Below, one piece after another: positions 1 to 64,000 of a stretch of DNA of 64,000 bases. The notes under the pieces are model-generated. The model was given only the letters and a program-made list of their open reading frames with translations. It had not been told where the DNA came from and did not search any database. The number at the start of each line of letters is the position of its first letter. Within the stretch, counting starts at the first letter, position 1. Origin of the DNA: Bryobacterales bacterium (GTDB taxonomy: Bacteria; Acidobacteriota; Terriglobia; Bryobacterales; Bryobacteraceae); assembly GCA_963734625.1 (NCBI GenBank), contig CAVTHW010000008.1, positions 53,715 through 117,714 on the forward strand. The letters are read 5' to 3'. A program made the translations under genes and the position numbers.

Positions 1-105
1 ACGCGAAAGGAAACGTCCTGCCCCGAGCCGTATGTGCACCTGCGGGTTCCGCCCGGCAAGACCGAGAAGTGGGCGATCCGGTATCAGTTTTACACGCTGA
101 AGTAA
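1..105 (+). CDS. 3' end of an unidentified gene entering from the left edge
   Basis: Frame 1 is open from nt 1 (..PEPYVHLRVPPGKTEKWAIRYQFYTLK) to TAA at 103-105. No family recognised. Confidence 0.35.
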   Translation, partial: TRKETSCPEPYVHLRVPPGKTEKWAIRYQFYTLK

Positions 106-113
106 CCGACAAC

Positions 114-1592
114 ATGGCTCTCGCACCGAACCTGAATCCCATTCGATGGCCCAGCGGTCCGCTGGAGATCGCTCGGCGGCAGAGAGACGACGCGCTCACG
201 GCGCAAGGCAAGGCGGCTGTGGATCTCTGGCATGATCCGGCGGCGCTCGACTTCCTGAAGGGCTCGCCGGTCAACTGCCTGGTCATCACTTGGGCGGCCG
301 GGTTGCCCGAGGATGCCGCGCAGCAGAAATCCGCCGCCGCGCTGGTGGCTGCCGCGCGCCAGCGCAACCTGGCTGTGATCGGGTGGGTGGAGGGCGCCAG
401 CGGCCACGATGCCGCCTTCGCCGCGGCGAAAAGCGCGGGCCTGGCGGCGGTGGCCATCCAGGATTTCCGGGGCAAGCCGGATCCGCTGATCATACCCTGG
501 AACGACCGCTCCAAAGCGCCTTGGGAAACGAGTGCGCCGGTCTTCCCGGTCACCGATAACGTCTGGCCCGGCGTGCAGGCGGCTTCTGGTGGCAGCACCA
601 CCGCCGGGCCCACCGCCGTGCCCTGGCTCGATTCCAACGGCTGGTTCATTCAGCTTGCTCGCGCGCGCGTAATCGTGCCCGTCTGGGTCCTGTTCGGCCC
701 GCCCAAAGGCAGCGTGGTGCGTCCGCAGGGTTATACCATGGCGGTGAGCGACGCGGAAGCTGCCGGCGGCCGCTGGGTCATCTCTCTGGACGACGGTCTC
801 CGCGCCGGGTTGGCAGACGGCAAAGCCGCCCCGAAACTGGCATGGGATGGCATCACCTCGGCAGTCGATTTCTTCGAGAAGCACGCGGCATGGCGGTCCT
901 ACCGCCCGCTCGGGGTGGCGGGAGTTGTTTCGGACTTCGCCGACGAGAACTTCGACTTCAGTGGCGAATTGCTGAACCTCATGGCGCGCCGGGGATTGCT
1001 GTTTCGGGTCATCTGGAAGTCGCGAGCCTCGGCTGACGCTTTCGCGGGGCTGAAGGCGTTGGTGTACGCCGACGGCGCTCAGCCTCCCAAGGATTTGCGC
1101 GACCGGATGCTGGCCTTCGTCGAGCAAGGCGGCCTGCTGGTGGCTGGCTCCAAATGGGGGCCGGAAGGGAAGCCCACCGGGACGGGAGCGCATGGCCGGT
1201 TCGAGGTGCGGGCTTTAGGAAAGGGCCGTTTGGCGGTGTCTAAGCAGGAGCTTGGCGATCCCTTCCAACTGGCCGCCGACACCCAGTCCCTGATCAGCTA
1301 TGAGAACGACCTGGTCAGGTTGTTCAATCCCAGTTCGTCGGGCTCCTACCAGTTCACCGGCTCTCCCGACGGCAAGCGCGCGCTGCTCCAGCTATTGACT
1401 TATGCCGGTTCGCGCGGGACCCCCAGCCTGATGACCGTCTGGACCCGCCGGAAGTTCCGCTCCGCGCGCCTCTGGTCCATTGGTAGCGGCGAACCAGTGA
1501 TTCCCAAGCAGGCGGAGTCGGAGGACGGCGGGATGGAGTTCTATTTGCCGCCGCTCGCGGCATCCTACATTGCAGTGGAGTTAGAGTCATAA
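114..1592 (+). CDS. hypothetical protein (about 492 aa)
   Basis: ORF 69..1592. The ATG at 114 (MALAPNLNPIRW..) avoids overlap with the upstream stop. Globular-protein composition, no family recognised. Confidence 0.6.
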   Translation: MALAPNLNPIRWPSGPLEIARRQRDDALTAQGKAAVDLWHDPAALDFLKGSPVNCLVITWAAGLPEDAAQQKSAAALVAAARQRNLAVIGWVEGASGHDAAFAAAKSAGLAAVAIQDFRGKPDPLIIPWNDRSKAPWETSAPVFPVTDNVWPGVQAASGGSTTAGPTAVPWLDSNGWFIQLARARVIVPVWVLFGPPKGSVVRPQGYTMAVSDAEAAGGRWVISLDDGLRAGLADGKAAPKLAWDGITSAVDFFEKHAAWRSYRPLGVAGVVSDFADENFDFSGELLNLMARRGLLFRVIWKSRASADAFAGLKALVYADGAQPPKDLRDRMLAFVEQGGLLVAGSKWGPEGKPTGTGAHGRFEVRALGKGRLAVSKQELGDPFQLAADTQSLISYENDLVRLFNPSSSGSYQFTGSPDGKRALLQLLTYAGSRGTPSLMTVWTRRKFRSARLWSIGSGEPVIPKQAESEDGGMEFYLPPLAASYIAVELES

Positions 1593-1724
1593 GAGCCCGT
1601 GATGAAAGTCAGTCGCAAGCTAAAGCGTGCGCTACGTTGGCCGCAAAGCTTTGATTTCCCGTGTAGCGTAAGCTTGCGTCCGCTGAGGGCCGGCGGGACT
1701 TTCACCACGGGCTGATAGAAGCTG

Positions 1725-2888
1725 ATGGCGATGCAAGTCAATCGCAGGGAGTTTCTGGCGGGGATGGCCGCCGCCGGACTAGGCGCGATCCAGCCGGCGC
1801 CGATGCGCGCCGCCGCGCCCACGGCTCCCGTGGCGGTGGCCAAGTGCAACACATATGGGCCGGAGTTCACGGCCACCCTGGAGAAGATGTTCGACCAGCT
1901 GGGCGGGCTGGGCCGCCTGGTCAAGGGCAAGACCGTTGTCGTCAAGATCAACCTGACGGGTGACGTGTGGTACCGGCTGGGCTACTTGCCTGCGGGCCGC
2001 GCGCACTGGAACGAGCCTCAATCCATCGGCGCCACCATCCGCCTGCTGGACAAGGCCGGCGCGCGGCGCATACGGATCGTCGAGGGCGCATTCGCCTGGC
2101 CGGATTCACTTGCCGAATTCCTGCTGCGGGCGTCTTGGGATCCCAACGTCCTGCTGAACGCGGCGCCGCGCGTCGAGCTGATCAATACCAACCTGCCTTA
2201 TCCCGGCAGCAAGCCGTACACCCGGTTCCAGGTGCCGAACGGCGGCCACCTGTTCGCCGCCTACGACCTGAACACGGCATACGACGAGTGCGACGTCTTC
2301 GTATCGATGAACAAGATCAAGGAGCACGCGACCGCGGGCGTCACGCTCTCCATGAAGAACTGCTTCGGGATTACGCCCACCACCATCTACGGAGACCGCT
2401 GTGGAATCGACGAGCCCAGCTTGATCCCTTACGGCGGCCGCGGCATGATCCACGCCGGCGACCGGCAGCCATCCCGAAGTTCGCCCTCGGAGAAGGATCC
2501 CAAGAGCCCGCGGCAGGCCGGATACCGTGTCCCCCGCTCGATCGCCGACCTGGTGGCCGCCCGTCCGGTGCACCTCACCATCCTGGATGGCGTCGAGACC
2601 ATGGCGGGTGGCGAGGGCCCCTGGGTTAGCGGCACGCGCCCCTGCCGGCCCGGTGTCGTCGTCGCCGGCACGAATTGCGTTACCACCGACGCCGTGGCCA
2701 CGGCTATCATGGGTCTGGACCCCATGGCCGACCGCGGCACGGCACCCTTCGAGAATTGCGACAGCACCCTACGCCTGGCTGAGGAGCTGGGCGTGGGCAC
2801 GCGCGATCTCAGGCAGATCGAGGTAATCGGAACGCCCATCCGCGAAGCGCTGTTCAACTTCCGCGCGGTTCCGCAATTGAAGTCATAA
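1725..2888 (+). CDS. DUF362-type protein with Tat signal
   Basis: N-terminus NRREFLAGMAAAGLGA is a twin-arginine motif. Segments KINLTGD.. and MNKIKEHATAGVTLSMKNCFG are typical of DUF362 (from memory). Confidence 0.7.
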   Translation: MAMQVNRREFLAGMAAAGLGAIQPAPMRAAAPTAPVAVAKCNTYGPEFTATLEKMFDQLGGLGRLVKGKTVVVKINLTGDVWYRLGYLPAGRAHWNEPQSIGATIRLLDKAGARRIRIVEGAFAWPDSLAEFLLRASWDPNVLLNAAPRVELINTNLPYPGSKPYTRFQVPNGGHLFAAYDLNTAYDECDVFVSMNKIKEHATAGVTLSMKNCFGITPTTIYGDRCGIDEPSLIPYGGRGMIHAGDRQPSRSSPSEKDPKSPRQAGYRVPRSIADLVAARPVHLTILDGVETMAGGEGPWVSGTRPCRPGVVVAGTNCVTTDAVATAIMGLDPMADRGTAPFENCDSTLRLAEELGVGTRDLRQIEVIGTPIREALFNFRAVPQLKS

Positions 2889-2908
2889 CCGATGGAAAGG
2901 AACTGGTC

Positions 2909-4249
2909 ATGAAACGTAGAGACCTGTTAAAGATGGCAACCGCCGGCGGCTTGGCCGGGATGGTCGCCGCACGGGAAGGCCGGGCCCAGGAGCAAGTGGC
3001 GCGAGCCACTCGCGGCCTGCCTTCGCCCAAGATCAAGGACGTCAGCGTTATCAACACCCAGCCCGGCGGCGTGCGGCTGATCGTGGTCAAGATCACCACC
3101 GACCAGGACGGATTGTATGGCTACGGTTGCGCCACATTCACCCAGCGGGCCGACCTGGTGGGTCCCGCTGTCGAGAAGTACCTGAAACCTTTTCTGGTGG
3201 GTAAACCGGCCGACCGGATCGAAGACACCTGGCAGGCTTGCTACAACAGTTCCTACTGGCGCAATGGACCGGTGCTGAACAATGCCATCAGCGGGGTCGA
3301 CCAGGCGCTGTGGGATATCAAAGGCCGCCAGTCGGGCATGCCAGTTTACCAGTTGCTAGGTGGAAAGTGCCGCGAGGCAGCCGCTAGTTATACCAGCGTC
3401 GGCGGCGGGGAGGCATCGCAGATCGCCGAGAGCGCCAGAAAGTACATGGCGCAGGGCTACCGCTACATCCGCCTCCAGATGAACGTGCCCGGCATGTCGG
3501 CTTACGGGGCAGGGGGCGGCGGAGGCGCGAACGCGCCGAAGGTTGCGGCGCTGCACGGCGACCCGGTCTATGAACCCGGCGCCTACATCCGCCGGACGGT
3601 ACCCATGCTGTATGAGGTCCGCAAACAGCTCGGCGACGAGATCGAGCTGCTCCACGACATTCACGAGCGGATTTCGCCGCGCCAGGCCGTGCAGTTCGCC
3701 AAGGACGTGGAGGGGGTCAAGCTTTTCTTCCTGGAAGACGCTGTCTCGCCCGAGGATCTGGTTTACTTCCGCCAGATCCGGCAGCAGTGCAACACGCCTC
3801 TGGCCATGGGTGAGCTGTTCAACAGCCCGCACGAGTGGACGCCGTTGATCGCCGAACGGCTGATAGACTACATGCGCATCCACATCTCGCAGGCCGGGGG
3901 CCTGACGCCCTGCCGGAAGATCGCTATCCTGGGTGAGTTGTACGGGGTGAAGACCGCCTGGCACGGGCCCGGCGACGTCTCTCCCATCGGCCACATGTGC
4001 AACCTGCACCTGGATCTGGCCAGTTACAACTTCGGAGTGCAGGAAGGCGGCGTGATCCGGGGCGTGGAAGCGGAGATCTTCAAAGGCTGCGAGACGTTCA
4101 AAGACGGTTATCTGTACGCCAACGATTCCCCTGGCTGGGGCATCGAGGTGGATGAGAAACTCGCCGCCAAGTACCCCTTCCGCGCCAGCAATCTAAACGG
4201 CGGATGGGGGGTCATCCGCCGCCTGGACGGCACCGTTATCAAACAGTAG
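2909..4249 (+). CDS. enolase-superfamily enzyme (mandelate racemase / sugar-acid dehydratase-like) with Tat signal
   Basis: KRRDLLKMATAGGLAG Tat-like N-terminus. AISGVDQALWDIKGR and ELLHDIHERISP..FLEDAV blocks are typical of the D-galactonate/mannonate dehydratase branch. Confidence 0.8.
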   Translation: MKRRDLLKMATAGGLAGMVAAREGRAQEQVARATRGLPSPKIKDVSVINTQPGGVRLIVVKITTDQDGLYGYGCATFTQRADLVGPAVEKYLKPFLVGKPADRIEDTWQACYNSSYWRNGPVLNNAISGVDQALWDIKGRQSGMPVYQLLGGKCREAAASYTSVGGGEASQIAESARKYMAQGYRYIRLQMNVPGMSAYGAGGGGGANAPKVAALHGDPVYEPGAYIRRTVPMLYEVRKQLGDEIELLHDIHERISPRQAVQFAKDVEGVKLFFLEDAVSPEDLVYFRQIRQQCNTPLAMGELFNSPHEWTPLIAERLIDYMRIHISQAGGLTPCRKIAILGELYGVKTAWHGPGDVSPIGHMCNLHLDLASYNFGVQEGGVIRGVEAEIFKGCETFKDGYLYANDSPGWGIEVDEKLAAKYPFRASNLNGGWGVIRRLDGTVIKQ

Positions 4250-4496
4250 GGCGTGATTTCCGAAACATCCGCCGGGCGGCCGACGCAAACAGCCGGAAGC
4301 CCGCCGGCTCCGTAACTGCATTGACCACTACATCGTCCAACATACAGTATCGAAGCCGTCGCGGTCAGAACGTTACTCATGTATTGCCAGCCAAGCGGCC
4401 CAACGTTGTTGCCGCTAAACCAAAGTAGTGAAGTTTGAGACCTAGAAGCTGGCCTGGTAAGACGCCCCCGGCGTGGCGGCGATCATCTGGGCTCAC

Positions 4497-4800
4497 TAGT
4501 GGCCGGCTAAAAGTCGATATAAACGGATACCGCGATCCAAATCTGGGTCTTCACCGCATTGGCGCTGGTGCCGAAAAATGCCTTGATCCGCAGGTGCTGC
4601 TTGCCAGCGGCACTTGTAGATCTGGGTGATAGTAAGTGCCGGCAGCGCGAAGTTGTTGGTGAGGAGCATGAACCGCTTCCTCGTTTCCACGTCGAGATAC
4701 GTCACATGCCGCGACGCATCCGGGTACGCTGTCGCCGAGTCGATCGCGCGACGAAGAAGGCAGAACTGAGCGTGAACCTGTAGAGTCGCTCGAATCAAGA
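4497..4800 (-). mobile_element. C-terminal remnant of an IS4-family DDE transposase
   Basis: ..YPDASRHVTYLDVETRKRFMLLTNNFALPALTITQIYKCRWQ, then in another frame QHLRIKAFFGTSANAVKTQIWIAVSVY. The usual IELFFKWIK between them is missing. No N-terminal half and no inverted repeats seen. Confidence 0.7.
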
Positions 4801-4850
4801 CCTGCGCGAAGTCGGCGTAAATGCGCCAGTCGTGGCACTCGTGGCATCGG

Positions 4851-5390
4851 TCAATGTGGTTCGCGCCACCTTGCCGCTAAATCCCAGGTGATATGCGCTT
4901 CTCGAAACGTTAGCCGGACACTAGTGGTCTGGGATATGTAGGTCGGGGAATTGCCGCCAAACCACGCTCCCCATGAGCCGCTCTGGGCGGACCCGTGGGT
5001 GAGGCAGTATGTGGGGTTCCCCGAAGCCGAAATTTCCAGTCTGGCTCCCAGGTTCTCGACGGTATACACCCGGCGAAACCGGCGAAGTCAACCCTCAGGT
5101 GCTTGGAAATTCGGATCTTGACACCGCCGCCGACCCCGAACAGGAGAGGGCGGTTCCCTTGACTGTCCCGGACCAGATCCCTTCCTGGCCTTGGTTCCCA
5201 GTGAACCCGATGTGCTCCACACGGGTTTCGAACGCGATTGGCCGGATAGAAACGGCCCAGGCCGGCGCTGCCGAACACCTCCGCCCTGTAAACCCAGGGC
5301 TCCGCGGCGTGCAAAGCCGGAGTCACGGCAAGCCGCATTGCTTCCCGAACCGGTCCCACCGTTGGACAGCGTCACCGGGTGGTCCGATCT
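4851..5390 (-). pseudogene. possible decayed outer-membrane beta-barrel protein gene
   Basis: Beta-barrel-like pieces spread over three frames (..LLFGVGGGVKIRISKHLRVDFAGF.. / ..VYTVENLGARLEISASGNP..TSVRLTF). No single intact ORF. Confidence 0.3.
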
Positions 5391-5927
5391 CAAGGGGCTT
5401 GTTGGTTGGACGTGGCATTGACTTCAGCCTTGTAGAGGGTCTTGTTGTAGCCCACGGCCCCCCCGATCAGCGCCCCGATCCCGGCGGGCAAGACAGCCGT
5501 CAAGATCCCCGGGCCGTCGCCTTCGTCTGATCCCCAAGTCAGGAAGAGTAGGGAAGCTCCTGCCGCCGCGCCAATCGCCGCCATCAACCCTCTGGAACGC
5601 TTTGTCACCCGCACTACGTCCTCGCGCATCACTGGGGCCGCGTTCTTGTGCTCCGCCAGCGTGATGCTGCTGCGGTCCATCGCCTGGATTGTGCCGCTCA
5701 ACACTTGGGAGTTGTTGAGCGTTAATTCTACGGTCTCGCCCACCCGCAGGGCGAGACGTGACGGACCAACCAGCCCCGCTGCGGCCAAGCACCTTCCCGC
5801 TCCTAAGGCGGACCTTGACCTTCTGCGTCTTGGACAGGCGGCTGAGGCTTCCCCAATCGCCAGCCTGGATAGCAGGCGCCGCGAAGGCCACCAAAATTAA
5901 AACAAGCATCCACTTTCCGGGTTTCAT
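5390..5927 (-). CDS. small secreted/membrane protein, paralogue of 5984..6493, with a frame break near 5790
   Basis: Signal peptide MKPGKWMLVLILVAFAAPAIQA + ..QKVKVRLRSGKV in one frame. The rest, ending in a Gly-zipper TM (GLMAAIGAAAGASLL..GIGALIGGAVG), is in the +1 frame. Confidence 0.45.
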
Positions 5928-5983
5928 TGCTGAATTGCCTCCACCTTTCCTCTTGCCGAGAAGCATTGCCTGAGACTGTGGCA

Positions 5984-6493
5984 TCACTCCGGGAGAACTG
6001 TGATGATCGTTTCATGTGTGTCACCCAACCGGCCGAGGAAGAAGCCACCGACGACGCACGCCGCCGTAACTACAATCCAACCCAGCATTCTGTTTGTGTC
6101 GTTGCTGGGACGGCTGTCGTCAAGAGCCACCCGCAGAGAAATGAGCGACCCGGCGGCCCCGAGCCCGGCGGCGCCAATGAGCCTCGCGGGTCCCTTGATC
6201 TTCCTGATCCGCAACTCGGTGATCTCCTTGCGGGGAATGGAAGCCTGGCCGCGCGGGTAGGCCCTCTTATCCGAGGTCTTCAGGACAACCATGCTCAGAG
6301 CATCACTCAGCACGTTCTCCACCTTCCCCTCCACGCTGGTCCGGCCACGCAGGACCACCTTAACCTTCTGGTTTTCGACAACCGAACTCAGATCAGCCCA
6401 CCGCAGAGTTCGAAAGTCACCTTGCGCCTGGGCTGTCTGAAGGGAGAAGAACGAGAAGGCCAGCAAGCCGGCCACGAAGCGTTTACCTGACAT
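5984..6493 (-). CDS. small secreted/membrane protein (signal peptide + C-terminal glycine-zipper TM)
   Basis: ATG at 6493 preceded by AAGGAG. MSGKRFVAGLLAFSFFSLQTAQA signal, then ..QKVKVVLRGRTSVEGKV.. and ..LIGAAGLGAAGSL... Confidence 0.65.
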   Translation of the reverse strand: MSGKRFVAGLLAFSFFSLQTAQAQGDFRTLRWADLSSVVENQKVKVVLRGRTSVEGKVENVLSDALSMVVLKTSDKRAYPRGQASIPRKEITELRIRKIKGPARLIGAAGLGAAGSLISLRVALDDSRPSNDTNRMLGWIVVTAACVVGGFFLGRLGDTHETIITVLPE

Positions 6494-6690
6494 ATAGAAG
6501 ATAACTCCTTGCAAGACGTTATGAGCAACCACCAGTCCATTGGTGGGTTCATAAAACGCTCGTTTGTAATCAATGGATTACCGAAGACGTCGGTTTGAGG
6601 CAAGGCTGGTGGACCGCCAGATTCCGCTGACACTGTCAGGCAGACCACTCACGCCAAGCACAGGCTGATTGGCCTGGAGCTATCCAGCGA

Positions 6691-7812
6691 CTAAGCAGGC
6701 CGCGGGCGGGGCTGGTACTCGCACAGAGGATCGGTCTCGAGCGGTTCGCCGGTGGCCGCGTAGGCGCGGGCGCGCGAGCCGCCGCACAGGGCGCCGTATT
6801 CGCAGAAGCCGCAGCGTCCCTCGAACTTCGAGTAGTCGTGCAGCGACTGGAACAGCGGAGCGTTCCGGTATATCTCGACGACACGGTCCTGGCGAACGTT
6901 GCCCGCCACCAGCGGCAGGAAGCCGGCGGGGCAGATGTCTCCGGTGTTGGACACGAACATGATCCCGTGCCCGTCGCGGATGCCGAAGCCGCGAGCGACG
7001 CCGCTGCGCTTGATCTCGTCTCCCGTCATCCCCTCCGCGCGCATCCGCTCCAGCGCCACGCGGCGATAGGACGGCGCCTCGGTAGTAGCTACGATGAACG
7101 GCGCAACCCGAGACGTCTCGTATACCCAGCCCATCAGCTCCTCGCTGGCTGGGGGCGAGAGCGGCTGCAGCACTTTCCCGCGCCCGACAGAGATCAGGAA
7201 GAACAGGCTCCAGCGCGCGACGCCCAGGGGCTTGAGGAGTTTGTAGATGGCCGGCACGTCGCCGGCGGTCTCGGCGGAGGCCAGAGTGTTGACTTGCAGC
7301 GGCATCTTGAGTTCCTGGGCCCAGCGCATGGCCTGGATGGTGCGGTCGAAAGTGCCATCGACGCCGCGGATGGAATCGTGACGCGCCGCCGTGGACCCGT
7401 CCAGGCTCAGCCCCAGGCCTTCGACCGAATGCTCCTTCAGCCGCACCAGCACGTCGCGGGTGAGCAAAGGGGTGGCGGCGGGCGTGATCGAAACTCCGAT
7501 GCCTAGCCGGCGGGCTTCATCGATCAGATCAAACAGGTCCTTACGCGCCAGCGGATCGCCGCCGGTTAGGATCAACTGCGGCAAGGGTTCGCCGAACTCG
7601 ACGATCTGGCGCAGAAACGCGACACCCTCTTCGAAGGTCAACTCGCCGGGGGCCGGTTCGGGCTGCGCCTCCGCGCGGCAGTGGCGACAGGCCAGCGCGC
7701 AGGCTTGCGTCGTTTCCCAATAGACGTTCAACGGAGTCCGCGCATAATCGCGCGGCGTCATGTGCGGAGATTTTCCGTGACCCAGAGGGCGCTGCATACT
7801 TTCAGCGTACAA
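6691..7812 (-). CDS. radical SAM/SPASM domain protein (resembles the TIGR04053 / NirJ-PqqE-like group)
   Basis: YWETTQACALACRHCRA gives the CxxxCxxC cluster. C-terminal SPASM cysteines: ..GDICPAGF..CGFCEYGALCGGSRARAY..DPLC. Confidence 0.85.
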   Translation of the reverse strand: MYAESMQRPLGHGKSPHMTPRDYARTPLNVYWETTQACALACRHCRAEAQPEPAPGELTFEEGVAFLRQIVEFGEPLPQLILTGGDPLARKDLFDLIDEARRLGIGVSITPAATPLLTRDVLVRLKEHSVEGLGLSLDGSTAARHDSIRGVDGTFDRTIQAMRWAQELKMPLQVNTLASAETAGDVPAIYKLLKPLGVARWSLFFLISVGRGKVLQPLSPPASEELMGWVYETSRVAPFIVATTEAPSYRRVALERMRAEGMTGDEIKRSGVARGFGIRDGHGIMFVSNTGDICPAGFLPLVAGNVRQDRVVEIYRNAPLFQSLHDYSKFEGRCGFCEYGALCGGSRARAYAATGEPLETDPLCEYQPRPRPA

Positions 7813-7868
7813 CGGCGGCGTAGGCGCGTGCGCTACGTTTCAGGATTAGAATTGAGGGAGGAGATGGA

Positions 7869-8297
7869 ATGTCTATTACTCGCGTGATCACCCTGGCCAT
7901 GTTGGCGAGCGGGCTGTGTCTGGCGCAGAGCCCCAGCGGCAACAGTTTTCAGGGCATGGTGCAAGAGGCTAAATCCAGAATCAAAGAGGCCTCAACCTCC
8001 CAGTTGAAAGAGTGGATGGATTCCGGGCAGAAGCTCATATTGATAGACGTCCGGGAAGACAACGAATGGCAGGCCGGACACGCGGCCAGTGCTGTCCACG
8101 TCGGGCGTGGCATCCTGGAGCGCGGGATCGAGACGGCCGCTCCCGACAAAGCCCAGCGCATCGTGTTCTACTGTCGTAGCGGCTCGCGCTCGGCCCTGGC
8201 GGCGGACACCCTTCAGAAAATGGGCTACACCAACGTCTTCTCGCTGACCGGCGGCTATGTCAGCTACCAGGCCGCAGGGCTGCCATCCCAGAAGTAG
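7869..8297 (+). CDS. rhodanese-domain sulfurtransferase with signal peptide
   Basis: LIDVREDNEWQAGHA..IVFYCRSGSRSALAA active-site loop (CRSGSRS). N-terminal hydrophobic signal. Confidence 0.85.
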   Translation: MSITRVITLAMLASGLCLAQSPSGNSFQGMVQEAKSRIKEASTSQLKEWMDSGQKLILIDVREDNEWQAGHAASAVHVGRGILERGIETAAPDKAQRIVFYCRSGSRSALAADTLQKMGYTNVFSLTGGYVSYQAAGLPSQK

Positions 8298-8304
8298 CGG
8301 GAGA

Positions 8305-9240
8305 TCAGCGGGCGGCCGGTCCCGTGGCACGAATCACGTTCATGGCCGAAGCGATCATGCCGCTGATGTCGCTCAGCGTGGATGGCACAATCAAGGTGGT
8401 GCCTTGCTTGGCCAGGTTGCCGAACTGGGCGATATAGGCTTCGGCGACGCGCAACTGCACTGCCTGAAAGCCGCCGGGCGCTTCGGTCGCCTCGGCCACC
8501 CGCCGCAGCCCCTCGGCGGTCGCCGTGGCCACGGTCAGGATCCCGGCCGCTTGCCCTTCGGCCTCGTTGATCCGCTGCTGCTTGGTGGCCTCCGAGGCTT
8601 TGATCACCTTCTGCTTCTCGCCCTCGGCATTGTTGATGGCGGCATCGCGGGCGCCCTCGGAGGTCAAGATGATGGCGCGCTTCTCGCGCTCGGCGCGCAT
8701 CTGCTTCTCCATGGCGGCCTGGATGTCCTGGGGCGGATTGATGTTCTTGATCTCGTAGCGCAGCACCTTGACGCCCCAGGCCTCGGAGGCTTTGTCCAAC
8801 TCGCCGACCAGGGCGATGTTGATGTTGGTCCGCTCTTCGAAGGTGCGATCCAACTCGATCTTGCCGATCTCGCTGCGCAGCGCCGTCTGCGCGAGTTGCG
8901 AAATGGCGAAGTGATAATCGGTGATCCCGTAGGAGGCACGCTCCGGGTTCATGACCTTCAGGTAAAGGATGCCGTCCACCCCGACCTGCACGTTGTCCTT
9001 GGTGATGCAGATCTGCTCGGGAACATCCAGCGCCTGTTCCTTCAGCGTGTGCTTGTAACGGATGTTGTCCATGAAGGGCACGAGCACGTGGAAGCCGGCC
9101 TCGAGCGTGTTGCTGTACCTGCCCAACCGCTCGACCACATAGGCGCTCTGCTGCGGGACCACTACGGCGGTCTTCGCCAGAATGATCAGAAAGAGAATCG
9201 CCAGGAGGACAACAGCGATGACGGGACCGGTCAAATCCAT
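8305..9240 (-). CDS. SPFH/band-7 (stomatin/paraslipin-like) protein
   Basis: N-terminal TM, then VVERLGRY..TKDNV.V.VDG.LY..V..P..A.Y and an Ala/Glu-rich coiled C-terminus. Confidence 0.9.
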   Translation of the reverse strand: MDLTGPVIAVVLLAILFLIILAKTAVVVPQQSAYVVERLGRYSNTLEAGFHVLVPFMDNIRYKHTLKEQALDVPEQICITKDNVQVGVDGILYLKVMNPERASYGITDYHFAISQLAQTALRSEIGKIELDRTFEERTNINIALVGELDKASEAWGVKVLRYEIKNINPPQDIQAAMEKQMRAEREKRAIILTSEGARDAAINNAEGEKQKVIKASEATKQQRINEAEGQAAGILTVATATAEGLRRVAEATEAPGGFQAVQLRVAEAYIAQFGNLAKQGTTLIVPSTLSDISGMIASAMNVIRATGPAAR

Positions 9241-9248
9241 AATTCCGC

Positions 9249-9683
9249 CTACCCTTCTATGTGGAGTGTCAGGCCGTCCACGCGCCGCACTCGGCAGCGC
9301 TGGGAGCGGCCCAGGAACTTGTCGCCAACGTTGCGGGCATTCCAGGACGCGCCGCGCAACTCGGCCTTGCCCACGCCATTCACCGGAATGTCTTCCATCG
9401 TCGTGGCGGTCTCGCCCACCAGGTTGTCGACTTCATTCGAGGGGGTGCGCCGGCGAAACCACTCGAGCAACGGGCGCCGGAACACAAGCAACGAGAGCAC
9501 TGCGAAGACCGTAAACAGCAGCCACTGGGCCCATAGCGGGAAGCCCGGCACCAGCGCGGTGACAAGCCCGACACACATGCCAGAGATCCCGAAGAACAGA
9601 ATGTAGAACCCGCCCGGCGTTACCAGCTCGCCGCCGAGCAGCAAGAAGCCGAAAACGACCCAAATCCACCAGGCCATAGGCAA
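9249..9683 (-). CDS. NfeD-family membrane protein (partner of the SPFH protein)
   Basis: Three N-terminal TM segments plus a C-terminal OB-like domain (GKAELRGASWNARN..VRRVDGLTLHIE). Sits immediately upstream of the SPFH gene. Confidence 0.85.
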   Translation of the reverse strand: MPMAWWIWVVFGFLLLGGELVTPGGFYILFFGISGMCVGLVTALVPGFPLWAQWLLFTVFAVLSLLVFRRPLLEWFRRRTPSNEVDNLVGETATTMEDIPVNGVGKAELRGASWNARNVGDKFLGRSQRCRVRRVDGLTLHIEG

Positions 9684-9707
9684 CTATTGTATATCCAACC
9701 GCCGCCG

Positions 9708-10673
9708 TCAGACGGCTTCCATGGTAGAGGGAGGCTTGGGGGCGATGTTATATGTTACGCTCACCACGCCGGGAACCTCCGCGGTGAGTCTGCGGGCCAG
9801 CCTCTGGAGCATTCGCGGCGTGAGCCAAACCGGCTTCGCCGTCCGCGCATCGACACTGCGCCAGCAGCGGACTTCGATCTGCAGGCCGTAATCCCGCTTG
9901 CCGTCGCGCATCCCCGGGAACCGGTCCTCGTGAAGAATCGCCATGTACTGGAACGCTTTCACGTTCTTCAGCTCTCCTTCGATGACGGAGGTCGCCTTCC
10001 GGGCCAATTCGAGCCGCTCGGCCGTGGCTTCTCCAACCACCCTGGCCGCCAGCGCGGGACCGGGGAAGGGCATCCGCTGGTAAATGGCGGGGGGCAGCCC
10101 CAGGGCTTTGGCGAGCTTGCGCACGCCGTCCTTACGAAGCTGAATCACCGGTTCGATGACGCGATAGCCGAACGCCTGCTCGGGATCGATTCCCAACTGC
10201 TTCAGAACGTTGTGCTGGCGCTTGACGCCCGCCACGGTCTCCTCCACGTCGGTGAGGATGGTCCCCTGGAGGAGATGGCGCGCTCCGCTTTCCTTCACCA
10301 GACGGCCGAATACCTTCTTGTAGAACGTCTGGGTGATCGCCTCGCGCTTATGCTCCGGGTCCGTCAGACCCTTGAGGGCCGACAGGAATTCGTCGCTGGC
10401 GTCCACGACTTCCACCTGAATCCCGAGCCTCTTGAAAATCCGGACGACTCGCTGCGCTTCGCCCTCCCGCATCAATCCGTTCTCAACGAAGTAAGTCTTC
10501 AGTTTGCCGCCCAGAGCGCGGTGACCGAGCAGGGTCACGACGGAGGAATCGACTCCGCCGGACAGCGCGGTGATGGCCGAGCCGTCGCCGACGGCGTCCT
10601 TTATTTCTTTGGTCTGGATGCTTATGAATTCCTTGGCGTTCATTTCCGCGGAGGGAATCTCTTTGATCTTCAT
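9708..10673 (-). CDS. stand-alone GMP-synthase-type ATP pyrophosphatase (subunit-B-like), no GATase domain
   Basis: ATG at 10673. SGGVDSSV PP-loop, DPEHKREAI, LLQGTILTDVEE, PFPGPALAARVVGE and C-terminal ..VTYNIAPKPPSTME match GuaA C-terminal halves. Confidence 0.8.
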   Translation of the reverse strand: MKIKEIPSAEMNAKEFISIQTKEIKDAVGDGSAITALSGGVDSSVVTLLGHRALGGKLKTYFVENGLMREGEAQRVVRIFKRLGIQVEVVDASDEFLSALKGLTDPEHKREAITQTFYKKVFGRLVKESGARHLLQGTILTDVEETVAGVKRQHNVLKQLGIDPEQAFGYRVIEPVIQLRKDGVRKLAKALGLPPAIYQRMPFPGPALAARVVGEATAERLELARKATSVIEGELKNVKAFQYMAILHEDRFPGMRDGKRDYGLQIEVRCWRSVDARTAKPVWLTPRMLQRLARRLTAEVPGVVSVTYNIAPKPPSTMEAV

Positions 10674-10785
10674 GCGTTCGCCCCCAAGAGTGGTCAGTAT
10701 ACAACAGGGCGCACTGGCGCGACATTGGCGCGGCGCGGTATGCTGCCTGTTTCCGTCCGCGAAAAGCGGCGGGAGGAGACTCAAC

Positions 10786-12126
10786 ATGGCGGGATTGTTT
10801 GCTCTCAGCGCCGACCCAGGCCGGTACCAGGGCGATTTTCTGGAAGATCTTTTTCTGGGAACGTTTTACCAGCAGCATTTAGGCGAGGCGTACTCGGGGC
10901 TGTCGACGTTCGCCGACGGGCAGTTTCGCATTCGCACGCATCGCGGGCTGTTTCGCGCCACCTTCGTCGACGACCTGGGCGGGCTGGCCGGAACCGAAGC
11001 GATCGGCTACTGCGGATCGGTCAGGGAGCCGCATTTTTCCGAGTCGAGGCTGGGCCGGCTATCCGCCTGTTTCTCCGGCAACATCACCAACCTGAAGGAA
11101 CTGGTCGGGCGCTTTCAGGGCCACGGCCACACTCTGACGAGGGGCGACGATATCGAGATCATCACCATGCTGCTGGCCCAGGGCAAGGACGTCGCCGACG
11201 GGATCCAGAAGATGGCCAGGGAAATCGACGGGGCGTACTCCTTGCTGATTCTCAGCGAAGAAGGAGTGTACGCGGCCCGGGGTCCGGCGGGACATTGGCC
11301 GCTGGTGCTGGGCGTGAAGGACGGCGCGGTGGCGGCCGCCTCCGAATCCGGGGGTTTCGCCAACATCGGATTCAAGCTGCTCCGGGACGTGGAGCCGGGG
11401 GAAATCGTCCTGTTGAAGAACGGGCGGCTGGAGACGAAAGGCAAGACCCAAGCGAGAACACAGGTTTGCAGCTTCTACTGGGTGTACACCGGGTTTCCCA
11501 ACAGCGTTTTCGAGGGGCTTCCCTCCTCCCTGGTCCGGAAGCGCCTGGGCGCGGCGCTGGCCCGCCGCGACATCGAGAGGGGATTCGCGCCGGACGTCGT
11601 CATCCCCGTTCCCGACTCGGGCCGGTTCCACGCCATCGGCTATCACCAGGAGTTTTGCCGGCAGGCGGCGGAAGGGCGCGTCAAGAAGGTTCCTCTCTAC
11701 GACGAGCTGTTGCTCAAGTACCCTTACGCCGGAAGGAGTTTCATCCCGCAGGACCAGAAGCAGAGGGACCGCGAGGCGCGGGTCAAGCAACTGGCCAGCG
11801 GAGAGAACTGCGAGGGCTTGGTCGTGGCGGTCTGCGACGATTCGATCGTTCGGGGAACCCAGACTCAAACGGACCTGGTCCCGAAACTGCGAAGAACGGG
11901 CGTGAAGGAGATACACCTGCGCATCTCCAATCCGGAGCTGCGCTCGCACTGCCCGTGGGGCAAGACCACGAAGAAGGGCGAAGTGCTGGCCGGGCGCCTG
12001 CCGGCCAAGGCGGACCGGGTGAAGTTTCTGGGCGTGGAAGGACTCGAGTACAACACGGTCGAGGACCTGGCGGAGGCCATAGGACGGCCGCGCGAGACGT
12101 TGTGCGTGGACTGCGCCCTGGACTAG
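10786..12126 (+). CDS. amidophosphoribosyltransferase (PurF) homologue lacking the N-terminal Cys nucleophile
   Basis: ATG at 10786 with GGGAGGAG 8 nt upstream. Starts MAGLFAL instead of MCG... PRPP loop VVAVCDDSIVRGTQTQ. PurF-like blocks GAYSLL, ASESGGF, DVVIPVPDSG. Confidence 0.8.
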   Translation: MAGLFALSADPGRYQGDFLEDLFLGTFYQQHLGEAYSGLSTFADGQFRIRTHRGLFRATFVDDLGGLAGTEAIGYCGSVREPHFSESRLGRLSACFSGNITNLKELVGRFQGHGHTLTRGDDIEIITMLLAQGKDVADGIQKMAREIDGAYSLLILSEEGVYAARGPAGHWPLVLGVKDGAVAAASESGGFANIGFKLLRDVEPGEIVLLKNGRLETKGKTQARTQVCSFYWVYTGFPNSVFEGLPSSLVRKRLGAALARRDIERGFAPDVVIPVPDSGRFHAIGYHQEFCRQAAEGRVKKVPLYDELLLKYPYAGRSFIPQDQKQRDREARVKQLASGENCEGLVVAVCDDSIVRGTQTQTDLVPKLRRTGVKEIHLRISNPELRSHCPWGKTTKKGEVLAGRLPAKADRVKFLGVEGLEYNTVEDLAEAIGRPRETLCVDCALD

Positions 12127-12170
12127 CTCTCAGTTCCAATGGGTCGGGGTAGACTAAATTTAGGGTACCC

Positions 12171-13802
12171 ATGCGACAACTCAAACTAGTTCTGGTTTTG
12201 CTGGCCGCCGGTGCGGCCGCGGCGGTTCAGGCGCAGGAGATTTCCGGAGACCGGATCCGCGCTCACGTGAAGTTCCTGGCCAGCGATTTGCTCGAGGGCC
12301 GGGGCGTCGGAACGCGCGGCGGCGATCTCGCCACCGAGTACCTCGCCACTCAGTTCGAGTTGATCGGCGCCAAGCCCGCCGCCAACGGCTCTTACTTTCA
12401 GAACGTGCCGCTGGTCGGCATCGAGCCACAGCCCGATTGCCGGCTCTCCGCCACCGGCAAGACGGGCACAGTCAGTTTCCGCTGGCTCGATGACTTCGTC
12501 GGCACGGACGAGACGCAGAAGGCGTCCGACGAGATCGACGCCGAAGCCATCTTCGTCGGTCACGGTATCGTGGCGCCGGAGTATCAGTGGGACGATTTCA
12601 AGGGCGTGGACGTCAAAGGCAAGATCCTGGTGCTGTTCACCAATGAACCAGCGTCAAACGACCCCAAGCTGTTTGGCGGCCCAGCGCTCACCTACTACGG
12701 CCGCTGGACCTACAAGTACGAGGAGGCGGCGCGCAGGGGAGCGCTGGGGGTGATCATCATTCACACCACTCCAACCGCGGGCTACGGCTGGGTTGTCGTC
12801 AAGAATTCCTGGGGCAGGGAAGGCCCTTACGTGAAGCTAGGTCCAGGAGAGCCTGCCCTGACGTTCGCCGGATGGGTAACCGAACAGGCCGGAGAGAAGC
12901 TGGCCGCGATGGTGGGCCGGACGGCGTCGGAACTGCTTAAGATGGCGGACTCGCGCGATTTCAAACCGATCCCGCTCGGAATTCGGATCCGCGCCAGCCT
13001 GCACAGCAAAGTCCGCGACATCGAATCCCGCAACGTGGCGGCCATCATACCGGGCAGCGATCCTGCGCTGGGCTCCCAGGCGGTCATTTTCAGCGGGCAT
13101 TGGGATCACCTTGGAATCGGTCCCGCGGTGAACGGCGACTCGATCTATAACGGCGCCGTGGACAACGCCACAGGCTGTGCGATGCTGCTGGAGATCGCCC
13201 GGCAATGGGCCGCGCTCGATCCGAAGCCGCTACGCTCCGCGCTGTTTCTGGCCGTAACCGGGGAAGAGGGCGGGTTGAGAGGCTCCGAGTATTACTCCCA
13301 GCATCCGCTAGTGCCATTAGGGAAGACGGCGTTGGCCTTGAATTTCGACGCAATTCTCCCCTTGGGGCGATCCAAAGACGTGGTGCTAATCGGGGCGCAG
13401 AGAACCACATTCTGGCCGCAGATCCAGGACTCGGCGCAGCGGATGGGCCTGGTCATCAGCCCCGACCCGCAGCCCGAGCAGGGGAGCTACTACCGTTCGG
13501 ACCATTTCTCATTTGCCCAGGCCGGGATCCCCGCGTTCAGCGTGGACCAGGGAGAGGAACTCGCCGGCAAGCCGGCGGGCTTCGGGAAGAAGGCTTTCGA
13601 AGAGTTCTACGATAAGCACTATCACCAGCCGTCGGACGAGTACCGCGACGATTGGGACCTATCCGGCATGGAGCAGATGGCCCGCTTCGGCTTCCTGCTG
13701 GGGCAGACCGCGGCGAACCTGGACCGCCTGCCTACGTGGAATGCGGGCGACGAGTTTCTGGCCGCGCGGGAGAAGAGCGGAGTCACGGCCTCCGCACGGT
13801 AG
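12171..13802 (+). CDS. M28-family metallopeptidase with PA domain, secreted
   Basis: Signal peptide, then FLASDLLEGRGVGTRG, SGHWDHLG, NGAVDNATGCAML, LAVTGEEGGLRGS, YHQPSDE motifs. Confidence 0.85.
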   Translation: MRQLKLVLVLLAAGAAAAVQAQEISGDRIRAHVKFLASDLLEGRGVGTRGGDLATEYLATQFELIGAKPAANGSYFQNVPLVGIEPQPDCRLSATGKTGTVSFRWLDDFVGTDETQKASDEIDAEAIFVGHGIVAPEYQWDDFKGVDVKGKILVLFTNEPASNDPKLFGGPALTYYGRWTYKYEEAARRGALGVIIIHTTPTAGYGWVVVKNSWGREGPYVKLGPGEPALTFAGWVTEQAGEKLAAMVGRTASELLKMADSRDFKPIPLGIRIRASLHSKVRDIESRNVAAIIPGSDPALGSQAVIFSGHWDHLGIGPAVNGDSIYNGAVDNATGCAMLLEIARQWAALDPKPLRSALFLAVTGEEGGLRGSEYYSQHPLVPLGKTALALNFDAILPLGRSKDVVLIGAQRTTFWPQIQDSAQRMGLVISPDPQPEQGSYYRSDHFSFAQAGIPAFSVDQGEELAGKPAGFGKKAFEEFYDKHYHQPSDEYRDDWDLSGMEQMARFGFLLGQTAANLDRLPTWNAGDEFLAAREKSGVTASAR

Positions 13803-14265
13803 CGACGGCCTGAGCCTCGGCGGCGCGGCCCTCGCCGGCGGGGCCGAGATTCTCGGCCGTCTTGAACTTAACCGAGACTCGGCCGGCCTCGAGCCCGAGG
13901 GCTTCGGCGAGCTTCTCGCGGATGGCGGCTCTATAATCTTTGAGCTTGGGGCGTTCGAGGATAACCGTCGAGTCGACGTTCACCACGGAATAGCCTGCTT
14001 CCGAGAGCAATTCGCGGGCGCGCCGGATGAACTGGAGGCTGTCGGCCCCCGCCCAGCGCGGGTCCGAATCGGGGAAGTGCTGTCCAATGTCGCCGAGCGC
14101 CGCGGCGCCGAGCAGCGCGTCGGTGATGGCATGGGCCAGCACGTCGGCATCGGAGTGCCCATCCAGGCCTTGTTCGCACGGCACCCGCACGCCCCCCAGG
14201 ATCAGCGGGCGGCCCGGGACCAGGCGATGCACATCCCAGCCGATGCCGGAGCGGTACTCGCTCAC
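13783..14265 (-). CDS. ispF: 2-C-methyl-D-erythritol 2,4-cyclodiphosphate synthase
   Basis: GIGWDVHRL..LGHSDADVLAHAITDALLGAAALGDIG signature. Confidence 0.95.
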   Translation of the reverse strand: MSEYRSGIGWDVHRLVPGRPLILGGVRVPCEQGLDGHSDADVLAHAITDALLGAAALGDIGQHFPDSDPRWAGADSLQFIRRARELLSEAGYSVVNVDSTVILERPKLKDYRAAIREKLAEALGLEAGRVSVKFKTAENLGPAGEGRAAEAQAVATVRRP

Positions 14266-14987
14266 GGCGTCTTCTTCCGGCCGGCCTCCTCCGCCAGGAA
14301 AAGGCGGGCCAGGTCCATGTCGGAGGGCTTGGTGATCTTGATGTTCCGGTCGCTGCCGGGAACTACGCTCACCTCCACCTGCTCCAGACGCTCGACGAGA
14401 CTGGATTCGTCGGTCCCGCTGAAACCGTCCTCCCGGGCCTTGGCGAAGGCGCGCCGCAGAAGTTCGTGGCGGAAAACCTGAGGCGTCTGGGCCAGCACCA
14501 GGCGGTCCCTGGACAGGGTGCCGTTCACCTTATTGCGTTTGACTTGCTTGACGGTGTCGACCGGGACGATGCCCACGATAGCGGCGCCGGAGGAGGCGGC
14601 CTCCTGGATAGCCCGCTCGATAATGGCGGGATCGATGAAGGGGCGAACGGCGTCGTGAACGGCCACCAGATCGATATCCTGGCCGAGCTTGGCCAGCGCG
14701 TTCTCGACAGACTGCTGTCGCGTATCCCCGCCCTCCACCAGGACGACGGGCTTGACCGGCGGTTCGCCGGCGAGCAATTGCCTGGCCCAGGCCATCTCTT
14801 CGCCGCGTAGCGCGACGACCACTTCGGTCACCGAGGGACAGGCCATGAACTTGCGAATTGTGTGCAGGAGAATAGGCGCGCCGTCCAGCAGCATGAACTG
14901 CTTGCGGCTGGTTCCAGCTCTCTCCCGAGAAGTGCGGCCCATGCGGGTGCCTAGCCCCGCGGCCGGCAGAATCACTGCGACTTTCAT
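14262..14987 (-). CDS. ispD: 2-C-methyl-D-erythritol 4-phosphate cytidylyltransferase
   Basis: VILPAAGLGTRMG..KQF..L.G.P.L.HT and VAVHDAVRPF motifs. 4-nt overlap with ispF. Confidence 0.9.
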   Translation of the reverse strand: MKVAVILPAAGLGTRMGRTSRERAGTSRKQFMLLDGAPILLHTIRKFMACPSVTEVVVALRGEEMAWARQLLAGEPPVKPVVLVEGGDTRQQSVENALAKLGQDIDLVAVHDAVRPFIDPAIIERAIQEAASSGAAIVGIVPVDTVKQVKRNKVNGTLSRDRLVLAQTPQVFRHELLRRAFAKAREDGFSGTDESSLVERLEQVEVSVVPGSDRNIKITKPSDMDLARLFLAEEAGRKKTP

Positions 14988-14999
14988 CGGATCTTTACC

Positions 15000-16088
15000 T
15001 TACCCTGAAGACGGTGCGGCCGCGGGAGCCGGCGCGGTGACGGACTGATCGCGATGAGGCCGCTCCGACAGCTTGTCATGGATCGCATGCACCCGCTCGT
15101 CATAACGGCCGAAGATCATCTTCCCGGCGGTGGTTTGCAGAACGCTCGTAACCGAGATGTCGATGGTCTTCGAAATCAGCTTCTTGGCATTGTCGACCAC
15201 CACCATCGTGCCGTCGTCCAGGTAGGCCACCCCCTGGTTGTACTCCTTGCCTTCCTTGAGAATGAAGACGCGCATGGTCTCGCCCGGCAGCACCACCGGC
15301 TTCAGGGCGTTGGCCAGCTCGTTGATGTTCAGGACCTCGATGCCGTGGAGTTGGGCCACCTTGTTCAAGTTGAAATCGTTGGTGACGACCTTGCAGCCGT
15401 AAGCCTTCGCCAGCTCAATCAACTTCATGTCCACGTCGCGTATCTGGGGAAAGTCGTCCTCCAGGATCTGGACGCTAAGCTCCGGCATTTTCTGGATGCG
15501 CTGCAGGATGTCTAGACCCCTGCGCCCCCGGTTGCGCTTCATCGAGTCGGCGGAATCGGCCACAAGCTGCAATTCCCGCAAGACGAACTGGGGAATGACT
15601 ATGACGCCGTCCATGAAGCCCGTTTCAGCGATGTCGGCGATGCGGCCGTCGATGATGACGCTGGTATCCAGAATCTTGAACGAACTCTTACTGGTCTTCT
15701 CGGCGCCGAAGACGCCGCCCAAGGCCGCCAGGTTGAGCATGTCGCCCTTGCTGGCGCCCACCACCAGGCCCACGTAGGTCATCCAGAGCAGCAGCCCGAT
15801 CTGAACGAAGGGTATGGTTCTCCCATCGCCCGGCAGAGCTCTGGAAAGCACCAGAGACATCAGGAATGCTCCGAGTATGCCCAGCACGGAACCGGCCGCC
15901 GCGCCGATAAGCCTCTTCAGGCTCACCTCCTTGACGCGGATTTCAAACCAGATGACGGCGAGCGCCAGAATCAATCCGGCGAGCGCCGAGTAGGGGCGGG
16001 CCAACTGAAAAGGTTGGAGATAAAAGCTGGCACACACCAGAAGTAGTGCGAATAGAATGCGGATAATGAGTAAGTCCTTCACGCTCAT
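15000..16088 (-). CDS. PIN/TRAM-domain membrane protein (YacL-like)
   Basis: Four N-terminal TM segments. PIN block ILDTSVIIDGRI..GFMDGVIVIPQFVLRELQ, then a TRAM-like C-terminus. Conserved position upstream of ispDF. Confidence 0.8.
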   Translation of the reverse strand: MSVKDLLIIRILFALLLVCASFYLQPFQLARPYSALAGLILALAVIWFEIRVKEVSLKRLIGAAAGSVLGILGAFLMSLVLSRALPGDGRTIPFVQIGLLLWMTYVGLVVGASKGDMLNLAALGGVFGAEKTSKSSFKILDTSVIIDGRIADIAETGFMDGVIVIPQFVLRELQLVADSADSMKRNRGRRGLDILQRIQKMPELSVQILEDDFPQIRDVDMKLIELAKAYGCKVVTNDFNLNKVAQLHGIEVLNINELANALKPVVLPGETMRVFILKEGKEYNQGVAYLDDGTMVVVDNAKKLISKTIDISVTSVLQTTAGKMIFGRYDERVHAIHDKLSERPHRDQSVTAPAPAAAPSSG

Positions 16089-16224
16089 AACCCCCGTATA
16101 AAAAGCGCATCACGCTGCAAAACCCGGCTATTAGAGCCGCGTCATAGAGTATACCACCGGCCAGGGGGACAAGAATAGAATGTCGCGCGGCCGCGTGGAC
16201 GCGGGCGTCAGGGGTCCGGCAGGT

Positions 16225-16623
16225 CTACAGAGCCTTGGCCAGTTCCTCGGCGAAGGCGCTTTGAGCGGCGTCGGTCTCCGGCTTATCCCGCTTGATCTTC
16301 CGGGCGACGCTGGGCCGGGGGCCGGGTCTGAGCTCAGGCCTGCTGCTTGGGCCTGTGCCTGGGCCCCTGGGCCGGGGCGGTTGAGCGGGATTTGCCCGAA
16401 GCAGCCGGTCTTCGAGAGGAGCCCGGTCAAAGCGGCGGATGATGGACTGCATCTCCTCCGCGTTGGGTGCTTCGATGAACGCGAAACCTTTTGATTCCTG
16501 CGTCTCAGGACTGCGGATGACCTTGATCGAATCGGCCACAAGGGCCTCAGAATTAAGCCAGGACTGGATGTCGTCTGCCGTCACCCAAGCTGGAAGATTG
16601 CCAAGAAAAACAGTGAAGCTCAT
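16225..16623 (-). CDS. RRM-type RNA-binding protein with basic Pro/Arg tail
   Basis: RNP-2-like VFLGNL and RNP-1-like KGFAFIEA. Confidence 0.8.
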   Translation of the reverse strand: MSFTVFLGNLPAWVTADDIQSWLNSEALVADSIKVIRSPETQESKGFAFIEAPNAEEMQSIIRRFDRAPLEDRLLRANPAQPPRPRGPGTGPSSRPELRPGPRPSVARKIKRDKPETDAAQSAFAEELAKAL

Positions 16624-16824
16624 TCGAGGGTATTGTTCACTCCGTTGGTTGGATTGCTGGGGAGCTACTCGTAGAGAGAGAAGCCATGCGAGCTATATAT
16701 ATCCTATCAGAGAGCCGGGGACTCGCGCAAATATCGCGGGCGTGCTTGTGGGGTCAGCCATTTCTGGCTGCCGCCGGGCTTCGGCCCGGCTTCTTGCGAC
16801 AGCCCGAAGAAACGCCGCACCCCG

Positions 16825-18417
16825 CTACCCGGGGAAGTCGACCGTGCGCGCCAGCTTTACCGCCGGGTTCTCGCGAAGCTGCGCGAGCACCGTCTCGGGC
16901 GGTTTCTCGTCGGTCTCGACCACCGCCAGAGCGTCCAGCGGCTCGCGAGGAGCGCCCGGAACATCCCGGCGTCCGAGCGAGAAGCTGGCGATGTTGATCC
17001 CGTTGCGCCCAAGCACCGTGCCCACGTGTCCGATTACGCCCGGCACGTCCTGGTTGCGCATGTAGATGAGGTGGCCGGCCAGCGGCGCCTCGCAATAAAT
17101 GCCGTCGACTTGCAACAGCCGGGGCTTGCCCAAAAGCACCGCGCCCTCCACGGTAGTGACACCGGCGTCGGTTTCCAGTTCCAGGCGGATCGCGTCCATG
17201 TGGCCGGCCCGCTTCTCGTGCTTCTCCGTCACGTTGAGGTTTCGCCCGGCGGCGATCTGCATGGCGTTCACCAGGTTCACCTTCTGGGAGAGCCACTGGT
17301 TGAGCACGCCGGCCAGGCCGGCGTTGCGGATCAGATGGGTGTTATTCTCGGCCAGTTTGCGAAGATAGACCAGGCGCACCTCTTTGGGGCCGCCCGTCGA
17401 AATCTGGGCCGCGAAAGAGCCGAGCTTCTCGGCCAGCGAGATGTAGGGCTCGATCGCCTTATATTGCTCCGGGGCGAGCGCCGGCATGTTGACAGCGTTG
17501 ATGGCGATGCCGCTGCGCAGGTATTCGGTCAGTTGCTCGGCGATGCGCACGCCGACGATTTCCTGGGCCTCCTCGGTGGACCCGGCGATATGAGGCGTGG
17601 CCAGCACCGCATCCACGCCAAACAGCGGGGAGTCTGCCGCCGGAGGTTCGACTTCGAACACGTCCAGCGCCGCGCCCGCGACCTTGCCGGAATCCAGCGC
17701 TTCCTTCAGCGCCGCGCCGTCGACCAGTTCGCCTCTGGCGCAATTAACGATGCGCACGCCGGCCTTCATTTTGGCCAAGGCGTCGCGCGAGATCATGCTG
17801 CGGGTCTCGGGAGTCAGCGCCATGTGCAGCGCGATATAATCCGAGGCCGCGTAGAGCGCATCGAGGCTCACCATTTCGAGGCTGAGGTCCTCCAGCGCGC
17901 CGGGGCTGACATACGGGTCGCAAGCCACGATCTTCATCTCGAAGGCGCGCGCCCGGCGGGCCACTTCGCGGCCGATGCTCCCCAGTCCGATGATCCCGAG
18001 CACCTTGCCGCGCAGCTCGTTGCCCATGAACTTCTTCTTCTCCCACTTGCCGGCCTTGGTGGAAGCGCTGGCCTGCGGGATGGAGCGGGCCATGGCCAGC
18101 ATCAGCGCCAGCGTGTGCTCGGCCACCGAGACCGCATTGCCGCCGGGGGTGTTCATCACCAGGACGCCGGCGGCTGTGGCGGCGGGAAGGTCGACGTTAT
18201 CCACGCCTACGCCCGCCCGGCCAATGGCGCGCAGTTTAGGCGCTTGCTCCAGCACCTGCTTGGTGACCTTCACGGCGCTGCGCACTACCAGCGCGTCGGC
18301 CTCCGCCAGGTGTTGCGCGTATTCCTTGGGATTGGAGACGATCACATCCCAGCCCGCTTGGGACTTCAGCAGCTCGAGTCCGGCCGCCGCCATGGGTTCA
18401 GCAACGAGGATTTTCAT
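16825..18417 (-). CDS. serA: D-3-phosphoglycerate dehydrogenase (long form with ASB + ACT domains)
   Basis: GIIGLGSIGREVARRA NAD motif, ..NCARG..VD, and a C-terminal ACT-like region (HLIYMRNQDVPGVIGHVGTVLG). Confidence 0.9.
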   Translation of the reverse strand: MKILVAEPMAAAGLELLKSQAGWDVIVSNPKEYAQHLAEADALVVRSAVKVTKQVLEQAPKLRAIGRAGVGVDNVDLPAATAAGVLVMNTPGGNAVSVAEHTLALMLAMARSIPQASASTKAGKWEKKKFMGNELRGKVLGIIGLGSIGREVARRARAFEMKIVACDPYVSPGALEDLSLEMVSLDALYAASDYIALHMALTPETRSMISRDALAKMKAGVRIVNCARGELVDGAALKEALDSGKVAGAALDVFEVEPPAADSPLFGVDAVLATPHIAGSTEEAQEIVGVRIAEQLTEYLRSGIAINAVNMPALAPEQYKAIEPYISLAEKLGSFAAQISTGGPKEVRLVYLRKLAENNTHLIRNAGLAGVLNQWLSQKVNLVNAMQIAAGRNLNVTEKHEKRAGHMDAIRLELETDAGVTTVEGAVLLGKPRLLQVDGIYCEAPLAGHLIYMRNQDVPGVIGHVGTVLGRNGINIASFSLGRRDVPGAPREPLDALAVVETDEKPPETVLAQLRENPAVKLARTVDFPG

Positions 18418-18426
18418 GATTGTCTC

Positions 18427-19599
18427 TCACGCGCCTGCGGCCAGCTTCACTCCGGCTGCTTCGGCATAAACTTTCTGTACCGCCGCCACGCCCTTTCCGA
18501 ATTGAACCGGATGCCCGTTGGCGGCCAAAATGATCTCCAGTTCCGCTACCACGCCGAACAGGTCGGCGAAATCGAAGTAGCCCAGGTGCGCGATCCTAAA
18601 GATCTTGCCTTTCATCGAGCCCTGGCCGTTGGCGATGATGGCGCCAAACTTGTTCCGGTACTCCTTGACGATCACGCCGGAATCCATACCGGCCGGGGCC
18701 TTCACCGCGGTGACCGAAGAGGCCGGGGACTCGGGCGAGAACAACTCCAGGCCCAGCGCCGCCGCCGCTTCCCGGGTGGCCCGCGCCAGCAGTTGAGCGT
18801 TCTCGGTAAGCTTGTCCATCCCCACCGACTTGATGTACTTCAGCGCCGTGCCGAGGGCGATGATCAGGGACGTGTTGGGCGTCCAGCTCGACTCGCCCAG
18901 CGCCGCGTTCTTCCTTTCCTTCTTCAAGTCGAAGTAGTAGTGCGGCAGGCTGGCCGTTTCGGCACGCTGCCAGGCCTTGGGACTGACCGCGAGGAAGGCC
19001 AGGCCGGGCGGGATCATGAAGGCTTTCTGCGATCCGCCCACCACTACGTCGAGGCCCCAACCGTCGATGTCTAGAGGCATGGTGCCCAGACCGGTGATCG
19101 CGTCCACCACGAAGATGGCGTCGGTCTTGGCGATCGCCTGACCCATGGCACGGACGTCATGCTGGGCGCCGGTCGAGGTCTCGGATGCCTGCACGAACAC
19201 GCCGCGCGCATCGGGGTTGGCGGCCAGAGCCGCCTCCACTTGCTCGGGCTTGACCGTGCTCCCGTACTCCGCCTTCAGCACGACCGCTTCCAGGCCGAAG
19301 GCCTTGGCCATCTCGACCCAGCGTTCGCCGAATTTACCGGCCGAGCAGACGATGACCTTCTCGCCCTTGGAGAACAGGTTCGAGATGGAGGATTCCATCG
19401 CGCCCGATCCGGAAGCCACCAGAATAAGCACGTCGTTGGACGTGCCCATCACCTCTTTCAAGTCGGACAGGGTCGCCCGGTAGATGTTGCGGAAGTCTTC
19501 GGTCCGATGATGAATGTCGGAGCCCATCATGGCGTGGAGGGCCGGCGGGTACAGCGGTGTCGGCCCCGGGGTCAGGAGTCGAGTTTTTCTTATATGCAT
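18427..19599 (-). CDS. class-V aminotransferase (serine-glyoxylate / phosphoserine aminotransferase-like)
   Basis: LLTPGPT.., ..VDAITGLG.., GGSQKAFMIPPGLAF (PLP-Lys context). Adjacent to serA. Confidence 0.85.
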   Translation of the reverse strand: MHIRKTRLLTPGPTPLYPPALHAMMGSDIHHRTEDFRNIYRATLSDLKEVMGTSNDVLILVASGSGAMESSISNLFSKGEKVIVCSAGKFGERWVEMAKAFGLEAVVLKAEYGSTVKPEQVEAALAANPDARGVFVQASETSTGAQHDVRAMGQAIAKTDAIFVVDAITGLGTMPLDIDGWGLDVVVGGSQKAFMIPPGLAFLAVSPKAWQRAETASLPHYYFDLKKERKNAALGESSWTPNTSLIIALGTALKYIKSVGMDKLTENAQLLARATREAAAALGLELFSPESPASSVTAVKAPAGMDSGVIVKEYRNKFGAIIANGQGSMKGKIFRIAHLGYFDFADLFGVVAELEIILAANGHPVQFGKGVAAVQKVYAEAAGVKLAAGA

Positions 19600-19632
19600 A
19601 GGATTATGTAGTCCTCTAGAATATCAGACATC

Positions 19633-20079
19633 ATGCCTCTTCTTGAAAGGATTCAACAGGAAATTGCACAGGCGATGAAAGCCCGGGACGAGCTCCGCCT
19701 GGGAGCCCTGCGGCTGATCAAGACCGCCCTGAAGAAACACGAGGTGGACGCCATGAAGCCGCTGGACGAGGCCACCGAAATACAGGTACTCAAGAGACTG
19801 GCGAGCCAGCGCGCCGAGGCCCAGGAGATCTTCAGCAAAGCCGGCCGGCCGGAGCTGGCCGAGAAGGAGGCAGCCGAGCTGCGCATCGTCGAGTCGTTCC
19901 TGCCCGCGGCGCCCACCGACGAGGAGATGGACGCGGCGATCGCAGCCGCGCTGGCCGAGACGGGCATAACCTCGGTCAAGCAGATGGGTGTGGTGATGAA
20001 GGCCGCCCAGGCCCGGCTCGCGGGCAAGCGGGTGGACGGAAAAGTCCTCAGCGACAAAGTGCGGGGCAGGCTAAGCTAG
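19633..20079 (+). CDS. GatB/YqeY-domain protein
   Basis: ..I..AMKARDELRLGALRLIKTA.. and ..GVVMKAAQARLAGKRVDGK..S..V are typical YqeY blocks. Confidence 0.85.
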   Translation: MPLLERIQQEIAQAMKARDELRLGALRLIKTALKKHEVDAMKPLDEATEIQVLKRLASQRAEAQEIFSKAGRPELAEKEAAELRIVESFLPAAPTDEEMDAAIAAALAETGITSVKQMGVVMKAAQARLAGKRVDGKVLSDKVRGRLS

Positions 20080-20084
20080 CGGGG

Positions 20085-20435
20085 TCAGCCGCAGCATTTT
20101 CCGGTTTGGAGCCCCACCAACTCGGCCAGTTCCTGCCGGGAGGGATAGCCTCCCAGGCTCGCGATGCTTCCGTCGACCAAGATGAGCGGCAGACAGGGTA
20201 TTCCCTCTTCCGAAAGCGCGGCCTTCACCACGTCGTTGCCCGCGAAGGCCTGAGGATGCTGCGCGAGGTTGTAGCGTTCCACCGGAATCCCTTGCGCCGA
20301 CAGCCATTCGAGGTCCGCGGCGAATTGGAGCAGCGCCGGATCCGTCATCGGAATATGCGCGCCGGCCGGGCAACACAGAGGCGCATCGTAAACCTGTAGT
20401 TTAGGCAACACTCCAGTCTGCCACGGGGCGGACAT
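20085..20435 (-). CDS. arsD: ArsD-family arsenic metallochaperone-like protein
   Basis: Aligns along its length with R773 ArsD from memory (..VYDAPLCCPAG.., ..ERYNLAQHPQAF.., ..LPLILVDG.., C-terminal KCCG). Start moved to the ATG at 20435 to avoid overlapping the divergent gene. Confidence 0.7.
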   Translation of the reverse strand: MSAPWQTGVLPKLQVYDAPLCCPAGAHIPMTDPALLQFAADLEWLSAQGIPVERYNLAQHPQAFAGNDVVKAALSEEGIPCLPLILVDGSIASLGGYPSRQELAELVGLQTGKCCG

Positions 20436-20463
20436 CGCGTGAGGAATGCTAGAGTGATGGAGT

Positions 20464-22086
20464 TTGGCCATGCTCAGCTACGCGCGGGGACCTGAGGTCC
20501 CGCTCCTGGAAAAGACGATCCACCAACTTCTGGACGAGGCGGCGGCGCGCTGTCCGGATCAGGAGGCGGTCGTCTCGCGGTGTCAGGGAATCAGGCTGAC
20601 CTACCGGCAACTCCGGGATGAGTCGCGGCGCGTTGCGCGCGGCCTGTGGAGCTTGGGTATTGGGCCGGGCGATCGCGTCGGAATGTGGTCCACGACCTGC
20701 GTCGAGTGGATCTACCTTCAGACCGCCGTGGCCCGCCTGGGGGCGGTGCTGGTGAACCTGAATCCGGCCTACCGGGTGCTCGATCTGGGGCCCATCCTTT
20801 CCCGATCCCGCATCAAAGCGCTCTTCTTCCACGAGAAAGACCAACGTGCGGATTACGCCGGGATCCTGGCCGAAGCCAGGGAGGGCCAGGACCTCCCCCT
20901 CGGGCACCCGATCCGGCTGGAGTCCGGGGATTGGGACCGGATGATCGAGGGCGGCCAGGACTTCCCCGAGATCGCCGTCAGCCCTAAGGACACCGTCAAC
21001 ATCCAGTACACCTCGGGCACCACCGGCGCCCCCAAGGGCGTGCTGCTGACGCACCATAACTTGGTCAACAACGGGAACTTGATGGGGAACAACATGCGGA
21101 TCACCGCGCGCGACCGCATTTGTGCGCCCGTCCCGCTTTACCACTGCTTCGGCTGCGTCATCGGCGTAATGGTGGCGATGACGCACGATGCGACTCTGGT
21201 GCTGCCCGCCGCCCAGTTCGATCCGCTGGCCACACTCGAAGCAGTTGAGGCGGAGCGGTGTACCGCGCTCTATGGTGTGCCGACCATGTTCATCGCCGAG
21301 TTCGAGCACCCGGAATTCAGCCGCTTCGACCTGAGCTCGCTGCGAACCGGCGTGATGGCCGGCTCACCCTGCCCGATCGAACTGATGAAGCGGGTAGCCG
21401 GCGAGATGCACTGTGCCGAACTCACGATCGTGTATGGGCAGACCGAGACTTCGCCGGGCATCACCCAGTCGGCAACCGGCGATTCGCTGGAGTTGCGGGT
21501 GACCACCGTGGGACGGCCGCTGCCCAATACCGAGGTGAAGCTGGTGGACCCCGCGACCGGGCGGACCGTGGAGATCGGCGAGCACGGAGAGCTTTGCACC
21601 CGCGGCTACCTGGTCATGCGGGGTTACGATGCGGACTCGCAAGGCACTGCCCAAGTGATCGACGCCGAGGGTTGGCTGCACACCGGGGACCTGGCCCTGC
21701 AGCGTCCGGACGGCTGCTTCCGTATCACCGGCCGGGCCAAGGACATGATCAGCCGCGGCGGGGAGAAGGTATATCCGCGCGAGATCGAGGAGTTCCTGCA
21801 CCGGCATCCCAAGGTGGCCGATGTTTACGTCGTGGGATTGCCGGATGAGCGTCTAGGCGAGAGCGTGCTGGCCTGGGTCAAACTGAAGAACGGAACCTCG
21901 GCGACGGCGGAGGAACTGCGCCAGTTCTGCAAGGACCAGATCGCCTATTTCAAGATCCCTCGGCACATCCGCTTCGTGGAGTCGTTTCCCATGACCGCCA
22001 ACGGGAAAGTGCAGAAGTATCTGATCCGGGAGCAGGAAATCCGCTCGCGCGGGCTGGAGCAGGTGGCCGGCATCGTCACGGCGTAA
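20464..22086 (+). CDS. AMP-dependent acyl-CoA synthetase/ligase
   Basis: YTSGTTGAPKGV, ..GYLVMRGY.., ..TGDL.., ..GRAKDMI.RGGEKVYPREIE.. adenylation motifs. Confidence 0.85.
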   Translation: MAMLSYARGPEVPLLEKTIHQLLDEAAARCPDQEAVVSRCQGIRLTYRQLRDESRRVARGLWSLGIGPGDRVGMWSTTCVEWIYLQTAVARLGAVLVNLNPAYRVLDLGPILSRSRIKALFFHEKDQRADYAGILAEAREGQDLPLGHPIRLESGDWDRMIEGGQDFPEIAVSPKDTVNIQYTSGTTGAPKGVLLTHHNLVNNGNLMGNNMRITARDRICAPVPLYHCFGCVIGVMVAMTHDATLVLPAAQFDPLATLEAVEAERCTALYGVPTMFIAEFEHPEFSRFDLSSLRTGVMAGSPCPIELMKRVAGEMHCAELTIVYGQTETSPGITQSATGDSLELRVTTVGRPLPNTEVKLVDPATGRTVEIGEHGELCTRGYLVMRGYDADSQGTAQVIDAEGWLHTGDLALQRPDGCFRITGRAKDMISRGGEKVYPREIEEFLHRHPKVADVYVVGLPDERLGESVLAWVKLKNGTSATAEELRQFCKDQIAYFKIPRHIRFVESFPMTANGKVQKYLIREQEIRSRGLEQVAGIVTA

Positions 22087-22170
22087 GCCGCTCCGCTCCG
22101 GATGTCCCTTCCAAGTTCGCTATTGACAGCACGTCCCTGTGTACATAGAATATCTATGGTTAGATAATCT

Positions 22171-22521
22171 ATGGGAAGATCTTCATCCGAGATCCGGTCC
22201 GAACTCGTGCCAGGCACGCTCGAAATGCTCATCCTGAGCACGCTCATCCGAGGCCCAATGCACGGCTACGGCATCGCGCGCAGGATCGAGGACTCCTCGG
22301 GAATGGAGTTGCGCGTTGAGGAGGGGTCGCTCTATCCGGCTCTACAGCGGATGTTGAGGAAGGGATGGGTCACCGCGGAGTGGGCCGTGACCGAGAACAA
22401 GCGGGAGGCGCGCTACTACCGCCTGACACGCAGCGGCCGGAAGCAGCTCGGCCAGGAGGTGGACAAGTTCCGGCGCGTCACCAGCGCCATCGAGAGGACG
22501 CTTCGGCCGGCGGAAGGTTGA
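22171..22521 (+). CDS. PadR-family transcriptional regulator (acidobacterial type)
   Basis: LEMLILSTL..GPMHGYGI..I...S......EGSLYPALQRM..KGW winged-helix pattern. Stop is 2 nt before the permease ATG. Confidence 0.85.
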   Translation: MGRSSSEIRSELVPGTLEMLILSTLIRGPMHGYGIARRIEDSSGMELRVEEGSLYPALQRMLRKGWVTAEWAVTENKREARYYRLTRSGRKQLGQEVDKFRRVTSAIERTLRPAEG

Positions 22522-22523
22522 TC

Positions 22524-25070
22524 ATGAACGAACTCATACGCAGACTGCGGACGCTGTTCCGGCGGCGCGCCATGGACCGTGAGATGGAGAAGGAGTTGCA
22601 GTTCCATCTCGAAATGAAGGCGCTCGATTCTGGCGACCCCGCGGCGGCGAGGCGCGCGGTGGGAAGCTCGCTGAGCTGGCGGGAACAGGCTTGGGACGCC
22701 TGGGGCTGGCGATGGCTGGACGAGGTCGCGCGAGATGTTCGCTTTGCCGTCCGTGGCCTTGGCCGGAGTCCCGGCTTTGCTGTGGCGGCGATCACGACTC
22801 TGGCCTTGGGGATCGGAGCCAATTGCCTGATTTTCAGCGTGGTGGATGCGACGGTCCTGAGACCCCTTCCGTTCCGGGAGCCGGAGCGATTGGTGTCCGT
22901 CGCGGCTACGATAGCGAAGATGCCCGGACGGAGTGGAATGCCGAGCCTTTCCACATTCCTGACATGGCGGAAGGCGGGCGTCTTTGAGGAGTTGGGTGCG
23001 CAACGGTATGAAACCTTCGACGTCGGTGGCAACCCCTACCCGGAGCAGATCAGCGGCCAGGAAGCCTCCGCGAGTTTCTTCCGGGTCCTCGGCGTCCAAC
23101 CCGAATTGGGGCGCACGTTTCTTCCGGAAGAGGAGATCCCCGGCGGGAACAACGTGCTGCTAATCAGCCACCGCCTGTGGCGGACGCGATTCAACGGCAA
23201 TTCCAAGATCATCGGGTCCAAGATTTCGCTCGGCGGGGCAAGGTCCGGTGTCTTCACCATCGTCGGAGTGCTTCCGCCCGCCATTCAATACGCTGACAGG
23301 GGGATCGGAGACGTTTGGGCGCCATTGGTAAAAGAACAAGGCGGCAATCTGGCCGTCGTAGGCAGGCTGAGATCCGGGATGTCTCCGCAGGCGGCCGGGC
23401 AGGCGATTTCGGCATCCGGACAGGGTGCCATGCTACTTCCATATCAGGAGGAACTGGTAGGGCGCATCCGGCCTATGATGCAGATGCTCGGCGCTGCCGT
23501 GTTGCTTGTACTGCTGATCGCATGTGTGAATGTGGCGAATCTCATGCTCGCTCGTGGCGCCGTGCGCGCTCAGGAGTTCGCCGTCCGCTCGGCGATTGGC
23601 GCGGGCCGGGGTCGTCTGTCGCGGCAACTGTTAGTGGAAAGCCTCGTGCTCGCGTTGGCGGGAGGCGCGGCGGGCGCGGCGCTGGCATACGCCAGCATGG
23701 GCGCGGTGCGGGGCCTGATGCCGAAACGGATCTTCCGGGCCGATGCTGTCTCGGTGGACCTGCGGGTACTCGGCTTCACGCTGGGCGTTTCCGTGTTGGC
23801 CTGCATTCTGTTTGGCTTGCTACCCGCGATGCGCGCCGCGCGCTCCGGACCGCGGCCGGACCTGCTTAGCGTAAGAAGCCGCCCGATGGGACGCGGGTTT
23901 GCGCGCAGTGCTTTGGTCGTGTCCCAAGTCGCTCTCGCCCTGATGCTGGCAATCGCCGCTGGCCTGATGACCAAGAGCTTCGTGCAACTGGTGTGGAAAG
24001 ACCTTGGGTTCAATCGTCAGGATCTGCTGACTCTGCAAACGGGTCTGCCCATAGATGTTTACAAAGACTCCGCGCGCCGAATTCCCCTGGAACGGGAGAT
24101 CACGAGCAGGCTTGGATCCTTGCCCGGCGTCCGGTACGTTGGCATCTCCGATTTTCGGCCACTCGGCCCGGGCATGATGCGGGTTGCCGCCCGAACCAAC
24201 TCTGACGAAGCGCGGAAGTCAGCTAGCTTGATGGGGGTTACGCCGAGCTTCTTCGACGCCATGGGAATTCCGGTTCGGCGCGGGCGTCGGTTCACGGACC
24301 AAGATAAGCCTGGTGCTCCGGCGGTGGCGATCGTCAGCGAGGCCGCCGCCCGGCTTTATTGGCCGGGCCGGGACCCCATCGGGCAGTCCCTTCTGATTCC
24401 GGCGGGCAGGGACCCGGAATCCGCCTACTCGGTCGTCGGCGTAGCGGGAGACGCGGTGGGGATGCGCATCACGGACAAGCCTCGTGCGGCAATCTATGTT
24501 CCGCACGCGCAGCGCATGTCAACATCGGCGCTCGACATTGTCGTACGGGTTCAGCCGGGGATTTCGACGGATAACCTGATTCCCGCGATCCGCGCCCAAC
24601 TGGCTTTCGTGAATCGCGCCCTCTCGGTGAAAGATGTTCTCACAATGCAGTCCGTGATTTCTTCCGAGTTGGCTCAGGCGCGGTTTCTGACCGCGGTGCT
24701 CGGGACGTTCGCGGCCCTGGCGCTGGCCCTGACTCTGACCGGCATGGCTGGCGTGGTGGCTTACCTTGTCAGCACCCGGACATTCGAATTCGGAGTGCGC
24801 CTGACTTTCGGCGCCACGGGACGGAGCATTCTCGCTCTGATCCTCGGTTACGGCGGACGCCTGGCCCTCATTGGAATCGGCCTCGGGCTGGCGGGCGCGT
24901 GGGGATTGGGCCGGCTGCTCACGTCCTACCTATACGAGGTGAAACCCGGCGACGCGGTGATCATGGCATCCGTTCCGCTGCTGGTCCTGGCTGCCGTGCT
25001 GGTTGCGTGTTATGTGCCCGCCCGCCGGGCCATGCGAATCGATCCCGTTCAGGCGCTGCGGCACAACTGA
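22524..25070 (+). CDS. duplicated MacB/FtsX-type permease (ADOP family)
   Basis: ATG at 22524. N-terminus MNELIRRLRTLFRRRAMDREMEKELQFHLEM. Two MacB_PCD + FtsX halves. Paired with PadR. Confidence 0.85.
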   Translation: MNELIRRLRTLFRRRAMDREMEKELQFHLEMKALDSGDPAAARRAVGSSLSWREQAWDAWGWRWLDEVARDVRFAVRGLGRSPGFAVAAITTLALGIGANCLIFSVVDATVLRPLPFREPERLVSVAATIAKMPGRSGMPSLSTFLTWRKAGVFEELGAQRYETFDVGGNPYPEQISGQEASASFFRVLGVQPELGRTFLPEEEIPGGNNVLLISHRLWRTRFNGNSKIIGSKISLGGARSGVFTIVGVLPPAIQYADRGIGDVWAPLVKEQGGNLAVVGRLRSGMSPQAAGQAISASGQGAMLLPYQEELVGRIRPMMQMLGAAVLLVLLIACVNVANLMLARGAVRAQEFAVRSAIGAGRGRLSRQLLVESLVLALAGGAAGAALAYASMGAVRGLMPKRIFRADAVSVDLRVLGFTLGVSVLACILFGLLPAMRAARSGPRPDLLSVRSRPMGRGFARSALVVSQVALALMLAIAAGLMTKSFVQLVWKDLGFNRQDLLTLQTGLPIDVYKDSARRIPLEREITSRLGSLPGVRYVGISDFRPLGPGMMRVAARTNSDEARKSASLMGVTPSFFDAMGIPVRRGRRFTDQDKPGAPAVAIVSEAAARLYWPGRDPIGQSLLIPAGRDPESAYSVVGVAGDAVGMRITDKPRAAIYVPHAQRMSTSALDIVVRVQPGISTDNLIPAIRAQLAFVNRALSVKDVLTMQSVISSELAQARFLTAVLGTFAALALALTLTGMAGVVAYLVSTRTFEFGVRLTFGATGRSILALILGYGGRLALIGIGLGLAGAWGLGRLLTSYLYEVKPGDAVIMASVPLLVLAAVLVACYVPARRAMRIDPVQALRHN

Positions 25071-25089
25071 TCACTTGACGCGGCCCGGC

Positions 25090-26214
25090 CTAGACGAAGT
25101 AATCCTTGACCTTATCGAAGATGCCCTTCTCTTCAGGCCGATTGTCGGCGGGGAGGCTCTGGCGCAGGCTCTCCAGCAGTTTGCGCTGCTCCTTGGTCAG
25201 CTTGCGGGGAACCCGCACGTCAACGTGAACGTAGAGATCACCGCGCCCGTTTCCATTCAAGTGCGGCGCGCCCTTTCCGCGCAAGCGGATCTGCGCGCCA
25301 TACTGCGTGCCTTCCGGGATATTCAATGTCTCCGGCTCATCCATTGTCGGAACCTGAATCTCCGCGCCGAGAGCCGCCTGGGCTAGGTTGATCGGCACTG
25401 TGCAGTGCAGATTGCTCCCATCGCGGGTGAACACCGGATGCTCCTGGACCTTGAGAAACACATACAGGTCTCCGGGAGGTCCGCCGTTGTATCCCGGCTG
25501 CCCTTCCGAGGAAAGGCGCAAGCGGGTGCCGTTGTCGACGCCCGGTGGAACGTTGATTTTCAGCCGGCGCTCGGCGCGGACCGCGCCCTGGCCGCGGCAC
25601 CCGGTGCAGGGCTGGCGGATGATCTTGCCGCTTCCGGCGCACTGGCCGCAGGTTCGCCGGACCGACAGGAAGCTCTGCTGGTAGATGACCTCGCCCCGTC
25701 CGCGGCAGGCCGAGCAGACCGTCAGGCCGGAACCCGGTTCGGCGCGCGTGCCCTGGCAACGCGAACAGGTCTCGTCGCGTGGAATCAGGACCTGGGCGTT
25801 CATGCCGCGGATGGCATCTTCGAAGCCGATCTCCAGGTCGTAGCGCAGGTCCTCGCCGCGCTGCGCCTGGGTCCGGCCGCGGCGGGTGTTGGTCCCGAAC
25901 AGATCTCCAAAGCCGAAGAAGTCCCCGAAGATGTCGCTGAAATCCGCGAATGTGGACGGATCGAAACCGCCCCGGCCCGCCCCAGCGCTGGACAGCCCCT
26001 GGTGTCCGTAATGGTCGTAGACACCGCGCTTCTCCGCGTCGCCCAGCACGCTATAGGCCTCGGCCGCTTCTTTGAAATTCTCCTCGGCGGTATGGTTGGC
26101 GGGATTACGGTCGGGATGATACTCGAGCGCCTTCTTGCGATAAGCGCTCTTTATTTCCTGCACGCCGGCCTCGCGGGTGACACCCAGCACCTCGTAATAG
26201 TCCCGCTTGCTCAC
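25090..26214 (-). CDS. dnaJ: chaperone DnaJ
   Basis: J domain (DYYEVLGV..HPDRNP), G/F region, four CxxCxGxG zinc-finger repeats. Confidence 0.95.
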   Translation of the reverse strand: MSKRDYYEVLGVTREAGVQEIKSAYRKKALEYHPDRNPANHTAEENFKEAAEAYSVLGDAEKRGVYDHYGHQGLSSAGAGRGGFDPSTFADFSDIFGDFFGFGDLFGTNTRRGRTQAQRGEDLRYDLEIGFEDAIRGMNAQVLIPRDETCSRCQGTRAEPGSGLTVCSACRGRGEVIYQQSFLSVRRTCGQCAGSGKIIRQPCTGCRGQGAVRAERRLKINVPPGVDNGTRLRLSSEGQPGYNGGPPGDLYVFLKVQEHPVFTRDGSNLHCTVPINLAQAALGAEIQVPTMDEPETLNIPEGTQYGAQIRLRGKGAPHLNGNGRGDLYVHVDVRVPRKLTKEQRKLLESLRQSLPADNRPEEKGIFDKVKDYFV

Positions 26215-26771
26215 GCTTCACGCTGCCCTTCAACGGAGGGCGCCACGCCCACTCTGACCATCGCCGGGCGCAGAAGCCTGCCCCGGAAGTTATAGCCCTT
26301 CTGCAGCTCGGCCAGGACGGTGTGGTCCTCCACCTCGGTGGTCTCCCGCATCTCGATGGCGTGGTGGATGTTCGGATCGAACTTCTGCCCCTCCGCCGGG
26401 ATCGGCTCGAGTCCCAGTTTCTGAAGCTCGGAGGAGAACCTCTGGAGAATCAGCTCGACGCCCTGGGCGAAGTGCGCATCGGTGGTCTCAGTCTGGAGCG
26501 CTCGCTCGAAATCGTCTAGTAGGGGGAGCAGCTTGCCCAGCGTCTCCATGGCCGCGTACTCCCAAGTGTCGGCCTTCTCGCGCTCGGCGCGCTTGCGAAA
26601 ATTGTCAAACTCCGCCATCCGCCTGAGCAGACGATCCTTAAGCTCGGCGTTCTCCGCGGCGAGTTTGTCCCGTTCCGCCTCGACCGAAGCCAGTTGCGCG
26701 GCGGCGTCCGACTCCTCGCCCTCGCGTTCCTCGACCGGTTCATCCCTATCGTTCAATCTCATTCGTATCAT
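26211..26771 (-). CDS. grpE: nucleotide exchange factor GrpE
   Basis: Coiled N-terminus, then ..LLRRMAEFDNFRKRAEREK.. and ..GYNFRGRLLRPAMV... 4-nt overlap with dnaJ. Confidence 0.9.
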   Translation of the reverse strand: MIRMRLNDRDEPVEEREGEESDAAAQLASVEAERDKLAAENAELKDRLLRRMAEFDNFRKRAEREKADTWEYAAMETLGKLLPLLDDFERALQTETTDAHFAQGVELILQRFSSELQKLGLEPIPAEGQKFDPNIHHAIEMRETTEVEDHTVLAELQKGYNFRGRLLRPAMVRVGVAPSVEGQREA

Positions 26772-26807
26772 CTTTTAGAGTAACAAAGTGAGCGCTGGCC
26801 AGCTCAA

Positions 26808-27845
26808 TCAGGAGGGCAGATGCTGCAAGGTGCGGCCGACGCCCAATACGGCGGCTATCACCTTCCCGTAGTGCATCCGCATGGGACCGAGCACCGCAAC
26901 CTTCGCGGTCATGCCGCCGGGCGTCGCGACCTTGATGCCGATCAGGGAGAGTTCGCGCATGGCGGGGTGCAGTTCTCCCAAGCCCACCTGCACCTTGACC
27001 TCGCCCGAAGGCTCGGCCAGAAAGCGGTCCAAAAGCTGGAGGATGCGCTTCTTCTGCTCGAGCGCCTGCAACAGCTCGCGGGTGGTCTCGCGGGTCATAT
27101 GCAGGTCCAGGGCGACCAGATAGGATGCGCCTTCCATGTGGACGGACGGGTCGAGGTCGATGTCCAGAATCCCGCGCGCGTATAGCGTGTTGAGGCGTTT
27201 CAGCAGGGCGTCGTAGTAAGCGCTCTGCGATTCCAGCCGGCGCTCCAGTTCGTCGCGCGCGTCGGCCAGGACCCAGCCGCCGAAGTTTTGGTTGAGGTAG
27301 TTGCGGATGGAAGCCAGTTCCTCGGCCGGGACCGCCTCGTCCAAAGTGATCACGCGGTTTCTCACGACGCGGTCGCTGGTCACCACGATGGCTAGCACGC
27401 GCCGGTCCGCCAGGGGGAGCAGTTCGACGCGGTCCAGGGTCTGGCTGGCGGCCGGAATGGCCGCGGCGATGCCCATGTTGTGGGTCCACTCGGTGAGCAG
27501 GCGCGAGGAGCGTTCCACGCCCTCCTCGACGCCCTCCACGCCGCTGAAGCCTTGATTGAGGCGCTCCATTTCAGCCGTGGATGGACGGTGGACGATCATG
27601 TCCTGCACGAAGAACCGAAACGCCTTTTCGGTGGGGACGCGGCCGGCGGAGGTGTGCGGCTGGGATACATAGCCTTCCTCCGACAGGCTGGCCATGGCGT
27701 TGCGGATGGTGGCGGGGCTGAGGGCGCCATGTCTGCGCCTGGAAACGGTTCGGGAGGCGACCGGCTCACCGGTCGCGATATACTCCCTGACGATCCAATG
27801 CAGAACCTCGGCCTTGCGGCGCGATATTTCGAGTGCTTCCACCAT
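26808..27845 (-). CDS. hrcA: heat-inducible transcription repressor HrcA
   Basis: ..GEPVASRTVS.......SPATIRN.M..L.EEGY..QPHTSAGRVPT.. N-terminal wHTH. Upstream of grpE. Confidence 0.9.
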   Translation of the reverse strand: MVEALEISRRKAEVLHWIVREYIATGEPVASRTVSRRRHGALSPATIRNAMASLSEEGYVSQPHTSAGRVPTEKAFRFFVQDMIVHRPSTAEMERLNQGFSGVEGVEEGVERSSRLLTEWTHNMGIAAAIPAASQTLDRVELLPLADRRVLAIVVTSDRVVRNRVITLDEAVPAEELASIRNYLNQNFGGWVLADARDELERRLESQSAYYDALLKRLNTLYARGILDIDLDPSVHMEGASYLVALDLHMTRETTRELLQALEQKKRILQLLDRFLAEPSGEVKVQVGLGELHPAMRELSLIGIKVATPGGMTAKVAVLGPMRMHYGKVIAAVLGVGRTLQHLPS

Positions 27846-27873
27846 GCGAGAGCCGGGGACACCCCCCGACCGT

Positions 27874-27903
27874 ATTCTAGGGGATGGAGCGAAGAATGGT
27901 CAA
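27874..27903 (-). promoter_or_regulatory. candidate sigma70-type promoter for hrcA
   Basis: Minus strand reads TTGACC-N18-TAGAAT. The -10 box ends 29 nt upstream of the hrcA start. Confidence 0.35.
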
Positions 27904-27957
27904 GCTGTGCTGCTGCGCCGGCATGCGCTGTGCTAAACTCGCAGAGGCACCGCAAGC

Positions 27958-28033
<76 letters not shown>

Positions 28034-28232
28034 TTAAAATCAGCACTCTACGTGTCAGGTCTCGTTCGCGACCAGCCGTTTGACCCACCAGAAACGATTC
28101 AGATCGCTCCAGCCCCCGCGCTCACTCGGACCGCAGGCCATGCCGTACCACGCCCGCCGGAAGTTAGCGGGCATGGGTCGATGCGAGTCGCTTGCGATTT
28201 GTAATATTACATAATACAGTGAAGGTGGAGCG

Positions 28233-28874
28233 ATGACCGCAAACCTCCAGCGATGGCGGCGGCGAAACAGCCTTACTCAGGTTGACGCGGCAGCCTTGCT
28301 GGGCGTCTCGCAGCCCTACCTTTCGCTGCTTGAGAAGGGTGCGCGGCCTTTGACGGCGGAACTGCGGAACCGCCTGAGGGTGGTCCATCCGGCCCAGCGT
28401 AGCGATTCGGCCGGCGAAGGCTTTCAGGCGAAGTTGAGGGCGCTTGGGTATCCAGGGTTCTCTCACGTCACGCCTTCGCGGCCGCGGCCCAGTCCTGACG
28501 CCTTGCTGTTGTCAGTGCTCGCACGGCCTGACGTGAATTCGCGGGTGGTTGAGGCGCTGCCCTGGCTGGTCCGGCGGTATGCCGCTCAACTGGATCTGGC
28601 CTGGCTGGTCCGGCAGGCGAAGCTTCAGAATCTGCAAAACCGCTTGGGCTTTGTGCTTCAGACAGCGGGGGCCGAGACACCGGAACTTCCGGCCGTGGTT
28701 CAAGAATTGGAGCGGGCGCGGCTACTCCAAGAATCTACCCTTTGCTGGGATTCCATGCCCGCGGCGGCTCGCGAATTGATGCGCCTGAATCGGCCTGTTC
28801 TGGCGGTGCATTGGAATGTGGTCACCACACTGCGGCCCGAGGATTCAAGCCATAGCGGCTGGCCGCCCCGCTGA
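28233..28874 (+). CDS. XRE-family HTH protein with C-terminal extension
   Basis: LQRWRRRNSLTQVDAAALLGVSQPYLSLLEKGARP HTH at the N-terminus. Sits 200 nt from tRNA-Lys. Confidence 0.7.
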   Translation: MTANLQRWRRRNSLTQVDAAALLGVSQPYLSLLEKGARPLTAELRNRLRVVHPAQRSDSAGEGFQAKLRALGYPGFSHVTPSRPRPSPDALLLSVLARPDVNSRVVEALPWLVRRYAAQLDLAWLVRQAKLQNLQNRLGFVLQTAGAETPELPAVVQELERARLLQESTLCWDSMPAAARELMRLNRPVLAVHWNVVTTLRPEDSSHSGWPPR

Positions 28875-28879
28875 GCCGT

Positions 28880-29140
28880 GGCACTCATTCCTCACGGAAT
28901 TGGACGCTCAACTCGGCGAGCCCCCGGACTTCCACTGTCTCGACGTCTTGAGCGTGATTCCGGGGCTACGAAAGCCGGCTGGTCCGCGCATTTCCTGTTT
29001 GCCCCAATGTCCGCCTCTGGGCTCTCGAACCACACGATACCCTGGTCGCGTTGGCCGAAATGATGCTGTTGGCGCTGCCCGAGACACATGAGCGTCAAGA
29101 AGCGCGTCCGCATCATCCTGGAATGGGCGAAGTGCAGTAG
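28880..29140 (+). pseudogene. decayed partner gene of the XRE protein (possibly nucleotidyltransferase/DUF6036-like)
   Basis: Fragments in three frames (WHSFLTELDAQLGEPPDFHCL.. / ..LVALAEMMLLALPE..). No intact ORF. Family guess is weak. Confidence 0.25.
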
Positions 29141-29169
29141 ATCTATGCTCAAGGCATCGAACAGCCGAA

Positions 29170-30316
29170 CTAGGTCTGTGACCGCTTGAAAGATTTCCTT
29201 TTGTATCCGAATTTACGACGGGCTGCTCTTCGGTTGAACTTCCAGTTGATCTTGATGTGGTCGCGGTTCATGCGGCGATTCCAGGCCCGGCTTTCCCGGC
29301 GCAGCATCTTGAGATCGGGGATTCTTCTGGTGCCGAGGCATTGCCGCGAGAAGATGCCGATTTCGATTTCCGCTTGATTGAGCCAGCTTCCGTGGGTGGG
29401 TGTGAAGTGAACTGTGAATCGGTCCCAGATCTCATTGCCGACCTCCACCCCGAAGACGTCCGTCAACGACTTGCGGCGGTGGATGTTGAGGTTGTCCATG
29501 ACCAGGTGGATGGTCTTCGCCTCCGGGTACTGTAGCGCCAGATGGCAGGCGACTTGGGCGAACTCAAAGGCTGATCGGTCGGGCGTAGGGAACGTGAAAT
29601 GCCGACCCGCCTTCGGCTCTACGGCACAGAAAACATTGGCCGTACCGCACCGTTCGTACTCATTATCCCGCCGTGCTTCCCGTCCCGGTTTTGCCGGAGA
29701 GGAGGGGCGCACGTCGGCGTGCAGCGTGACTGGTTTCTCATCCAGACACACCACCGGTTCCTGGGGATCGTAGGGCTTTTCATACGTCTCCAGCACGTCT
29801 TCCATCTTGGCGATGTACTGGTCATTGAGTTCGGCCACGCACCACATTTTTTTCCCGCCACGGCTTGAGGTCGTGGTCGAGGAGCAGAATCCGGATGGTT
29901 TCCCTTCCCACGCGTGGGACCAGTCGGCGCTTCACCGCTTCCTGGGCCACCAGTCGCACGGTCCAGCGGGCGCGGCCCTCTGGCGGGTCGCTGCACACCA
30001 TGGCGATGATCCGCTGCTTCTGGCTGTCTTCCAGAACCGTCGCCGCGCCGGGTCGCTTCTTGTCGTAGAGCGCGGGTTCGAGACCGCCGGCTTGGTAACG
30101 ATGGCCGACCTTCCGAATCGCCTGCGGAGTGAGTGGGATCACGCTGGAAATCCGCGGTGCACTAACGCCCTTGGCCAACTGCCGAAGCGCCAAGGCTCGC
30201 AGGACGACACGGACCTGCTGTACGCCGCCGCTCAACAGGCTGGTCAGTTCGTTCTGGTCTTTCGGTTTGACTTCGATACTCAGGGGTGGGCGTCCCATAC
30301 CCCCAGTATGCGCCAA
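29170..30316 (-). CDS. IS630 transposase, two ORFs joined at an A7 run
   Basis: ORF A 29822..30316 is HTH (..RARWTVRLVAQE..KPWREK). ORF B 29170..29847 is MWCVAEL..DEKP..DNLN.H..SWLNQAEIE (DDE). ORF B is +1 relative to ORF A at GGGAAAAAAATG. Confidence 0.9.
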
Positions 30317-30368
30317 AACATTTCGGATTGAAATTGTTTTTTAGAACTTTTTCAGGCGGTCAGAGACC
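29173..30368 (-). mobile_element. IS630-family insertion sequence (about 1.2 kb) with TA target duplication
   Basis: Terminal inverted repeats GGTCTGTGACCGCTTGAAAG (29173-) and GGTCTCTGACCGCCTGAAAA (reverse complement from 30368). Flanking TA at 29171-72 and 30369-70. Confidence 0.9.
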
Positions 30369-30412
30369 TAGGGAGCTCGCGGCGCTGAAGCGGGTGAGGG
30401 ACGGCGCGATTG

Positions 30413-30586
30413 ATGCAAGGCCGTGGTGGGGAAGTTTACCGACCGATCAAGAAGGCGCTGACCATCCGCCTTGACGCCGACGTTCTGGCCTGGCTGAAGT
30501 CACAGGGTAGGGGATATCAAACCAGGATCAACGCGCTTCTGAGAGGCGCGATGCAGAAACAATCGACCGACTTGGGTCGCCGTTAG
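30413..30586 (+). pseudogene. BrnA-type (DUF4415) antitoxin gene, 3' part, split from its start by the IS630
   Basis: ..VYRPIKKALTIRLDADVLAWLKSQGRGYQTRINALLRGAM matches the BrnA C-terminal ribbon region. The 5' end (ATG 29145..) lies on the other side of the IS. Confidence 0.6.
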
Positions 30587-30685
30587 AGCGCTCTGGCACG
30601 ACCCCTCGCGTAGGGCAAGCTTCAGCTTGTCCTCTTCGAACGTCCAGAAGGGCTTCTTCAGCAGCCTGTGAAGCTTATGCCGCGG

Positions 30686-31309
30686 TCAGAAGCGGATTGG
30701 AATGAGGCTGAAGATGCGGTCCGCGCCCAGGTAGCTGGCCTGGGACATCCAGCGGCCCAGCGGTGTGACCGTCATGGCGAGAAGGATTACCAGGAGTCCG
30801 GCGCGAGCGAGTTCGTTGTAGATGAACGAGGGGACGCGCAGCGCCAGCAGCAGCTTCGACCCATCCAGAGGGGGGACCGGCAGCAGGTTGAACAGGGCCA
30901 GGTACAGGCTGAGGGTGACGCCGTGGGCGGCGAAGTTGGCGGCCGCGGGAAACGGGCGGGCGAGGAACACCGCAGCCAATGCCAGGACCACCGAGAAGAC
31001 GATGTTGCTCGCCGGCCCGGCCAGCGCCACCAGGGCCAGCCCGTTGAGTCCTCCGCGAAGCTTGCGGGGATTGGTGTTGACCGCCCGGCCCCAACCGAGA
31101 AAGCCGCCACCGAACAGAGAGGTGAGCGCCGGAATAAGGACGGTCCCGAGCCAGTCCACATGCGCCAGCGGATTAAGAGTGAGGCGCCCATCAAGCCGGG
31201 GCGTATCGTCCCCGAGGCGGGTGGCCGCCCAGGCGTGGGCGAACTCGTGGGGTACGGTGAGCAGCCAAAGCAAGGCGACATTGGTGAGCGCGGCTTCCAG
31301 ATTCGGCAT
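30686..31309 (-). CDS. M50 site-2-protease-family membrane metalloprotease
   Basis: HEFAHAW (HExxH) in the first TM and ..NLLPVPPLDGS.. second motif. Confidence 0.8.
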   Translation of the reverse strand: MPNLEAALTNVALLWLLTVPHEFAHAWAATRLGDDTPRLDGRLTLNPLAHVDWLGTVLIPALTSLFGGGFLGWGRAVNTNPRKLRGGLNGLALVALAGPASNIVFSVVLALAAVFLARPFPAAANFAAHGVTLSLYLALFNLLPVPPLDGSKLLLALRVPSFIYNELARAGLLVILLAMTVTPLGRWMSQASYLGADRIFSLIPIRF

Positions 31310-31365
31310 TCAGTTCAACGGTAACACGGCGCACGCGCCGCTCCGGAATGTCATCCTGGTAGGAC

Positions 31366-33178
31366 ATGGCCGTTCTCTTGAGTTGCTCCGGTCTCGGCAA
31401 GTCGTTTGGCGCACGAGTCCTGTTCCAGGATTTTTCGCTGAGTATTTCCGACGGAGAGCGGACCGGCCTGATCGGGCCCAATGGCAGCGGCAAGACCACC
31501 TTGCTCGAGATCCTGGCCGGAAACGAAGCGCCGGATGCCGGAATACGGGCCCTGCGAAAGCAGGCGAAGGTGGCCTATGTCCCCCAAGAATCGCTGTTTG
31601 GGCCGGATGACACTGTGGGTTCCGTGCTGGCGGCGGCCCTGGACGGTCTGCACCTGGAAGAAGCGGAGAAGACGACTCGCATCCAGGTGATGCTGGGGCG
31701 GGCCGGATTCGGGAACTCGAATACGCCCGCGGCGGAGCTCTCCGGCGGGTGGCGGATGCGGCTGGCGATCGCCGCCGCGCTGGTGCAATCGCCGGACCTG
31801 CTGCTGCTCGACGAGCCGACCAATCAACTGGACCTGGACGGCATCCTCTGGCTCGAGAGAGCGCTGACGAGCGCGAACGCCTGCCTGGTGGTGACCCACG
31901 ACCGGTACTTTCTGGAGAACATCGCTACCCATATGGCGGAGCTGAATCCGGCGTATCCGCGGAGTGCGTTCCAGGTGAAGGGGAATTACAGCGAATTCCT
32001 GGAGAGGCGGGAGGATTTCTTCGCGGCGCAGTCGAAGCAGGCAAGAGTCGCTGGCCACGAAGGTCCGGCGGGAAGTGGAGTGGCTCCGGCGAGGACCGAA
32101 AGCCCGGACCGGCAAATCGCGGGCGCGAATCGACGCGGCGGGGCGGCTGATCGATCAGTTGGCGGATGCGACGGCGCGCAGCCGCACGGCGAGGGCGAAG
32201 ATCGACTTCACGGCATCCGATCGGAAGACCAAGCGGCTGATTGGGGCGGAAGGCATTGGCAAGACACTGGGCGGGCGCAGGCTGTTTCGAAATCTGGACC
32301 TGACGCTTTCACCCGGGGTAAGAGTCGGCCTGGTCGGATCCAACGGGAGCGGGAAGACAACGCTGCTCAAGATCCTCGAAGGCACGCTGGCTCCGGACGA
32401 GGGAACCATCCGGCGCGCGGACGCGCTGCGCATAGTGAGCTTCGCCCAGGACCGGACCGCGCACCTGGACCTTGAAGCCAGCCTGCGCCGGTCGCTGTGC
32501 CCGGAGGGCGATGCGGTGATTTACCGCGGACGCTCGATTCACGTCGCGGGATGGGCCAAGCGGTTCCTGTTTCGCGACGAGCAACTGGATATGCCGGTGG
32601 CGAGCCTCTCGGGCGGCGAGCGCGCGCGCGTGTTGATTGCGCGGCTGATGCTGGAGACTGCCGACGTGCTTTTGCTCGACGAACCCACCAACGATCTGGA
32701 TATTCCGACCCTGGAGGTGCTCGAGGAGAGCCTGCTGGAGTTTCCGGGCGCACTGGTTCTGGTGAGCCATGACCGGCACTTGCTGGACCGCGTGTCGACC
32801 GTGGTAATCGGCCTGGATGGAACGGGCGAAGCAGGCGTCTTCGCGGACTACTCGCAGTGGGAGGCGTGGCGGGACGAGCAGGCCCCGGAAACCTCCGTGG
32901 CGAAAGAGCGGCGCGGACCGGCGCCCGCGGCTGGGGCGCAGAAGAAGCTCTCCTACATCGAACAGCGCGAGTGGGACGGCATGGAAGAGAGGATTCTGGA
33001 AGCGGAACAGGAACTGGCCGCGTGGCAGCGTGAAGTTCAGGCATTCGCGTCGGATCCTAAACGGCTGCCGGAGGCTTACCAGAAGCTGCAGGATGCCCAG
33101 GCGCGAGTGGAGGCCCTGTACGCGCGCTGGGCCGAGATGGAGGCCAAAGTCGCGGTATGGAATCTGCCTGGACCGTGA
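31366..33178 (+). CDS. ABC-F family ATPase (Uup-like), reading frame broken once near 32041
   Basis: Two ABC cassettes (GPNGSGKTT / LSGGWRMR / LLLDEP and GSNGSGKTT / LSGGERAR / LLLDEP). The linker ..QESLATKVRREVEWLRRGPKART continues in the +1 frame. Confidence 0.85.
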
Positions 33179-33414
33179 ATGGGGCCGCAGCAGCGGATCA
33201 CTGCGGGGCGGATAGTTAAGAACATCGCGGCCACTCTGCCGGCGGGCTCATGCCCTGTGACTGCACCGCCGAGTTAGTCATATTGTCTATCGTTAGTTAA
33301 CCTACGTTAGTGATATCCCGCTACCCTTATTGAGTCTTGATCCCGGACCCAGGATAGAGTACATTTCATACTACGTCGACGCGCCAGCGCGGCGGGAAAT
33401 CGAGGTCTATTGAC

Positions 33415-34155
33415 TTGCTCAGCATCATTGACTACAAGGAATCCGAACCGCAGCCGAAGACGGCGTTGTCTCTGAACCGGCTGGAACAAATGCTTGGCAC
33501 TCCTCCGCGCCCCGCGGCGTCTGAGGAACGTCCCGTCGACATTGCCGCCGCCGCAGTGGCCGAAGAGCCGCCACCCGCGCGGCTGGCGCCTCCCAAGCTG
33601 CTGAATTGGGAGAGAAAGCTCGCGCACCAGTCCCCGCCGGCCGATCTTCCGCCGGACGCAAGGCCGGCGGGGCGTCATGGGACGCCGAGTATTGGCTTCG
33701 AGCAATTCTCCGAGCAGTTCACGCGCACATTCCTCGAAGCCCTCGCCTCGACCGTTAAGGACATTCACTCCCTAGTGGGAGAGGACCGCCAACGATTGGA
33801 GTCCGCCTTCGGATTCTTCACCAGGACGTCACGGGAACTGGACGCACTGCGCAGCGACGTGGGGGCAGTCTCCCAGAAGTTCGACTTGCTGGTGAAAGGC
33901 TTGCAGGAGCTTTCAGTGCGGCTGGGCAAAGCCGAAGAGGCGTTGAACGTGGTTGGCTCGACCGAGACCACCCTCCAGGAACTTCAACAGCAACTCGAAA
34001 GGCGGCTCGAACTGCAGGCAGGCGTCATCCGCACCCTTCACAACGGCATGCAGTCGCGCGAAGAGCGGATCGACAAGCTAATGAACATGTTCCAGTCGCT
34101 GCAGTCCTTCACCAGCCAGGCCGCCGCGCCGCCCCAACTCCCTGACGGACTCTGA
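33415..34155 (+). CDS. hypothetical protein, Pro-rich N-terminus and coiled-coil C-terminus
   Basis: ORF with a TTG start (alternative ATG at 33490). Heptad-like ..LDALRSDVGAVSQKFDLLVKGLQELSVRLGKAEEAL.. No family recognised. Confidence 0.5.
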   Translation: MLSIIDYKESEPQPKTALSLNRLEQMLGTPPRPAASEERPVDIAAAAVAEEPPPARLAPPKLLNWERKLAHQSPPADLPPDARPAGRHGTPSIGFEQFSEQFTRTFLEALASTVKDIHSLVGEDRQRLESAFGFFTRTSRELDALRSDVGAVSQKFDLLVKGLQELSVRLGKAEEALNVVGSTETTLQELQQQLERRLELQAGVIRTLHNGMQSREERIDKLMNMFQSLQSFTSQAAAPPQLPDGL

Positions 34156-34313
34156 ACCTGCCCTCAGGCTAGACGGTCCGAAGAGCCTGGGCCGAAAGAG
34201 TCTGCATCTGTGAGCAGTAGGCCGCCGAATGCGGCATGGCTGCTGAATGCGCTTAACGCCGCTGGGACATCCCGGTCGCCGCCATCGTCTGGTGTGCGGC
34301 GGCGCTCGACAGC

Positions 34314-34977
34314 GTGTCTCCGAGCAGGGCCCAGACTCGTCGCTGGATCAGCTTTGATCACGATCGCTCGAACGAGTTCTATAGTCTTCTTCTGGATTCG
34401 CGCATGGTCTATTCCTGCGCCTATTTCCGCTCGCCCAGCACCACCCTGGAGGACGCACGGGTCGCCAAGCTGAACCATATCTGTCGCAAGCTGGATCTTC
34501 AGCCCGGCGAAAGGTTTCTTGGACGCCGGCTGCGGCTGGGGCGCGCTGTCGAACACGCCGCCGTCGAGTTCGGCGCCGAGGCCACGGGCTGCACCTTGAG
34601 CCAGGCCCAGCATGCGTATGCAGTCGCCCGGCTTCGCGGCCGCGCACGGGTTGTGGGGTGCGACTACCGGGACCTTGCCGGCCTCTATGACCAGATCGCC
34701 TGGGTGCGTATGTTCGAGCACGTAGGCAGGCGGGGTGTGCCGCAGTACTTCCGCAAGATGTCGGACCTGCTGGCCCCGGACGGTTGTTTCCTCCACCATG
34801 CGATTGCCTGGCCCCAGGGCGTCCGCGATGATGCGGCCGATCATCCACGTGCATGAGATGATCCGCTTGGCCGAGGAGGCCGCCCTACGCTTTGTCGATG
34901 AGCGAACCTTCCGCACAGCCGCCCCACTCACCGTTGCGGCAGGAATACAAGCGTGGATCTGGCGCCGATCTTGTTGA
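34314..34977 (+). pseudogene. relic of a cyclopropane-fatty-acyl-phospholipid synthase-like methyltransferase
   Basis: ..HDRSNEFYSLLLDSRMVYSCAYF.., ..DYRDL.G.YDQI..V.MFEHVG... The SAM motif LDAGCGWGAL is out of frame. N-terminal ~100 aa absent and C-terminus in other frames. Confidence 0.6.
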
Positions 34978-37213
34978 ACTGCATCGGAAGTCCGCGGCCC
35001 GAGACGTACGCGTCCCACTGGTCTTTGTAGTGGCGCGAGAGCACTTGGCCCGACTGGCCCAGAGTGAGAGTCGCCGTGGAGCGGTCAAGGTCCGAGAAGT
35101 CCACCACCATGCGCAGAGAAGGGCCGATGGTCTCCTCTTTCCAAAACTGCTTCACCGTGTCCTGCGATCCGCCCATGGGTACCAGGCCGATGTTGAAGTA
35201 CTTGCCAACCACGGGCAGCGTGCCGACGATGGGGTTGTTAAGGGTGAACTGGTTGAATCTCCCGAAATCCCAGCGGGCGATATCCGCGCCCTGCATTCGC
35301 CGGCCCTCAGCGATTGCGTCCCGAAGCGCATTGACCAGGAGCTGATCGTAGTCCTGGAACCAGTCCTTCGGCCGCTCGCGGAGAATCTTCTCGACTGCCG
35401 CGGCGGCGCCTATATACCGATAGACGAGGCCCTTGCCGGGAGAGGCGCGATTGGCGATCGCCGTCCGCAGGTGCTGGTAGAGGAGGGTTGCGACCATGGG
35501 CGCGGCCGCGCCGGTCTGCATCTGCCCGTTCCAGTTTCGCAGCAGGCTGACGGCAGCCGTGATCCCGGGGTCGGAGACCTTCTGCCGGCCGGAGGCGGCC
35601 ACGGCCTCCCTGGCCAGGAAATGGCTGAAGGACGAGTAAACGTCCATCTGGATGGGGAGCATTTCCTCGGCGCGCCAGCCTGCCTTGGATTTCAAGCGAT
35701 TCACGATCTGGCGGGCGCGGTAGGGCGCGGCGAAATCGCCGTTCACGCTATAGGGAAAGTCCTCCGGAAAGGGATTGTCGTTGGCGGATACGATCATGCC
35801 GGAAGGCGGGTTGAAGACCGAAGGCAGCTTCTCGAAGGGGATGAAGCCTTCCCATTCAAAATCGCCGGAACTGCCGTCGACCGGAAGGGAGCCGTCGAAT
35901 TTCTTGCGGATGGGCAGCCGGCCGGCGGCTTGATACCCAATGTTGCCCATCGCGTCCGCATATACGAAGTTCAGGCCGGGCTCGGCGAGGCGCTCGAGCG
36001 CGCTCCGGAACTGCTCCCAAGTTTCGGCGCGATTCAGGTCCAGAATCGGGTACTGGAAGCCGGCGAACTCAGCCGCGGTCCAGCGCAGGGAGAGGTACCG
36101 GCCGCCTTCGGCGAGGAAGACCGGACCGTGCCGCGTCACCCAGTTGACCAGGCTCTCGGGCGAGCTCCCGCGGACGCGAATAGTCTCGGCTTCGGCGCGC
36201 GCTTGCTCAACTTGACCGCGAAACACGTAGCGGCCGTTCGAGGGGTCCATCTTCTCGATGTACAGATCCTGGTAGTCGGCCTGAAGGCTGGTGATGGACC
36301 AGGCGATCCGGCTATTGTGGCCGATCAGCACGCCCGGCAGGCCCGGTATCGATGCGCCGCTGACGTTCAGGCGAGGGGCCTGGATGTGCACCAGGTACCA
36401 GGCGCTGGGCAGAGTGAATTCCAGGTGCGGGTCTCCGGCCAGCAGGGGACGGCGAGAAGCGGTATGCGCTCCAGAAATCGCCCAGGCGTTGGAGCCGGGA
36501 CGGCTCCCTCCCCCCGCACGTGTGGAAAAGAGAAAATCCACTTTGGCGGGATCGCCTCCCGCCAGGAGGTTCATCTTGCGACTTTCGCTTCGCCACGACC
36601 GTTCCTGGGACTCCACCATCTTCAGGTAGACGCGCACCGAGTCGGCTATGCTCCACGGCCGCGGGTCGTATCCGAGCAGCGAAAACTCCAGCGGCAGCCT
36701 GCCGCGGTGCGTTTCGATGAAGTAATTCACGCCGCGTGCGTAGGCGGCCAGCGCCGCCCGGTCCTGGGGCGGCAGGGCGTTGACGGAAGCTTCCGCGATC
36801 TTGCCCAGGCGCAGCCGGCGGGCATCACGGTCGGATTCGAGGGCGGATGGGCCCACAACTTCGGCGAGTTCGCCTGCCGCCATGCGCCGCGCGGCGTCCA
36901 TCTGGAACAGCCGGTCCTGCGCGGTGACGTAACCTTGCAGGAAGAGCGCGTCCTGCGGGGCCGTGGCCAGGATGTGCGGCACGCCCAGGGAGTCCCGCGC
37001 TACGACGGCACGGACCAGGACGGGCGCCTGAATGGTGGCGGAGACCTCCGGAAGAGGCCGCCAGGCGTACCACCAGGCGCAGCCGAGCAGGGCCAGCAAC
37101 AGCGCGGCGATGGCGAAATTCAGATAACGTAGAAACCGGCGAAGACGCACTTCGCCAATTGTACTTGAATCGAAGCCAGTCTCATCAGGCCGCGGGCGCG
37201 GGCAGGGTGGCAT
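34928..37213 (-). CDS. penicillin-acylase-family Ntn hydrolase (possible acyl-homoserine-lactone acylase)
   Basis: ..DSLGVPHI.A....DALFLQGYVTAQDRLFQMD.., nucleophile context GSNAWAISG, ..LLAGDPHL... N-terminal TM anchor. Confidence 0.85.
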   Translation of the reverse strand: MPPCPRPRPDETGFDSSTIGEVRLRRFLRYLNFAIAALLLALLGCAWWYAWRPLPEVSATIQAPVLVRAVVARDSLGVPHILATAPQDALFLQGYVTAQDRLFQMDAARRMAAGELAEVVGPSALESDRDARRLRLGKIAEASVNALPPQDRAALAAYARGVNYFIETHRGRLPLEFSLLGYDPRPWSIADSVRVYLKMVESQERSWRSESRKMNLLAGGDPAKVDFLFSTRAGGGSRPGSNAWAISGAHTASRRPLLAGDPHLEFTLPSAWYLVHIQAPRLNVSGASIPGLPGVLIGHNSRIAWSITSLQADYQDLYIEKMDPSNGRYVFRGQVEQARAEAETIRVRGSSPESLVNWVTRHGPVFLAEGGRYLSLRWTAAEFAGFQYPILDLNRAETWEQFRSALERLAEPGLNFVYADAMGNIGYQAAGRLPIRKKFDGSLPVDGSSGDFEWEGFIPFEKLPSVFNPPSGMIVSANDNPFPEDFPYSVNGDFAAPYRARQIVNRLKSKAGWRAEEMLPIQMDVYSSFSHFLAREAVAASGRQKVSDPGITAAVSLLRNWNGQMQTGAAAPMVATLLYQHLRTAIANRASPGKGLVYRYIGAAAAVEKILRERPKDWFQDYDQLLVNALRDAIAEGRRMQGADIARWDFGRFNQFTLNNPIVGTLPVVGKYFNIGLVPMGGSQDTVKQFWKEETIGPSLRMVVDFSDLDRSTATLTLGQSGQVLSRHYKDQWDAYVSGRGLPMQFNKIGARSTLVFLPQR

Positions 37214-37893
37214 TCAGGGTACGAATGGCCGCCAGCCGGACGACCTTGGGCATCGAGGCCCCGGTCAGGGCGTTGTACATCTCCAAAGCCTGCGCGCGAT
37301 TGGATGCCATCAGGCCATCCGCGCAAACCAGGGCGGCACGGGCCACCACGGGTAAGATCGGAGGCTTGGTGCGGCCCATCGCCTCGCGCAGGAGCTTGGC
37401 GGCGGGCAGGCCGCCGATGGTCCCCACCGAGGCCGAGGCCGCCTGGGCGATTTCGACATCGCTGCTATTCATCAGCTTCCCCAGGGCGTCCATCGCTTTG
37501 GCGTCCTTACGCACTCCGATGGAGTGAATGACACCCATCTGCAGCCGGCCTTTGAGCTTCGGCAGCGCGGCCCGCAGGGCGTCGTCCACCGCTGGATCGG
37601 GATTCGGTTCCAGGCCGAATCGGGCGTAGTGGCCGAGCCGCTCCTCGCCCAACAGCGCCGCCAGCGGCGCTATCGATTCTTTGCCGCCCACCTGCGCCAG
37701 CTTCTTGCAGGCGATGGCCTTCTGAAACAGCGTCGAGCTCGGGTTCTTCAGCATCGCGATGAGCTTCGGCTGATCCAGTTGCCCAGATCGGGGCGGCGTC
37801 GAATTCGGGAAGAATCGGCTGCGCCGCTGGCTTCGGCTTCGCGGGTGCCGGCGCTCCCGGCGTTGGTTGCGTTTGTCCAGGTGCCTGTTGCAT
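37185..37893 (-). CDS. HEAT-repeat protein, copy 1 (frame broken by one extra T at 37779/80)
   Basis: The N-terminus MQQAPGQTQPTPGAP..AAPIW is in a different frame from LDQPKLIAML... Copy 2 reads through (CAGTGCCC versus CAGTTGCCC here). Confidence 0.7.
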
Positions 37894-37926
37894 GTTATTA
37901 ATCCCCTTATCCTTGAACCCTGTTCC

Positions 37927-39285
37927 CTACATGCTGGTGGCCAAGGCGTCGGTCCGCCAGGGCTCCCGGTACGCCCGGCTGCGCATGCGGTTGGCCTCTT
38001 CGTCATTCACGAAGGCACGCTTGGCCGGATCCCAGGTCAGCTTGCGGCCCAGTTGACAGGCAATGTAGGCGGCATGGGAAGTGACGTGCGCGTTGCATGT
38101 GGACACGTGGTTGGCCCTGGGCGGCACCCGCGACCGGATGCTATTGAGCCAGTCCTGGATGTGCCTGGAGGGGTCGGTTCCGCGCATGTTGACCGGCTGG
38201 TAGTACCGTTTGAGGTTCTCGGACATTTCCATCTTGCCCGTGTCGCCCGTCTCGATCCAGCCCTCGGTTCCCTCGAACCGCGCGGAGCAGGTTCCCATGC
38301 CCAGCCACTCCTGGTCCCGCATGATCAACCTCAAACCGTTGGCGTAGCGGGCATACACGTAGTTGCTGTTCGGTTTCGGCTCGTACTCGACGGCCTGGGT
38401 GTGATCCATATCGGCGGCAAACTGGCAAATGTCAACCGTGTGCGAGGCCCACTCGAGAATGCCGCCATGGAAATCCCAGAATTGGCCCCTGCCGCCATCC
38501 GGGTACCGGGCGTTGTACGGCCGCCACGGACACGGACCGAGCCATCCGTCCCAATCGAGGACCAGCGGATTCGGCTCCGGCTTCTCTTCGGGCCACCAAC
38601 TGTGGCGCAACGGGGTTAAGGTTCTCTGGGTATTGGCGTGCACGGCCAGCAATCTGCCGAGCTTGCCGCTGCGGGCCAATCCCACGGCCAGCTCGAAGTT
38701 GGGGACATTGCGCCGCTGGCAGCCCGCCTGGTACATAACTCCATAGCGGCGGACATTGTCGGCCATCGCGTAGCTCTCCGCGATCGTGATGGCGGCGGGC
38801 TTCTCGGTGTAGATGTCCTTACCGGACTGAGCCGCCCAGATCGCCATACAGGCGTGCCAGCGGTCGCTGGTCGCGATCATGACGGCTTCGATGTCCTCGC
38901 GGGCCAGCAACTCTCCGTCATCGCGGTACATGACGCAGTTGCCGTTTCCGTAATGCTGGTCCACTATGCTCTTGACACTCTCGCGGGCGTCCTCGCGGAT
39001 GTCCGCGATGGCCACGAATTGCACCCGCGGATCGGGGAGCAGTGATCTCAAATCCTCCCGGCCGCGGCCGCGGAGTCCAATGCCACCGATGATGATCCGG
39101 TCGCTGGGCGCCACCGGGGCCGCTTGGCCCCCCCCTCGGCCTGGGGCTTGGCCCGCGGGCTGACTCGGAGCTTGGCCCCCGAGTTGGCCCAGCGCAGACC
39201 TGGGAACAAACATGGGCGCCGCCACCGCGGCTCCGGCTGCGGCCACAAACTTTCGCCGCGAAGCTGTCCCACTTCCTTTTGTCAT
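37927..39285 (-). CDS. Gfo/Idh/MocA-family oxidoreductase with Tat signal, copy 1
   Basis: SRRKFVAAAGAAVAAP twin-arginine signal. Rossmann IGGIGLRGRG... ..EKPAAITIAE.. motif. Confidence 0.85.
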   Translation of the reverse strand: MTKGSGTASRRKFVAAAGAAVAAPMFVPRSALGQLGGQAPSQPAGQAPGRGGGQAAPVAPSDRIIIGGIGLRGRGREDLRSLLPDPRVQFVAIADIREDARESVKSIVDQHYGNGNCVMYRDDGELLAREDIEAVMIATSDRWHACMAIWAAQSGKDIYTEKPAAITIAESYAMADNVRRYGVMYQAGCQRRNVPNFELAVGLARSGKLGRLLAVHANTQRTLTPLRHSWWPEEKPEPNPLVLDWDGWLGPCPWRPYNARYPDGGRGQFWDFHGGILEWASHTVDICQFAADMDHTQAVEYEPKPNSNYVYARYANGLRLIMRDQEWLGMGTCSARFEGTEGWIETGDTGKMEMSENLKRYYQPVNMRGTDPSRHIQDWLNSIRSRVPPRANHVSTCNAHVTSHAAYIACQLGRKLTWDPAKRAFVNDEEANRMRSRAYREPWRTDALATSM

Positions 39286-39377
39286 CGTCCTTCTCCTAAG
39301 CTGTGAAACCCACCCCGCGCGATGCGGAGTTCAACGCAGCAGGTTGCCGCTTGAAGGCGCGAACAACAATGGTCGAA

Positions 39378-40136
39378 TCAGGCCGCTGGCGCGGGCAGGG
39401 TGGCATTCAGGGTACGAATGGCCGCCAGCCGGACGACCTTGGGCATCGAGGCCCCGGTCAGGGCGTTGTACATCTCCAAAGCCTGCGCGCGATTGGATGC
39501 CATCAGGCCATCCGCGCAAACCAGGGCGGCACGGGCCACCACGGGTAAGATCGGAGGCTTGGTGCGGCCCAGCGCCTCGCGCAGGAGCTTGGCGGCGGGC
39601 AGGCCGCCGATGGTCCCCACCGAGGCCGAGGCCGCCTGGGCGATTTCGACATCGCTGCTATTCATCAGCTTCCCCAGGGCGTCCATCGCTTTGGCGTCCT
39701 TACGCACTCCGATGGAGTGAATGACACCCATCTGCAGCCGGCCTTTGAGCTTCGGCAGCGCGGCCCGCAGGGCGTCGTCCACCGCTGGATCGGGATTTGG
39801 TTCCAGGCCGAATCGGGCGTAGTGGCCGAGCCGCTCCTCGCCCAACAGCGCCGCCAGCGGCGCTATCGATTCTTTGCCGCCCACCTGCGCCAGCTTCTTG
39901 CAGGCGATGGCCTTCTGAAACAGCGTCGAGCTCGGGTTCTTCAACATCGCGATGAGCTTGGGCTGGTCCAGTGCCCAGATCGGAGCGGCATCTAATTCAG
40001 GAAGAATAGGCGGCGCCGCTGCACGTCCGGCCCCTCCACGGGCTGGGGCTGCTCCCGGCGCTTGTCCCGGTGCCGCCGCTCCGCCTCGTCCCGGCGCTCC
40101 CGGCGTTGGTTGCGTTTGTCCAGGTGCTTGTTGCAT
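39378..40136 (-). CDS. HEAT-repeat protein, copy 2 (intact)
   Basis: 252-aa ORF. The last 197 aa differ from copy 1 at one residue. Repeated ..A..AL..lg...a...L helix-pair pattern. No signal peptide. Confidence 0.75.
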   Translation of the reverse strand: MQQAPGQTQPTPGAPGRGGAAAPGQAPGAAPARGGAGRAAAPPILPELDAAPIWALDQPKLIAMLKNPSSTLFQKAIACKKLAQVGGKESIAPLAALLGEERLGHYARFGLEPNPDPAVDDALRAALPKLKGRLQMGVIHSIGVRKDAKAMDALGKLMNSSDVEIAQAASASVGTIGGLPAAKLLREALGRTKPPILPVVARAALVCADGLMASNRAQALEMYNALTGASMPKVVRLAAIRTLNATLPAPAA

Positions 40137-40168
40137 GTTCTTAATCCCCTTATCCTTAACCCTGTTCC

Positions 40169-41554
40169 CTACATGCTGGTGGCCAAGGCGTCAGTCCGCC
40201 AGGGCTCCCGGTATGCACGGCTTCGCATGCGGTTGGCTTCTTCGTCATTCACGAACGCACGCTTGGCCGGATCCCAGGTCAGCTTGCGGCCCAGTTGACA
40301 GGCAATGTAGGCCGCGTGGGAAGTGACGTGCGCGTTGCATGTGGACACGTGATTGGCCCTCGGCGGCACGCGCGACCGGATGCTGTTGAGCCAGTCCTGG
40401 ATGTGCCTGGAGGGGTCCGTTCCGCGCATGTTGACCGGCTGGTAGTACCGGCGGAGGTTTTCGGACATTTCCATCTTGCCGCTGTCGCCCGTCTCAATCC
40501 AGCCCTCGGTTCCCTCGAACCGCACCCGGCACGTTCCCAATTCCAGCCAGCCGTCGCCGCGCATCACCAGCCTCACGCCGTTGGCGTAGCGGGAGTACAC
40601 GTGACTGGTACCGGCCTTCGGCTCGTATTCGACGGCCTGGGTATTATCCATATCGGCGGCCCACTGACAAATGTCCACCGTGTGCGAGGCCCACTCGAGA
40701 ATGCCGCCATGGAAATCCCAAAATGCGCTTCGGCCGCCGTCCGGGTACCGGGCGTTGTACGGCCGCCAGCAACACGGACCGAGCCACCCCTCCCAATCGA
40801 GGACCAGCGGATTCGGCTCCGGCTTCTCTTCGGGCCACCAACTGTGACCCAACGGAGTCAAAGTTCGCGACCAATCATCGGCATGCACCGCCAACAGCCG
40901 CCCCAGCTTGCCGCTGCGGGCCAGTCCCACGGCCAATTCGAAGTTGGGCACATTGCGCCGCTGGCAGCCCGCCTGGTACATCACCCCGTAACGGCGGACA
41001 TTGTCAGCCATCGCGTAGGCCTCCGCAATCGTAATGGCGGCGGGCTTCTCGGTGTAGATATCTTTGCCCGATTGAGCCGCCCAGATCGCCATACAGGCGT
41101 GCCAGCGGTCGCTGGTCGCGATCATGACGGCTTCGATGTCCTCGCGGGCCAGTAACTCTCCGTCATCGTGGTACATGACGCAGTTGCCGTTTCCGTACTT
41201 CTTATCGACGACGCTCTTGACGCTCTCGCGGGCCGACTCACGAATGTCGGAGATGGCCACGAACTGCACCCGTGGATCCACAAGCACCGAATTCAGATCC
41301 TGCATGCCGCGGTTGCGAAGCCCGATTCCGCCGATCACAATTCGATCGCTGGGCGCCACCGGGCCCGCCGCTTGGCCCCCTCCTCGGCCTGGGGCTTGGC
41401 CTGGGGCTTGGCCCGCCGGCTGGCTCGGGGCTTGGCCTCCGAGTTGGCCCAGCGCAGACCTGGGAATGATCATGGGCGCAGCGGCCACAGCGCTGGCCTG
41501 AGCTACGGCTTTTCCGAATCCTCGCCGCGAAATGCTCTTCTTCGCTTCCGCCAT
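40169..41554 (-). CDS. Gfo/Idh/MocA-family oxidoreductase with Tat signal, copy 2
   Basis: SRRGFGKAVAQASAVAAAP Tat signal. Collinear with copy 1 but with many substitutions. Confidence 0.85.
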   Translation of the reverse strand: MAEAKKSISRRGFGKAVAQASAVAAAPMIIPRSALGQLGGQAPSQPAGQAPGQAPGRGGGQAAGPVAPSDRIVIGGIGLRNRGMQDLNSVLVDPRVQFVAISDIRESARESVKSVVDKKYGNGNCVMYHDDGELLAREDIEAVMIATSDRWHACMAIWAAQSGKDIYTEKPAAITIAEAYAMADNVRRYGVMYQAGCQRRNVPNFELAVGLARSGKLGRLLAVHADDWSRTLTPLGHSWWPEEKPEPNPLVLDWEGWLGPCCWRPYNARYPDGGRSAFWDFHGGILEWASHTVDICQWAADMDNTQAVEYEPKAGTSHVYSRYANGVRLVMRGDGWLELGTCRVRFEGTEGWIETGDSGKMEMSENLRRYYQPVNMRGTDPSRHIQDWLNSIRSRVPPRANHVSTCNAHVTSHAAYIACQLGRKLTWDPAKRAFVNDEEANRMRSRAYREPWRTDALATSM

Positions 41555-41656
41555 TCTTTCCTCCTAGGATGATTTCGAAGCTCTCCGATCTTCGTTGGGG
41601 ACTATATCACGTCGCGCTTCCGGGTTCAAGCCCAAGAAAGCTGCGAGACCGCAATG

Positions 41657-42715
41657 TCAGTCCCAGCCGTGCGCTTTGCGGACGGCGATCATGGTGGCCA
41701 GAATCTCGTTCCAGATCTGCTGGCCCAGCAGAACCGAGTTCGGAAACATGCAGCCGTCCCAGCAGATATGCGCCAAAACGCGAGTCGGGTTTCCGCTTTC
41801 GTCGTGCATCCAGGCGCCCGCGTCACGCACGATGTCGAGCTTTCCGTTGGGGTCCAGCGGCTGGCAGTGCCGGCCGGTTTTGTCGTGCGAGCCCGAGCCC
41901 TTCACCGTTCCGTCGTTCTGGGCGATGTGCAGATCGATGGTCCAGGGTCGCAGAGCGCTGGCCATCTTACGGTACGCCTCGGCCAGCTTGTCCTTCCGTG
42001 ACCAATCGAAATCCTCTGGCAGCAGGCTGTCTTCGGGCGCGTTGTAACCCATGGTGAAAAGCATGGTGTGCGCCATGTCCGCCTGGAAGCCCAGGGTCTT
42101 AGGCCGGCCCACCATCTCCAGCAACTGCACGTTGCGCCGCCAACTGTGCATCCCGCCCCAGCAGATCTCGCCTTCGGCCGCCAGCCGTTCGCCGAAACCC
42201 TCGGCGATGCTGCTGGCCTCCCGGAACGTCTGCGCGATCCGCTTGGTGTTCTCCTCGGGATCCTTGGCCCACTCCTCGACGCCGGTCGCCGAGTCGATCC
42301 GGATCACTCCGTACTCCCGGATCTTAAGGTCGCGCAGCTTGCGCCCGATCCTGCAGGCCTTCTTCACCTGGGTCAGGAAGGCCGAACGCTGCGCTTCGTC
42401 CCCCATGGCCGAGCCGCCGCCCGTCCCGCCCCACACCGGGGCCACCAGCGAGCCCGCCTTCAGCTTCTTCGACGCCAGCTTTTCGGCCAGCGCCTTCAAC
42501 TCGTCGTCGGTAGAATCGATGTCGGTGTGCGGCAGTGACAGAAACAGATCCACGCCGTCGAACCGCACGCCGTCCACTTCGGCGGCGGCGGTCAGGTTCA
42601 GCATCGTGTCCAGATCAATCGGCGGTTCCGAGTCGGGGCCCTTCCCGACCAGTCCCGGCCACATCGCGTTGTGCACAGCGGGGTATTTGTGCGGACCTGG
42701 GTGGCTCATGCTCAT
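41657..42715 (-). CDS. xylose-isomerase-like TIM-barrel protein (sugar phosphate isomerase/epimerase family)
   Basis: Size and blocks (..FDGVDLF.., ..RIDSA.., ..[10 protein letters not shown].., ..DLHIAQNDG..) fit the AP-endonuclease-2/xylose-isomerase-like fold. Family assignment from memory. Confidence 0.7.
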
Positions 42716-42724
42716 CGTCTCCTT

Positions 42725-43891
42725 TTATACCTGTGGAATCTCGACCCAACTGCCCGAGCGCGCGCTCTCCAGCACCGCGTCGCACACTCTCTGCGTCTGC
42801 AGCCCGGTGCGAAAGTCCGGCTGCGCCGGCACGCCGCTCTCGATGCCCGCCACGAAATCCGCCAGTTGGTTCAGGAACGTGTGCTCGTATCCGATGCACG
42901 TCCCCGGAACCCAGTAGTGGCTCATGTAGGGGTGCTCGGAGTTGGTGACGTGGATCTTGCGCCAGCCGGTCAGATGGGATTCCATCTTCTTGCCCGACTG
43001 CAATTGCTTGTACTCGAAGAACTGGAGATACTCCGGCTCCTCCAGGTCGAAGTAAACGCTGCCGTCGGCCCCGTTCAGCTCGAAGGTGTTGAAGTTCTTC
43101 CGGCCGCGCGCATAACGCGTGGATTCGAACGTCCCCATCGAGCCGTTGGCGAACACCGCCAGGAACATGCAGGCATCGTCGATGCTCACCGCTTCCACCT
43201 TGCCGCTAATCGCGTGCTTGCGCTCCTTGACGAAGGTCTCGGTCTTGGCCGTCACCCGCGCGATGGGCCCGTTGAGCCACATCGCCGTGTCGATCGAGTG
43301 CGCCAGCAGGTCGCCCGTGACGCCGCTACCGGCGACTTTCGCGTCGAGCCGCCACAGCGCGTCGCCGCCCTGCGGCACGTCGGCCGAAATCGTCCAATCC
43401 TGCAAGTACGTCGCGCGGTAGTGAAACGCCCGCCCGATGCGTCCTTCGTCGATGATCTGCTTGGCCAGCGAGATCGAGGGCACCCGCCGGTAGTTGAACG
43501 AAATCAGGTTCGGAACTTTGGCCGCTTCCACCGCGCGCACCATCTCCTCGCCCTCGGCCGCGTTCATGGCCAGCGGTTTCTCGCAGATAATCATCTTGCC
43601 GGCTTTGGCCGCGGCAATCGCGATCTCCTTGTGCGCGAAATTCGGCACGCAGATGTCGATCAGATCGATATCCTTGGCGTCCATCAGCTTGTGCCAATCC
43701 GACTCGGCGCGCTCATAGCCCCAAATGTCCACCCACTGCTTCGCCTTATCCACTGCGACGTCGCAAATGGCCTTCAGCACCGGCCGGTGCTCGACCTGAA
43801 AAAAGTTATTAAGCCGCCGGTATGCGTTCGAGTGCGTGCGGCCCATGAAGCCGCATCCGATGAGACCAACTCCTATAGTTTTCGCTGCCAT
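42725..43891 (-). CDS. Gfo/Idh/MocA-family oxidoreductase (cytoplasmic, no signal)
   Basis: ATG at 43891 with GGAGAGGAAG upstream. IGVGLIGCGFMGRTHS Rossmann motif and ..CEKPLAMN.. motif. Confidence 0.85.
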   Translation of the reverse strand: MAAKTIGVGLIGCGFMGRTHSNAYRRLNNFFQVEHRPVLKAICDVAVDKAKQWVDIWGYERAESDWHKLMDAKDIDLIDICVPNFAHKEIAIAAAKAGKMIICEKPLAMNAAEGEEMVRAVEAAKVPNLISFNYRRVPSISLAKQIIDEGRIGRAFHYRATYLQDWTISADVPQGGDALWRLDAKVAGSGVTGDLLAHSIDTAMWLNGPIARVTAKTETFVKERKHAISGKVEAVSIDDACMFLAVFANGSMGTFESTRYARGRKNFNTFELNGADGSVYFDLEEPEYLQFFEYKQLQSGKKMESHLTGWRKIHVTNSEHPYMSHYWVPGTCIGYEHTFLNQLADFVAGIESGVPAQPDFRTGLQTQRVCDAVLESARSGSWVEIPQV

Positions 43892-43920
43892 ATCTTCCTC
43901 TCCTTCTTCGATCAATTGGA

Positions 43921-45088
43921 TCACTTGGTCTTGCTTGCCGCGACGGGACGCGCCGGGGCAGGCTTCCTGGTGAGATTCTCAAACAGGAAGAGCCCGCTCT
44001 TGCCGGCACAGGCGAAATCGATGTCCCCGTCTCCGTCAATGTCGGCCGCCGGAATCTCCATGCCGCCGCCGATGCGTCCACCGTATTCGATCACGTGACG
44101 TATCCAGCCGATGCTGCCGTTGGCTTGCTTGTAACGCTCGTACCAATACACGCCCAGTGGCTCGCGCTCACCCGGGTCGCCCCCGTTGTGGGCCATGAAA
44201 GCGCTTGCCTGTGAGGAGGTCGATCTGCCCGTCTCCATTCAGGTCCACGAGCGTCGTCGCGTGGGCTTGCGACCAGGCGTTGGCGTCGATCATGGATTTG
44301 GTCCACTTGCCGTCTTGGGTCTGCCGCATCCAGAAAATGCCATAGTTGTGGCCGTAGCTGGTGACGATGTCGTTCCTGCCGTCGCCGTCCACGTCGAGGA
44401 CATGCAGAAAGCCCAGGTTCTTCTCGCTCCAGTCGGGGTGAAACTTCCAGTCGCCGCTCTGTGGATCAGGCGGGGCCTCAAGCCAGCCCTGGGAAGTCAG
44501 GATGTCGGTTCGGCGGTCGCCGTTCACGTCGCCCGCTCCGATGCCCTCCCAGTAGCTCTGCTGGCTGACGACATGCTTCATCCAGGCGCCGTCCTTGACC
44601 TCATACCACGCCAGCGGCCCGCTGCTCGGCTGCGGCAGCACTTCCTGCGCCTTGCCGTCGTTGTTGAGGTCGGCCAGGAGCGCGAACTCGATCGACGCCC
44701 CCGAGTCGACCGGCGCTTCCACCCAGGCGCCACCGCTCTTGCCGGGGTTCTTCCACCAGGCGGTCTTGCGCGCGAACCAACTCACGGACACTATGTCGGG
44801 ATAGCCGTCGCCGTTAACGTCCACCGCCATGTCGCTGAAATCGTCGAGGTAGTTACTGCTGAAACCGAGATCCCGGAAATGGTGCTGCTTCCACGCTGGC
44901 GCCTCATACCAGTTCTCGCCGGAGACTACGTCGAGCCGCCCGTCTTTATTGATGTCGGCGAAAGTGCATGCTTCGCTCGATCCCAGATCGAGGGTCTGGA
45001 CCTTGAATGCTATTTCAGTTGACCGGCCGGCTCCAAGTAAGAGAATTCCGGCTGCCAGGGAGAGAAGCAAGAACGTGACAATGCGCAT
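43921..45088 (-). CDS. FG-GAP/VCBS-repeat protein with signal peptide, frame broken near 44197
   Basis: Repeated D.N.DG..D(I/V/L) motifs. ..LLTGKRF then continues as MAHNGGDPGEREPLGVYWYE.. in the other frame (ORFs 44168..45088 and 43921..44238). Confidence 0.75.
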
Positions 45089-45544
45089 CGCACTTCCTCT
45101 TTCTTCTTTCTTACCTGCCCGTGGGAAGACCTTCTGCTCGCGAACCCACGTCCGTCCGCGGTCCCGATTTTACCAGGGACCGTCCAGAGCGTCAACGAGG
45201 TCCTTGCGCGCCGAACGGCGTACTGCTTTTAAATGGGCACAAATACAGCCTTTCCAGGATGGGCTGGACGACAAGCCGCGTTTAGGATCTATAGAGACTG
45301 AGTTTCAGGGCGAAAGAGTCTAAGAAGGGGTTTAGGCGATGTCGTTCCATAACGGCGATGCATTTTGTCTGCTTTCTGCTGCTCCTGTGCGGAAGCGGGT
45401 GCGTCCACGCACTATGCTCCCTACGTACAAGGTTCAGGAGCATAGCGGGCGGCCACTTTGCCCAGCCTCACCCAGACTTCGGGACCGGGCCGGGGTGGAA
45501 TTTCTGAGATCAGTCAACATCGCAACGTATACGGGGAGAGTTGC

Positions 45545-48500
45545 ATGAAATTCACACGAGTTTTTCTTTGCTTATTGTTTGGGCTGCTGGCCATGTTGCC
45601 GGCTGCCTACGGGCAGGCCGTCAGCGGCCAGGTTTCCGGCCGCGTAGTCGATCCCGGCGGCGCAGTCGTCGCCGGCGCCAAGGTCCAGTTGATCAACGAG
45701 GTCTCGCAGGCGGCCCGCGACTTCACCGCGGATAACACTGGAACCTTTATGTACACGAACGTGATGCCGGGCAGCTACACTCTTCGCGTCGTGCAGCAAG
45801 GATTCAAGACCTATGACCAGAAGGGGATCACGCTCGGCGCGCAGGAGAGGATTGCGCTGGGCGATCTCAAGCTGGACCTCGGTGAAATGAGTACCACGGT
45901 GGAGGTTAGCGCCCAAGCTGTGCGCGTCGCCACCGACAGCTCGGACCGCTCCGTGAGCATCGCTCTAATGCAGATCCAGGATACACCGCTGCGGGGCAGG
46001 AATCCCCTGTCGCTCATTCTGACACTGCCTGGAGTGCAGACTCTCTCCTCCAGTGACGGTCGTGGTTGGGGGGGCGGAGGCGTCCCTGGGATCAACGGCG
46101 GCCAGACCGGCCAGACGATCCTCAACCTCGATGGCGTGGCTAGCCAGGATTCCGGGAACTTGAACCCCGGATACCTCTCGCCCAGCGTGGATGCCATCGG
46201 CGAAGTGAGACTGCTGGTGTCCAACTTCACCGCGGAGTACGGTGGGCGCACCGGCGGCCAGTTCAACATCACCATCAAGAGCGGCAACTCCGCCTTCCAC
46301 GGCGGCCTCTACATGTACTGGCGGAACGAGTTCTTCAACGCCAACGAGTGGTTCAACAACCGGAACGGCTCGAAGTTTGACGTGGACGGTAAGACGTTGA
46401 TTCCGGTGACAAAGAGGCCTAGGTATCGCTATTACAATCCCGGCGGCACCATTGGCGGCCCGCTCATCATCCCCGGCACCAACTTCAACAAGAGCCGCAC
46501 CAAGCTGTTCTTCTTTTTCTCGTATGACTATACAGGCAACAAGGCTCAGATCACCAATACGTATACGATGCCTACGTTGCTGGAGCGGCAGGGCAATTTC
46601 TCCCAAACGGTGACGACCGCCGGCAAGCAGATTCCGATATACGATCCATCGACCAAGCTGCAGTATCCCGGTAACATCGTAACCACCCCGATCAGCCCCG
46701 CCGGACTGGCGATGCTGAATCTGTTCCCACTTCCGGACCCCGCTGGGCTGGCTCTCGACCCGTCAGGCGGTCGCCGGTACAATTTCCGGGCCATCCTTCC
46801 ACGGGACCAACCAAACGATGACAAGATCCTGCGGGTGGACTACAATCTGGGACCGAAGTCGATCATCTACGTTCGCTTGATGCAGGACTACCAGGCGCAG
46901 GACGGCTACGGCGGCACAACCGGCCCCCCCGGCGCCGGCTGGGGACAGTTTGCCCACAGCTATCACATCCAGGCGGCCGGGGCGGTTGGAACGTTCATCT
47001 ACACGTTCACGCCAACCCTGATTAACGAGGCCACCTGGGGCGCGAACCGCGGCAAACAAGGCAACAATCCGTTGGATATAGTAGCTACTACCGCGGTGGG
47101 CGGCGCTCGAACGTATGCGGACAGTCTGCTTCCGCTGAAGGACACCAGTGGCAATGCGATCACGTTGCCGCGCATTAACAAAGGCAGTAACCTCTCTTTC
47201 TTCGGCGGGTACCTCAAGCCCAGCGTCAGCTTTGGCACCGGCGGGGGCGTTAGCGCGCAATCAGGGGGCCAGGGCGTCAGTTCGGCCCCGGGCTTCAGTC
47301 ATGACAGCCGCTGGCCGTTCTTCGGCACGGATCTGGTTCAGTCCATCAGCGACAAGATCACCTGGGTCAAGGGTTCCCACAATGTGAAGGCCGGAATCTA
47401 CATCGAGCGCATGGCCCGCAACGTGAGCGTCTACTCGCAATTCAACGTCGCGGGGAGCTACTACTTCGGGTCCGACCGGGCCTACGCCCTGGACACCGGG
47501 TATCCCTATTCCAATGCGCTGATCGGCAGCGTTTTTGCCTACGGCGACGACAACCGGAAGCAGGTAAACCATGCGCGCTACACCCAGGTCGAATGGTTCG
47601 GGCAGGACACCTGGAAGATTGGCCGCCAGCTAACGGTGGACTACGGCGCGCGGTTCCACAGGGTGGGCGACCTTTACTCGGCCGGCGCCACGATGTCGTT
47701 CTTCGACCAGGCAAGTTACAATGCCAGCAATATCGGACAGCTTCTGTTCCCGGCTTGCCCCGGAGGGGCGTCCTCTTGTTCCTCGGCAACCAAGATTGCG
47801 ATCAATCCGGTGACTGGCGCGACGTTCCCGAACATACGGCAGGGAACGTTCGACACCGCCTCGTATCCGGCGGGGGGCCTACCCTGGCAGTCGGGGCTCA
47901 AGTCGTACGACACCCATTTCTGGAAGACGCCCCCGATCCAGTTCGGGCCGCGCATCGGCTTCGCGTATGACGTTTTCGGAAACGGCAAGACAGCCGTTCG
48001 CGGCGGGTATGGCACCACCGTGGGCCGCAACTGGACCGTGGACGACATCGGCGAAGGGCTGCGGACGCCTCCGAACCTGGTGGCCCCCGTCATCCTGTAC
48101 ACGACCTTCGACAGTCTGGCGAACGCGCAGACATATTTTACGCCGCAGAACTTCCAGGGCGGGTCGGTGGACCAGAAGGTAATCACCACCCACAACTGGA
48201 GCTTTGGCGTCCAGCAGGATGTCAGCCACGGAATGATTCTGGACGTATCTTATGTGGGCAACAACGTTCGCAACGGCTACGGGAAAGCAATCGACCTGAA
48301 TGCCATACCGCCGTATACGGTCTGGAATCCCACGGACGGCTTGGTTGCGAAGTACAAAGATCCCACGTCTTCCGGGTACTACTCCACCAACTTGATTCGA
48401 TCAATGGTGGGGTATAGTGGATTTGCAAACATCCCCTCCTCGACCTACATCAGAAGGGCACACTACAACGCTCTCCAGGTACAGTTGAACCGGCGCACCG

Positions 48501-49223
48501 GCAGGTTGCAGTGGAACCTGAATTACACCTGGGCGAAGCAGATCACTTATCCGAATTCGACGGGCTATCAGTGGGCTTCCCAAGCGGCCGGCAAGGATAT
48601 CAGCGGCCGCAAGCACGCCGTAAATTTCAATTTCGGCTACGGGTTGCCCAGCCCCAGCAGTCTGTTGGGTGGCAATGTGGTCGTCAAACACGTGCTCGAT
48701 GGCTGGCGGCTGGCCGGAAACGGAGCAATTTTCTCCGGCAATCCGTTTGGCGTCAGTTGCGGCGCGTCAGAGCGCCCCGGCCGGCTATTGGACCGGAACT
48801 CCCACCGGGGGCCTTCCGTTCCGCTGCCAAATGGGGAACAACCCCTGGCTTCCCGCGGGTCAGTATCCGTCGGCCACCGAGAGTCCCAAGTTGCAGTGGG
48901 CCTTGAATCCGGCCAACTTCACGCTTCCGGACATCAATTCTAAGGGCTACGGCAACACGCCGGGCACTCTGTTCTTTGGGCCGGGGGCGTTCAACCTCGA
49001 CCTGTCCCTGGCGAAGGACTTCAGGATGGGAGCGGAAGGACGCAACCTGGAGTTGAAGATGGAAACCTTCAACACTCTGAACCACTTCAATCCCAGCAAC
49101 CCCAGCACCTCTCTGACCTACAACTTCAATACCGGCGCCCAAACCAACTCCAACTTCGGTGTGATCAGCGGCAACCAGGTTGGGGCCCGCCGCGTGATTC
49201 TGTCGCTCAGATTCCGTTTCTAG
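45545..49223 (+). CDS. CarboxypepD_reg-domain TonB-dependent-receptor-like outer-membrane protein, copy 1 (one frame break near 48770)
   Basis: Signal peptide MKFTRVFLCLLFGLLAMLPAAYGQ. ..GRVVDPGGAVVAGAKVQL.. Ig-like domain, plug-like DTPLRGRNP, C-terminal ..RRVILSLRFRF. 3679 nt, i.e. 3678 + 1. Confidence 0.85.
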
Positions 49224-49242
49224 TGTGACCCTCTTCCGGCTT

Positions 49243-49274
49243 GGCTGCCCGTCGCCCTCAGGCGACGGGCAGCC
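49243..49274 (+). terminator. 14-bp perfect hairpin downstream of OMP copy 1
   Basis: GGCTGCCCGTCGCC-CTCA-GGCGACGGGCAGCC, 20 nt after the stop. No T tract follows. Confidence 0.45.
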
Positions 49275-49356
49275 CTCCGGCAGCCGCAGCAGGTTCCTCC
49301 AAGCATATCAAAAGGCCCATTGTTGTCAGTAACTTAGCTTCAGATTCTGAATTTTC

Positions 49357-49385
49357 TTTACAATTCCCGCCGCCTGTGATATAAA
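49357..49385 (+). promoter_or_regulatory. strong sigma70-like promoter in an AT-rich patch
   Basis: TTTACA (49357-62) - 17 nt - TATAAA (49380-85), inside the only AT-rich stretch of the inter-copy spacer. Confidence 0.5.
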
Positions 49386-49391
49386 TTCTCT

Positions 49392-49705
49392 GATCGTGGG
49401 GATCTCTATTGGCTTGGTAGCGGCCGGCGTGATGGCGGCATGTTTGGAAGGCGTGGCGCGCGAAGGGGAGATCTCCCAGCACGGAATAACGGGCCTCTCG
49501 TATCGGCATTAAGAGGGGTAGTTTCGTAAGCGTAGTTTAATTTGCAGGTTGCCCCACGGCAGCGGGGCAGCAACGAAAAGGGTTAGTCGTAGCGACGGGG
49601 TGGCCCTTGAGGACGGGGGTTGCCTCAGGAGGCAAGAACGGTGTTCTTCCTTAAGGACGATGCGGGTCCTCCGCATCGTAGCGCTCCCGTGCGGGAGCGC
49701 GTTTT
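49392..49705 (+). ncRNA. candidate structured RNA or regulatory leader (about 310 nt), class unknown
   Basis: Lies between the promoter and an intrinsic-terminator-like hairpin GCGCTCCC-GTGC-GGGAGCGC-GTTTT (49681-49705). Several further perfect 6-8 bp stems (CGATGCGG/CCGCATCG, TTGCCT/AGGCAA, AAGAAC/GTTCTT, GGGAGATCTCCC). No convincing ORF. Confidence 0.35.
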
Positions 49706-49815
49706 CCCGAACATCCAGCAACCTAATCGGGACTCTGGCGGATCCAACCGGCGCGGTGGTCCGCAGTGCAATCCATGGAATCAGTCAAGATCGTAACGAA
49801 AATGGGGGGAGTTGC

Positions 49816-52800
49816 ATGAAATTCACACGAGTTTTTCTTTGCCTGTTGTTCGGGCTGCTGGCCATGTTGCCGGCTGCCTACGGGCAGGCCGTCAGCGGCC
49901 AGGTTTCCGGCCGCGTAGTCGATCCCGGCGGCGCAGTCGTCGCCGGCGCCAAGGTCCAGTTGATCAACGAGGTCTCGCAGGCGGCCCGCGACTTCACCGC
50001 GGATAACACTGGAACCTTTATGTACACGAACGTGATGCCGGGCAGCTACACTCTTCGCGTCGTGCAGCAAGGATTCAAGACCTATGACCAGAAGGGGATC
50101 ACGCTCGGCACGCAGGAGAGGATTGCGCTGGGCGATCTCAAGCTGGACCTCGGTGAAATGAGTACCACGGTGGAGGTTAGCGCCCAAGCTGTGCGCGTCG
50201 CCACCGACAGCTCCGACCGTTCCGTGAGCATCTCGCTCTAATGCAGATCCAGGATACACCGCTGCGGGGCAGGAATCCCCTGTCGCTCATTCTGACACTG
50301 CCGGGAGTGCAGACTCTCTCCTCCGCTGACGGTCGTGGCTGGGGGGGTGGAGGCGTCCCTGGGATCAACGGCGGCCAGACCGGCCAGACGATCCTGAACC
50401 TCGATGGCGTGGCTAGCCAGGATTCCGGGAACTTGAACCCCGGATACCTCTCGCCCAGCGTGGATGCCATCGGCGAAGTGAGACTGCTGGTGTCCAACTT
50501 CACCGCGGAGTACGGCGGGCGCACCGGCGGCCAGTTCAACATCACCATCAAGAGCGGCAACTCCGCCTTCCACGGCGGCGCTCTACATGTACTGGCGGAA
50601 CGAGTTCTTCAACGCCAACGAGTGGTTCAACAACCGGAACGGCTCGAAGTTTGACGTGGACGGTAAGACGTTGATTCCGGTGACAAAAAGGCCGACGTAT
50701 CGCTATTACAATCCCGGCGGCACCATTGGCGGCCCGCTCATCATCCCCGGCACCAACTTCAACAAGAGCCGCACCAAGCTGTTCTTCTTCTTCTCGTATG
50801 ACTATACAGGCAACAAGGCTCAGATCACCAATACGTATACGATGCCTACGTTGCTGGAGCGGCAGGGCGATTTCTCCCAGACCGTGACGACCGCTGGCAA
50901 GCAGATTCCGATCTACGATCCATCGACCAAGCTACAGTATCCCGGTAACATGGTAACCACCCCGATCAGCCCCGCCGGGCTGGCGATGTTGAATCTGTTC
51001 CCACTTCCGGACCCCGCCGGGCTGGCTCTCGACCCGTCAGGCGGTCGCCGGTACAATTTCCGGGCCATCCTTCCGCGGGACCAACCAAACGAGGACAAGA
51101 TCCTGCGGGTGGACTACAATCTGGGACCGAAGTCGATCATCTACGTTCGCTTGATGCAGGACTACCAGGCGCAGGACGGCTACGGCGGCACGACCGGCCC
51201 GGGCGGCGCCGACTGGGGGCAGTTCGCCGCACAGCTATCACGTCCAGGCGGCCGGGGCGGTTGGAACGTTCGATCTACACGTTCACGCCGACCCTGATTA
51301 ACGAGGCCACCTGGGGCGCGAACCGCGGCAAACAAGGCAACAATCCGTTGGATATAGTAGCTACTACCGCGGTGGGCGGCGCTCAAGACGTATGCGGACA
51401 GTCTGCTTCCGCTGAAGGACACCAGTGGCAATGCGATCACGTTGCCGCGCATTAACAAAGGCAGTAACCTCTCTTTCTTCGGCGGGTACCTCAAGCCCAG
51501 CGTCAGCTTTGGCACCGGCGGGGGCGTTCAGCGCGCAGATCAGGGGGCCAGGGCGTCAGTTCGGCCCCGGGCTTCAATCACGACAGCCGCTGGCCGTTCT
51601 TCGGCACGGATCTGGTTCAGTCCATCAGCGATAAGATCACCTGGGTCAAGGGTTCCCACAATGTGAAGGCCGGAATCTACATCGAGCGCATGGCCCGCAA
51701 CGTGAGCGTCTACTCGCAGTTCAACGTCGCGGGGAGCTACTACTTCGGGTCCGACCGGGCCTACGCCCTGGACACCGGGTATCCCTATTCCAACGCGCTG
51801 ATCGGCAGCATTTTCGCCTACGGCGACGACAACCGGAAGCAGGTCAACCATGCGCGCTACACCCAGGTCGAATGGTTCGGGCAGGACACCTGGAAGATCG
51901 GCCGCCGGCTAACGGTGGACTACGGCGCGCGGTTCCACAGGGTGGGCGACCTTTACTCGGCCGGCGCCACAATGTCGTTCTTCGACCAGGCAAGTTACAA
52001 TGCCAGCAAGATCGGACAGCTTCTGTTCCCGGCTTGCGTCGGGGGGGCGTCGTCGTGTTCGTCGGCGAACAAGATTGCGATCAATCCGGTGACCCTGCAG
52101 ACGTTCCCGAACGTCCGGCAGGGAACGTTCGACACCGCCTCGTATCCGGCGGGGGGCCTACCCTGGCAGTCGGGGCTCAAGTCGTACGACACCCATTTCT
52201 GGAAGACGCCCCCGATCCAGTTCGGGCCGCGCATCGGCTTCGCGTATGACGTTTTCGGAAACGGCAAAACAGCCGTTCGCGGCGGGTATGGCACCACCGT
52301 GGGCCGCAACTGGACCGTGGACGACATCGGCGAAGGGCTGCGGACGCCTCCGAACCTGGTGGCCCCCGTCATCCTGTACACGACCTTCGACAGTCTGGCG
52401 AACGCGGAGACATATTTTACGCCGCAGAACTTCCAGGGCGGGTCGGTGGACCAGAAGGTAATCACCACCCACAACTGGAGCTTTGGCGTCCAGCAGGATG
52501 TCAGCCACGGAATGATTCTGGACGTATCTTATGTGGGCAACAACGTTCGCAACGGCTACGGGAAAGCAATCGACCTGAATGCCATACCGCCGTACACGGT
52601 CTGGAATCCTACGGACGGCTTGGTTGCGAAGTACAAAGACCCAACGTCTTCCGGGTACTACTCCACCAACTTGATCCGATCAATGGTGGCGTATAGTGGA
52701 TTTGCAAACATCCCCAGCTCGACCTACATCAGAAGAGCACACTACAACGCGCTTCAGGTACAGTTGAACCGGCGCACCGGCAGGTTGCAGTGGAACCTGA

Positions 52801-53501
52801 ATTACACTTGGGCGAAGCAGATCACTTACCCGAGTTCGACGGGTTATCAGTGGGTTCCCCAGGCGGCCGGCAAGGATATCAGCGGCCGCAAGCACGCCGT
52901 CAATTTCAATTTCGGCTACGGGCTGGGCAGCCCCAGCAGTCTGCTGGGCGGCAATGTGGTCGTCAAGCACGTGCTCGACGGCTGGCGGCTGGCCGGAAAC
53001 GGAGCAATTTTCTCCGGCAATCCGTTTGGCGTCGGTTGCGGCGCGTCGAGCGCCCCGGCCGGCTATTGGACCGGAACTCCCACCGGCGGCATTCCGTTCC
53101 GCTGCCAAATGGGGAACAACCCCTGGCTTCCCGCGGGTCAGTATCCGTCGGCCACCGAGAGTCCCAAGTTGCAGTGGGCCTTGAATCCGGCCAACTTCAC
53201 GCTTCCGGACATCAATTCTAAGGGCTACGGCAACACGCCGGGCACTTTGTTCTTTGGGCCGGGGGCGTTCAACCTCGACTTGTCTCTGGCGAAGGATTTC
53301 AGGCTGGGAGCGGAAGGACGCAACCTGGAGTTGAAGATGGAAACCTTCAACACTCTGAACCACTTCAATCCCAGCAACCCCAGCACCTCTCTGACCTACA
53401 ACTTCAATACCGGCGCCCAAACCAACTCCAACTTCGGTGTGATCAGCGGCAACCAGGTTGGAGCCCGCCGCGTAATTCTGTCGCTCAGATTCCGGTTCTA
53501 G
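49816..53501 (+). pseudogene. TonB-type OMP gene, copy 2, with 7 insertion sites in its 5' half
   Basis: Broken into ORFs 49549..50241, 50241..50654, 50587..51297, 51442..51666 and 51663..53501. Relative to copy 1 there are 8 extra nt between about 50232 and 51538. The 3' 1.84 kb is intact to ..RFRF. Confidence 0.8.
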
Positions 53502-53520
53502 CGTGACCCTTTCCCGGCTT

Positions 53521-53552
53521 GGCTGCCCGTCGCCCTCAGGCGACGGGCAGCC
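53521..53552 (+). terminator. second copy of the 14-bp hairpin, downstream of OMP copy 2
   Basis: Same sequence as 49243-49274. Confidence 0.45.
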
Positions 53553-53560
53553 TTCCGGCA

Positions 53561-53591
53561 GCCGTTCGTAAACTTTTGCAGGACCTGGACG
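53561..53591 (+). repeat. 31-nt direct repeat, left copy (candidate att site)
   Basis: GCCGTTCGTAAACTTTTGCAGGACCTGGACG. Matches 55047-55077 with one mismatch. Confidence 0.85.
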
Positions 53592-53677
53592 GTCGTTCTC
53601 TCCATTCCCCCACCATTCCCACCGCAAAACAGACACCAAACCGACACCATGGAGGCATGCGGGGAGGGGATTCGAGC

Positions 53678-54111
53678 ATGCCAACTTTGAACCCGTACAT
53701 CTCGTTGATTGCACGGGAGAGATCCACAAGTTTCACTTTCGCACTCGCCTGTTTGGGACAGGGGTCGCTCTCGATGCCTTCGAGCTTCGCGACGGATGTC
53801 CGTCCGGCTACCGGTTCCAGATCATCGGTAATCCAAGGGAGGATCTGCTGGCGCTGCTCGGGAGATTGATCGAGAAGATGCGCCGCGCCTTGTCCACGAA
53901 ACATCTCGAGGACGGCGAGCTTGGATTACGGATCGCGGACCATCGGGTCGTGCGAGGAATGGTTGAGTGGGACGATGCCGGCGATGGTCGCGCGCCGCTT
54001 CTCGTTATCGACGGTCGGGAAGTCACCTGGGAGGAATTCGGCCGCATGTTGATGAGTTTTGAGGGATGGCAATTCAAATTGAATCTTGACGACAAGAGCG
54101 AAGAGTTGTGA
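53678..54111 (+). CDS. small conserved-looking hypothetical protein, N-terminus out of frame
   Basis: The frame of ORF 53866..54111 is open upstream (..VHLVDCTGEIHKFHFRTRLFGTGVALDAFELRDGCPSGYRFQIIGNPREDLLALLGRLIEKM..EGWQFKL) but has no start codon. The only nearby ATG (53678) is in another frame. Confidence 0.45.
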
Positions 54112-54166
54112 CCGCCGCAAGCTGAAGCGCTCCCGGCACCCCTTGATGGAATAACTTCTGTATCCC

Positions 54167-54460
54167 CTACGCCCGATGAATCGCCCTCACCGCCAGTTGT
54201 GGGTCGTACGCGATGATGGTCAATAGGGCCGCTGCCGGTCCGGTTGGATGGCGCCGGTCCTGCTCCCAGTTCTGAAGGGTCTTCACGCTGACGCCAATCA
54301 AGCCCGCGAACTCCGACTGCGAGAGGCTGGTTCGTTCGCGAATGGCCCGTATCCCGGAAGCCCGTATTTCAAACCGGCGCGACGGTTTCCTCTGACCGCG
54401 TAGAATCGCACCGCCTTCGCGCACGCTTTCCAACAGTTCTTCAAACACCTTGGGCTTCAT
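54167..54460 (-). CDS. HTH (XRE/NadS-type) antitoxin
   Basis: ..IRAIRERTSLSQSEFAGLIGVSVKTLQNWEQDRRHPTGPAAALL.. is typical of the antitoxin partner of PF06296-type RelE toxins. Confidence 0.8.
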   Translation of the reverse strand: MKPKVFEELLESVREGGAILRGQRKPSRRFEIRASGIRAIRERTSLSQSEFAGLIGVSVKTLQNWEQDRRHPTGPAAALLTIIAYDPQLAVRAIHRA

Positions 54461-54478
54461 TGCTGAACTCCTCCTTGA

Positions 54479-54733
54479 CTACTTTGGCGAGCTGAGCCAC
54501 CTGAGCAATAGGATCAAGTCTCTCCGGACCGCCCAACAGTAAATGACGCGGGCGCCCCCGCGCTTACCGCGCGAACCAACCGCTACACGAATCTTGCGTA
54601 TTCCGCCGCCACCTTTGATGAGAGCGCCGAGACCTGGCCTTGCCGCCAGTCGGGACTGAAATCCCCGGTACTCTTCATCGCTGAGTAGGGCCGTGATCTG
54701 CCTCGTAAAGGCGGAGGTTTCGATCAGCTCCAC
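54479..54733 (-). CDS. RelE/HigB-like toxin (PF06296-type), C-terminus apparently truncated
   Basis: MELIETSAFTR..LSDEEY..GGGGIRKIRVAVGSRGKRGGARVIYCW... The expected tail ..AQVAQLAKVVKEEFSNE is present only in another frame. Confidence 0.7.
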   Translation of the reverse strand: MELIETSAFTRQITALLSDEEYRGFQSRLAARPGLGALIKGGGGIRKIRVAVGSRGKRGGARVIYCWAVRRDLILLLRWLSSPK

Positions 54734-54742
54734 TTACTCCAA

Positions 54743-54761
54743 TTATCCGCCATTGGCGGAT
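54743..54761. promoter_or_regulatory. perfect 9-1-9 palindrome, candidate TA operator
   Basis: TATCCGCCA-T-TGGCGGATA, 10 nt upstream of the toxin start codon. Confidence 0.5.
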
Positions 54762-54839
54762 AGCCGTCAAGGAGACGCTGGAAAGGCACATCCATGAGGA
54801 ATCAAGGAAGGCTCCGTCTCAAGTATTACCCCCTCGCCG

Positions 54840-54953
54840 TCAAGGAAGCCGCGCGCATTCGACGGTTCCTGCACTTCCCGGACCAGGGATAAACTCCCAG
54901 TTTCCACCCTCCTGGATCTTCTTGATGATGCGGACGCGCTTTTTGAGGCTCAT
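54840..54953 (-). pseudogene. 37-codon ORF, possibly the N-terminal stub of a tyrosine integrase
   Basis: GGAGG RBS + ATG. MSLKKRVRIIKKIQEGGNWEFIPGPG.. resembles from memory the N-termini of acidobacterial phage-type integrases. Ends abruptly. Lies next to a tRNA. Confidence 0.3.
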
Positions 54954-55046
54954 GTCCGGCCTCCTGGAGCGGTGACGCCGAACACGTCAAGCGGGCCAAA
55001 CGCTTGGTGTCTATTTTTCCGCTCCGACCGACATCATGAGCCTAAG

Positions 55047-55077
55047 GCCGTTCGTAAACTATTGCAGGACCTGGACG
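55047..55077 (+). repeat. 31-nt direct repeat, right copy, 11 nt from the tRNA-Gln 3' end
   Basis: GCCGTTCGTAAACTATTGCAGGACCTGGACG. Confidence 0.85.
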
Positions 55078-55088
55078 AGGGGAAGGAT

Positions 55089-55162
55089 TGGCTGGGAGGC
55101 AGGGATTCGAACCCCGATAAGCAGCTCCAGAGGCTGCCGTCTTACCGTTAGACGACCTCCCA
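55089..55162 (-). tRNA. tRNA-Gln (anticodon CTG), CCA encoded
   Basis: Hand fold. U1:A72 acceptor TGGGAGG/CCTCCCA as in bacterial tRNA-Gln, anticodon arm GCAGC-CTCTGGA-GCTGC, T arm CGGGG-TTCGAAT-CCCTG, GCCA end. Confidence 0.9.
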
Positions 55163-55277
55163 ACTTTCTTCATATTCTAGCACCTTGGGCTCGCCAGGCG
55201 TCTACCCCTGTGAGGCTTGTCGATTTCGGTCCGGGATTCGATATATAATGTGTTTTTAACCCTTCAAGGAGAGTGCG

Positions 55278-55838
55278 ATGCGAATGATAAGGTTTGTGTG
55301 TTGCCTGGCGCTGGTCTTCTCTCTTGCGCCGGCGATTTCGAGCGCGCAGGAAGCCAAGAAGCTGCGCGAGCCGGATGTGATCTTCGTGCCGACTCCCCAG
55401 GAAGTCGTGGACGCCATGCTGAAGCTGGCGGACGTGCGCAAGGGCGACGTGGTCTATGACCTGGGTTGCGGGGACGGTCGGATTGTCGCCACTGCGGCGA
55501 AGCGCTACGGAGTTCGCGGCGTGGGCATCGACATCAACCCCGAACGCATCGCCGAAGCCAAGGAGACGATCCGGCAGGCAGGCGTTGGCAATTTGGTCAC
55601 GCTCCGCAACGACGATCTGTTCGAGACCGACATCCGGGAGGCCTCGGTCGTGACCCTGTACCTGCTCACTTCGCTTAACCTCAAGCTGAGGCCCAAGTTG
55701 TGGAGCGACCTAAAGCCCGGAACGCGAATCGTGTCCCAGACCTTCGATATGGGCGACTGGAAGCCTGAGAAGACCGAGACGGTCGCCGGCCACACGATCT
55801 ATTTGTGGACTGTTCCAGCCAACGGCGGTAAGAAGTAG
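55278..55838 (+). CDS. class-I SAM-dependent methyltransferase with a cleavable-looking signal peptide
   Basis: AAGGAG RBS. MRMIRFVCCLALVFSLAPAISSAQE signal. VYDLGCGDGRI (motif I) and ..GVGIDIN... Confidence 0.8.
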   Translation: MRMIRFVCCLALVFSLAPAISSAQEAKKLREPDVIFVPTPQEVVDAMLKLADVRKGDVVYDLGCGDGRIVATAAKRYGVRGVGIDINPERIAEAKETIRQAGVGNLVTLRNDDLFETDIREASVVTLYLLTSLNLKLRPKLWSDLKPGTRIVSQTFDMGDWKPEKTETVAGHTIYLWTVPANGGKK

Positions 55839-55939
55839 GATCAGGTTTTCCCAAGAAGAGTTTACATAGGGGAGCGGCCTGTCGCGGCAATATAATAAGA
55901 AGAGTAGCAGGCGGTTTCACCCATCACCAGGAGACTATC

Positions 55940-57103
55940 ATGAAGGACACTTCCTCCAGACGGCAGTTCATAGCCGCAGGGCTGGCCCTGCCCGCGGTTG
56001 GCATGGCTTCGGTCGCCCCGCGCGCCTCCGCGCCGGCTCAGGCGCCCTCCCCTCAAGCCGCCAAGTTCACTTACGGGGTCCTCGGCAAGACCGGCCTGAA
56101 AGTAACCCGAGTGGGCTTCGGCTGCATGATTACTTCGGACCAGAGCGTGATCGAGAGAGGCGCGGATATGGGCATCACCTATTTCGACAGCGCCCGCGGC
56201 TATTCTGGCGGAAATAACGAGCGCATGGTGGGAGCGGCACTGAAGAGCAAGCGCAAGAGCCTGGTGCTGTCTACCAAGACGCAGGCCGGGAACAAGCAAC
56301 AGGCACTGGAGCACCTCGACACCAGCCTGCGCGAATTGGGGACCGACTACATCGATATCTGGTACCTGCACGGCAAGGGCAGCCCGTCGGAGGTTACCGC
56401 GGACCTGATCGACGCGCAGCAAACAGCGAAGAAGGCCGGCAAGATCCGCTTCACTGGAGTGAGCACGCACGGCGGGCAGGCTCAGTTGATTCCGGCGCTG
56501 GTCCAGGGAGGCATGATCGACGTCATCCTGACCGCGTACAACTTCACTATGGAACCGGGCATTACCGAGGCGGTCAATGCCGCGCGCAAGGCGGGGGTCG
56601 GTATCGTGGCCATGAAAGTCATGGCCGGCGGCTCGCGCCGGGTTCCGGCCGGCAGCCAGGCAGCCAAGACTCTGGGGCAGCCGGGCGCCATGCTGTCTGC
56701 GCTTAAGTGGGCGCTCAACAACCCCAACGTCGATACGACGATTCCCAGCATCACCGACAACGATCAGCTCGAAGAGAACCTGAAAGCGATGGCGCAGCCG
56801 TACTCGGAGACCGATAAGAAACTGCTCTCGGCGCATCTGGAGCAGATTCGCCCGCTGTACTGCCGCATGTGCGGAGGGTGCGACGGCGTGTGCACCAAGG
56901 GCCTTCCGGTGGCGGACATGCTGCGCTACCTGACCTACGCTGACGGCTACGGCCAGTTCGCTCTGGGCCGCGAGCACTTCCAGTTGCTCTCCGCGGAGCT
57001 TAAGGAAGTGCGTTGCGGCGATTGCGAAAAGTGCTCCATCCAGTGCCCGAACGGCGTGCAAGTGACCCGGAGACTGCAGCGCGCCCAGGAGATGTTTGCG
57101 TGA
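55940..57103 (+). CDS. aldo/keto reductase with Tat signal and C-terminal Cys-rich (Fe-S-like) extension
   Basis: SRRQFIAAGLALPAVG Tat motif. ..GITYFDSARGY.. and ..DIWYLHG.. AKR blocks. C-terminal CRMCGGCDGVC..CGDCEKCSIQCP. Confidence 0.8.
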   Translation: MKDTSSRRQFIAAGLALPAVGMASVAPRASAPAQAPSPQAAKFTYGVLGKTGLKVTRVGFGCMITSDQSVIERGADMGITYFDSARGYSGGNNERMVGAALKSKRKSLVLSTKTQAGNKQQALEHLDTSLRELGTDYIDIWYLHGKGSPSEVTADLIDAQQTAKKAGKIRFTGVSTHGGQAQLIPALVQGGMIDVILTAYNFTMEPGITEAVNAARKAGVGIVAMKVMAGGSRRVPAGSQAAKTLGQPGAMLSALKWALNNPNVDTTIPSITDNDQLEENLKAMAQPYSETDKKLLSAHLEQIRPLYCRMCGGCDGVCTKGLPVADMLRYLTYADGYGQFALGREHFQLLSAELKEVRCGDCEKCSIQCPNGVQVTRRLQRAQEMFA

Positions 57104-57936
57104 TTCGCTGGAGTTTTGCTCTGGTTTTTTCGCTTCTGATGATCGGGGCTTGCGCCGCGCAAGCCCCGGATTGTTCCCTGGTTCCAGGGTGGACCCTGCA
57201 GGGAGCCAGGCGGACCTACAACGCCGAGAATCTTTACGAGTACATAGACGGCAACGCTGAAGGCTACCTGGTCTACGACTTCGTCAAGATGAATGGCGTG
57301 TCCTGCAAGTCGGGGGCGGTCACGTTCGATCTTGACGTTTCGGAAATGGTCGGCCCCGATTCGGCTTACGGCCTGTACCTCTCGCTTCGCGATCCACGCC
57401 GCCCATTCGACAAGATCGGCATGGGCGGGCAGATCCAGCCGCGCCGGGGAATGTTCGTCAAGGATAAGTACTTCGTCGATATCGCGGCCAATCCCGAAGG
57501 CGATCACTCAGCGCAACTGCGGACCTTTCTGACGGCGATGGAGAAGCGCATCCAGGGGCAGGCGGCGCCGCCCCAGACGCTAGGCTGGTTCCCGCCCGAA
57601 AAGCTCGATGCAGGCGGGCTGCACATGGTGCCGCAAAGCGTGCTCGGCCTGGGCATCCTCAAGAGCGGCTACGTGGCGCAGTATCCCTACGGCAAGGCGT
57701 TCATCGTCACCGAAGCCACGCCCGCCTCGGCGCAAGAAGTGATGAAGAAAGCCGCGGCCCGCTTCGGGCAAACCAAGCCCGCCCAGATCGCCGAGGACTC
57801 GTTTCAGGCCACCGACAAGTACCTGGGGCGCCTGTGCTTCTTCCGTAAGGGCCGTTACATCGCGGGCTTCGCCAACGTGGTGGAATCGTCCGATCCGGTC
57901 GCGGCAGCCAAGGCGCTGGCCGCCAGAATCCCGTAA
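57100..57936 (+). CDS. secreted lipoprotein of unknown function (possibly DUF6599-like)
   Basis: The GTG at 57100 overlaps the AKR stop (GTGA). LMIGAC lipobox. ..NLYEYIDGNAEGYLVYDF.. block. Confidence 0.55.
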   Translation: MIRWSFALVFSLLMIGACAAQAPDCSLVPGWTLQGARRTYNAENLYEYIDGNAEGYLVYDFVKMNGVSCKSGAVTFDLDVSEMVGPDSAYGLYLSLRDPRRPFDKIGMGGQIQPRRGMFVKDKYFVDIAANPEGDHSAQLRTFLTAMEKRIQGQAAPPQTLGWFPPEKLDAGGLHMVPQSVLGLGILKSGYVAQYPYGKAFIVTEATPASAQEVMKKAAARFGQTKPAQIAEDSFQATDKYLGRLCFFRKGRYIAGFANVVESSDPVAAAKALAARIP

Positions 57937-57953
57937 CGGATTGCCTCCGCGCG

Positions 57954-58451
57954 TCAAGAAGGAATGGTGATGTCGCCCGCCCGCCGGGCCTGCTGGGTGA
58001 GGGTCGCAGCGAGCAGTTCCCTAATCGTGCGCTGGAGCAGAGGATGCCGCAGGTCAGGCGCCAGATCGGCCAGCGGCTCGAGGACGAACCGTCGCCCGGC
58101 CATGCGCGGGTGCGGCACGGTGAGCTCCGGAGACCGCATGACGTCGTCGTCCACCAGCAAGATGTCGATATCGATGGGGCGCGGCCCCTTGTTCACCGCC
58201 CGCTTTCGTCCCAACTGCCTCTCGACCTTCTGAACCCGCGTAAGCAGCCGCAGGGGTGGCAGATCCGTCGCGGCCTCGACCACCAGGTTGAGGAACCAGG
58301 GCTGGTCTTTGACATCCTGGGGCTCGGTCTCGTAGACAGGCGAGATTCTGAGCAGGCGCACGTCGGGCCCCTGAAGCAGAACCAGGGCGCCCTGGAGCAT
58401 GTGCTCCCGGTTGCCGACGTTCGAACCGAGCGAGAGGTAGACGGTCTTCAT
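57954..58451 (-). CDS. folK: 2-amino-4-hydroxy-6-hydroxymethyldihydropteridine diphosphokinase
   Basis: YLSLGSNVGNR.., ..SPVYETEP...QPWFLN.., ..RPIDIDILL.., ..PHPRM..R.FVL.PL. Confidence 0.9.
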   Translation of the reverse strand: MKTVYLSLGSNVGNREHMLQGALVLLQGPDVRLLRISPVYETEPQDVKDQPWFLNLVVEAATDLPPLRLLTRVQKVERQLGRKRAVNKGPRPIDIDILLVDDDVMRSPELTVPHPRMAGRRFVLEPLADLAPDLRHPLLQRTIRELLAATLTQQARRAGDITIPS

Positions 58452-58462
58452 GGGCAGACCCG

Positions 58463-58786
58463 GGGAGATTCAACCACAAAGCCACAAAGACACAAAGAGA
58501 ACCATGCTGCCCGTTGTGCCTTTGTGTCTTCGTGGTTCATCTTCCTCTCCCTAAAGCGCAACTCGCCCGATAGGGAGATTCAACCACAAAGCCACAAAGA
58601 CACAAAGAGAACCCTTTTGCTCTTTGTGCCTTGGTGTCTTTGTGGTTCATCTTCTCCTCAAAGTGCAACTGGGTTGACGGGGAGATTTAACCACAAAGGC
58701 ACGAAGACACAAAGAAAACCCTTTTGGACTTTGTGCCTTGGTGTCTTTGTGGTTCATGTTCTCCCTAGAGTGCAACTCGCCTGATG
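58463..58786 (-). repeat. three tandem ~107-bp hairpin modules (units 1-3) downstream of the GxxExxY ORF
   Basis: Units 58463-58572, 58573-58679 and 58680-58786. Each has arms built from (CACAAAGN)x3 and its inverse, plus a ..GTTGCAC(T/C)T-stop stub. Unit 3 carries the real stop at 58765-67. Confidence 0.9.
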
Positions 58787-59166
58787 CCGTGCCGGATGAG
58801 TTGCGTGTTGAAGTTGATCAACAGCCCCAGACGGTGACCCGTCAACTTCAGGTACGTCAACACCTGGGCCTTGTGCACCGGCAAAAGCTGCTCCACGGCC
58901 TTGATCTCCACGATCAGACAGCGGTCTACCACCATATCCAACCGAAGACCGGCATCCAGCCGCACTCCGTCATAGACGACAGGGAGCGAAACCTGCCGCT
59001 GGACATGGCGGTCTCGCTTCTCAAGTTCGTGCCTCAGGCACACCTCATACACACTTTCCAGGAGACCTGGCCCGAGAGCGGAGTGAACGGCGAAAGCAGC
59101 GTCCACGACCGCGGCGGCAGCGTCATTCGCGGCCTCTGGAATCGGCTCTAGCTCTGGTAGGCCCAT
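58765..59166 (-). CDS. GxxExxY protein (PD-(D/E)XK nuclease-like, PDDEXK_3/TIGR04256-type)
   Basis: GLLESVYE motif, ..D.VV....IVEIKAV.. core, ..QVLTYLKLTG..LGLLINF.. tail. 133 aa. Confidence 0.85.
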   Translation of the reverse strand: MGLPELEPIPEAANDAAAAVVDAAFAVHSALGPGLLESVYEVCLRHELEKRDRHVQRQVSLPVVYDGVRLDAGLRLDMVVDRCLIVEIKAVEQLLPVHKAQVLTYLKLTGHRLGLLINFNTQLIRHGIRRVAL

Positions 59167-59455
59167 GACCGTTTCATGCTGCTCTTTGCGCCTTTGTGTC
59201 TCTGTGCTTCATCTTCTTCTCAAAGTGCAACTCGCTTAACAGGAAGATCCCACCATAAAGCCACAAAGACACCAAGAAAGCCATTTTGTTCTTTGTGCCT
59301 TCGTGTCTTTGTGGTTCATCTTCTCCTCAAAGTGCAACTCGCTTAATAGGAAGTTCCCACCATAAAGCCACAAAGACACAAAGAAAGCCATTTTGTTCTT
59401 TGTGCCTTTGTGTCTTTGTGGTTCATCTTCTTCTCAGAACAGCGCCGACTGCCCG
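59167..59455 (-). repeat. half unit + two full hairpin modules (units 4-6) between ruvB and the GxxExxY ORF
   Basis: 59167-59241 (one arm only), 59242-59348 and 59349-59455. In unit 6 the position of the stub stop is the ruvB stop codon (59434-36). Confidence 0.9.
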
Positions 59456-60450
59456 CCGCGGGCTACCCGGAAATGGTCGAAGGCCTTGGCCGTGGCCACG
59501 CGGCCGCGGGGGGTCCTGTCGATGAAGCCAAGCTGGATCAAATACGGTTCGTACACCTCCTCGATGGTGTCGGGTTCCTCGTCGATTGAGGCCGAGATCG
59601 TGTTCAACCCCACCGGCCCGCCGGAGTACTTCTCCAGGATGGTCAGCATGATCTTCTGGTCGATCTCGTCCAGGCCGAAGCGGTCAACTTCCAGCAAATC
59701 CAGGGCGGTCTTGGCGATTCCGGCGGTGATCCGCCCGTCCGCCCGCACTTGTGCGTAGTCGCGCACGCGGCGCAGCAGCCGGTTGGCGACACGCGGGGTC
59801 CCGCGGCTGCGCCGGGCGATCTCCTCGACGCCGCCATCCTCCAGATGCGCGTTGAGCAACCCCGCCGAGCGAACAACAATCCTTTTAAGCTCCTCGACGT
59901 CGTAGTGATTCAGCCGCAACACCAGTCCAAAGCGCCCCCGGAGCGGTGCGCTGACCAGGCCTTGCCGGGTGGTGGCGCCGATGGCGGTGAAATGCGGGAT
60001 CGGCAGCGAATGGGTGCGCGCGCCAGGGCCGGCGCCGATGAGGATGTCCACCCGGAAGTCCTCGAGCGCCGAGTACAGCATCTCCTCGACGTCGGGCAGA
60101 AGCCGGTGGATCTCGTCGACGAAGAATACCTGACGCGCACGGATGTTGCTCAGAATGCCCGTCAGGTCGAGCTTCTTCTGCACGATTGGACCCGAGGTCT
60201 GTTCGAAGCTCACACCCAGCTCGTTGGAGATAATGTTGGCGAGCGTAGTCTTGCCCAGGCCGGGCGGACCGTAGAGCAGCACGTGGTCCATGGCCTCGCC
60301 GCGCTGCCGCGCCGCTTCTATGGCGATGGCGAGGTTCTCCTTCAGCTTGGCCTGTCCGGTAAAGTCGGCCAGCCGCGCTGGACGGAGGCTGACCTCGAAC
60401 TGGCGCTCGTCGTCGAGGGCGGAAGGCGAGACGATTCCCTTTTCACGCAT
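59434..60450 (-). CDS. ruvB: Holliday junction branch migration helicase RuvB
   Basis: LYGPPGLGKTTLA Walker A, FVDEIHRL Walker B, ..ATTR.G..S.PLR.RFG... Confidence 0.95.
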   Translation of the reverse strand: MREKGIVSPSALDDERQFEVSLRPARLADFTGQAKLKENLAIAIEAARQRGEAMDHVLLYGPPGLGKTTLANIISNELGVSFEQTSGPIVQKKLDLTGILSNIRARQVFFVDEIHRLLPDVEEMLYSALEDFRVDILIGAGPGARTHSLPIPHFTAIGATTRQGLVSAPLRGRFGLVLRLNHYDVEELKRIVVRSAGLLNAHLEDGGVEEIARRSRGTPRVANRLLRRVRDYAQVRADGRITAGIAKTALDLLEVDRFGLDEIDQKIMLTILEKYSGGPVGLNTISASIDEEPDTIEEVYEPYLIQLGFIDRTPRGRVATAKAFDHFRVARGGQSALF

Positions 60451-60469
60451 GGGGGACCGAACCTTCAGC

Positions 60470-61066
60470 TTACCGTATCAACTCTAGCGCCCGGCGGAAG
60501 AACTGCTCGAAGCCGTCCACGGGCCCCTTGGCCTTGGCCTTGCGAACGGCGGCCTCGGCATTGGCGCGGGTACAGCCCAGGTTGACCAGGGCGCTGAGCA
60601 CGTCCTGGTCCAGGGCGGATAAAGTGGCCGCCTCGGGAGCAACGGCCGCGCCGGACGAGTCGAGAGTGTCCAACTTGTCGCGCAGCTCGAGCACCATACG
60701 TTCCGCCGTCTTTCGGCCCACGCCGGGGATGCGGACAAGCTGCTCGACCAGCCCCTGCCGAATGCAGGCGACCAGGTCCGCGGTAGCCAGGCCGGAGAGC
60801 ACCGTCACCGCCAGCTTCGGGCCGATGCCGCTGACGCCGATCAGTTTCTCGAAGAGCGTCTTCTCCTGCCCGGTCAGAAAGCCGTAGAGAGAGATGGCAT
60901 CCTCCCTGACGTGGGTGTGGATGCGCAGCCGCACCTCCGCGCCGGCGGCGGGCAGCGCGGTGAAGGTCGAAATGGGGACCGTGACGTCGTAGCCGACGCC
61001 GCCGGCATCCACAATCACCTGGTTGGGGTGTTTCTCAAGAATGGTGCCGTGTAGATGCGCGATCAT
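60470..61066 (-). CDS. ruvA: Holliday junction DNA-binding protein RuvA
   Basis: MIAHL.G.......VIVD.GGVGY.V and HhH motifs (GVSGIGPK.A, IPGVGRKTAER). Confidence 0.95.
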   Translation of the reverse strand: MIAHLHGTILEKHPNQVIVDAGGVGYDVTVPISTFTALPAAGAEVRLRIHTHVREDAISLYGFLTGQEKTLFEKLIGVSGIGPKLAVTVLSGLATADLVACIRQGLVEQLVRIPGVGRKTAERMVLELRDKLDTLDSSGAAVAPEAATLSALDQDVLSALVNLGCTRANAEAAVRKAKAKGPVDGFEQFFRRALELIR

Positions 61067-61081
61067 GACTAGCGTAGATTA

Positions 61082-61882
61082 TTGTACATGGCCAGGCGGC
61101 GGTTTTTCGTGGACGCGGTACGGAACGGGCGGGCGGAACTTTCCGGAGAAGCGGCCGAGCACCTGCAGCGCGTGCTGCGCGTGCAGGCTGGGCAGCAGTT
61201 CGAGCTGTCGGATAACCAGTCGCTTTACCTCGCCGAAGTCGAGGAGTTCCGAAAGGGGGCCGTCTCGTTCCGCATCCTGGATCGCCTGGAGGCGGAGAAT
61301 CCGGCGCTGCGCCTAACGCTGTTCGCCTCCCTGATCAAGTTCGATCGCTTCGAGTGGATCGTGGAGAAGGCGACCGAACTGGGCGTCGAGCGGATCGTTC
61401 CGGTGGTGGCGGAGCGAAGCGAGAAAGGGCTGGGCGAGGCGGCCATCAAGCGCATCGATCGCTGGCGCAGAATCGCGCTGGAGAGCAGCCAGCAGTCGCG
61501 CCGCGCCCGTGTCCCGGAGATCGGCGGCAGTATTCGACTTCCAGAAGCCCTGGCGGCCCAAGGTGATTGCCGCCTGTTCCTCGAAGAGGAGCGGGGTGCG
61601 GCGCCCATCCTTTCCGCGCTACCGGAGCAGGAGCGGCGGAGTTCTTCCGATGACGTGCGCCTGCTCGTCGGTCCCGAGGGGGGCTGGACGGAAGAGGAAC
61701 GGCTGACCGCCGCGGCCGGCGGATGGCAGCCGGTCTCACTGGGGCCGCTAATCCTGCGCGCCGAGACGGCCGCGATCGCCGCCCTTGCCATTCTGGTCAG
61801 CGCCTGGAGCGCGCGGGCGCTACAATCGAACCCATGGAGTCATTTACACGGAGGCAGTTCGTCGGCGCCGCCGGCGCGGTGA
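61082..61882 (+). CDS. rsmE: 16S rRNA (uracil1498-N3)-methyltransferase
   Basis: RRRFFV.., ..[22 protein letters not shown].., ..VGPEGGW..EE.., ..[11 protein letters not shown]. Confidence 0.85.
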
Positions 61883-63042
61883 CCCTCGCCACGGCGCGCG
61901 GCTATTCACAGATCCAGGGTGCCGGAGAGCGTATCCGGATGGGCGTGATCGGCTGCGGCGGCATGGCCACCGAGCACATGCGAGCCCTGGTGAAGACGCG
62001 CGAAACCGATAACTTGGAGATCGTCAGCGTCTGCGACATCTTCGACAAGCGCGCCGAGGCCGCCGCCAAGCTGACTGGCGGCCTCGCGATTAAGGACTAC
62101 CGCCGCCTGCTCGATGATAAAACCATCGATTGCGTCCTGATCGCCACGCCCGAGCACTGGCACCACCGGATGACCATGGACGCGCTCGGCGCTGGAAAGC
62201 ACGTCTACTGCGAAAAGCCCATGACCCAGACCGCCGAGCAGGCCAAGGACGTGGTCGCCGAAGTCAAAAAGAAGAACGTCAAGATGCAGGTCGGCGTGCA
62301 GGGTTTGTCCGATAATTCCTACGAGACAGCCGCCGGCTACGTTAAGGAGGGCGCCCTGGGCAAGGTAGTCCAAGCCCAGATCGATTACAGCCGCAACAGC
62401 ACCGAAGGCATGTGGATGTACGATATCGACGCCGATGCTCGTCCCGGCCAGAATCTGGACTGGAAAGCCTGGCTGGGGCCGGCGCCCGCGCGGCCTTGGG
62501 ACCCGGAGCGCTATTTCCGCTGGCGCCGCTATTGGGACTACTCGGGCGGCATCGCCACGGACCTGTTCATTCATCGCGTCACGCGCATCATCAAGGCGCT
62601 GGATCTGACGTTCCCGGAGCGGGGCGTCGCCTCGGGCGGCAATTGGGTTTTTCCCGCCGAAGTCCCCGACACCTTTGACATGATGCTGGATTACACCGGC
62701 GGCCCCACGGTGCTGCTGGTTTCCACCATGGCCAACGACACCGCGATCGATCACGTCCTGCGCGGGCACAAAGCGACCTTGACGTTCACTCGCACTGGCT
62801 TCGCCATCCGTGCCCAGCGGCCTTTCGCCAAGGAAGTCAAGGAGGTCGAGTTCAAGAAGACCGGGGCGGAGGACGTGGAACTGCACCACCGTAATCTGTT
62901 CAATGCCATCCGGACTGATGAACCGCTTAAGTGCGACAGTCTGCTCGGTTACTACGGCGTGGTGGTGTGCGAAATGGGCGCGCTCTCCTTCCGCCGCCAG
63001 CGTTACATGAAGTGGGATAAGGCCCGGGAGCGGATCGTATGA
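61834..63042 (+). CDS. Gfo/Idh/MocA-family oxidoreductase with Tat signal
   Basis: ATG at 61834. [17 protein letters not shown] twin-arginine signal. [13 protein letters not shown]. ..CEKPMTQT... Overlaps the rsmE 3' end by 49 nt. Confidence 0.85.
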
Positions 63043-63074
63043 AAGGTCCCCTATTCCGCTCCTGGCGGCCCACT

Positions 63075-64000
63075 CTACAACAGGGTTAGGAGTTTGGTCA
63101 TCACCTCGAAGGCGTCGGCGATGTAGAGCACATCCGCCTTGCCGAGGGCCCAGCCGCAGTTCGGGTCCAGATTCACGGCGCGGCGCTCGTTGATGAAGCG
63201 CCAGCCCACCACGTGGGGCTCTTCGCCGTGGCAGCAGGTCGAGAGTCCCTTGGGATGCCTGGGCGTCGAACCGGTCTGCCCGATCTGGTTCATGTGAGTC
63301 AGGAAGGGCAGGACCGCCTGACCTTCGCCCGACAGATCCACCAGCGACTTGCTGCTGCCGAGCGAAGACTGCGTCTTTTGCACGAAGTCCAGGATCAGTT
63401 TGGCGGCCTCCTCGACGTGCGTCTTCCCGTCGGGCTGCTTCTTGGTCCAGCCCGCGCCGGCCACGAAGAGCAGGGCCGCATCGGGCCGGATGGTCTGCTG
63501 GCCCGCTTGCGGAGCCCGGAACTCGAGGAACGAGGTCCTTCTCGCCGCCTCGGGCAAGTCAACGTGCAGAGCTTCGACTGGGACGTCTGCCGCAACGCCT
63601 GCCCACGGCTGGTAGCAGCCGGGGTCGACCAGAATGAACCAGGGCCGGTGGCTGCGCTGGACCGCGGCCTCCATGCGCTGCCGGTAGTACCAGCGGGTCA
63701 CCGTCAGCTCGCCGCCATCGACGCCGACGCCGGTCGCGTGCGTGTCAATTCGTCCGTTCAGCCGCTGGGTCACGCCGGCCAGGCACCGGGACCAGCGCGA
63801 GGTCGCGGGGGCCAGCACCAGGGTTGGCTCGACGGCCCGGCAGAGAGCCTCCGCCGCGGCGGCGTCGCTCGCATAGCGCGGCAGCGCGAAGCCCGGCCCT
63901 GAAACTCCCAGGAAACGCGCCGCGCCGCACGACCCGATCCGCGTGGCGGCCGCAGCCGCGTCATTACCAACCAGTCCCAGGGCGAGGCTGGAACCGGGAA
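63075..64000 (-). CDS. electron-transfer-flavoprotein alpha-subunit (EtfA/FixB)-like protein, 5' end beyond the window
   Basis: ..PTLVLAPATSRWSRCLAG.., ..LGSSKSLVD.., ..QIGQTG..., ..NLDPN....KADVLYIADAFEV..L fit EtfA architecture. The frame stays open to nt 64000. Confidence 0.6.
   Translation of the reverse strand, partial: PGSSLALGLVGNDAAAAATRIGSCGAARFLGVSGPGFALPRYASDAAAAEALCRAVEPTLVLAPATSRWSRCLAGVTQRLNGRIDTHATGVGVDGGELTVTRWYYRQRMEAAVQRSHRPWFILVDPGCYQPWAGVAADVPVEALHVDLPEAARRTSFLEFRAPQAGQQTIRPDAALLFVAGAGWTKKQPDGKTHVEEAAKLILDFVQKTQSSLGSSKSLVDLSGEGQAVLPFLTHMNQIGQTGSTPRHPKGLSTCCHGEEPHVVGWRFINERRAVNLDPNCGWALGKADVLYIADAFEVMTKLLTLL

What the first reader, a model, noticed from the sequence alone, without database searches (positions are those of the whole stretch)
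58452..59455. Six hairpin modules carrying GxxExxY 3'-end stubs packed between folK and ruvB around one intact GxxExxY ORF
folK, the GxxExxY gene and ruvB are all on the minus strand. The ~1-kb gap between the folK start (58451) and the ruvB stop (59434) holds one 133-aa GxxExxY/PD-(D/E)XK-type ORF plus six same-orientation copies of a ~107-bp unit. Read on the coding strand, each unit has four parts. First, about 20 nt matching the 3' end of the GxxExxY CDS (..GAGTTGCAC(T/C)T, translating ..RVAL/..PVAL). Second, a stop (TGA/TAG). Third, GGAGAAGATGAA. Fourth, a ~28-bp imperfect hairpin whose arms are three tandem octamers CACAAAGN and their inverse. Only unit 3 is attached to a real ORF body. 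Units 1, 2, 4 and 5 carry orphan 'VAL-stop' stubs. Unit 6 sits exactly on the ruvB stop codon. Unit 4 has only one arm and runs straight into the ATG of the intact ORF (..GCAGCATGAAACGGTC-ATG). The loop of unit 1 contains the same GCAGCATG, as if an ORF had been lost from inside a hairpin. This looks like repeated gain and loss of a small selfish nuclease cassette, or a MITE derived from it, homing to its own 3' end or to stop-codon-proximal hairpins. I am not aware of a description of this module.
Basis: partly seen in the sequence, partly recalled or inferred. Interest (0 to 1): 0.75.

Follow-up and report, generated by a model that had tools for sequence, protein, structure and literature searches.

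The report
Nuclease gene bracketed by repeat hairpins
A small nuclease gene wedged between two housekeeping genes is bracketed by the hairpin-forming repeats that flank this gene family across many bacterial phyla, and the extra "orphan" hairpins here are local duplications; the nuclease-hairpin pairing appears undescribed in the literature I could search.

Summary
Window 58452-59433 holds one intact 133-aa GxxExxY/PD-(D/E)XK gene, five full hairpin units and one half unit. Four of these units carry a 16-nt copy of the gene's 3' end.

Relatives at the same ruvB-folK locus point to one ancient insertion into a formerly gapless ruvB|folK junction, followed by vertical descent under purifying selection. 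The array then grew by tandem duplication of a 107-nt segment. Sister genomes have fewer units, a frameshifted gene, or only a gene-less hairpin. Repeated homing is not needed.

The larger result is that the hairpin arms are a family-wide feature.
- Each arm is 2-4 copies of a heptamer C-R-C-N-R-A-G spaced 8-9 nt.
- 64 of 75 GxxExxY genes sampled from metagenomes lie between complementary arms.
- The same arms without a gene occur as dispersed intergenic hairpins in many phyla. The two Gemmatirosa megaplasmids carry at least 79 copies but only three gene places.
- No Rfam family and no paper matched.

My best reading is a selfish nuclease-plus-hairpin system analogous to REPIN/RAYT, but built on a PD-(D/E)XK nuclease. 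The mechanism is inferred, not shown.

The parts
59434..60450 (-). ruvB. Its TGA stop (59434-59436) abuts the first hairpin unit.
   Evidence: NF000868 RuvB at E 1e-143. The nearest RuvB relatives are Bryobacterales/Bryobacteraceae.
59343..59433 (-). Unit U6, a full gene-less hairpin. Linker GAAGAAGATGAAC; 5' arm 59397-59420; loop 59385-59396; 3' arm 59358-59384; tail.
   Evidence: It folds at -35.9 kcal/mol (z -5.05).
59236..59342 (-). Unit U5. Orphan stub plus stop 59327-59342 (GCGAGTTGCACTTTGA); linker; 5' arm 59290-59313; 3' arm 59251-59277; tail.
   Evidence: It closely resembles U6 in alignment A1, which suggests a recent tandem duplicate.
59167..59235 (-). Unit U4, a half unit. Orphan stub plus stop 59220-59235; linker; 5' arm 59183-59206 (CACAGAGACACAAAGGCGCAAAGA); loop-like GCAGCATGAAACGGTC. 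It serves as the upstream arm of the gene.
   Evidence: In relative L201 the homologous arm follows the ruvB stop directly.
58765..59166 (-). Intact 133-aa GxxExxY protein, a minimal PD-(D/E)XK nuclease. Motif residues are E37 (GxxExxY), D77 and E87-x-K89.
   Evidence: TIGR04256 at E 1e-42 and PF13366 at E 3e-41. Invariant columns in the 30-sequence alignment. AlphaFold2 model with pLDDT 93.6. Best PDB fold matches are Cas4 SSO0001 and lambda-exonuclease-like nucleases.
58674..58764 (-). Unit U3, the full hairpin directly after the gene's TAG. Linker GGAGAACATGAAC; 5' arm 58728-58751; 3' arm 58689-58715; tail.
   Evidence: It folds at -43.6 kcal/mol (z -6.98).
58567..58673 (-). Unit U2. Orphan stub plus stop 58658-58673 (CCCAGTTGCACTTTGA); linker; 5' arm 58621-58644; 3' arm 58582-58608; tail.
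58452..58566 (-). Unit U1. Orphan stub plus stop 58551-58566 (GCGAGTTGCGCTTTAG); linker; 5' arm 58511-58534; loop containing GCAGCATG; 3' arm 58472-58498; tail running up to the folK ATG.
57954..58451 (-). folK (HPPK). In relatives with an empty site it starts 2 nt after the ruvB stop or overlaps it.
   Evidence: TIGR01498 at E 3e-39. L205 reads TGAccGTG and L210 reads GTGA.

Best explanation
The interval is a resident GxxExxY cassette. It is a 130-aa PD-(D/E)XK nuclease gene bracketed by the inverted arms typical of its family. Each arm is 2-4 tandem copies of a heptamer C-R-C-N-R-A-G spaced 8-9 nt, here CACAAAGN three times.

Local history. The cassette entered once, exactly between the ruvB stop and the folK start, in an ancestor of this Bryobacterales clade. 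It has been inherited vertically since, with the protein and the heptamer cores under purifying selection. The many directly repeated arms then recombined or slipped. A 107-nt segment was tandemly amplified on both sides of the gene. That segment comprises the last 16 nt of the gene with its stop, the linker with ATGAAC, the hairpin and the tail, and its amplification produced the orphan stubs. In sister lineages the gene was frameshifted or deleted, leaving a bare hairpin.

General inference. The arms and the nuclease form a selfish or semi-domesticated pair that works like REPIN/RAYT. The nuclease would recognise the repeated heptamers in folded or duplex arms and act on them in trans. Gene-less hairpins would be its non-autonomous satellites, and they reach high copy number in some genomes.

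What is shown: the architecture, its breadth, the polymorphism and the conservation. What is inferred: the duplication pathway, and above all that the nuclease acts on the arms.
For: Locus history.
- Empty sites occur in L205/L206 (TGAccGTG) and L210 (GTGA overlap).
- L204 has arm-gene-arm. L207 has the gene plus a full hairpin.
- L201 (RuvB 99%) has arm, a gene with a 1-nt deletion inside the catalytic VEIK motif, and a single hairpin.
- L202/L203 (98%) and L250 (91%) have one gene-less hairpin.
- L252/L253 have two hairpins with a stub between them.
- In the ruvB neighbour-joining tree the empty sites are basal and cassette bearers form one clade.
- 4-fold-site identity is 48-59% for ruvB and 37-56% for GxxExxY, while GxxExxY protein identity is 80-87%.
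- The 18 heptamer-core positions of the 5' arm are identical between window U3, L204 and L207. Only positions 4 and 8 of each unit differ (read).

Family-wide architecture.
- 64 of 75 metagenomic GxxExxY genes have complementary arms 374-594 nt apart.
- The median arm-complementarity score is 16 for a gene's own two arms, 8 for arms paired across loci, and 7 for shuffled sequence (Mann-Whitney p 2e-27).
- Cultured isolates show the same arrangement.
- GxxExxY was the only ORF family found enclosed by arms.

Gene-less hairpins.
- At least 120 loci in many phyla carry the arm pattern.
- At least 40 and at least 39 copies lie on the two Gemmatirosa megaplasmids, against 3 gene places. The gene examined there is flanked by the same arm class, and loops are similar in several copies.
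- One hairpin is nested in the loop of another.

Motif rather than pairing.
- The arm-to-arm mismatch rate is 41% at unit position 4 and 24% at position 8, against 1-6% elsewhere.

Nuclease.
- The catalytic residues are invariant across the alignment, and the fold is Cas4/lambda-exonuclease-like.
Against: - There is no direct evidence that the protein binds or cuts the arms.
- Arm class tracks protein similarity only weakly: 57.3% identity within a class against 54.5% between classes.
- An identical protein (P0079) was always found at one locus, so no recent transposition was caught.
- No target-site duplication is visible at the ruvB-folK insertion.
- The gene is rare on plasmids (8 of 72,556 records at E<=1e-3) and absent from phage records. 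No vehicle for the inferred cross-phylum transfer is identified.
- Loops of gene-less hairpins in some genomes are unrelated to each other and contain no gene remnants. That does not fit simple copy-and-paste.
- In this genome's 64 kb the hairpins occur only at this locus.
- The single-insertion inference rests on a 7-taxon neighbour-joining tree of one gene, with no support values.
Confidence: 0.6

Rival explanations
1. The cassette, or a MITE derived from it, repeatedly homes into its own 3' end or into stop-codon-proximal hairpins. Each orphan stub would mark a separate gain followed by loss of an ORF.
For: - The stubs are real.
- The gene-in-loop architecture is common.
- The nested hairpin in L255 shows that loops can receive insertions.
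- L163 has a 5'-truncated gene copy directly after another copy's 3' arm.
- The gene has been lost or inactivated in close relatives.
Against: - The ruvB tree and equal synonymous divergence indicate one old gain.
- Stubs U5, U4 and U1 begin at the same position and U2 aligns there with two substitutions. All lie in a strict 107-110-nt period. U5/U6 and U1-U3 form two locally similar subgroups, as tandem duplication predicts.
- L201, with 99% identical RuvB, has the gene but none of the extra units.
- No extra ORF fragments longer than 16 nt are present.
Confidence: 0.12
2. An RNA-level device. In the polycistronic ruvA-ruvB-GxxExxY-folK transcript the two arms pair and loop out the inserted cistron. 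This would occlude the cassette's start codon, create an RNase III substrate, or bring the ruvB stop next to the folK start and so restore translational coupling. The arms would then be selected because they make the insertion harmless. This is compatible with the selfish-element reading.
For: - In every locus examined in detail the cassette is co-directional with tightly spaced neighbours. Examples are ruvB|folK, fabD|fabG, radA|FAD protein and Pterin_bind|S-methyl_trans.
- ruvB and folK were adjacent or overlapping before the insertion.
- In this subfamily the 5' arm carries the ATG and is annotated as the N-terminus MNH(K/Q)DTKAQR.
- Wobble-compatible mismatches slightly favour the sense strand, 71 against 50.
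- The units are strongly predicted hairpins.
- No promoter-like or terminator-like site lies in the units.
Against: - Pairing alone does not explain a heptamer core that stays the same across phyla.
- It also does not explain why positions 4 and 8 are frequently unpaired.
- Half of all arm mismatches are non-wobble (131 of 252).
- Gene-less hairpins also lie in divergent intergenic regions (7 of 33 classifiable), and they carry no cistron to insulate.
- There is no Rfam match.
Confidence: 0.2
3. A generic REP-like intergenic hairpin unrelated to GxxExxY, mobilised or maintained by something else such as a RAYT or host factors. The gene would merely tend to sit next to these hairpins.
For: - 118 of 120 arm-selected loci (839 kb) have no GxxExxY gene, and the flanking genes are unrelated housekeeping genes.
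- Gemmatirosa plasmid 2 has at least 39 hairpins and no detectable gene.
- 28 viral contigs carry arms without the gene.
Against: - From the gene side the association is strong, with 85% of genes bracketed by matching arms.
- GxxExxY is the only ORF family found inside arms.
- The RAYT-like gene in L212 is flanked by different GC-rich palindromes, not these arms.
- No E. coli genome carries the hairpin.
- The hairpins have no T tract, so they are not intrinsic terminators.
Confidence: 0.1
4. An integron-like cassette array (a CALIN), with the hairpins acting as attC sites.
For: The hairpin-bearing units form a same-orientation array around a promoterless small ORF. The tail of units U1-U2 reads GTTGAAT, which fits GTTRRRY.
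Against: - The arms flank the gene on both sides rather than one attC following each cassette.
- The inverse core RYYYAAC is not matched (GATGAAC).
- U5 and U6 lack GTT.
- The stems are sequence-conserved octamer repeats across phyla, unlike attC sites.
- Solitary hairpins are dispersed rather than arrayed.
Confidence: 0.02

Closest known systems
REPIN/RAYT systems: REP doublets plus a REP-associated tyrosine transposase (PMC3116915; bioRxiv 10.1101/2021.07.10.451892)
   Same: - A small nuclease-type gene is flanked by inverted copies of a short palindromic repeat.
- The same repeat occurs as gene-less hairpin doublets dispersed in intergenic DNA at high copy (Gemmatirosa).
- At this locus the gene and its flanks are inherited vertically and conserved in place over long times.
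   Different: - The protein is a PD-(D/E)XK (PF13366) nuclease, not an HUH/Y1 transposase.
- The arms are tandem heptamer repeats that are nearly the same across phyla, instead of lineage-specific GC-rich REPs.
- The proteins are 69-75% identical across phyla, which suggests horizontal transfer.
- Tandem and two-domain copies are seen, so the gene is probably not single-copy everywhere.
- A true RAYT with its own REPs sits 1 kb from a GxxExxY cassette in L212 and uses different repeats.
MITEs and their parent insertion sequences
   Same: There are terminal inverted repeats, and a short non-coding version far outnumbers the coding version. Nested insertion is seen (L255).
   Different: - No recognised transposase is present.
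- No target-site duplication was seen.
- The inverted repeats are internally repetitive.
- Loops of gene-less copies are unrelated in some genomes.
Free-standing or intron-borne homing endonuclease genes, including the PD-(D/E)XK enzyme I-Ssp6803I (from my own knowledge, not checked here)
   Same: A small nuclease gene shows presence, absence, pseudogene and loss states at one locus. It has a patchy cross-phylum distribution. Its life cycle of gain, fixation, decay and loss is visible among close relatives.
   Different: - There is no intron or intein.
- No defined empty-allele target is known.
- The gene stayed intact over a span in which synonymous sites became saturated.
- Dispersed gene-less hairpins have no counterpart in homing systems.
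ORF-bearing intervening sequences of 23S rRNA, in which a small ORF is enclosed by a long stem (from my own knowledge, not checked here)
   Same: A small ORF sits in the loop of a long stem formed by flanking inverted repeats, inside a host transcription unit.
   Different: The host context is protein-coding operons rather than rRNA. The ORF family is different. No processing has been demonstrated.

Membership tests
GxxExxY protein (TIGR04256) / PDDEXK_3 (PF13366) | A profile match above the curated cut-off | tested here: met
   145.2 bits against a cut-off of 35. 141 bits against a cut-off of 22.
GxxExxY protein (TIGR04256) / PDDEXK_3 (PF13366) | The GxxExxY motif and a PD-(D/E)XK catalytic D...ExK | tested here: met
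   G34-L-L-E37-S-V-Y40, D77 and E87-I-K89 are invariant in the 30-sequence alignment. The AlphaFold2 model matches Cas4 and lambda-exonuclease-like nuclease cores.
REPIN/RAYT system | The associated gene is an HUH/Y1 (IS200-like) transposase | tested here: not met
   The only Pfam hit is PF13366. A genuine Y1_Tnp in L212 has other flanking repeats.
REPIN/RAYT system | The gene is flanked by inverted copies of the repeat | tested here: met
   64 of 75 loci, plus the window, L204 and L212.
REPIN/RAYT system | Many gene-less inverted doublets of the same repeat are dispersed in the same genome | tested here: inconclusive
   Met for Gemmatirosa kalamazoonensis, with at least 79 places on two megaplasmids. 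For the window's own genome only 64 kb is visible, with no copy outside this locus.
MITE | Terminal inverted repeats and no coding capacity | tested here: met
   The gene-less hairpins have loops of 5-130 nt.
MITE | A target-site duplication | tested here: not met
   Comparing the empty and filled ruvB-folK sites shows no duplicated flank. Elsewhere the flanks are part of the palindrome, so they are uninformative.
MITE | Derivation from an autonomous element that encodes a known transposase | tested here: not met
   The only enclosed ORF family is a 130-aa PD-(D/E)XK nuclease.
Integron cassette / attC | Core sites RYYYAAC ... GTTRRRY, with one attC per cassette | tested here: not met
   GATGAAC does not fit RYYYAAC. 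GTTGAAT fits only in U1-U2. The arms lie on both sides of the gene.
Integron cassette / attC | An adjacent integron integrase, or an attC covariance-model hit | not tested
   No attC model is available among these tools, and the window was not screened for IntI.
Intrinsic terminator | A GC-rich stem followed by a T tract | tested here: not met
   No terminator-like site lies in any unit.
Any Rfam RNA family | A covariance-model match at the gathering score | tested here: not met
   Only sub-threshold generic miRNA-hairpin matches were found.
Homing endonuclease gene | Presence/absence polymorphism at a fixed site among relatives | tested here: met
Homing endonuclease gene | The enzyme cleaves the empty allele, and the gene is copied in by repair | not testable with these tools
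   This needs biochemistry or genetics.

The most novel reading that the evidence does not exclude
GxxExxY nucleases and their CRCNRAG-repeat arms form a previously undescribed class of nuclease-associated palindromic elements spanning many phyla. The class would be functionally parallel to REPIN/RAYT but built on a PD-(D/E)XK nuclease. The protein would recognise the repeated heptamers and mobilise or maintain both its own cassette and a large population of gene-less hairpins. These insert into tight operon junctions and into hairpin loops.
Probability: 0.4. Interest if true: 0.85.

Novelty: new variant of a known kind. Interest (0 to 1): 0.68.

Why it matters
GxxExxY/PDDEXK_3 is a large family of unknown function. 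It has 13,106 clusters at 50% identity with E<=1e-10.

Tying the family to a specific conserved DNA motif gives it a concrete, testable substrate. It would also add a second, mechanistically different nuclease-plus-hairpin system alongside REPIN/RAYT.

The finding explains a recurrent annotation artefact. The arms contain no stop codon in any frame. This creates spurious N-termini (MNHKDTK...), spurious C-termini (...LCLCGFVV) and fused two-domain proteins.

The hairpins also coincide with contig ends in metagenome assemblies, which suggests they break assemblies at these genes. Because the cassettes sit inside conserved operons, they may affect operon expression.

Tried and rejected
- Exact look-up of the window's GxxExxY protein returned nothing, and no accession was available. 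The source genome could not be surveyed beyond 64 kb.
- Rfam gave only generic miRNA-like hairpin hits.
- Literature searches found no description. I tried the family names (GxxExxY, PDDEXK_3, PF13366, TIGR04256), six 15-mers of the arm, and PDDEXK with MITE or hairpin. One broad sequence search was uninformative.
- Clustering of ORFs next to arm-selected hairpins found no recurrent neighbour family.
- Loops of gene-less hairpins showed no GxxExxY remnants above the shuffled background. The idea that every hairpin is a recognisable internal deletion of a cassette was therefore dropped.
- The idea that the 5' arm is always a translated N-terminus was dropped. Of the 31 metagenome loci where a strict 8-nt arm pattern was found upstream, 7 had an adjacent ATG and 5 of those were in frame and open. 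The pattern missed the arms in 49 other loci.
- My first guess was that L202's bare hairpin arose by recombination between the two direct 5' arms. This remains possible but unproven. Its loop (GATTCAGG) could instead be a remnant of the gene's EPIPE-coding start.
- The PDB sequence search found no solved relative.
- PADLOC gave only weak Cas4 hits, and PHROGs gave none.
- Phage and E. coli collections were negative.
- The attC, terminator and RAYT readings were rejected, as set out in the membership tests.
Full report
**1. What is in the window**

On the minus strand the order is ruvB (59434-60450), a 982-nt interval, then folK (57954-58451).

The interval contains one ORF, 58765-59166, encoding 133 aa. 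It matches TIGR04256 'GxxExxY protein' at E 1e-42 and Pfam PDDEXK_3 at E 3e-41.

Around the ORF are five complete hairpin units and one half unit. All share one orientation, with a period of 107-110 nt.

Each complete unit has these parts:
- a linker G(A/G)GAAGATGAAC;
- a 5' arm of three octamers, CACAAAGA CACAAAGG CACAAAGA;
- a 12-nt loop;
- the complementary 3' arm;
- a tail, GAATCTCCC or GGAACTTCC.

Units U5, U4, U2 and U1 are preceded by a 16-nt copy of the gene's last codons plus a stop (GCGAGTTGCACTTTGA and variants). The gene itself ends GCGAGTTGCACTCTAG.

The arm motif occurs 10 times in the interval and nowhere else in the 64 kb, with zero matches expected by chance.

The units fold into long hairpins of -36 to -46 kcal/mol, with z-scores of -4.4 to -7.0. 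No T tract or promoter-like site lies in them, and no Rfam family matches.

The stubs are 16 nt rather than about 20, and there are five full units plus one half unit.

**2. The same locus in relatives**

RuvB homologues place the window in Bryobacterales, phylum Acidobacteriota. I fetched the ruvB-folK junction from relatives.

| Locus | RuvB identity to window | State of the ruvB-folK interval |
|---|---|---|
| L210 | 83% | ruvB and folK overlap (GTGA); empty |
| L205/L206 | 88% | ruvB and folK 2 nt apart (TGAccGTG); empty |
| L204 | 90% | ruvB stop, 5' arm, GxxExxY gene, stop, 2 nt, 3' arm, folK ATG |
| L207 | 87% | gene starts 2 nt after the ruvB stop and is followed by one full hairpin |
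| L201 | 99% | arm, gene, stub, one hairpin; gene has a 1-nt deletion in the catalytic VEIK codons |
| L202/L203 | 98% | only a 90-nt interval holding one gene-less hairpin |
| L250 | 91% | only a 78-nt interval holding one gene-less, degenerate hairpin |
| L252/L253 | 98% | ruvB followed by a full hairpin, then tail and stub; L252 continues into a second hairpin; contigs end inside the array |

A neighbour-joining tree of ruvB puts the two empty-site genomes at the base. All cassette or hairpin bearers form one clade. The tree uses seven taxa and one gene, with no support values.

Between the window and L204 or L207, 4-fold-site identity is as follows:
- ruvB: 59% and 48%;
- folK: 59% and 50%;
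- GxxExxY: 56% and 37%, while the GxxExxY proteins remain 87% and 80% identical.

The cassette is therefore orthologous, old and under purifying selection.

The 18 heptamer-core positions of the 5' arm are identical in window U3, L204 and L207. Only unit positions 4 and 8 differ (sequences). Neutral drift would not leave this pattern.

**3. How the array arose (inferred)**

The gene is flanked by direct repeats of linker, ATGAAC and 5' arm. One copy lies after the ruvB stop and one after the gene's own stop.

Recombination or slippage among such repeats accounts for all the observed states:
- tandem amplification of a 107-nt segment that happens to begin 16 nt before the stop codon, giving U3, U2 and U1;
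- transfer of stub-bearing units upstream of the gene, by unequal exchange followed by deletion of a gene copy, giving U6 and U5;
- loss of the gene.

In alignment A1, U6, U5 and U4 resemble one another most closely, as do U3, U2 and U1. L201 lacks all the extra units. Both facts fit recent local duplication.

Nothing at this locus requires repeated homing.

**4. The arms are a family-wide feature**

Many annotated homologues begin MNH(K/Q/E)(D/G)TK(A/T)(Q/P)R-EPIPE. That peptide is the translation of the 5' arm.

In 80 metagenome loci chosen only by protein similarity, 75 had enough flank to test.
- 64 of these have complementary arms, 374-594 nt apart, enclosing the gene.
- The median arm-complementarity score is 16 for a gene's own two arms, 8 for arms paired across different loci, and 7 for shuffled sequence (p 2e-27).

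Arm 'classes' differ between loci. Examples are CACAAAG/CACGAAG/CACCAAG, CGCAGAG, CGCCAAG, CACGGAG and CACGACG. The two arms of a given locus match each other.

The unit consensus is C-R-C-N-A-A-G-R, spaced 8 or 9 nt apart.

Cultured isolates show the same architecture, always co-directional between tightly spaced housekeeping genes:
- Bacteroides finegoldii: radA | GxxExxY | FAD protein;
- Sphingomonas parapaucimobilis: fabD | GxxExxY | fabG;
- Bernardetia: ade | GxxExxY | a guanylyltransferase;
- Gemmatirosa.

**5. Gene-less hairpins**

These came from Chloroflexota, Cyanobacteria, Acidobacteriota, Planctomycetota, Bacteroidota, Pseudomonadota, Armatimonadota and one archaeon.

In these 839 kb only two GxxExxY genes occur. 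One of them, in L011, sits exactly in the hairpin loop. Neighbouring genes are unrelated.

The hairpins lie in tandem, convergent and divergent intergenic regions (15, 11 and 7 cases), close to the flanking ORFs.

In Gemmatirosa kalamazoonensis one 91-nt hairpin has at least 40 and at least 39 BLAST places on the two megaplasmids. There are three GxxExxY places, all on plasmid 1.
- The gene examined there is flanked by the same arm class.
- Several copies have similar loops.
- One hairpin is nested in the loop of another.

No E. coli genome carries the hairpin. No phage record encodes the protein, and 28 viral contigs carry arms without the gene.

**6. Motif or stem?**

Mismatches between the two arms are periodic. 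In 59 gene-less hairpins the mismatch rate is 41% at unit position 4 and 24% at position 8, against 1-6% elsewhere. Gene-flanking arms show the same trend.

What is conserved is therefore the heptamer core, not perfect pairing. This looks more like repeated protein-recognition sites in inverted orientation than an RNA stem.

Two observations pull the other way or are neutral:
- Wobble-type mismatches favour the sense strand only slightly, 71 against 50, with 131 non-wobble mismatches.
- Arm class tracks protein similarity only weakly.

**7. The protein**

AlphaFold2 gives a confident model with pLDDT 93.6. The best PDB fold matches are Cas4 SSO0001 (TM 0.54), LHK-exonuclease and lambda exonuclease, and the AdnAB nuclease. 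No solved structure is a sequence relative.

The catalytic E, D and ExK residues are invariant.

The family is large: 30,419 clusters at 50% identity with E<=1e-3, and 13,106 with E<=1e-10. It includes many two-domain fusions.

Proteins from different phyla are 69-75% identical to the window protein. Together with the shared arms, this suggests horizontal spread.

**8. Verdict**

The local 'six modules with stubs' are best explained as the product of ordinary recombination within a resident cassette.

The cassette itself exemplifies a widespread association between a PD-(D/E)XK nuclease family and heptamer-repeat hairpins. I could not find this association described.

The closest functional analogue is REPIN/RAYT (PMC3116915; 10.1101/2021.07.10.451892). 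The system fails that family's defining test, because the enzyme is not a Y1 transposase. A true RAYT in L212 uses different repeats.

Whether the nuclease acts on the arms, and whether the arms function in DNA or in RNA, remains to be shown.

Noticed in passing
L077 3090-3640; L212 2487-2972 (and 14 further contigs): In two unrelated lineages a GxxExxY cassette sits between a Pterin_bind ORF and an S-methyl_trans ORF (split MetH-like genes). The gene order is opposite in the two cases.
   Followed up: partly
L212 1000-1620: A 150-aa Y1_Tnp (RAYT-like, HVHLLV motif) is flanked by its own GC-rich palindromes (CCGGGGGCAACGCCCCCGG and its inverted copy). It lies 1 kb from a GxxExxY cassette that uses different arms.
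   Followed up: partly
L255 6363-6532 (Gemmatirosa plasmid 2): A CACGGAG-class hairpin is nested inside the loop of a CGCAGAG-class hairpin. An un-nested copy of the outer hairpin is at L254 41973-42040.
   Followed up: partly
L163 3950-6495: Two GxxExxY paralogues 2 kb apart look nearly identical through the central part of the gene but clearly diverged at the 5' end (by eye). This suggests a gene-conversion mosaic. A 5'-truncated third copy directly follows the first copy's 3' arm.
   Followed up: no
P0241, P0242, P0244 and others: Many 270-295-aa proteins carry two GxxExxY domains. These are probably tandem genes fused. The 5' arm is nearly T-free and the 3' arm nearly A-free, so the arms have no stop codon in any of the six frames.
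   Followed up: no
L252 1260-1400: The 3' flank of the second hairpin (GTGGTTCATCCTCTTCAAAGTGC) is the inverted copy of stub plus linker. The palindrome has therefore been extended outward to include the gene-end stub.
   Followed up: no
L210 1-2404: Two group II intron reverse-transcriptase ORFs (RVT_1 + GIIM) lie upstream of ruvB, where ruvA lies in the relatives.
   Followed up: no
L251 1470-1650; also L008 and L041: Contigs switch to unrelated sequence or end right at an arm. This suggests the arms are repeated elsewhere in those genomes and break metagenome assemblies. Many GxxExxY contigs are only about 1 kb long.
   Followed up: no
window 58537-58668, 58647-58775, 59236-59391 (minus strand): Mechanical ORFs of 42-51 aa (MNHKDTKAQR...LCLCGFVV) span the hairpins. 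They are a by-product of the stop-free palindrome, not evidence of coding.
   Followed up: partly
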